Virus record (IMG/VR): IMGVR_UViG_3300029319_006019
Span: 1 to 6,516 of that record
DNA: 6,516 bases
Reading direction: 5' to 3' (one strand)
Shown: positions 1-6,516 of the stretch, one piece after another
Position numbering within the stretch: position 1 is the stretch's first letter
Layout of the letters: every line of letters begins with the position of its first letter
Translations under genes and position numbers: made by a program
Notes under the pieces: generated by a model
What the model was told of the DNA's origin: nothing
The model's database searches: none
Seen by the model: only the letters and a program-made list of their open reading frames with translations

Positions 1-2
1 CC

Positions 3-119
3 CCCGGTCGCTCCGCATTCGCTGCCAACTGGGTGGCCTACACGCGGGTGGTCGAAGCATGGAAGGTCATTGGTGGCACCGTGACCATACGCAAGCTGGC
101 CGACAAAGGAGGTGAGTGA
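3..119 (+). CDS. 3' end of a hypothetical protein (partial, runs in from the left edge)
   Basis: Frame 3 is open from the edge (...PGRSAFAANWVAYTRVVEAWKVIGGTVTIRKLADKGGE) to TGA 117-119, which overlaps the next ATG (TGATG coupling). Confidence 0.6.
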   Translation, partial: PGRSAFAANWVAYTRVVEAWKVIGGTVTIRKLADKGGE

Positions 120-286
120 TGACCACCCCCCTCAAGCAGCCCAACAAGGGCATCTTCATCGCAAACCCAGCGGGACTCAGGCCGCTGTTCTATGTCCGTT
201 GCAAATGCTGCAAGGCCAGGGTCGGCCCATACCGCAGCCTCAAAAGGGCACAGAACCACCTGAGGGGATGTAGCGGGAACGGTTAG
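119..286 (+). CDS. Small basic zinc-finger-like protein, 55 aa (C-x2-C-x15-H-x3-C)
   Basis: Hand translation: MTTPLKQPNKGIFIANPAGLRPLFYVRCKCCKARVGPYRSLKRAQNHLRGCSGNG*. Very strong SD AAGGAGGTGA at 106-115 and TGATG overlap with the upstream stop. Not in the ORF track, whose shortest entries are about 60 aa. Confidence 0.7.
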   Translation: MTTPLKQPNKGIFIANPAGLRPLFYVRCKCCKARVGPYRSLKRAQNHLRGCSGNG

Positions 287-329
287 GGGATGGGGCCCTG
301 GACCTTCCCGTTCCTCCCAGGGTCGGCGC

Positions 330-390
330 GGGCGGCGTCGAGAGCAAGTCAGGCTCCTGCACCCCTGGCATGCACCCGCCCACTTTTTTT
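330..390 (+). terminator. Possible intrinsic terminator or structured 3' end
   Basis: GGGCGG (330-335) pairs with CCGCCC (376-381), followed by T7 at 384-390. The enclosed 40 nt is long for a canonical terminator but contains a small stem (GAGC 342-345 / GCTC 353-356). Confidence 0.4.
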
Positions 391-407
391 AACCACTGGT
401 ACCCAAC

Positions 408-436
408 TTGCCCGATTCACTAAATCGTGGTATGTA
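408..436 (+). promoter_or_regulatory. Putative sigma70-type promoter P1
   Basis: TTGCCC (408-413), 17-nt spacer, TATGTA (431-436), with extended -10 TG at 428-429. It lies just after the T-tract and upstream of SD GAGGAG (449-454). The -10 lacks the final conserved T. Confidence 0.5.
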
Positions 437-460
437 GGGCACACAACCGAGGAGACTTCA

Positions 461-913
461 ATGATTGCCAAATACGTTGGTGGTCGTGACCACAAACACT
501 ATATCGAGTTCACCGGTATAACCGAACGCCGAGTAGAGTTCAGCTACAGGCTCGGGTGGAGAGCGACCCCAGTTGAGGAGATGAGGCGGGCTCTTGGGCT
601 CTGCGACATCGAGCCTACATTCTACGAGTTGCTGGAGTCTTGTGACATCCCAACCTGGGCCAGGGTTGAGCTACGACAGCCGTTCCCGTGCCGGACTGGA
701 GTGGACTACAAAGCCGTGACCGTAAGCTTTGCCGCCCGACCAAGGCAGGACCGAAAGCCCATATCTGGGGCGCTTCTATGGAAGAGCATACCGCTTACCG
801 TTGGCAGGGTTGGGCAGATGGTTCAACTCGCCTGTGTGCGCTCAATGTTGGAGGTCACACGGCCTGTGTACCACATTTATCCAGAACGCCCAGCGCTTGC
901 TATTGCTGGGTGA
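461..913 (+). CDS. Hypothetical protein, 150 aa (start revised from 290 to ATG 461)
   Basis: SD GAGGAG (449-454) 6 nt before ATG 461. The 290-460 extension would run through the stem-loops, T-tract and promoter. No recognisable motif. Confidence 0.65.
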   Translation: MIAKYVGGRDHKHYIEFTGITERRVEFSYRLGWRATPVEEMRRALGLCDIEPTFYELLESCDIPTWARVELRQPFPCRTGVDYKAVTVSFAARPRQDRKPISGALLWKSIPLTVGRVGQMVQLACVRSMLEVTRPVYHIYPERPALAIAG

Positions 914-937
914 TGAACTCAAGACAAGGAGAAGACA

Positions 938-1447
938 GTGTCATTTGAACTCGAAATATCGGAAGCAGACGGGGGACACGCAGTCTACCTGGCTGCCCGG
1001 CACGATCCTCGCCTACAGGGGAAGCTGAAAACAACCTCTAATGGCAAACTAAGTCACAACGGAAACAAGCTGGATGAGGAGGGTTTGGCCAACATATCCG
1101 TCTATTTGACGGGTAAGTACGGCATTCGCCCCACGAGGTGGGAGCTTTACTCTGGCCTTGTTGCCGCAGCGGCATCATCTCCGAGGGCCCCTCGGAAGAA
1201 AAGAGAGACCCACATTGAGAAGGATTATTTTGATGCTATCGCCAAGTGGCTGGAAGAGAATGCAAACCGAAACGATGGCACCATGATTACGACGGGCCGC
1301 ATAGGAGAGGCCATCGACCCAGAAGGGATGCTGAAATCCAGAAGAGCGGCTGAGATGAAGATTGCCGCCGCGCTGAGGAAGATGGGCTACAAGTCAAAAC
1401 GAATGATGATCAACGGGACTCGCCAGTATCGGTGGTTCCCGTCCTGA
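938..1447 (+). CDS. VapE-related protein lacking the ATPase domain (N-terminal domain plus C-terminal winged-helix-like domain), 169 aa
   Basis: GTG start with SD AAGGAG about 6 nt upstream. Both halves align by eye to the two ends of the 3615-4946 protein (ISVYLTGKYGIR vs ISLWIDATYGIK; RAAEMKIAAALRKMGYKSKR...RQYRW vs RHAEIRVAEILRELGFKKDR...RVYVW). No Walker A or B motif. Confidence 0.8.
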   Translation: MSFELEISEADGGHAVYLAARHDPRLQGKLKTTSNGKLSHNGNKLDEEGLANISVYLTGKYGIRPTRWELYSGLVAAAASSPRAPRKKRETHIEKDYFDAIAKWLEENANRNDGTMITTGRIGEAIDPEGMLKSRRAAEMKIAAALRKMGYKSKRMMINGTRQYRWFPS

Positions 1448-1461
1448 CCAACAAAACAATC

Positions 1462-1490
1462 TTGCACTGGTTGGGCAGACCAGTTAAGAT
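1462..1490 (+). promoter_or_regulatory. Putative sigma70-type promoter P2 with an operator-like inverted repeat in the spacer
   Basis: TTGCAC (1462-1467), 17-nt spacer, TAAGAT (1485-1490), with an A-rich tract upstream (ACAAAACAAT). Inverted repeat ACTGGT (1466-1471) - 7 nt - ACCAGT (1479-1484). Confidence 0.7.
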
Positions 1491-1589
1491 TCCAAAACCA
1501 CCGGGGGTTCCTGTTACCCTTTAGGACCCAGCAGGGAGGCATGTGGGTGGTGAAATAGATGTCTCAACCAACCAAAGGAGAGCGATACC

Positions 1590-2087
1590 ATGGAAGATTT
1601 GAACTTTACTCCAGAAGAGATGCTGGCCATCATGAAGACCATTTCGACCAAAGAGGTCGAGGCAGCCAAGAGCGCCATTGCCAACGACTCACAAGCTGAG
1701 ATCGATATGACTGTGCGCATCAAGGGGCTGCTGAAGCGAGGCAATGCGTTCTCTTCAAAAGGAACGAGCCGCATCCCGTGGAAGGTAGCGATAGCTTTGC
1801 TGCTCAAGCGGTCAGGTGTGACTGGGCCAGGCTCCATCGAACTTCTCACTGAGGCCATTCGAGATGCTGCCTCAATGAACAAGGACGCGCGGGAAAAGCT
1901 GCTCAACGAGCACGGCGTTGGGGATGCTCTTCAGGTCGTGAACAAGGAGCTTTGCGAGAAGATTCCCAGGATCCAAAAGAACGGAAACATCACGTTCGTG
2001 CCTCAAGTGCGAGAAGTGGTCTGTGCGCCGGTCTTGGTTCCTGATGAAGATGAACACAACGCCTCAGAAACAGAGGCAGCCAAGTAA
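1590..2087 (+). CDS. Hypothetical protein, 165 aa, with an acidic C-terminal tail
   Basis: SD AAGGAG (1575-1580) before ATG 1590, protein-like composition, ends PDEDEHNASETEAAK. Family not recognised. Confidence 0.85.
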   Translation: MEDLNFTPEEMLAIMKTISTKEVEAAKSAIANDSQAEIDMTVRIKGLLKRGNAFSSKGTSRIPWKVAIALLLKRSGVTGPGSIELLTEAIRDAASMNKDAREKLLNEHGVGDALQVVNKELCEKIPRIQKNGNITFVPQVREVVCAPVLVPDEDEHNASETEAAK

Positions 2088-2097
2088 AGGGGAACCA

Positions 2098-2409
2098 ATG
2101 GCAAAGGGAAGACGACAACCGCCAGAGCTTCGTGTGGACACATACGATGCTCTCGCAAGCCTGGTGCGGGCCTTGGGAGGCAAGGTCCGGCCAGCCGCTA
2201 AGATTCTTGAGACCGGGTATTCGCATCTCTGGCAGCAAATGAACCACAAGCGACCACCGCCGACCGTAGACTCCCTGGCTCTGTATGCCAATCGAGTCTA
2301 CGCAAACACAGGGTTGAAGATGGTTCTTACAATCACGCCTGACATGCGGCTCTACTACTCAATCTCATGTGAAGACAACCAAACCGAGGGCGTTGTCCTT
2401 GGACCTTGA
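2098..2409 (+). CDS. XRE/Cro-like helix-turn-helix DNA-binding protein, 103 aa (start revised from 2023 to ATG 2098)
   Basis: AAGGGG SD-like element right after the upstream stop. VRPAAKILETGYSHLWQQMNHKRPPPTVDSLALYANRV follows the XRE pattern (helix-turn-recognition helix, N-x-K-R-x-P-(S/T), then a helix), followed by a beta-like GLKMVLTI. Confidence 0.72.
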   Translation: MAKGRRQPPELRVDTYDALASLVRALGGKVRPAAKILETGYSHLWQQMNHKRPPPTVDSLALYANRVYANTGLKMVLTITPDMRLYYSISCEDNQTEGVVLGP

Positions 2410-2436
2410 TTCAAGTTGGTAGATCAAGTATCTACC
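2406..2436 (+). promoter_or_regulatory. Putative promoter P3 overlapped by two palindromes
   Basis: TTGATT (2406-2411), 17-nt spacer, TATCTA (2429-2434). Palindromes CTTGA-T-TCAAG (2405-2415) and GGTAGAT-caagt-ATCTACC (2418-2436). The predicted start near 2440 coincides with the start of the structured leader. Confidence 0.45.
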
Positions 2437-2561
2437 TACAGCCCGCCAAGGCTGATCCCCTTGGCACTCCTTCGGGAGGACAGGGCTCCTGGTCAGGCCA
2501 CCCAGAGTGCCCCGCGCTTTGGGTGGCCGCATCAGGACCCCGTGGGCTTACGACCAGGAGC
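2437..2561 (+). ncRNA. Structured cis-regulatory leader RNA upstream of the primase (family not recognised)
   Basis: Stems GCCAAGG/CCTTGGC (2445-2451/2459-2465), CTCC-TTCG-GGAG with a cUUCGg tetraloop (2467-2478), a 15-bp stem with G-U pairs (2496-2510/2514-2528), a closing stem AGCCC/GGGCT (2440-2444/2544-2548), and a 10-bp anti-SD/SD pairing (2485-2494/2552-2561). Confidence 0.62.
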
Positions 2562-2565
2562 AGAG

Positions 2566-3606
2566 ATGTGGATACAACAAGCAAAGGAGCTTCCCGTCCT
2601 TCAGGCGGCGAAAGCTCTTGGGCTACAAAAACGCCGTGGACGTTCTCTGGGCCCATGCCCAGCATGCAACTCAGAGACTCGCGGAACCGATGACAACCGA
2701 GGCCCAATTGGAGTAAGCGGCTCCCAGTTGGCTTGGAAGTGTCATCGCTGCGGAATCAAGGGGGATGTCGTCGACCTGGCATCCTTTCGGCTGCATGAGT
2801 TGCCCTTTAGAGAGCTACCGTCTGGCAGACAGCTTGAAGTGCGCACATGGTTCGCAGAGCAAGGCGCATGCCCAAAGCCAGGCGAAACCCGAGTTCCACA
2901 AGGGCTTGAGCACAAGAAAACCCTTCTGCGGGTGGTCGAGGACGGATATCGCCGCCCGCCCCAGCAAGAACTACATGACCTCTGGCGAACTACTTGCTCG
3001 TTTGAAAAGTCGCTAAACGACGACCCAGAGTGGGCAGACCCCATGGCAACGTGGTTGCTGCGCAGAAAGTTTGCCCCGTTGATGCTGGACCAATGCAAGG
3101 CCGCTCGCGTGCTGCCTCCTCCAGGCCGAGTTCAAATGCCAGAGTGGTGGAGAAAGGAGTGGCTTCCCAACTACCGGATAGCTGTTCCCGTCTATGAACC
3201 AGACGGCACATTTGCCAGCATTCACGCAAGAAGCGTAGCTGTACCAGAGATCACACCTAAGACACGATGGCCATATCGATATGAAGCCAGCGAGTTGGTC
3301 ATGGCCAACCCAAACGCTGTCCGCATGATGCGAGGCCAGAAGGTCCCTGGGTTGACCGGCCTGTTAATCTGTGAGGGCCTTACTGATTTCATTCGAGCGT
3401 GCTGTTCAGCACACGCAGAAGAAATGACGATTGCCATCGTCGCTGCGGCCTCGGGTGGCTTTAGAGCAATCCCAAAAATCCAAATTCCCAAACCAATCAA
3501 AATCTACATTGCGACCGACCCTGACGACCGAGGAGACGAATACGCCACAGTGATTGCTGATGGCCTACCCGACCACAAGGTTTACCGAGTCCCGCTGGAG
3601 GCCTAA
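2566..3606 (+). CDS. DnaG-type DNA primase (C4 zinc ribbon + TOPRIM), 346 aa; start revised from TTG 2416 to ATG 2566
   Basis: SD AGGAG (2556-2560) 5 nt before ATG. Zinc motif CPAC-x24-CHRC followed by GIKGDVVDL, TOPRIM motifs LLICEGLTDF and IYIATDPDDRG, and an IHARS segment in the polymerase subdomain. The final D-x-D/N motif is absent before the stop. Confidence 0.9.
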   Translation: MWIQQAKELPVLQAAKALGLQKRRGRSLGPCPACNSETRGTDDNRGPIGVSGSQLAWKCHRCGIKGDVVDLASFRLHELPFRELPSGRQLEVRTWFAEQGACPKPGETRVPQGLEHKKTLLRVVEDGYRRPPQQELHDLWRTTCSFEKSLNDDPEWADPMATWLLRRKFAPLMLDQCKAARVLPPPGRVQMPEWWRKEWLPNYRIAVPVYEPDGTFASIHARSVAVPEITPKTRWPYRYEASELVMANPNAVRMMRGQKVPGLTGLLICEGLTDFIRACCSAHAEEMTIAIVAAASGGFRAIPKIQIPKPIKIYIATDPDDRGDEYATVIADGLPDHKVYRVPLEA

Positions 3607-3614
3607 AACAGAAA

Positions 3615-4946
3615 ATGCCTGACATCGACGGAACGCTGCGCGGAGAGAAGACCTCACTAACGAACTTGCTGAAGATTGCTGAAGCCAAAGGAGACCTGAA
3701 TGAAGATGAAGAAGAGCAACTGGACAGGCATCAACCAGACCCGATTGTGCTGCCTCAACTTGAGCAGTACCGAGACAAGCAGGGGAATCTCACCGGAGTG
3801 CCCAAGCAGTCGCGAAACAACCTGTACAAGATTTTAAGCCTGGACCGTCGATACAAGAACAGCATTTGGGAAAACCTGTTCGACGGCTCTTTGTACCTGA
3901 AAGACGACGAGTACAAGGACACGGACGACACGAAGATATCTTTGTGGATTGATGCGACATACGGCATCAAGTTTGCCGACAACACGGTGGCTGGCATTGC
4001 CAAGCTTATAGGCGAAGAAAACGGGATTAACCCGCTCCAAGAGTGGCTCAAGAGCTTGAAGTGGGATGGAGTCAAGCGCACAGACGATTGGCTTATCCGA
4101 GCGACTGGTTGTGAAGATACTGAGTTGAACCGGATGATGGGCAACAAGTGGCTCATTCAAGCAATAGCCCGCGCAATGAAGCCCGGCGCGAAGGCCGACT
4201 GTGTCTTGATCTTGATTGGACCGCAAGGCGCACGGAAGAGCAGTCTGCTCAGGACCTTGGCTACCGAGCAGTTTTTTTCGGATACGCCTCTCGATATTGG
4301 TTCAGCCAATGCCTACACGCAGATTCAAAGAGCCTGGATCTACGAGGTAGCGGAGCTTGACTCTGTCAGGCGCTCAGCCAACTCAGCAACCAAGGCCTTC
4401 ATCAGTGCCCAGGAAGACACCTACAGGCCAGCGTATGGCCGCAGGGCAGTCACAATCAAGAGACACACCGTCTTTGCCGGAACCACGAACGACAGCCAGT
4501 TTATGAATGACTGGACGGGAAGTCGGCGGTACTGGCCAATCAAGGTGAAGAAGGTTGATCTGGACTGGGTTGCAGAGTTTCGTGACCAGCTTTGGGCTGA
4601 AGCCATCCTTGAGTACAACTCAGGCGCCACATGGTGGCTTGAACAGGAATGGGAGAAGGAGCGCGAAGAAGAAAGCGAGATCTTCCGGCAGGAGGACCCT
4701 TGGAGGGATGTCATCGTTCAGTATGCGCAAAACTACTACGGTGTGATCTCAACGCGAACCATTATGGAGGATGCGCTCAAGCTTGAGAAAAACCACATGA
4801 CTCGACACGCCGAGATTCGTGTGGCCGAGATTCTGCGAGAACTTGGATTTAAGAAGGACCGCAAGCGTGTGGGTGACAGCCGAGTCTATGTTTGGACGAA
4901 AACTAAAGTGATTGAACTAGATAAAACAGGTGATATCGATGAATGA
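3615..4946 (+). CDS. VapE/VirE (virulence-associated protein E) family P-loop ATPase, probable replicative helicase, 443 aa
   Basis: Family-typical WDGVKR, ARAMKPGAKADCVLILIGPQGARKS (Walker A, nt 4218-4241), WIYEVAELD (Walker B), KAFISAQEDTYRPAYGR, FAGTTN, DWTGSRRYWPI, RDQLWAEA and EDPW, then a C-terminal winged-helix-like region. Confidence 0.92.
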   Translation: MPDIDGTLRGEKTSLTNLLKIAEAKGDLNEDEEEQLDRHQPDPIVLPQLEQYRDKQGNLTGVPKQSRNNLYKILSLDRRYKNSIWENLFDGSLYLKDDEYKDTDDTKISLWIDATYGIKFADNTVAGIAKLIGEENGINPLQEWLKSLKWDGVKRTDDWLIRATGCEDTELNRMMGNKWLIQAIARAMKPGAKADCVLILIGPQGARKSSLLRTLATEQFFSDTPLDIGSANAYTQIQRAWIYEVAELDSVRRSANSATKAFISAQEDTYRPAYGRRAVTIKRHTVFAGTTNDSQFMNDWTGSRRYWPIKVKKVDLDWVAEFRDQLWAEAILEYNSGATWWLEQEWEKEREEESEIFRQEDPWRDVIVQYAQNYYGVISTRTIMEDALKLEKNHMTRHAEIRVAEILRELGFKKDRKRVGDSRVYVWTKTKVIELDKTGDIDE

Positions 4947-6318
4947 TGTATGTGTGATTGCAGGAGCGTACTACTTTCCACCGGGAAATAAAGTCGCGGC
5001 CAAACTTTCAAAGTCCTACAGCCTTCCCAACCCTGACTACCGAATGGCTCAAGGCCTACGAAATCGTGGGAAGTGGGTGCAAATGCCGCCCGAACGAGTC
5101 AGCGCATGCCAGGAAATTCCATTCGAGCACCCCTGGGGTGGCGGCATGGCGATTCCTCGTAACGCAAATCTTGATGGGAGCGGCCTCAAGGTAATCGACA
5201 AGCGAACGTACCCAGTAGTCAAAGATCCGTTGACGCCCGTTGGTGGATACAACCTTCGCTCTTACCAGGAAGACGCGCTTGGCGAGTGGATTAAGGCCGG
5301 ACAAGAAGGAGTCATCATTGCTCCATGTGGCGCCGGAAAGACCACCATTGGCATTTTCGCCATCACAGCTTGTGAAACCAAGACGCTAATCCTGGTACAC
5401 ACCAACGACCTTGCTGAGCAGTGGACAAACCGAATCGACACCACTCTTGATGGCTGCACCACCAGCGTCTATGGAGGAGGCAAGAGAGACGACTCAGGCC
5501 GCGTTGTAGTTGCTACATTCCAGACGCTTGACCGAATGTCTTGGGTTGAGCGCTATGAGTGGGCAAAGCAGTTCGGGCTCTGCATTGTTGACGAGTGTCA
5601 CCACGTTCCGGCTGAGATGTTTAGCCGAGTGATGATGACGATTCCAGCAAAACACCGGCTCGGGCTAACGGCTACCCCGCGCAGACAAGATGGCCTTACA
5701 TCGATGCTCTGGTGGCATCTCGGACCAGCCGTCTACGAGATTACCAATGCAGACCTGGCCAAAGACGGGCATGTTTTGCCACCGAAAGTAGAGTGGTTGA
5801 TGACCGACTGGACGGGGCCTAAAGGACAAATGGACTGGCCAAAGCTCGTGAATGAGATGGCTGCAAACATGTACCGAAATGAACGCATCATTAGCCGAAT
5901 AGTTCGAGCGATTGAAGATGGTCGACAAGTCCTTGTTCTTTCTGATCGAGTCAACCATTGCTCGCTTATGGCTCAAGAGCTTCGACTTCGTGGATACACC
6001 GCCGAGCCGCTGGTTGGTCGTATGACAAAGAAGCAGCGCGCCGAAACTTTGGACGCTGCCAGGAATAGGCAAATACAGGTAGTCTGCGCCACGACGCTTG
6101 CAGATGAGGGCCTTGATCTTCCATCGCTTGATACGGTTGTTCTGACAACGCCGACCAAGGCTTTGGCGCGCATTCAGCAGCGAATCGGACGGGTAATGCG
6201 GCCACACCCAGACAAGAAGCCCCCTCTTGTCATTGATGTGGTTGATGACATCGGGTCAATGCGCGGACTCGCCAAGAAGCGAATGAAGCTGTACACTCGT
6301 ATTGGATGTACGTGGTAG
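4939..6318 (+). CDS. Superfamily 2 DExH-box helicase (UvsW/XPB/ResIII-like), about 459 aa
   Basis: Q motif LRSYQ, I APCGAGKT, Ia LVHTNDLAEQW, Ib VATFQTL, II DECHH, III LTATP, V LADEGLDLP, VI QRIGRVMR. ATG 4939 (SD-like AGGTGA 4928-4933, ATGAATGA overlap with the upstream stop) is preferred over GTG 4930. Confidence 0.93.
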   Translation: MNDVCVIAGAYYFPPGNKVAAKLSKSYSLPNPDYRMAQGLRNRGKWVQMPPERVSACQEIPFEHPWGGGMAIPRNANLDGSGLKVIDKRTYPVVKDPLTPVGGYNLRSYQEDALGEWIKAGQEGVIIAPCGAGKTTIGIFAITACETKTLILVHTNDLAEQWTNRIDTTLDGCTTSVYGGGKRDDSGRVVVATFQTLDRMSWVERYEWAKQFGLCIVDECHHVPAEMFSRVMMTIPAKHRLGLTATPRRQDGLTSMLWWHLGPAVYEITNADLAKDGHVLPPKVEWLMTDWTGPKGQMDWPKLVNEMAANMYRNERIISRIVRAIEDGRQVLVLSDRVNHCSLMAQELRLRGYTAEPLVGRMTKKQRAETLDAARNRQIQVVCATTLADEGLDLPSLDTVVLTTPTKALARIQQRIGRVMRPHPDKKPPLVIDVVDDIGSMRGLAKKRMKLYTRIGCTW

Positions 6319-6321
6319 ACC

Positions 6322-6516
6322 ATGCAGACGCTTCTTGAAAGGCTCCCAGACGGCTGGCTCTTGATCTATACCGAGGGCCTTTGGACTGTATTGGATGAAG
6401 ATGGCGAAACCGTGCTTAACGGCGCAACTCCACGACAAGTCGAAGACGGGTTGATGATTGAAGCAGGACTTCAGCAAGCGTTTATAGCAATGCAGATTGC
6501 AATGTCATCAACGCCT
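6322..6516 (+). CDS. 5' part of a hypothetical protein (partial, runs off the right edge)
   Basis: ATG 3 nt after the helicase stop, open to the window end: MQTLLERLPDGWLLIYTEGLWTVLDEDGETVLNGATPRQVEDGLMIEAGLQQAFIAMQIAMSSTP... Confidence 0.65.
   Translation, partial: MQTLLERLPDGWLLIYTEGLWTVLDEDGETVLNGATPRQVEDGLMIEAGLQQAFIAMQIAMSSTP

What the first reader, a model, noticed from the sequence alone, without database searches (positions are those of the whole stretch)
938..1447. ATPase-less mini-paralog of the neighbouring VapE helicase
Seen in sequence: residues 17-63 align to VapE residues 71-118 (10 identities, one gap: Y..D.R..G.L..IS..YGI). Residues 136-166 align without gaps to VapE 397-427 (12/31 identical: R-AE---A--LR--G-K--R------R-Y-W). 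The ~215-aa ATPase core between these regions is replaced by a short basic linker (PRAPRKKRETH). I saw little DNA-level similarity and the ORF has its own SD, which points to an old retained gene and not a fresh deletion remnant. Established: in related primase-helicases (e.g. phage P4 alpha) the region before the ATPase supports oligomerisation and the C-terminal winged helix binds origin DNA. Inference: the protein could be an origin-binding initiator or helicase loader, or a dominant-negative subunit that poisons helicase rings (copy-number control or exclusion of related phages).
Basis: partly seen in the sequence, partly recalled or inferred. Interest (0 to 1): 0.85.

Follow-up and report, generated by a model that had tools for sequence, protein, structure and literature searches.

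The report
ATPase-less paralog of VapE helicase
A small, strongly conserved phage gene encodes the two outer domains of the neighbouring VapE replicative helicase (its N-terminal domain and its C-terminal winged helix) without the motor between them, so it is probably a DNA-binding partner or regulator of that helicase.

Summary
ORF 938-1447 (169 aa) is a real gene under strong purifying selection (dN/dS 0.07). Its C-terminal half (res 93-167) is clearly homologous to the C-terminal winged-helix domain of the VapE helicase at 3615-4946 (res 359-430). Its N-terminal half (res 14-69) matches VapE res 68-124. That match is not significant pairwise but is clear profile-to-profile, and the independent AlphaFold models agree element by element. 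The roughly 225-residue P-loop ATPase core is absent, replaced by a 15-residue linker.

The protein belongs to an unannotated family (no Pfam, PHROG or NCBIfam match). A member lies about 2 kb upstream of VapE, on the same strand, in 43 of 48 distinct related marine viral contigs. The duplication is old: the winged-helix domains of the two families separate cleanly in a tree, and there is no DNA similarity.

The closest solved structure is the SaPI1 Rep1 self-loading helicase (7PDS). Its C-terminal winged helix binds origin iterons, and its N-terminal domain has no known function.

What the protein does is untested. I favour a basic DNA-binding accessory factor that acts with VapE at initiation. 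A negative regulator or a transcription factor remain live alternatives. No iterons were found in the window.

The parts
923..928 (+). Shine-Dalgarno sequence AAGGAG of ORF169
   Evidence: Read directly from the sequence. It lies 9 nt upstream of the GTG start. The upstream gene ends at 913.
938..1447 (+). ORF169, the ATPase-less VapE paralog (169 aa, pI 9.8)
   Evidence: ORF list. Homologs at 92%, 85% and 55% identity. 51 unique family members were found in the fetched loci, with median dN/dS 0.072; window vs L004 gives 0.106. AlphaFold model pLDDT 90.
977..1144 (+). N-terminal domain core (res 14-69), homologous to VapE res 68-124
   Evidence: hhalign P 9e-7, probability 91%. Shuffle control. 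Secondary-structure elements H12-22, E30-32, E38-40, H47-61 and H67-79 match VapE H67-76, E84-87, E93-95, H102-116 and H122-135 at a constant offset of 55. Family-invariant D23 aligns with VapE-invariant D77. Y61 (invariant among the five closest relatives, Y or W across the wider family) aligns with VapE-invariant Y116.
1175..1219 (+). Linker (res 80-94, SSPRAPRKKRETHIE) in place of the ATPase core
   Evidence: Lowest confidence in the model (block pLDDT 65). pI 10.9 in the window, but not basic across the whole family.
1214..1438 (+). C-terminal winged-helix domain (res 93-167), homologous to VapE res 359-430
   Evidence: BLASTP E 1e-5. hhalign E 5e-15. The family C-domain HMM hits 86 of 87 VapE ORFs at their C-terminus, median E 5.5e-11. 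A profile search of 1.84 billion proteins recovers VapE C-termini. The model shows helices followed by a beta hairpin, E151-158 and E161-168.
3615..4946 (+). VapE-type SF3 helicase (443 aa), the full-length paralog
   Evidence: Pfam PF05272 E 1e-76 on res 145-355. PDB 7PDS (SaPI1 Rep1) E 6e-63 by sequence. Foldseek TM 0.71 over 446-458 columns, E 4e-28.
3816..3986 (+). VapE N-terminal-domain segment (res 68-124) matched by the ORF169 N domain
4689..4904 (+). VapE C-terminal winged helix (res 359-430) matched by the ORF169 C domain
2566..3606 (+). Zn-finger/Toprim DNA primase of the same module (true start ATG 2566, 346 aa)
   Evidence: phrog_47 DNA primase E 3e-11. Relatives are 346-350 aa.
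4930..6318 (+). ResIII/DEAD (XPB-like) SF2 helicase of the same module
   Evidence: Pfam PF04851 E 8e-30 and PF00271 E 2e-19. NCBIfam XPB-like.

Best explanation
ORF169 is an ancient, conserved paralog of the phage's VapE (Rep1-like SF3) replicative helicase. It keeps the helicase's N-terminal domain and its C-terminal winged-helix domain and has lost the whole P-loop motor.

Shown here:
- Both domains are homologous to the VapE domains and lie in the same order.
- The ATPase is absent.
- The gene is under strong purifying selection.
- It is a near-constant component of the primase-VapE-DEAD helicase replication module in this uncultured marine phage lineage.
- It is much more basic than VapE.

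Inferred:
- It binds DNA through the winged helix, the domain that recognises origin iterons in SaPI Rep helicases.
- It uses the shared N-terminal domain to contact the N-terminal tier of the VapE ring, or to oligomerise in the same way.
- It therefore acts as an accessory initiation factor that marks or prepares the origin and recruits or stabilises VapE, and possibly the primase.

Its universality, its position at the head of the module and its low dN/dS make an essential positive role more likely than a dispensable inhibitory one. The sign of the effect is not established.
For: - Homology of both domains.
- Independent AlphaFold models were built from alignments that share no sequences, and they have matching secondary-structure order at constant offsets.
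- The top PDB fold hits for ORF169 are all six chains of 7PDS (probability 0.80-0.97), and VapE/COG5545 proteins are among the top viral hits.
- VapE itself is a full three-tier Rep1-like helicase.
- The positions conserved in the ORF169 winged helix (R136, E139, M140, L146, G150, R155, R162, W166) coincide with positions conserved or identical in the VapE winged helix. This suggests the same kind of ligand.
- pI is 9.8 for ORF169 (C domain 10.0) against 5.3 for VapE.
- Synteny: 43 of 48 distinct VapE loci with more than 3 kb upstream carry a family member on the same strand, median 2.1 kb upstream. All ORF169-anchored contexts with enough flank contain VapE.
- dN/dS median is 0.072.
- Longer family members add acidic tails ending in EE and a second winged-helix copy, as expected of an adaptor.
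- In SaPI Rep the C-terminal winged helix binds origin iterons (PMC9371898).
Against: - No DNA binding, oligomerisation or VapE contact has been shown.
- No iteron array or obvious origin was found in the 6.5-kb window.
- Only one distant lineage (L014/L015) has a repeat array next to the gene.
- ORF169 and VapE winged-helix domains from the same phage are barely more alike than those from different phages (27.0% vs 26.6%). Nothing therefore argues that the two proteins read the same DNA sites.
- VapE keeps its own winged helix, and Rep1-like helicases load themselves, so a loader is not obviously needed.
- Five VapE loci with ample upstream sequence lack the gene.
- Foldseek E-values for ORF169 are weak (0.08) because the match is split by the missing domain.
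Confidence: 0.45

Rival explanations
1. Negative regulator. ORF169 either competes with VapE for the same DNA sites through its winged helix, or joins VapE rings through the shared N-terminal domain and disables them. This would limit initiation (copy or timing control) or exclude related co-infecting phages.
For: It has the same two-domain homology and lacks the motor. Motor-less or truncated forms of initiators act as inhibitors in other systems (from general knowledge: short forms of the R6K pi protein, papillomavirus E2 repressor forms). The residues conserved in the winged helix are shared with VapE.
Against: Exclusion or poison factors are usually accessory and variable. This gene is present in about 90% of the lineage at a fixed position and has dN/dS 0.07. 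The two families have been separate for the whole history of the lineage, and same-phage pairs show no extra similarity. That argues against competition for identical sites.
Confidence: 0.2
2. Transcription factor. ORF169 is a winged-helix regulator of the early or replication operon. The N-terminal domain serves only as a dimerisation module, with no physical link to the helicase.
For: It is a small basic winged-helix protein. Foldseek also finds MarR/PadR/ArsR-type regulators at low probability. In L014/L015 a dense TGTCC(C) repeat array lies 200-770 bp upstream of the gene, in a region next to a divergently oriented gene.
Against: The best fold and profile matches are to VapE/Rep1, not to regulators. 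The N domain is specifically the helicase N-terminal domain. In the window the gene sits 24 nt behind the preceding gene, with no operator-like repeats nearby.
Confidence: 0.15
3. Replisome adaptor that does not bind DNA. The winged helix and N domain are protein-interaction modules linking primase, VapE, the SF2 helicase or host polymerase/SSB. The acidic EE tails of the long forms would be the docking peptides.
For: All 10 family members with tails of 20 or more residues have acidic tails ending in EE or ED. The winged-helix motif is unusually conserved across divergent phages (O-O 48%, V-V 56% identity), which is not expected for a domain that reads diverging iterons.
Against: The window's protein has no tail (it ends RWFPS). 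Its C domain has pI 10 with conserved Arg/Lys residues, which fits nucleic-acid binding.
Confidence: 0.12
4. The similarity to VapE is chance or only a shared generic winged helix, so ORF169 is not a VapE paralog.
For: The pairwise N-terminal alignment is not significant. Other small proteins carry this winged helix alone.
Against: The N-domain profile match is about 11 sd above column shuffles and improves as sequences are added. Both matches are in the same order as in VapE. Independent models share secondary-structure order at fixed offsets. 7PDS tops the fold search.
Confidence: 0.04

Closest known systems
SaPI1 Rep1 / VapE-family (PF05272) self-loading SF3 helicases (PDB 7PDS; PriRep5 7OLA)
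   Same: It has the same N-terminal domain and the same C-terminal winged-helix domain in the same order. The neighbouring VapE superposes on 7PDS over its full length, and ORF169's best PDB fold hits are the 7PDS chains. In Rep the C-terminal winged helix binds origin iterons (PMC9371898).
   Different: ORF169 has no ATPase tier, so it cannot be a helicase. It is basic (pI 9.8) where VapE is acidic. The authors state that the function of the Rep N-terminal domain is unknown.
Poxvirus D5/E5, NrS-1 and ASFV primase-helicases (SF3 helicases with a collar domain before the ATPase)
   Same: These are the next fold neighbours of the window's VapE. From general knowledge, the domain before the motor forms a ring tier.
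   Different: The relationship is remote (TM 0.3-0.45). No ATPase-less stand-alone derivative of this kind turned up in the two literature searches or two papers consulted here.
Naturally truncated initiator forms (R6K pi short forms, papillomavirus E2 repressor forms, herpesvirus OBPC); from general knowledge, not tested here
   Same: The logic is the same: a protein that keeps the DNA-binding and/or oligomerisation parts of an initiator and lacks the catalytic or activating part, and modulates initiation.
   Different: Those are made from the same gene by internal starts or splicing and are not homologous to VapE. ORF169 is a separate, anciently duplicated gene with its own ribosome-binding site.
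Phage helicase loaders and origin-binding proteins (lambda O/P, SPP1 G38P/G39P); from general knowledge
   Same: They hold a comparable position in a replication module and have a possible comparable role in bringing a helicase to the origin.
   Different: There is no sequence or fold relationship. Those serve DnaB-type helicases, whereas Rep1-like helicases are described as self-loading (PMC9371898).

Membership tests
VapE / Rep1-like SF3 helicase (PF05272) | P-loop ATPase core (Walker A/B; Pfam VapE-like_dom) | tested here: not met
   ORF169 and the 29 family members scanned have no Pfam hit. No profile alignment to VapE 136-358. The region is replaced by a 15-residue linker.
VapE / Rep1-like SF3 helicase (PF05272) | N-terminal domain preceding the ATPase | tested here: met
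   hhalign P 9e-7, probability 91%. Shuffle control. Matching secondary-structure elements at offset 55.
VapE / Rep1-like SF3 helicase (PF05272) | C-terminal winged-helix domain | tested here: met
   BLASTP E 1e-5. hhalign E 5e-15. The HMM hits 86 of 87 VapE C-termini.
Winged-helix DNA-binding proteins | Helical bundle followed by a beta-hairpin wing | tested here: met
   The model has H95-108, H119-126, H128-133, H135-148, E151-158 and E161-168 with pLDDT above 90. Foldseek finds wHTH regulators at probability 0.5-0.66.
Winged-helix DNA-binding proteins | Actual DNA binding, specific or not | not testable with these tools
   Only indirect evidence: C-domain pI 10.0 and conserved Arg/Lys residues.
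Origin-binding initiator or helicase loader | Cognate repeated binding sites (iterons) at an origin | tested here: inconclusive
   No iteron array in the window. The contig is only 6.5 kb. A TGTCC(C) array lies next to the gene only in L014/L015.
Origin-binding initiator or helicase loader | Physical interaction with the helicase | not testable with these tools
Dominant-negative or poison subunit | Co-assembly with, and inhibition of, the full-length protein | not testable with these tools
   Needs biochemistry. Conservation and dN/dS argue only indirectly against an accessory inhibitor.

The most novel reading that the evidence does not exclude
ORF169 defines a previously undescribed class of replication factor: a motor-less 'shadow' of an SF3 self-loading helicase. 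It would use the helicase's own N-terminal tier domain to dock onto or intercalate into the VapE ring, and its own winged helix to hold DNA, so that it controls ring opening or loading at the origin. This would also give the first function for the Rep/VapE N-terminal domain, which the structural papers call unknown.
Probability: 0.25. Interest if true: 0.8.

Novelty: new variant of a known kind. Interest (0 to 1): 0.6.

Why it matters
VapE/Rep1-like helicases replicate many phages, phage satellites (SaPIs) and SCC elements, and the role of their N-terminal domain is explicitly unknown. Here that domain occurs naturally as a stand-alone, soluble-sized protein fused only to the origin-binding-type winged helix, and it is conserved across a whole phage lineage. 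That makes it a ready-made tool for asking what the N-terminal domain binds and how these rings are brought to DNA. It also adds a named, testable function class to a protein family that is currently unannotated in marine viromes.

Tried and rejected
- Pairwise Smith-Waterman for the N-terminal match: not significant on its own. Only profiles show it.
- GenBank phages: no DNA match for the window and no tblastn match for ORF169. The best cultured VapE relatives are below 40% identity.
- Pfam, PHROGs and NCBIfam for ORF169 and 29 relatives: nothing meaningful.
- PDB sequence searches with family profiles: only chance-level hits.
- IMG/VR scan with the broad alignment A3 failed for lack of a conserved stretch. 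With A1 it found only the window's own contig and one relative.
- A scan of 185,579 species genomes found no relative, so no host clue.
- Iteron and origin search by repeat finder and k-mer clustering: nothing in the window.
- Promoter and terminator scan: at the level expected by chance.
- Rfam: no match.
- Test for extra similarity between ORF169 and VapE winged-helix domains of the same phage: the difference is negligible (27.0% vs 26.6%). The permutation p of 0.0015 is explained by shared phylogeny, so I rejected it as evidence for shared DNA specificity.
- Asking which VapE subfamily ORF169 came from: the scores do not discriminate.
- The first dN/dS script timed out and was rerun.

Full report
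**What is in the window**

The window is a complete 6516-bp IMG/VR viral contig, IMGVR_UViG_3300029319_006019. It carries one co-directional gene block on the + strand:
- a 150-aa gene (461-913)
- ORF169 (938-1447)
- a 165-aa gene (1590-2087)
- a gene of about 103 aa (2098-2409)
- a Zn-finger/Toprim primase (2566-3606)
- a VapE-type helicase (3615-4946; PF05272 E 1e-76)
- a ResIII/DEAD XPB-like helicase (4930-6318)

Longer relatives continue with YqaJ exonuclease, RecT and an HNH protein. This is the replication and recombination module of an uncultured marine phage lineage. Nothing in GenBank phages matches at the DNA level, and the nearest cultured VapE proteins are below 40% identical.

**Checking the observation**

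The C-terminal match is exactly as described. ORF169 136-166 aligns with VapE 397-427 at 12/31 identities without gaps, BLASTP E 1e-5, and 0 of 1000 shuffles reach that score. Profiles extend it to ORF169 93-167 vs VapE 359-430, at E 3e-11 to 5e-15.

Two independent searches agree:
- A profile of ORF169 and four relatives, run against 1.84 billion proteins, recovered family members and the C-termini of bona fide VapE proteins such as P0150, P0152 and P0159.
- An HMM of the family's C domain hits 86 of 87 VapE ORFs in the fetched loci at their C-terminus, median E 5.5e-11.

As a pairwise alignment it is not above chance: 230 of 1000 shuffles score as well. With profiles it becomes significant, and it strengthens as the family alignment deepens:
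- P = 1.6e-4 with 5 sequences.
- P = 9e-7 (N domain vs N domain) and 9e-6 (N domain vs whole VapE) with 26 sequences, probability 83-91%.
- 150 column-shuffled controls scored 13.5 ± 2.4 (max 21.1), against 39.9 observed.

No part of ORF169 aligns to VapE 136-358.

**Structure**

AlphaFold models were built from two alignments that share no sequences. ORF169 reaches pLDDT 90 and VapE reaches 83. The secondary-structure elements correspond one to one at fixed offsets.

| Domain | ORF169 | VapE | Offset |
|---|---|---|---|
| N | H12-22 | H67-76 | 55 |
| N | E30-32 | E84-87 | 55 |
| N | E38-40 | E93-95 | 55 |
| N | H47-61 | H102-116 | 55 |
| N | H67-79 | H122-135 | 55 |
| C | H135-148 | H397-409 | 261 |
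| C | E151-158 | E412-419 | 261 |
| C | E161-168 | E422-429 | 261 |

ORF169 residues 80-94 form a low-confidence linker where VapE has about 225 residues, including the whole ATPase.

- The VapE model superposes on SaPI1 Rep1 (7PDS) over its full length: TM 0.71, E 4e-28. By sequence the match is E 6e-63.
- For ORF169 the top PDB fold hits are all six 7PDS chains, at probability 0.80-0.97. The E-value is only 0.08 because the match is split by the missing domain.
- VapE/COG5545 proteins are among its top hits in the viral structure library.

**A real, old, conserved gene**

The family has no Pfam, PHROG or NCBIfam model. I recovered 51 unique members from the fetched loci. Over 157 pairs the median dN/dS is 0.072 (range 0.018-0.134), and window vs L004 gives 0.106.

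Among 48 distinct VapE-anchored IMG/VR loci with more than 3 kb of upstream sequence, 43 carry a family member. It is always on the same strand as VapE, at a median of 2.1 kb upstream. Every locus found by starting from ORF169 relatives that has enough flank contains VapE.

The five loci with ample upstream sequence but no family member are among the more distant VapE relatives. Two of them have a longer, 695-aa VapE ORF.

The winged-helix domains of the two families average 27% identity to each other, against 48% within the ORF169 family and 56% within VapE. In a tree they form one clean split, with support 0.995 and branch length 1.26. There is no collinear DNA similarity between the two genes. 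The duplication therefore predates the diversification of this phage group and is not a recent deletion remnant.

**What it probably does**

In the closest solved relatives, the SaPI Rep helicases, the C-terminal winged helix recognises origin iterons. The ring loads itself without a loader, and the N-terminal tier has no assigned function (PMC9371898; bioRxiv 10.64898/2026.10.17.759575).

ORF169 keeps exactly these two outer tiers. Three observations bear on its role:
- Its conserved winged-helix positions (R136, E139, M140, L146, G150, R155, R162, W166) coincide with positions conserved or identical in VapE.
- It is basic (pI 9.8, C domain 10.0) where VapE is acidic (pI 5.3).
- Longer family members append acidic tails that end in EE (one in ED), and some add a second winged-helix copy. 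That looks like an adaptor.

My best reading, at about 45%, is a DNA-binding accessory initiation factor that works with VapE through the shared N-terminal domain. I favour a positive role because the gene is near-universal, fixed in position and strongly constrained.

The alternatives are:
- a negative regulator or poison subunit (about 20%)
- a plain transcription factor (about 15%)
- a protein-only adaptor (about 12%)

**Evidence against the favoured reading**

- No iterons or origin were found in the window.
- Winged-helix domains from the same phage are no more alike than those from different phages.
- VapE keeps its own winged helix and may not need help.

**Novelty**

Motor-less or truncated forms of initiators are a known idea in other systems. 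A separately encoded, anciently duplicated, lineage-wide ATPase-less paralog of a VapE/Rep1-type helicase did not appear in the literature I could search or in any family library. I rate it a new variant of a known kind. Its value is mainly as a natural handle on the unexplained N-terminal domain of these helicases.

Noticed in passing
window 2483-2561 (gap 2410-2565 upstream of the primase start at 2566); also L004 2715-2819, L001 9238-9342, L018 2855-2959: A conserved, very stable hairpin (predicted -42 to -55 kcal/mol) with compensatory changes between relatives, for example CCACCC/GGGTGG becoming CCTCCC/GGGAGG. An outer stem's 3' arm, GACCAGGAGC, contains the primase Shine-Dalgarno sequence. 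Alternative pairings of CTCCTGGTC are possible. It may control primase translation or be a DNA hairpin. There is no Rfam match.
   Followed up: partly
L014 3940-4520 (and L015 4100-4680): A dense array of TGTCC(C)/GGGACA motifs in both orientations, starting about 770 bp and ending about 190 bp upstream of the ORF169-family gene. CTGTCC occurs 11 times in 500 bp out of 17 in the locus (Poisson p about 4e-16). It is a candidate iteron or operator array. It was seen only in this distant lineage.
   Followed up: partly
family members L091 3722-5083, L079 1019-2341, L010 1083-2498 (P0141, P0142, P0145); L014 4709-5530, L011 8735-9481 and others: Long forms of the family carry acidic C-terminal tails. 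The tails end in EE in nine of the ten members with tails of 20 or more residues, and in ED in L014. The forms of about 450 aa also contain a second copy of the winged-helix motif and an extra C-terminal domain. The window's protein is the minimal form.
   Followed up: partly
L088 696-1781 and L090 2760-3848: A protein of about 361 aa matches only the N domain of the family (E about 1e-22), has no winged helix and has no Pfam hit. The N domain is therefore a separable module.
   Followed up: partly
proteins P0147, P0151, P0155, P0156, P0157: Other small proteins (146-246 aa) carry the VapE-type winged helix alone, and P0147 carries two copies. This winged helix is a mobile module beyond VapE and ORF169.
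   Followed up: partly
window 290-913, 2023-2409, 2416-3606: Mechanical ORF calls over-extend three genes. Comparison with relatives places the real starts at 461 (150 aa), about 2098 (about 103 aa) and 2566 (346 aa).
   Followed up: yes
window 116-286 (+): A 56-aa Cys-rich ORF (CKCC...C), matched in size and position by a 55-aa gene called in L004/L005 (sequence similarity not checked). It is followed by a 174-nt gap (287-460) holding a T-run and AGGGCA repeats (146-152, 244-250, 435-441). L004 has 5 of its 8 AGGGCA copies in the equivalent 500 bp.
   Followed up: no
BFVD entries A0A2I7RHU8 (152 aa) and A0A516LY14 (120 aa): Small viral proteins with fold similarity to ORF169 over 127-135 columns (probability 0.94-1.0). 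They may be independent ATPase-less relatives in other phages. Their sequences were not retrievable here.
   Followed up: no

What the first reader, a model, noticed from the sequence alone, without database searches (positions are those of the whole stretch)
938..6318. Possible multi-layer replication-control system around a TOPRIM primase-VapE-SF2 helicase module
Seen in sequence: a truncated helicase paralog, an XRE-like regulator directly upstream of a palindrome-covered promoter, an RNA-switch-like leader and an apparently split primase all converge on one operon. Established: VapE ATPases are commonly associated with AEP/PrimPol primases in phages, whereas here the partner is a DnaG-type TOPRIM primase with a C4 zinc ribbon (not the CHC2 of cellular DnaG). 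Inference: a replicon under tight copy control, as expected of a plasmid-like prophage or a satellite.
Basis: inference. Interest (0 to 1): 0.6.

Follow-up and report, generated by a model that had tools for sequence, protein, structure and literature searches.

The report
Marine phage replication operon with structured leader
This is the replication gene block of an uncultured ~74 kb marine tailed phage, not a plasmid or satellite: the genes are of known kinds, but a conserved folded leader ahead of the primase gene and a motor-less copy of the helicase appear to be new.

Summary
The genes are real and mostly correctly named. On the + strand lie:
- g169 (938-1447)
- g165 (1590-2087)
- g103 (2098-2409), with an XRE-type fold
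- a 156-nt folded spacer (2410-2565)
- one intact DnaG/T4/T7-type primase (2566-3606) with a C4 zinc ribbon and a TOPRIM domain
- a VapE helicase like the SaPI Rep helicase-initiator (3615-4946)
- an XPB/RadD-like SF2 helicase (4930-6318)

This order recurs in about 80-90 marine viral contigs.

- **Primase:** it is not split.
- **g169:** it shares the C-terminal domain of VapE (profile-profile E 1e-11) but has no ATPase.
- **Spacer:** the fold is conserved with covariation. It has an invariant TGATC hairpin loop and a helix pairing with the primase ribosome-binding site. It matches no Rfam family.
- **Replicon type:** five relatives are complete 72-75 kb genomes without a tyrosine integrase. 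The one inventoried has a terminase and head genes but no partition genes. The plasmid-prophage or satellite reading is therefore not supported.
- **TOPRIM with VapE:** this pairing is already in the literature, usually as a fusion. Here the two are separate, and a complex model docks VapE residues 1-30 on the TOPRIM domain.

Verdict: a new variant of a known kind, of moderate interest. No control function has been tested.

The parts
938..1447 (+). g169: conserved 169-aa protein. It has an N-terminal domain, a basic linker, and a C-terminal domain homologous to the VapE C-terminal domain (the origin-binding winged helix in SaPI Rep). It has no P-loop.
   Evidence: BLASTP against VapE gives E 1e-5. 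hhalign gives probability 97.4%, E 1e-11, for residues 98-169 against VapE 366-437. The N-terminal domain matches only weakly. Family alignment. Present in 78 of 90 loci. Relatives occur only in marine viral contigs.
1590..2087 (+). g165: conserved 165-aa protein of unknown function.
   Evidence: No Pfam, PHROG or NCBIfam hit. The Atlas search gave no usable hit. Present in 65 of 90 loci, always between g169 and g103.
2098..2409 (+). g103: small XRE-fold helix-turn-helix protein with a C-terminal beta-hairpin, placed directly upstream of the leader.
   Evidence: AF2 pLDDT 83, four helices plus two strands. Top Foldseek matches are XRE-family proteins: DdrO, CapH, ClgR, SinR and C.Esp1396I. Immediately upstream of the primase in 88 of 90 loci. 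Alignment.
2410..2565 (+). Conserved structured leader between g103 and the primase gene.
   Evidence: Folding z-score -5.2. Spacers of 80-194 nt (most 105-194) with comparably stable folds occur in nearly all relatives. A covariance model built from other clades finds window 2420-2574 at E 0.003 and no second copy in a complete genome. Pair counts. No Rfam match.
2418..2436 (+). P0: small hairpin just after the g103 stop codon (7-bp stem, 5-nt loop).
   Evidence: Inverted repeat I10. Relatives carry a hairpin of different sequence at this position.
2441..2486 (+). P2 region. GCCC (2441-2444) pairs with GGGC (2483-2486). The P2 stem is 2445-2451 with 2459-2465. The loop 2452-2458 holds the invariant TGATC (2453-2457). 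A clade-specific small hairpin, P3, lies at 2467-2478.
   Evidence: TGATC is invariant in all 46 distinct sequences. Six of the 7 P2 pairs show changes on both sides.
2485..2561 (+). Long hairpin. The outer helix pairs 2485-2494 (contains CUCC) with 2552-2561 (contains the AGGAG ribosome-binding site). The inner P4 stem is 2496-2510 with 2514-2528. A look-alike of the ribosome-binding site lies at 2531-2539 and gives an alternative pairing.
   Evidence: Inverted repeats I1 and I6. Five of 7 outer-helix pairs change on both sides and 94.9% of cells are paired. Alternative minimum-energy folds in close relatives. Opening the ribosome-binding site costs only 2.7 kcal/mol in the window.
2566..3606 (+). 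DnaG/T4 gp61/T7 gp4-type primase in one polypeptide. C4 zinc ribbon (C31, C34, C59, C62), RNA-polymerase subdomain, TOPRIM (E270, D274, D318, D320). It has no helicase-binding C-terminal domain.
3615..4946 (+). VapE/VirE-type SF3 helicase-initiator. Walker A at 202-209, Walker B around 241-249, C-terminal domain around 366-437. The conserved N-terminal 30 residues are predicted to dock on the primase.
   Evidence: PF05272 at E 1e-76. PDB 7pds (SaPI Rep) at E 4e-58. Invariant columns. Complex model.
4930..6318 (+). SF2 helicase, XPB/RadD-like, with motifs I, II (DECH), III and VI. Its start overlaps the end of the VapE gene; an ATG at 4939 is an alternative start.
   Evidence: ResIII at E 7e-30 and Helicase_C at E 2e-19. 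XPB model at E 2e-43, below its cut-off. phrog_16. Adjacent to VapE in most loci and moved 3-7 kb upstream in one clade.
6322..6516 (+). g68: conserved small protein (68-71 aa in nearly all relatives), cut by the end of the window. Function unknown.

Best explanation
The region 938-6318 is the early replication operon of an uncultured marine tailed phage whose relatives have genomes of about 72-75 kb.

**Shown**
- The gene order g169, g165, g103, leader, primase, VapE, SF2 helicase, g68 is conserved. In relatives it is followed by a YqaJ exonuclease, RecT and an HNH protein.

**Inferred from family knowledge**
- VapE is the initiator and replicative SF3 helicase. By analogy with SaPI Rep, a hexamer binds the origin through its C-terminal winged helix, melts it and loads itself.
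- VapE recruits the separately encoded DnaG-type primase. A model supports docking of the VapE N-terminal tail (residues 1-30) on the TOPRIM domain. This non-covalent contact would replace the covalent Toprim-VapE fusion seen in other phages.
- No phage DNA polymerase was found in a complete relative, so DNA synthesis would be done by the host polymerase.
- The SF2 helicase, with YqaJ/RecT, would serve fork remodelling or recombination-dependent replication.

**Possible control layers, all inferred**
1. The 156-nt leader folds, most likely as mRNA, so that a CUCC-containing strand pairs with the primase ribosome-binding site. An almost equally stable alternative pairing frees the site. The invariant UGAUC hairpin loop is the likely docking site for a trans-acting factor that sets primase translation, as in the T4 gene 43 and gene 32 translational operators.
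2. g169 has the VapE end domains but no motor. It would bind the same DNA or partners as VapE and so modulate initiation.
3. g103 is an XRE-fold DNA-binding protein of unknown target.
For: - **Synteny:**
- **Phage context:**
- **Primase identity:**
- **VapE as Rep-like helicase-initiator:** (PMC9371898).
- **Fusion precedent:**
- **Primase-VapE contact:** ipSAE 0.67 against a best control of 0.02. That mark was reached by 58 of 80 solved complexes and 2 of 110 mismatched pairs. The three runs share at least 92% of contacts, and the partner's pLDDT is at least 80.
- **g169 domain homology:**
- **g103 fold:**
- **Leader structure:**
  - On a structure-blind MAFFT alignment, 90.2% of cells pair against 83.6% in shuffles (0 of 500 shuffles reach it).
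  - Nineteen pairs change on both sides against 10.9 expected.
  - Slid controls pair at 40-53%.
- **Leader conservation and strand:**
  - There is one + strand copy per genome.
  - Spacer nucleotide identity is 72%, against 66-72% for the flanking genes.
  - G-U cells outnumber A-C cells 50 to 23.
Against: - No function was tested, and no RNA data exist for this sequence.
- Opening the primase ribosome-binding site costs about 6 kcal/mol on average and 2.7 in the window. That is no more than for neighbouring genes, so strong sequestration is not shown.
- The sense strand folds only slightly better than the antisense strand (-60.3 against -58.8 kcal/mol, p 0.04).
- The helix to the start codon varies on one side only.
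- The g103 fold matches have weak E-values (about 0.06).
- The g169 N-terminal homology is weak.
- No origin or iterons were located.
- The whole-genome content comes from relatives with 38-50% primase identity, not from the window's own genome.
Confidence: 0.7

Rival explanations
1. One reading: a replicon under tight copy control that belongs to a plasmid-like prophage or a phage satellite.
For: The layout of an XRE-type protein, a primase, a Rep-like helicase and a paralogue resembles SaPI/PICI replication modules. The components co-occur.
Against: - The window is about 9% of a genome.
- Five relatives of 72-75 kb are rated complete and lack PF00589.
- G001 has a terminase, a head protein and virion proteins, and no Par or recombinase families.
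Confidence: 0.07
2. The folded spacer acts as DNA, not RNA. It would be an origin or a single-strand hairpin signal for loading the primase or helicase, placed next to the replication genes.
For: - Origins often lie beside rep genes; the SaPI ori lies next to rep.
- Sense and antisense fold almost equally well.
- The loop motif is invariant.
- There is one copy per genome.
Against: - There are no iterons and no AT-rich stretch. Spacer GC is mostly 0.51-0.64, up to 0.70.
- One helix specifically covaries with the ribosome-binding site just upstream of the start codon.
- G-U cells outnumber A-C cells.
- One clade has only a 36-37 nt spacer.
Confidence: 0.15
3. The leader is an RNA element without a switch: an RNase III-type processing or stability hairpin between cistrons, as in T7 early mRNAs.
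For: There is a long, imperfect hairpin with an internal loop between genes. The cost of opening the ribosome-binding site is not raised.
Against: The invariant 5-nt loop and the conserved alternative pairing with a look-alike of the ribosome-binding site are not needed for a cleavage site.
Confidence: 0.2
4. g169 is a decaying remnant of a duplicated VapE gene and has no function.
For: It lacks the ATPase core.
Against: Across clades it keeps an open frame of mostly 167-175 aa (up to about 250 aa in the most distant clades). It has 14 invariant and 10 nearly invariant columns at 26-49% identity.
Confidence: 0.03

Closest known systems
SaPI/PICI pri-rep-ori modules (Rep self-loading SF3 helicase-initiators; PDB 7pds; PMC9371898)
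   Same: A primase gene lies directly upstream of a VapE-type hexameric SF3 helicase with a C-terminal DNA-binding domain. The window's VapE matches the 7pds chain at E 4e-58.
   Different: Here the module sits in a virion-encoding phage lineage of about 74 kb. No iteron origin was found next to the helicase gene. An extra ATPase-less paralogue and an SF2 helicase are present.
Fused Toprim-VirE/VapE primase-helicases of phages (Kazlauskas et al. 2016, PMC4889955; Marinobacter phage PS3 ORF43)
   Same: A DnaG-type TOPRIM primase is combined with a VapE SF3 helicase.
   Different: Here they are two genes 8 nt apart. A modelled contact between the VapE N-terminal tail and the TOPRIM domain takes the place of the covalent link. 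The primase is too diverged to reach any Pfam model.
Primase-VapE fusion plus SNF2-type helicase modules of cultured siphophages (Croceibacter P2559Y, Bacteroides BF503P2, Staphylococcus phiSP15-1)
   Same: A VapE helicase is followed within about 1 kb by an SF2 helicase of about 450-460 aa.
   Different: Their SF2 helicase is SNF2-type, whereas this one is ResIII/XPB-like. Their N-terminal primase parts match no Toprim model. They have no leader and no g169 equivalent among the annotated genes.
T4 gp61 and the T7 gp4 primase domain
   Same: C4 zinc ribbon, RNA-polymerase subdomain and TOPRIM domain.
   Different: Those primases work with DnaB-family SF4 helicases (my own knowledge). This one is paired with an SF3 VapE helicase.
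Autogenous translational operators of phage replication genes (T4 gene 43, gene 32, RegA targets; my own knowledge)
   Same: A conserved hairpin lies next to the ribosome-binding site of a replication gene.
   Different: No binding protein is known here. The element is larger (105-195 nt) and has a second long hairpin and alternative pairings. It is not in Rfam.
Origin-binding-domain-only paralogues such as HSV-1 OBPC (UL8.5) (my own knowledge)
   Same: A protein carries the DNA-binding end of the initiator-helicase without the motor.
   Different: g169 is a separate gene, not an internal product of a larger one. DNA binding has not been tested.

Membership tests
DnaG-type (TOPRIM) primase, phage T4/T7 subtype | N-terminal zinc ribbon with four ligands | tested here: met
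   C31 (invariant), C34 (in at least 90% of sequences), C59 and C62 (both invariant) in 24 family members. The ribbon aligns with that of T4 gp61.
DnaG-type (TOPRIM) primase, phage T4/T7 subtype | TOPRIM acidic residues (E, then DxD) and the RNA-polymerase-domain fold | tested here: met
   E270, D274, D318 and D320 are invariant. Foldseek matches DnaG cores, T4 gp61 and T7 gp4 at E 5e-8 to 1e-3. Homologues carry PF13155.
DnaG-type (TOPRIM) primase, phage T4/T7 subtype | Primer synthesis activity | not testable with these tools
   Needs biochemistry.
Cellular DnaG | C-terminal DnaB-binding domain and CHC2 zinc finger | tested here: not met
   The protein ends about 25 residues after the DxD motif. 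The ribbon is C4. It has no Pfam zf-CHC2 hit.
VapE/VirE SF3 helicase (PF05272; SaPI Rep-like) | Family profile match above cut-off, with Walker A and Walker B motifs | tested here: met
   257.6 bits against a cut-off of 25. G202, G205, K208, S209 and E244, E247, D249 are invariant. PDB 7pds matches at E 4e-58.
VapE/VirE SF3 helicase (PF05272; SaPI Rep-like) | Hexamer; origin binding through the C-terminal winged helix | not tested
   Inferred from SaPI Rep. The 7pds match covers only profile positions 58-374, so the C-terminal domain itself was not matched.
SF2 helicase (XPB/RadD-like) | Two RecA-like domains with motifs I, II, III and VI | tested here: met
   ResIII and Helicase_C are above their cut-offs. 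The motifs are visible in the translation.
SF2 helicase (XPB/RadD-like) | Equivalog-level membership in XPB or RadD | tested here: not met
   149 bits against a cut-off of 610 for XPB, and 94 bits against 720 for RadD.
XRE-family HTH regulator | Helical helix-turn-helix fold of the XRE type | tested here: inconclusive
   The top 10 Foldseek matches are XRE-family proteins at probability 0.90-0.98 (nine of them at 0.95 or more), but E is about 0.06 and TM-score 0.4-0.6. There is no Pfam HTH_3 hit at E 0.01. The best HTH entry in the PDB profile search has E 0.32.
Riboswitch or translational operator | Conserved structure with covariation in a 5' leader, on the gene's own strand | tested here: met
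Riboswitch or translational operator | A defined ligand or protein, and a change in expression on binding | not testable with these tools
   No Rfam family matches. No RNA runs were found. The energy estimate is not decisive.
Phage satellite (PICI/SaPI/P4-like) | Small element (under about 20 kb) with an integrase and no full virion gene set | tested here: not met
   Relatives are complete at 72-75 kb and have no PF00589. G001 has a terminase, a head protein and virion proteins. This was tested on relatives only.
Plasmid prophage (P1/N15-like) | Partition genes (ParA/ParB) and a plasmid-type maintenance module | tested here: not met
   No such Pfam family is among the 15 families found in 73 early-region ORFs of G001. 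This was tested on one relative.

The most novel reading that the evidence does not exclude
The spacer 2410-2565 is a new class of cis-regulatory RNA, with an invariant UGAUC loop hairpin and a bistable helix over the ribosome-binding site. Through it a phage factor (the primase itself, g103 or g169) would set primase translation. The ATPase-less VapE paralogue g169 would gate origin firing. Together they would form a true multi-layer replication control in an abundant, probably virulent, marine phage lineage.
Probability: 0.3. Interest if true: 0.65.

Novelty: new variant of a known kind. Interest (0 to 1): 0.45.

Why it matters
Replication modules built on VapE-type helicases are very common in phages and mobile elements, yet little studied outside SaPIs. 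This lineage is found in marine, estuary and seawater metagenomes from nine studies. It offers three directly testable things.
- **A natural split of the Toprim-VapE fusion.** The predicted tether, VapE residues 1-30 on the TOPRIM domain, can be tested by pull-down.
- **A motor-less paralogue of the initiator-helicase.** It could show how such helicases are held in check.
- **A covarying leader structure absent from Rfam.** It would add a replication-gene operator to the short list of known phage translational control elements.

None of this overturns current views, and the module itself is ordinary.

Tried and rejected
- **Family scans:** Pfam, PHROGs and NCBIfam found nothing for g55, g150, g169, g165, g103 and g68.
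- **Rfam:** a search at E up to 1 gave nothing.
- **tRNA scan:** none found.
- **Promoter and terminator scan:** counts were at chance level, and no + strand promoter was found.
- **Cultured phages:** tblastn with the primase gave no match. The terminase of a relative is only about 27% identical to T4-like terminases, so no cultured relative could be named.
- **PDB profile searches:** nothing significant for g103 or g169.
- **Atlas searches:**
  - g165 gave no usable hit.
  - g169 gave only leads, including a DUF3874 cluster at 0.91, a score that chance hits reach in 4-10% of cases.
- **Iterons:** a k-mer cluster search in the window found none.
- **GATC content:** GATC is neither avoided nor enriched in a complete relative, with 350 observed against 353 expected. 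The invariant loop is therefore not explained by genome-wide GATC bias.
- **RNAalifold on the crude all-clade alignment:** it recovered only P2, so a subgroup alignment and a covariance model were needed.
- **Strand and accessibility tests:** the sense-versus-antisense energy test was only marginal. The cost of opening the ribosome-binding site was not raised. I therefore do not claim strong sequestration.
- **Sequencing runs:** no RNA run holds the sequence, so no reads were laid.
- **Not examined:** one distant primase homologue (P0044) lies in what looks like a bacterial contig next to a DnaB-like gene.

Full report
**What the window is.** The 6516-bp window is a whole IMG/VR virus record that CheckV rates at about 9% complete. 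All sizeable genes lie on the + strand with short gaps:
- g55 (119-286)
- g150 (461-913)
- g169 (938-1447)
- g165 (1590-2087)
- g103 (2098-2409)
- a 156-nt spacer (2410-2565)
- primase (2566-3606)
- VapE (3615-4946)
- SF2 helicase (4930-6318)
- the start of g68 (6322 onward)

No tRNA gene, no Rfam family and no above-chance promoter or terminator sites were found.

**The three enzymes**

*Primase*
- Pfam sees nothing in the primase. PHROGs calls it a DNA primase (phrog_47, E 2e-11).
- Fifty-four metagenomic homologues were found, 51 of them 313-432 aa long and colinear over about 89-100% of the query. Many carry Toprim_2.
- In an alignment of 24 of them, the ribbon cysteines C31, C59 and C62 are invariant and C34 is nearly so. 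E270, D274 and D318xD320 are invariant.
- The AF2 model (pLDDT 91.7) matches Aquifex and E. coli DnaG, T4 gp61, T7 gp4 and Twinkle (E 5e-8 to 1e-3).
- It is therefore one intact DnaG-type primase of the phage kind. The longer TTG-started frame from 2416 merely reads through the spacer.
- 'Split' holds only in the sense that primase and helicase are separate polypeptides.

*VapE*
- It matches PF05272 at E 1e-76.
- Its closest solved relative is PDB 7pds (E 4e-58). That entry comes from the study of SaPI Rep self-loading SF3 helicase-initiators. Their C-terminal winged helix binds origin iterons, and their gene follows a primase gene (PMC9371898).

*SF2 helicase*
- It has ResIII and Helicase_C domains. 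It resembles XPB and RadD but scores far below the cut-offs of those models.

**Is TOPRIM with VapE unusual?** No.
- Kazlauskas et al. [quoted passage not shown]
- I confirmed Toprim_3 plus VapE in Marinobacter phage PS3 ORF43.
- Cultured phages of Croceibacter, Bacteroides and Staphylococcus have a primase-VapE fusion followed by an SF2 helicase of about 450-460 aa.
- The novelty here is the unfused state. A complex model places VapE residues 1-30, a conserved tail, on the primase TOPRIM domain.
  - The ipSAE score is 0.67 against a best control of 0.02.
  - That mark was reached by 58 of 80 solved complexes and 2 of 110 mismatched pairs.
  - The runs agree in at least 92% of contacts, and the partner's pLDDT is at least 80.
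  - This supports binding but does not show it.

**Context in relatives**
- The primase is found in marine contigs in which the order g169, g165, g103, spacer, primase, VapE, SF2, g68, YqaJ, RecT, HNH recurs.
- Counts across 90 loci: primase 90, VapE 89, g103 88, SF2 79, g169 78, g165 65. Most of the misses are at contig ends.
- In one clade the SF2 helicase lies 3-7 kb upstream, together with SSB and Dam.
- Five relatives of 72-75 kb are rated 100% complete and have no tyrosine integrase.
- G001 (74,612 bp, with a 99-bp terminal overlap) encodes a large terminase, a major head protein, virion proteins and a 3434-aa ORF. It also encodes SSB, RusA, an ArdC-like protein and YqaJ/RecT.
- No Par, recombinase or DNA polymerase family was found in G001.
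- The lineage is therefore a full-size tailed phage that probably uses the host polymerase. It is not a satellite or a plasmid prophage. This rests on relatives with 38-50% primase identity.

**The small proteins**
- **g169** is a conserved family of about 170 aa.
  - Its C-terminal 72 residues are homologous to the C-terminal domain of VapE (BLASTP E 1e-5; hhalign probability 97.4%, E 1e-11).
  - Its N-terminal domain aligns colinearly but weakly with the VapE N-terminal domain (E 7e-4, probability 26%).
  - It lacks the ATPase, so it is a motor-less paralogue and not debris.
  - Its relatives are confined to this viral lineage.
- **g103** folds into four helices and a beta-hairpin (pLDDT 83). 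Its best structural matches are all XRE-family regulators, at weak E-values.
- **g165** remains unexplained.

**The spacer**
- It folds far better than shuffled sequence (z -5.2).
- Relatives keep a spacer of 80-194 nt (most 105-194) with comparably stable folds. The exception is one clade with 36-37 nt.
- Shared features:
  - a variable hairpin right after the g103 stop codon;
  - a hairpin (P2) whose stem covaries freely while its loop keeps TGATC in all 46 distinct sequences (window 2453-2457);
  - a long GC-rich hairpin (P4, 2496-2528);
  - an outer helix in which 2485-2494 pairs with 2552-2561, the stretch that holds the AGGAG ribosome-binding site.
- A covariance model built only from the 122-136 nt clade finds the window's element (2420-2574, E 0.003). 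It finds one + strand copy per locus and none elsewhere in a complete genome.
- On a structure-blind alignment, 90.2% of cells pair against 83.6% in shuffles (0 of 500). Nineteen pairs change on both sides against 10.9 expected. Slid controls pair at 40-53%. Five of the 7 outer-helix pairs covary.
- G-U cells outnumber A-C cells 50 to 23. The spacer is as conserved as the flanking genes.

**Limits of the spacer reading**
- The sense strand is only slightly more stable than the antisense strand.
- The ribosome-binding site is no harder to open than those of neighbouring genes, because an alternative pairing with a look-alike sequence (2531-2539) is almost equally stable.
- The proposed helix to the start codon varies on one side only.
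- No RNA data exist for this sequence.
- I read the element as an mRNA leader that tunes primase translation, possibly as a two-state element. An origin-type DNA role and a plain processing site are kept as rivals.

**Verdict**
- The replicon-type inference and the claimed oddity of the TOPRIM-VapE pairing are not supported.
- The enzymes form a known kind of phage replication module.
- The conserved leader, the motor-less paralogue and the split, tethered primase-helicase are new variants worth a bench test.

Noticed in passing
window 287-460: The spacer before g150 has a GC-rich stretch followed by a run of seven T (about 371-391). After it comes a TTGCCC, 17 nt, TATGTA promoter-like arrangement (about 408-436). 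This may be where the operon's transcript starts.
   Followed up: no
G001 (L093:7601-17905, minus strand): A complete 74.6 kb relative carries a single ORF of 3434 aa among the virion genes. No PHROG virion RNA polymerase family was reported for it at E 1e-5. An 'internal virion protein' family was hit somewhere in that gene set.
   Followed up: partly
G001, whole genome: No DNA polymerase family was found among the Pfam hits of the early region of a complete relative. This is despite a primase, two helicases, SSB, RusA and YqaJ/RecT. The phage probably relies on the host replicase.
   Followed up: partly
G001 early region; L007:17619-18725: Relatives encode an ArdC-like anti-restriction protein (ArdcN plus a zincin-like metallopeptidase) and a pair of DUF2589 proteins near the replication block.
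   Followed up: no
window 2452-2458 and 2567-2573: The invariant loop bases GAUCC could pair with GGAU in codons 2-3 of the primase gene (Trp-Ile, conserved), forming a 4-5 bp pseudoknot. This competes with the proposed CUACA / UGUGG helix.
   Followed up: no
protein P0044: A 32%-identical primase homologue lies on a 41.7 kb contig among cell-type genes (Omp85, TamB, a protein kinase), two genes away from a DnaB_C/AAA_25 gene. This branch of the family may pair with a different helicase.
   Followed up: no
L010:12294-12758; L011:8704-9219: Some relatives carry a phage-type Dam methyltransferase (PF05869) close to the module. GATC lies in the invariant leader loop, but GATC is not biased genome-wide.
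   Followed up: partly

What the first reader, a model, noticed from the sequence alone, without database searches (positions are those of the whole stretch)
2437..2568. Bistable structured RNA leader that can sequester or expose the primase ribosome-binding site
Seen in sequence, OFF fold: GCTCCTGGTC (2485-2494) pairs perfectly over 10 bp with GACCAGGAGC (2552-2561), which contains the SD AGGAG. In this fold the loop CTGAT (2452-2456) could pair with the free ATCAG (2531-2535) as a pseudoknot. ON fold: GGG-C-TCCTGGT (2483-2493) pairs with ATCAGGA-CCC (2531-2540), extending the 2496-2528 hairpin, and TA-C-AGCCC (2437-2444) pairs with GGGCT-TA (2544-2550). This closes a four-way junction with the 2445-2465 hairpin and the UUCG hairpin (2467-2478) and leaves the SD free. 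G-U pairs and the cUUCGg loop suggest selection at the RNA level on the + strand. Established: replication and immunity genes in plasmids and phages can be controlled by RNA switches (ColIb-P9 Inc/repZ, P1 C4, P4 CI). Inference: a translational switch, of a family I do not recognise, gating the primase-helicase operon. The trigger is unknown (antisense RNA, protein, temperature, or translation from upstream).
Basis: partly seen in the sequence, partly recalled or inferred. Interest (0 to 1): 0.8.

Follow-up and report, generated by a model that had tools for sequence, protein, structure and literature searches.

The report
Conserved RNA switch before phage primase
The 156 bases in front of this uncultivated marine phage's primase gene form a conserved, previously uncatalogued RNA structure that can hide or expose the ribosome-binding site, so it probably sets how much of the replication operon is translated; what flips it is unknown.

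Summary

About 50 distinct relatives carry the same noncoding leader directly before an orthologous primase. All are uncultivated marine viral contigs with primases 38-95% identical.

- **Start codon:** it is ATG 2566, not TTG 2416.
- **OFF helix:** anti-SD strand 2485-2494 pairs with the SD strand 2552-2561. It is the best-supported helix. It covaries on a structure-blind alignment, and RNAalifold picks it.
- **ON helix:** the same strand pairs with 2531-2540 and extends hairpin P3. It is conserved, with some covariation, but is statistically weak in the window's own subfamily.
- **Balance:** the two states are near-isoenergetic across the family.
- **Strand:** G.U pairs far outnumber A.C, which points to + strand RNA.
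- **P1 loop:** its UGAUC (YUNR U-turn) is invariant even where the SD-masking part differs. It looks like the sensor.
- **Not conserved:** the UUCG loop and the proposed pseudoknot.

There is no Rfam match. I read it as a new family of SD-sequestering translational leader gating primase, VapE helicase and SF2 helicase. The effector is unknown.

The parts
2044..2409 (+). Upstream gene: small Xre/Cro-like helix-turn-helix protein. It always precedes the leader.
   Evidence: Order HTH gene, leader, primase, VapE, SF2 helicase is conserved in all loci examined. The profile of 19 homologues weakly matches PDB 3cec, a HigA-type HTH (E 0.0034), and a few members hit Pfam HTH_31/HTH_3. ATG 2044 is my choice of start within ORF 2023-2409.
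2418..2436 (+). P0 hairpin (GGTAGAT / loop CAAGT / ATCTACC), an accessory element
   Evidence: I9. A hairpin ending 6-10 nt before GCCC is present in subfamilies A and B and absent in C and D. In B its 5' arm contains the upstream stop codon.
2440..2444 (+). 5' strand AGCCC. It pairs with GGGC 2483-2486 (PJ, OFF state) or with GGGCT 2544-2548 (closing helix of the ON four-way junction).
   Evidence: GCCC abuts P1 in all A and B members and matches GGGC of X. L016 has GCCA:UGGC. PJ is 82.7% paired on A4.
2445..2465 (+). P1 hairpin: 7-bp stem and loop CTGATCC (2452-2458) holding the invariant UGAUC. Proposed sensor.
   Evidence: T-G-A-T-C are invariant columns in 48 sequences. The stem has double changes in 5 of 6 pairs. 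The loop is kept in the divergent D subfamily and in the L079 deletion lineage.
2467..2478 (+). P2 hairpin CTCC-TTCG-GGAG, an optional element
   Evidence: Present in subfamilies A, C and D and absent in B. Loops vary: UUCG, UUU, GUAA, GCAA, GUGA, GAUAA.
2483..2494 (+). Strand X (GGGCTCCTGGTC): the anti-SD, shared by three mutually exclusive pairings
2496..2528 (+). P3 hairpin, 15 bp here, with variable sequence in relatives
   Evidence: 95.5% paired, and 9 of 11 model pairs have changes on both sides. L002 shows A-U to G-C and several G.U-preserving changes.
2531..2540 (+). Decoy / anti-anti-SD strand ATCAGGA-CCC. It pairs with X and extends P3 (ON).
   Evidence: ON-a helix is 91.1% paired with 3 of 5 pairs changed on both sides. 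It beats shuffles in B and in X types T3/T4, but only 0.058 for the window.
2544..2550 (+). 3' strand of the closing helix (GGGCT-TA) of the ON four-way junction
   Evidence: Part of the MFE fold. Relatives have AACGC:GCGUU, AUCGC:GCGAU and UUGUC:GACAA at the same place, but this was not separable from chance.
2552..2561 (+). SD strand GACCAGGAGC, with SD AGGAG at 2556-2560. It pairs with X (OFF).
   Evidence: 87.7% paired with 5 of 10 pairs changed on both sides on the structure-blind alignment A2. It is the RNAalifold consensus. Cognate duplexes are 4-7 kcal/mol better than foreign ones.
2566..3606 (+). Primase (zinc-finger + Toprim type), 346 aa, start ATG 2566
   Evidence: phrog_47 DNA primase. 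54 homologues, most of full length, with nearly invariant W2 and I3.
3615..4946 (+). VapE-like (primase-associated) helicase, 8 nt after the primase stop
   Evidence: PF05272 E 1e-76 and phrog_1313
4930..6318 (+). SF2 (ResIII/DEAD) helicase, overlapping the end of the VapE gene
   Evidence: PF04851, PF00271 and phrog_16

Best explanation
The stretch 2410-2565 is the untranslated leader of the primase mRNA. It is a new family of cis-acting translational control element.

**Shown**
- Strand X (2483-2494) can pair with the SD strand (2552-2561) and bury AGGAG. This is the OFF state.
- X can instead pair with a decoy strand just 3' of hairpin P3 (2531-2540). This leaves the SD free and is the ON state.
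- Both helices are conserved, cannot coexist, and have similar predicted stability.

**Inferred**
- The balance between the two sets translation initiation of primase. Through the 8-nt gap and the overlapping reading frames, it also sets translation of the two helicases downstream.
- During transcription the decoy emerges before the SD, so ON should form first.
- P1, with its invariant YUGAUCM U-turn loop, stacks on the GCCC:GGGC helix (PJ). PJ holds the 5' end of X.
- A factor that binds P1/PJ would therefore keep the GGG of X away from the decoy and hand X to the SD, which represses translation.

**Guess at the effector**
- My preferred candidate is a phage replication protein acting autogenously, as T4 gp43 and gp32 do.
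- Alternatives are pairing of the loop with the 16S rRNA 3' tail, or a trans RNA.
For: - **Noncoding:** the leader gap is 100-190 nt in nearly all relatives with 38-50% identical primases. In-frame stops and the conserved M-W-I start rule out coding.
- **OFF helix:** on a MAFFT alignment made without structure it is 87.7% paired, with 5 of 10 pairs changed on both sides (for example UA 38 / CG 10, and AU 33 / GC 7 / CG 4). Slid controls give 34-56%. RNAalifold returns P1 plus this helix. On an alignment fitted to the ON model it is still 90.3% paired.
- **Specificity of pairing:** each X type pairs best with its own SD strand, and all 24 representatives beat shuffles.
- **ON helix:** 91.1% paired with some covariation. 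It is significant in B and T3/T4.
- **Shared nucleotide:** in L016 one change in X (GGGC to UGGC) is matched in both partners (GCCA and GCCAUC).
- **Energy balance:** G(SD-free) minus G(OFF) runs from -4.5 to +8 kcal/mol, with a median near +1.4.
- **RNA strand:** 73 G.U cells against 13 A.C in P1/P3/ON, and 36 against 12 in OFF.
- **One site per locus:** the covariance model finds one site per locus, always just 5' of the primase. It finds none in 870 kb of unrelated viral DNA apart from six contigs of the same primase-bearing phage group.
- **P1 loop:** UGAUC is invariant. It persists where the SD is masked differently (L045, L163) and where X-P3-decoy was deleted (L079).
- **Precedents:** YUNR loops are recognition loops (PMC4485353). 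T4 gp43 uses a hairpin with conserved loop bases plus the RBS as its operator (PMC3014915).
Against: - There is no experimental or transcript data. Switching, the direction of regulation and the effector are all inferred.
- ON pairing is not clearly above chance in the window's own subfamily (0.058-0.27) or in subfamily C. L009 and L032 carry a U.U mismatch in it.
- The PJ helix hardly varies: one compensatory case plus wobbles.
- The closing helix is not statistically separable from chance.
- Predicted energies are good to a few kcal/mol only, so 'isoenergetic' is soft.
- No partner for the loop was found in cis, and no second P1-like hairpin lies nearby.
- Some lineages do without the leader (L041, L042, L048).
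Confidence: 0.6

Rival explanations
1. Constitutive attenuator. The leader simply masks the SD to keep primase synthesis low at a fixed level. The decoy helix is only a tuning device or a folding intermediate, and no effector exists.
For: - The OFF helix is the best-supported one.
- ON is weak in several subfamilies.
- Primases are needed in small amounts (general knowledge).
- No ligand-like set of conserved junction bases is seen.
Against: - It does not explain the invariant UGAUC loop or its retention where the masking part differs or is lost.
- It does not explain conservation of a decoy strand that matches X in register next to P3.
- A plain weak SD would give the same result more cheaply.
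Confidence: 0.2
2. Small-molecule riboswitch. P1-PJ-(P2) or the four-way junction is an aptamer for a metabolite, for example one linked to nucleotide pools, and X/decoy/SD is its expression platform.
For: - The layout is a conserved 5' module plus a variable SD-masking platform.
- The two folds are near-isoenergetic.
- The platform differs between subfamilies while P1 stays.
Against: - Apart from the hairpin loop, few unpaired bases are conserved.
- Subfamily B has no multi-helix junction, only a bulged helix.
- P2 is optional.
- No Rfam riboswitch matches even at E up to 10.
Confidence: 0.07
3. RNA processing site. P3 plus the ON helix, about 24 bp with a 2x2 internal loop, is a substrate for RNase III or another nuclease. 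Cleavage removes or frees the anti-SD, as in T7 early mRNA.
For: - The long, nearly continuous duplex runs 2483-2541 (I1).
- It sits between cistrons of a probable polycistronic transcript, with no promoter or terminator found.
- Regulation of T7 gene 1.2 by RNase III is a precedent, cited from memory.
Against: - In subfamily B the duplex is shorter and interrupted.
- Nothing identifies a cleavage site.
- It does not account for P1.
- It is compatible with, rather than exclusive of, the switch.
Confidence: 0.07
4. DNA-level element. The hairpins mark a replication origin or primase loading signal, or are operators for the neighbouring HTH protein, with GATC as a methylation site.
For: - The position is next to replication genes and an HTH gene.
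- P0 is a palindrome with conserved GTAG/CTAC arms.
- GATC is a Dam-type site (general knowledge).
Against: - G.U outnumbers A.C 73 to 13 in the helices, so only the + strand pairs well.
- The key helix involves the SD and covaries with it.
- There are no iterons or AT-rich tract.
- Stems vary freely in sequence while keeping pairing, which is unlike protein operators.
- P0 alone could still be an operator.
Confidence: 0.04
5. The region is coding: an N-terminal extension of the primase from TTG 2416.
For: The frame is open from 2416 to 2566 in the window.
Against: - Homologues are 346-369 aa and align from residue 1, with W2 and I3 nearly invariant.
- Most relatives have in-frame stops 33-54 nt upstream, and L002 has one at 111 nt.
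- Substitutions follow base pairing, not codons.
Confidence: 0.01

Closest known systems
Translational operators of phage T4/RB69 replication genes (gene 43 DNA polymerase, gene 32 SSB)
   Same: - Both lie in the mRNA leader of a phage replication gene.
- Both have a hairpin upstream of the RBS whose loop bases are conserved, combined with occlusion of the ribosome-binding site.
- The logic is limiting a replication protein to what is needed (PMC3014915).
   Different: - The T4 operators act by direct protein occlusion of the RBS. Here the SD is masked by an RNA strand, with a competing decoy.
- There is no sequence similarity.
- The binding protein here is hypothetical.
SD-sequestering expression platforms of translational riboswitches (anti-SD / anti-anti-SD three-strand exchange)
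   Same: One strand has two mutually exclusive partners, one of which is the SD. A conserved 5' sensor-like module sits next to a platform that varies between subfamilies.
   Different: No ligand is known and no conserved binding pocket is seen. There is no match to any Rfam riboswitch. The conserved element is a simple hairpin loop.
Antisense-controlled replication gene leaders of plasmids (ColIb-P9 repZ/Inc, R1 CopA/CopT, hok/sok type loops)
   Same: A replication gene is controlled at translation by leader structure. The recognition hairpin has a YUNR U-turn loop (PMC4485353).
   Different: No countertranscript promoter or terminator was found on the minus strand. No leader peptide or pseudoknot activator is conserved.
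Candidate structured RNAs of IMG/VR (Fremin, Bhatt and Kyrpides 2023, PMC10690425)
   Same: It is the same data source and the same kind of object. That study lists 879 candidates within 25 bp upstream of genes, including leaders of GP20 and GP32.
   Different: The paper's text does not mention primase. Its supplementary tables are not held, so I cannot tell whether this motif is one of the 10,006 unnamed entries.

Membership tests
Any Rfam 15 family | Covariance-model match at or near the gathering score | tested here: not met
   cmscan of the whole window at E up to 10 gave only two chance snoRNA-like hits elsewhere, at 4382 and 5586. No tRNA or tmRNA was found.
SD-sequestering cis-regulatory leader (generic kind) | Conserved helix that pairs the SD with an upstream anti-SD, supported by covariation | tested here: met
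   88-90% paired, and 4-5 pairs have changes on both sides.
SD-sequestering cis-regulatory leader (generic kind) | Location in the 5' untranslated region, on the sense strand, directly before the regulated start codon | tested here: met
   One site per locus, + strand, ending at the start codon. The start codon is fixed by homologues.
Two-state RNA switch | A second conserved helix that excludes the first | tested here: inconclusive
   The ON helix is 91% paired with some covariation. It is significant in B, T3 and T4, but not in the window's subfamily or in C.
Two-state RNA switch | Effector-dependent change of fold and of expression | not testable with these tools
   Needs structure probing and reporter assays.
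Small-molecule riboswitch | Aptamer with conserved unpaired nucleotides forming a pocket, kept in all members | tested here: not met
   Conserved unpaired bases are limited to the P1 loop. P2 and the junction are optional.
T-box leader | Conserved T-box sequence and antiterminator or antisequestrator bulge that pairs the tRNA 3' end | tested here: not met
   No RF00230 match at E up to 10. The loop contains AUC/GAU triplets, but nothing else fits.
Antisense-RNA-controlled replication leader (ColIb-P9 / R1 type) | Target hairpin with a YUNR recognition loop | tested here: met
   The loop is CUGA or UUGA followed by UC in all members. The motif definition is from PMC4485353.
Antisense-RNA-controlled replication leader (ColIb-P9 / R1 type) | Countertranscript gene (promoter and terminator) on the opposite strand | tested here: not met
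   No promoter-like site lies on either strand, and no minus-strand terminator overlaps the leader, in 1900-2700. The scan covers sigma-70 consensus only.
Protein-binding translational operator (T4 gene 43 type) | Hairpin with sequence-conserved loop upstream of and functionally linked to the RBS | tested here: met
   The P1 loop is invariant while its stem covaries. It is linked to X through GCCC:GGGC.
Protein-binding translational operator (T4 gene 43 type) | Specific binding by the encoded (or another) protein that represses translation | not testable with these tools
   Needs gel shift or filter binding and repression assays.
Intrinsic terminator / transcription attenuator | GC-rich hairpin followed by a U tract | tested here: not met
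   There are no + strand terminator-like sites in 1900-2700, and no hairpin is followed by a U run.
Replication origin | Iterons and/or an AT-rich unwinding region | tested here: not met
   There are no direct-repeat families in the leader. GC is 0.53-0.60 across it.

The most novel reading that the evidence does not exclude
The ribosome itself may be the effector. The invariant loop UGAUC(C) is the exact complement of GGAUCA in the 16S rRNA 3' tail, the bases next to the anti-SD CCUCC. The perfect extended SD reads AAGGAGGUGAUCC (textbook 16S sequence, cited from memory).

On this reading the U-turn loop would dock the 30S subunit beside a masked SD, while strand X (CUCCU) imitates the rRNA anti-SD. 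The leader would be a ribosome-actuated switch with a split, structured ribosome-binding site.

Only about 9 of 1024 pentamers lie in that complement, so the match is unlikely by chance. That figure is a post hoc estimate.
Probability: 0.12. Interest if true: 0.8.

Novelty: new member of a known kind. Interest (0 to 1): 0.6.

Why it matters
Structured leaders that control phage replication genes are known from a few model phages, chiefly T4 genes 32 and 43. This one is a well-populated family from uncultivated marine viruses. It has about 50 distinct sequences in four architectural subfamilies.

Comparative data alone resolve two mutually exclusive helices on one strand, plus a sensor-like hairpin with an invariant loop. 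That makes it a tractable orphan element. The RNA is short, the predictions are clear mutation by mutation, and the candidate effectors are few.

If the effector is the primase, it would be the first autogenous RNA operator for a DnaG-type primase that I know of. If it is the 16S tail, it would be a new way of building a ribosome-binding site. Either way, it shows how these phages limit or time synthesis of their primase-helicase set.

Tried and rejected
1. **Coding extension from TTG 2416:** rejected.
2. **Known RNA family, tRNA or tmRNA:** none found.
3. **Cultured relatives:** there is no DNA or primase-protein match among 50,697 GenBank phage records. The VapE helicase finds only relatives below 40% identity. 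One genome-collection hit, a Pirellulaceae MAG at 34%, has no leader.
it is 5 bp in the window, L002 and L038, and 4 bp or fewer, often with wobbles, or absent elsewhere. It is not a family feature. Loop pairing with codons 2-3 (GGAU) is only 4-5 bp and rests on protein-constrained bases.
5. **Closing helix of the four-way junction:** duplex energies of cognate and foreign pairs do not separate, so I keep it as plausible only.
6. **Loose DNA pattern TGATC-gap-GGGCTCCTGA in IMG/VR:** the hits were mostly chance. Only 6 of 100 loci were true sites, all on contigs of the same primase-bearing phage group.
7. **A second P1-like hairpin near the operon (a regulon):** none above the minus-strand background.
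8. **Promoter, terminator or countertranscript:** nothing in the consensus scans.
9. **Iterons:** none.
10. **Long-range complement 2217-2231 / 2561-2575:** not kept in L002.
11. **Supplement of Fremin et al. 2023:** not held, so prior listing is unresolved.
Full report
**Setting**

The window is the 6516-bp viral contig IMGVR_UViG_3300029319_006019. All genes lie on the + strand:
- four small genes without Pfam matches;
- a zinc-finger/Toprim primase at 2566-3606 (phrog_47);
- a VapE-like helicase at 3615-4946;
- an SF2 helicase at 4930-6318.

The gene just upstream (about 2044-2409) is a weak Xre/Cro-type helix-turn-helix protein. The finding lies in the 156-nt gap between that gene's stop (2407-2409) and ATG 2566.

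**Check of the observation**

The repeat finder independently returns three arms:
- the OFF arm, 2485-2494 / 2552-2561, 100% complementary;
- the P3-plus-ON arm, 2483-2510 / 2514-2541;
- an extra hairpin P0, 2418-2436.

It has -83.2 kcal/mol and z = -5.32, against z = -2.65 for the minus strand. On 2435-2574, forcing X:SD gives -74.4 kcal/mol and the best SD-free fold gives -73.1 kcal/mol. The description is therefore accurate, and the two folds are about equal in predicted energy.

**Start codon**

The primase has 54 homologues in the protein database. Most are 346-369 aa and cover 100% of the query from residue 1, with W2 and I3 nearly invariant.

In the fetched loci the aligned start is ATG or GTG. 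Most relatives have an in-frame stop 33-54 nt upstream. TTG 2416 is not the start, so the leader is noncoding.

**Relatives**

Scans of viral, metagenome and genome collections gave 164 loci. Nearly all relatives with 38-50% identical primases have a 100-190 nt gap before the start. These gaps share one plan:
- an optional hairpin P0;
- GCCC;
- hairpin P1 with loop YUGAUCM;
- an optional tetraloop hairpin P2;
- strand X (GGGCUCCUGAC or variants);
- a long, variable hairpin P3;
- a decoy strand (UCAGG-CCC or variants);
- the SD strand, then AUGUGGAU.

I distinguish four subfamilies:
- **A**: the window, L002, L009 and L032-L039, with P2 and a closing helix.
- **B**: the majority, with no P2 and no closing helix.
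- **C**: L047-L057.
- **D**: the divergent L044, L045/46 and L163.

The order HTH gene, leader, primase, VapE, SF2 helicase is constant. Some lineages lack the leader: L041/L151 have an 8-nt gap, and L042/48/54 have 37 nt. Relatives below 36% identity have nothing similar. All hits are uncultivated viral or metagenomic contigs, most from ocean surveys such as TARA. No GenBank phage matches the DNA or the primase.

**The OFF helix**

On the MAFFT alignment A2, made with no structural input, the ten X:SD pairs are 87.7% paired and five pairs change on both sides. Examples are UA 38 / CG 10; AU 33 / GC 7 / CG 4; and CG 23 / UA 7. Pairing falls to 34-56% when the partner is slid by 1-3 columns.

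RNAalifold on the same alignment returns P1 and this helix as the consensus. On alignment A4, which was fitted to a model that does not contain this helix, it is still 90.3% paired.

The variants read as matched sets:
- CUCCUGAC with GUCAGGAG;
- GCUCCUGGUC with GACCAGGAGC;
- GCUUCCGGUG with CACCGGGAGU;
- GCUCCCAC with GUGGGAGC;
- GCUCCCCA with UGGGGAGC.

In a cross-pairing matrix every X type binds its own SD strand 4-7 kcal/mol better than foreign ones. All 24 representatives beat shuffled partners, with a fraction of 0.026 or less.

**The ON helix and the other stems**

I built covariance model R1 from P1, P3 and the ON helix. It finds exactly one + strand site per locus, always ending at the primase start, with 49 distinct sequences at E below 1e-4. 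In 870 kb of unrelated viral DNA it finds only six sites, all on contigs of the same primase-bearing phage group.

On its alignment:
- P3 is 95.5% paired, with double changes in 9 of 11 pairs.
- P1 is 89.5% paired, with double changes in 5 of 6 pairs. Subfamily A is misaligned by one column, so this is an underestimate.
- The proximal ON helix (CCUGA:UCAGG) is 91.1% paired, with double changes in 3 of 5 pairs.
- The distal GGG:CCC part is poorly aligned, at 61.6%.

Against shuffled decoy strands, ON pairing is significant in subfamily B and in X types T3 and T4 (L033, L038, L039), with fractions of 0.016 or less. In T3/T4 the decoy is almost a second copy of the SD strand. ON pairing is weak for the window (0.058), L002 (0.14), L009 (0.10), L032 (0.27) and most of subfamily C.

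I therefore rate ON as real for the family but less secure than OFF, and least secure in the window's own branch. In that branch L002 does keep it through U-A to U.G changes.

**Coupling to P1**

GCCC abuts the 5' arm of P1 in all A and B members and can pair with GGGC at the 5' end of X. I call this helix PJ. It varies little.

L016, however, has GCCA with UGGC, and its decoy has changed to match as well (GAUGGC with GCCAUC). One X nucleotide thus covaries with two alternative partners. That is the signature expected of a switch, though it rests on one lineage.

In subfamilies A and C a closing helix appears in the SD-free folds. It joins the 5' flank to a segment between the decoy and the SD:
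- AGCCC:GGGCU;
- AACGC:GCGUU;
- AUCGC:GCGAU;
- UUGUC:GACAA.

A cognate-versus-foreign test does not separate it from chance.

**Energetics and strand**

Across 48 leaders, the ensemble free energy with the SD unpaired minus that with X:SD enforced ranges from -4.5 to +8 kcal/mol, with a median near +1.4.

G.U cells outnumber A.C cells 73 to 13 in P1/P3/ON and 36 to 12 in OFF. The constraint therefore acts on the + strand as RNA. There are no iterons, no AT-rich tract and no consensus promoter or terminator.

**The invariant loop**

UGAUC in the P1 loop is invariant in all 48 aligned sequences, while the stem below it changes freely. It also survives in two informative cases:
- in subfamily D, where the SD is masked by a small local hairpin instead of X;
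- in the L079 lineage, which has lost X, P3 and the decoy but kept P0, P1 and P2.

P1 is therefore the constant part and the SD-masking part is the variable one. This is the arrangement of a sensor and an expression platform.

The loop begins YUGA, which is a YUNR U-turn motif of the kind found in recognition loops of antisense-controlled RNAs (PMC4485353). I found no conserved partner for it in cis:
- Pairing with codons 2-3 is only 4-5 bp.
- No second such hairpin lies within 2.5 kb.

UGAUC(C) is the complement of GGAUCA in the 16S rRNA 3' tail, next to the anti-SD. I know this from the textbook 16S sequence. It is a post hoc observation and only a lead.

**Mechanism**

- **Shown:** a conserved noncoding leader RNA; a covarying anti-SD:SD helix; a conserved competing helix on the same strand; similar predicted stabilities; and an invariant hairpin loop joined to the shared strand by a short helix.
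- **Inferred:** the leader sets translation initiation of the primase, and by close coupling that of the two helicases. The decoy is transcribed before the SD, so ON should form first. Whatever binds P1/PJ would withhold the GGG of X from the decoy and favour OFF.
- **Guess:** I prefer autogenous repression by a replication protein, by analogy with T4 gp43 and gp32 (PMC3014915). The evidence does not discriminate this from 16S docking, a trans RNA, or no effector at all.

**Comparison with the known**

The kind, an SD-sequestering leader with an anti-anti-SD strand, is well known. The family is not in Rfam 15.

Fremin et al. 2023 predicted 10,006 unnamed structured RNAs in IMG/VR, 879 of them just upstream of genes. 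Their tables are not available here, so prior listing cannot be excluded. Their text does not mention primase.

I classify this as a new member of a known kind, with an open and interesting question about its effector.

Noticed in passing
window 2044-2409 (ORF 2023-2409): The gene just upstream of the leader encodes a small protein with a weak Xre/Cro-type helix-turn-helix signature. Its conserved core reads ...GG..R.AA.I.GTS.S.LW...PPPTLDTL... It precedes the primase in every relative, including those without the leader.
   Followed up: partly
window 2418-2436; B-subfamily loci such as L018:2378-2401: Hairpin/palindrome P0 has conserved GTAG...CTAC arms. In subfamily B the arms are always 16 nt apart and the 5' arm holds the upstream TAG stop codon. 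In subfamily A the loop is 3-6 nt. P0 is absent in subfamilies C and D. It could be an RNA hairpin (its wobble pairs fit the + strand) or an operator for the HTH protein.
   Followed up: partly
L079:2401-2500 (Ga0208010_1000035; same contig as L142): This lineage has a natural deletion. P0, P1 (UGAUCA loop) and P2 are kept, but the anti-SD strand, P3 and the decoy are gone. The SD region reads GGGGG.
   Followed up: partly
L045:1850-2034, L163:2310-2509, L044:2366-2506: These divergent leaders keep P1 with the UGAUC loop, P2 and a long P3. In L045 and L163 the SD (GGGGAAA) is paired by a small local hairpin (UUUUCUC) instead of the distant anti-SD.
   Followed up: partly
window 2217-2231 and 2561-2575: A 15-nt long-range complement (13 Watson-Crick plus 2 G.U) links the HTH coding region to the spacer, AUG and codons 2-3 of the primase. 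L002 has two uncompensated mismatches, so it is probably chance.
   Followed up: yes
window 1448-1589: A second 142-nt intergenic gap lies between ORFs 938-1447 and 1590-2087. It shows no unusual folding (z = +0.31) apart from one local hairpin at 1458-1491.
   Followed up: partly
window 3606-3615 and 4930-4946: The primase stop and the VapE start are 8 nt apart, and the VapE and SF2 helicase genes overlap by 17 nt. This suggests translational coupling, so control at the primase start would carry over to both helicases.
   Followed up: no

Follow-up and report, generated by a model that had tools for sequence, protein, structure and literature searches.

In bacteriophage T7 gp4 and other fused DnaG-type primase-helicases, a zinc finger, an RNA-polymerase domain with the Glu, DxD and motif VI signatures, a flexible linker and a hexameric helicase follow each other in a single polypeptide. 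TOPRIM-VapE fusions of this kind include those of Marinobacter phage PS3 (728 aa) and Pseudomonas phage Haddon (748 aa), and VapE/DUF927 helicases fused to DnaG-like primases have been described (PMC4889955). In bacterial DnaG with DnaB and in T4 gp61 primase with gp41 helicase, separate proteins form a primosome and primase action is linked to helicase binding, but DnaG and gp61 carry a complete TOPRIM and bind the helicase through their own C-terminal domain or helix (HIM2 of gp61; PMC10359460). Both split and fused pri-rep arrangements exist among the self-loading helicases of the SaPIs, with SaPI1 Pri/Rep1 being separate and SaPI5 PriRep5 fused (PMC9371898). Finally, in OLD nucleases and RNase M5 a 'glutamate helix' C-terminal to the TOPRIM sheet supplies an extra acidic ligand to the active site from within the same chain (PMC6755086).

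The stretch of DNA analysed here (the window, 6,516 nucleotides of the IMG/VR virus record IMGVR_UViG_3300029319_006019) encodes a DnaG-type primase and a VapE-type helicase as two polypeptides, and the cut between them does not lie in the linker but upstream of motif VI, so that the last conserved acidic motif and the segment corresponding to the fourth TOPRIM helix travel with the helicase. In contrast to DnaG and gp61, the element after beta4 belongs to the helicase, and the primase has no C-terminal interaction module. SaPI1 Rep1, which is the closest solved structure to this VapE, aligns only from its residue 22 to VapE profile position 56 and thus lacks the N-terminal motif-plus-linker extension, and nothing in the corresponding paper (PMC9371898) places a primase motif on Rep. 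No split of this kind was found described in the open-access text searched.

Table. Features of the primase-helicase junction; positions are those of the window, primase residues are numbered from M51 at nt 2566
Positions	Strand	Feature	Remarks
2566..3606	+	DnaG-type DNA primase gene (likely extent): zinc-binding domain plus RNA-polymerase domain, with a TOPRIM fold that stops after beta4	ORF open from 2416, but homologues start at M51 (ATG 2566) and begin MWIQ; phrog_47 DNA primase 2.8e-11
3370..3387	+	TOPRIM glutamate motif C-E-G-L-T-D (E270, D274)	Follows strand 265-269 of the model
3517..3525	+	TOPRIM DxD motif (D318-P-D320)	Follows strand 312-317 of the model
3580..3594	+	Last TOPRIM strand beta4 (V-Y-R-V-P); the primase ends three residues later	Model strand 339-343; Y340, R341 and L344 conserved
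3597..3601	+	GGAGG, Shine-Dalgarno-like site for VapE embedded in the primase codons for L-E-A	13 nt before ATG 3615; the same CTGGAGG lies 5-8 nt before the VapE ATG in relatives such as L014, L016 and L021 (our numbering)
3604..3606	+	Primase stop codon TAA	ORF ends ...KVYRVPLEA
3615..3689	+	VapE residues 1-25: displaced TOPRIM motif VI (D3 at 3621-3623, D5 at 3627-3629) plus the following helix	VapE ORF 3615-4946 starts MPDIDGTLRGEK...; low-confidence helices 2-8 and 15-24, detached from the body in the VapE model
3690..3749	+	Variable acidic linker (about residues 26-45)	Length and sequence vary among relatives; pLDDT below 50 for residues 26-33
3750..4946	+	VapE/VirE-type SF3 helicase-initiator body	PF05272 1.1e-76

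C31, C34, C59 and C62 of the zinc-binding motif, E270, G271, T273 and D274 of the glutamate motif, and D318 and D320 of the DxD motif are invariant in 22 primase sequences, whereas no conserved acidic residue is present after D320. A profile search against PDB sequences gave only a non-significant hit to T4 gp61, with a weak alignment to its zinc ribbon, and fold comparison was needed. The AF2 model (pLDDT 87) matched Aquifex DnaG 2au3 (2.7e-9), the M. tuberculosis and E. coli DnaG cores and T7 gp4 in Foldseek searches, and it ends at beta4 with only three TOPRIM helices. The primase stays below the Pfam gathering thresholds, with 15.4 bits against a cut-off of 22.1 for Toprim_2 and 14.1 against 23.1 for Toprim, because the domain is truncated: Toprim_2 is matched to position 70 of 88 here, against 86-87 of 88 in four fused relatives, which pass. 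The helicase scores 257.6 bits against a cut-off of 25 for PF05272, with G202, Q204-G205-A206, K208 and S209 of the Walker A P-loop invariant. Its predicted fold resembles that of SaPI1 Rep1 (7pds, 8e-28, TM 0.66), followed by NrS-1 and the poxvirus D5/E5 helicases, and an hmmsearch against PDB gave 2.5e-56.

To investigate whether the split is a peculiarity of this contig, the junction was examined in related viral loci. All 83 loci that hold both genes end the primase and start VapE at the same residue (primase 35-88% identical, VapE 48-95%). They give 50 distinct junction sequences with 11 gap/overlap classes ranging from +13 to -14 nt, all three frame relations, three stop codons and ATG, GTG or TTG starts. 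In 65 distinct VapE relatives (48-95% identical), M1, D3, D5 and L15 are the only invariant positions among the first 56 residues, L18 being nearly so, whereas the neighbouring linker is not conserved. The split was also found in a Pirellulaceae MAG contig; the scan of genome contigs returned a single locus. At 50% identity, the primase family comprises 2318 cluster representatives at E <= 0.001, and about 131 of the best 150 are truncated at this point. Nothing close was found in GenBank phages: megablast of the window and tblastn of the primase gave no match, and tblastn of VapE hit cultured phages only from residue 107 or so onward.

The origin of the VapE N-terminus was then addressed by comparing the two pieces separately with naturally fused relatives. 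All 14 fused relatives carry a D-h-x-[D/E/N/S] motif plus an L..L[IL]..A helix right after beta4, as do Marinobacter phage PS3 and Pseudomonas phage Haddon (TDFDDL and TDFNDL). An HMM built only from fused segments placed the primase C-termini on positions 2-39 (E about 1e-6) and VapE residue 2 onward on positions 44-76. Hhalign aligned the VapE N-terminus to the post-beta4 segment with P = 2.3e-5; 1 of 200 column shuffles reached that score, and every other VapE window scored 5-12.5 against 23.4 for the N-terminal one. The match of this 25-residue peptide is nevertheless modest (hhalign probability 76%, single-sequence HMM E-values 0.03-5), and a Pfam scan of isolated 40-residue VapE N-termini gave only chance-level hits, as expected for so short a piece. 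The motif follows the primase rather than the helicase type, as distant split partners of the DnaB_C/AAA_25 and DUF927 families also start with it, for example MSQVRDANDV, MPDFDE and MNAARDLSEF..., the last closely resembling a fused protein of our set, P0022.

The first-pass annotation had proposed a two-polypeptide primase completed by the helicase N-terminus, a recoding event, or a 1-nt error or mutation; its description of the junction is correct, and the comparative data support the first of these readings. We interpret the locus as a conserved gene fission of a DnaG/T7-gp4-type primase-helicase, cut inside the TOPRIM fold, with the two genes translated as separate, translationally coupled proteins. 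The first 25 or so residues of the helicase, homologous to the loop carrying the third acidic cluster and to the fourth TOPRIM helix, are inferred to dock back onto the primase next to beta4, which would restore the complete fold, supply the missing metal-binding aspartate, tether up to one primase per helicase subunit and make full primase activity depend on helicase binding. In S. aureus DnaG, the equivalent D343 binds a third metal and D345 pairs with an Arg of the N-terminal subdomain (PMC6755086). As there is no direct evidence of docking or of a catalytic role for D3 and D5, we give this reading a probability of about 0.6. The core Glu and DxD motifs are intact, so that the primase might be active alone, the residue after D5 in the window is Gly instead of the usual Asp/Glu, and of three primases that keep motif VI in cis, one is still followed by a helicase starting x-T-D-I-T-Q-A-L. 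More tentatively, the primases of a large, mostly uncultured phage family might be catalytically incomplete until docked on a helicase of the VapE, DnaB-like, DUF927 or DUF3987 type that supplies the third metal-binding motif from its N-terminal tail, an arrangement that would have arisen or reverted at least 7 times at the same boundary.

Alternatively, the peptide may descend from the motif VI and helix segment but act only as a tether that completes the fold, with structural aspartates and a primase that is catalytically competent on its own. This is less likely but possible, as the Glu and DxD motifs are intact, helicase-primase contacts through a single helix next to the TOPRIM fold are known in T4 (gp61 HIM2; PMC10359460), and one of the two aspartates of S. 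aureus DnaG makes a structural salt bridge rather than binding metal. However, the strict invariance of D3 and D5 over 48-95% identity and the recurrence of an acidic residue at this place across different helicase families represent more constraint than a simple docking helix usually shows. It is doubtful that the D-x-D peptide is unrelated to TOPRIM and serves a helicase-intrinsic or regulatory role, the primase having simply lost motif VI. The profile match is short and only moderately significant, and Rep1 lacks an equivalent extension, but the motif occurs at the start of non-homologous helicases (VapE, DnaB-like, DUF927) whenever they follow a truncated primase of this family, it lies directly after beta4 in fused proteins, and only the N-terminal window of VapE matches the fused segment.

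A programmed frameshift or read-through yielding a fused product is very unlikely. The VapE frame, +2 (= -1) relative to the primase, is open from 3561, 54 nt upstream of its ATG, and four of the 50 distinct junctions are in frame and separated by a single stop. However, no X XXY YYZ heptamer is present in the primase frame between 3540 and 3606, the frame relation is not conserved, the VapE frame is closed immediately upstream of the start in several loci, and a start codon is always kept exactly two codons before D3, often with an SD or an ATGnnTGA-type coupling overlap. A sequencing or assembly indel, or a recent inactivating mutation, is refuted by the occurrence of the same split in independent contigs from many metagenomes.

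Known systems couple primase and helicase, which is central to lagging-strand synthesis, either by a covalent fusion (T7) or by a dedicated interaction domain on a complete primase (DnaG, T4 gp61). A conserved cut inside the catalytic fold would be a third solution, which would physically guarantee that primers are made only on the helicase and offers a natural split-enzyme system for testing what motif VI does. The acidic N-terminal peptide of the partner helicases also marks cognate primase-helicase pairs in metagenomes. Finally, the sequence at 938-1447, which the first-pass annotation had considered a mini-paralog lacking the N-terminal segment, resembles VapE only over about 31 C-terminal residues (pairwise E = 1e-5) and is not a shortened VapE.

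The complete 6516-nt IMG/VR viral contig was inspected first, and every coordinate reported for it in the first-pass annotation, which had placed the last acidic motif of the primase at the start of the helicase gene, is right. The upstream ORF ends ...KVYRVPLEA, whereas the downstream ORF begins MPDIDGTLRGEK... and lies in frame +2 relative to the first. No canonical slippery heptamer was found in the primase frame between positions 3540 and 3606. The features of the window, together with two in related loci, are listed in the table.

Coordinates of the features discussed in the text (positions in the window unless a locus is named)
Position	Strand	Feature
290-913	+	ORF without Pfam or PHROG match at the thresholds used
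938-1447	+	169-aa ORF
1590-2087	+	ORF without Pfam or PHROG match at the thresholds used
2023-2409	+	ORF without Pfam or PHROG match at the thresholds used
2410-2565		Primase frame open 156 nt upstream of the likely start
2416-3606		Upstream (primase) ORF
2566		ATG of M51, the likely primase start
3561		Position from which the VapE frame is open
3595-3603		Primase codons for L-E-[A/G] (CTGGAGG), doubling as the Shine-Dalgarno site of the VapE gene
3597-3601		GGAGG
3604-3606		Primase stop codon TAA
3615-4946		Downstream (VapE-type helicase) ORF
4930-6318	+	SF2 helicase gene
near 3985-3995 (related loci L014, L016, L021, L028 and others)		Same double use of the primase codons for L-E-[A/G] (CTGGAGG)
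3600-3800 (locus L093)		Primase keeping its own motif VI, followed by a DUF3987 helicase

The upstream protein matches phage primase families (phrog_47, 2.8e-11), but matches Pfam Toprim_2 and Toprim only weakly and below threshold. Its homologues start at M51, which gives a protein of 346 residues, although tblastn similarity extends into the open stretch upstream of this start in the related loci L002 (from residue 15) and L007/L008 (from residue 9), and this stretch could be an N-terminal extension with a non-ATG start or a conserved non-coding element. An alignment of 22 relatives showed four invariant zinc-ligand cysteines, EG.TD (E270, D274) and D318-x-D320, with no conserved acidic residue thereafter. 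In the AF2 model (pLDDT 87), the predicted TOPRIM part reads beta1 (265-269), alpha (272-284), beta2 (289-293), alpha (298-304), beta3 (312-317), alpha (321-332) and beta4 (339-343), and the chain ends at residue 346. Foldseek places this model with Aquifex DnaG (2.7e-9), the M. tuberculosis and E. coli DnaG cores, and T7 gp4. The downstream protein is a VapE/VirE-type SF3 helicase (PF05272, 1.1e-76), whose closest solved relative is the SaPI1 Rep1 hexamer 7pds (Foldseek 8e-28, TM 0.66; hmmsearch 2.5e-56). It is followed by an SF2 helicase gene (ResIII plus Helicase_C; phrog_16, 3e-81) that overlaps the end of VapE by 17 nt, and the module is therefore primase, then SF3 helicase, then SF2 helicase.

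To investigate whether the split is conserved, viral contigs were scanned with VapE, which returned 80 loci, 48-95% identical and nearly all matching from residue 1. In all 83 loci that hold both genes, a primase 35-88% identical ends immediately before the VapE start. These loci contain 50 distinct junction sequences and 11 spacing classes, ranging from +13 nt to a 14-nt overlap, the commonest class being an 8-nt overlap, ATGGCTGA. All three frame relations (counts 4, 39 and 7) and all three stop codons occur, the starts are ATG (44), GTG (4) or TTG (2), and in several loci the VapE frame is closed directly upstream of its start. The VapE protein always begins M-x-D-[I/L]-D. This geometry is that of ordinary translational coupling. 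In a subset of loci, the primase codons for P-L-E-[A/G] contain the GGAGG that serves as the VapE ribosome-binding site, and one stretch thus serves both a conserved C-terminal peptide and translation initiation.

Among the first 56 VapE residues, only M1, D3, D5 and L15 are invariant, with L18 nearly so, whereas the following 20-40 residues form a variable acidic linker. A profile search of 1.84 billion representatives found 2318 members of the primase family at E <= 0.001, of which 608 scored at or below 1e-30. Of the best 150, about 131 stop within about 25 residues after beta4, four or five short ones keep an acidic motif of their own, and fourteen are long fusions of 686-1100 aa. In all 14 fusions, beta4 is followed after a short loop by D-h-x-[D/E/N/S]-h and then by a helix of the form L..L[IL]..A, as in ...HRAPLPAGQ-DIDDVV... 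and ...YRARPPDES-DLDEVV.... The closest cultured VapE relatives are also TOPRIM-VapE fusions, and at this place Marinobacter phage PS3 carries TDFDDL and Pseudomonas phage Haddon TDFNDL. Pfam Toprim_2 is matched to profile positions 86-87 of 88 in four fused proteins, but only to position 70 of 88 in the window primase and in that of L024, a related locus.

The correspondence between the VapE N-terminus and the missing end of the TOPRIM fold was then examined with profiles. An HMM built only from the fused segments aligned split primase C-termini to positions 2-39 (E about 1e-6) and VapE from residue 2 to positions 44-76; although the latter E values were only 0.03-5, these were the best non-primase hits among 4377 ORFs. 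Profile-profile alignment of VapE 1-28 against the fused segment paired columns 3-23 with columns 41-61, at P = 2.3e-5 and a probability of 76%. One of 200 column shuffles reached that score, and the other 25 sliding windows of VapE scored 5-12.5, compared to 23.4 for the N-terminal one. In the VapE model, residues 1-40 have a pLDDT of 53-66 with two short predicted helices (2-8 and 15-24), and are separated from the body by a segment with pLDDT below 50, which is what a tethered peptide with an external partner would look like.

The motif follows the primase and not the helicase family. In six loci with more distant truncated primases (L087 to L092), the downstream gene also starts with the acidic motif. 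The L090 start is nearly the post-beta4 segment of P0022, one of the fused representatives, and the fused relatives use DUF927, DUF3987, D5_N/DUF5906 and VapE helicase modules.

Downstream partners of more distant truncated primases and their N-terminal starts
Locus	Downstream partner	N-terminal start
L087	AAA_25/DnaB-like (Pirellulaceae MAG contig)	MPDFDE
L088		MPDIEE
L089	DUF927	MSEPRDPRD
L090		MNAARDLSEFVAGGGDLAARIAAAE
L091		MKKSADWTS
L092	DnaB_C	MSQVRDANDVLKEG

A FastTree of 151 primase cores was built with the columns after beta4 excluded. On this tree, which is approximate and shows recurrence but not the direction of change, the cis/split state needs at least 9 changes, 7 of which are forced by well-supported branches, and the window sits in a supported all-split clade of 19. 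The changes always fall at the beta4/motif VI boundary and involve different helicase families, and this boundary looks like a recurrent recombination or fission point.

The TOPRIM fold is a four-stranded sheet between two pairs of helices, and in S. aureus DnaG the D343/D345 pair after the last strand binds a third metal (D343) and bridges to an Arg of the N-terminal subdomain (D345) (PMC6755086). The primase described here has the four strands but only three helices, and it lacks this pair. We therefore infer that VapE residues 1-25 dock next to beta4, restore the fourth helix and place D3 and D5 at the active site. The acidic linker would then tether one primase per helicase subunit, an arrangement functionally like T7 gp4 but non-covalent and with catalysis gated by docking. 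Although the split and the homology of the peptide are established, both the docking and the catalytic role are inferences, and we assign a probability of about 0.6 to the full reading. One observation calls for caution, as one of three helicases downstream of primases that keep motif VI in cis still starts x-T-D-I-T-Q-A-L. In this locus (L093), the primase motif is ADWTDL, and the helicase start may be a relic of an earlier split state or due to chance. A version in which the peptide only docks is possible but unlikely. A sequencing indel and a conserved recoding signal are both excluded by the conservation of the split.

Fusions of VapE or DUF927 helicases with DnaG-like primases are known (PMC4889955), as are separate versus fused pri-rep genes in SaPIs (PMC9371898), and T4 gp61 binds gp41 through its own helix after a complete TOPRIM (PMC10359460). 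However, no description of a primase whose last TOPRIM motif is encoded on the helicase was found in the open-access literature. The finding is real, conserved and widespread in uncultured phages. The primase lacks motif VI in cis, a defining feature of DnaG-type primases, and falls below the Pfam thresholds; it probably works like a DnaG-type primase but is an incomplete member on its own.

The 169-aa ORF upstream of the primase, which the first-pass annotation had called a mini-paralog of VapE, resembles VapE only over about 31 C-terminal residues (VapE 397-427; pairwise E = 1e-5). This lies in the region that is a winged-helix DNA-binding domain in SaPI Rep proteins, and the ORF may code for a separate origin-binding or regulatory protein.
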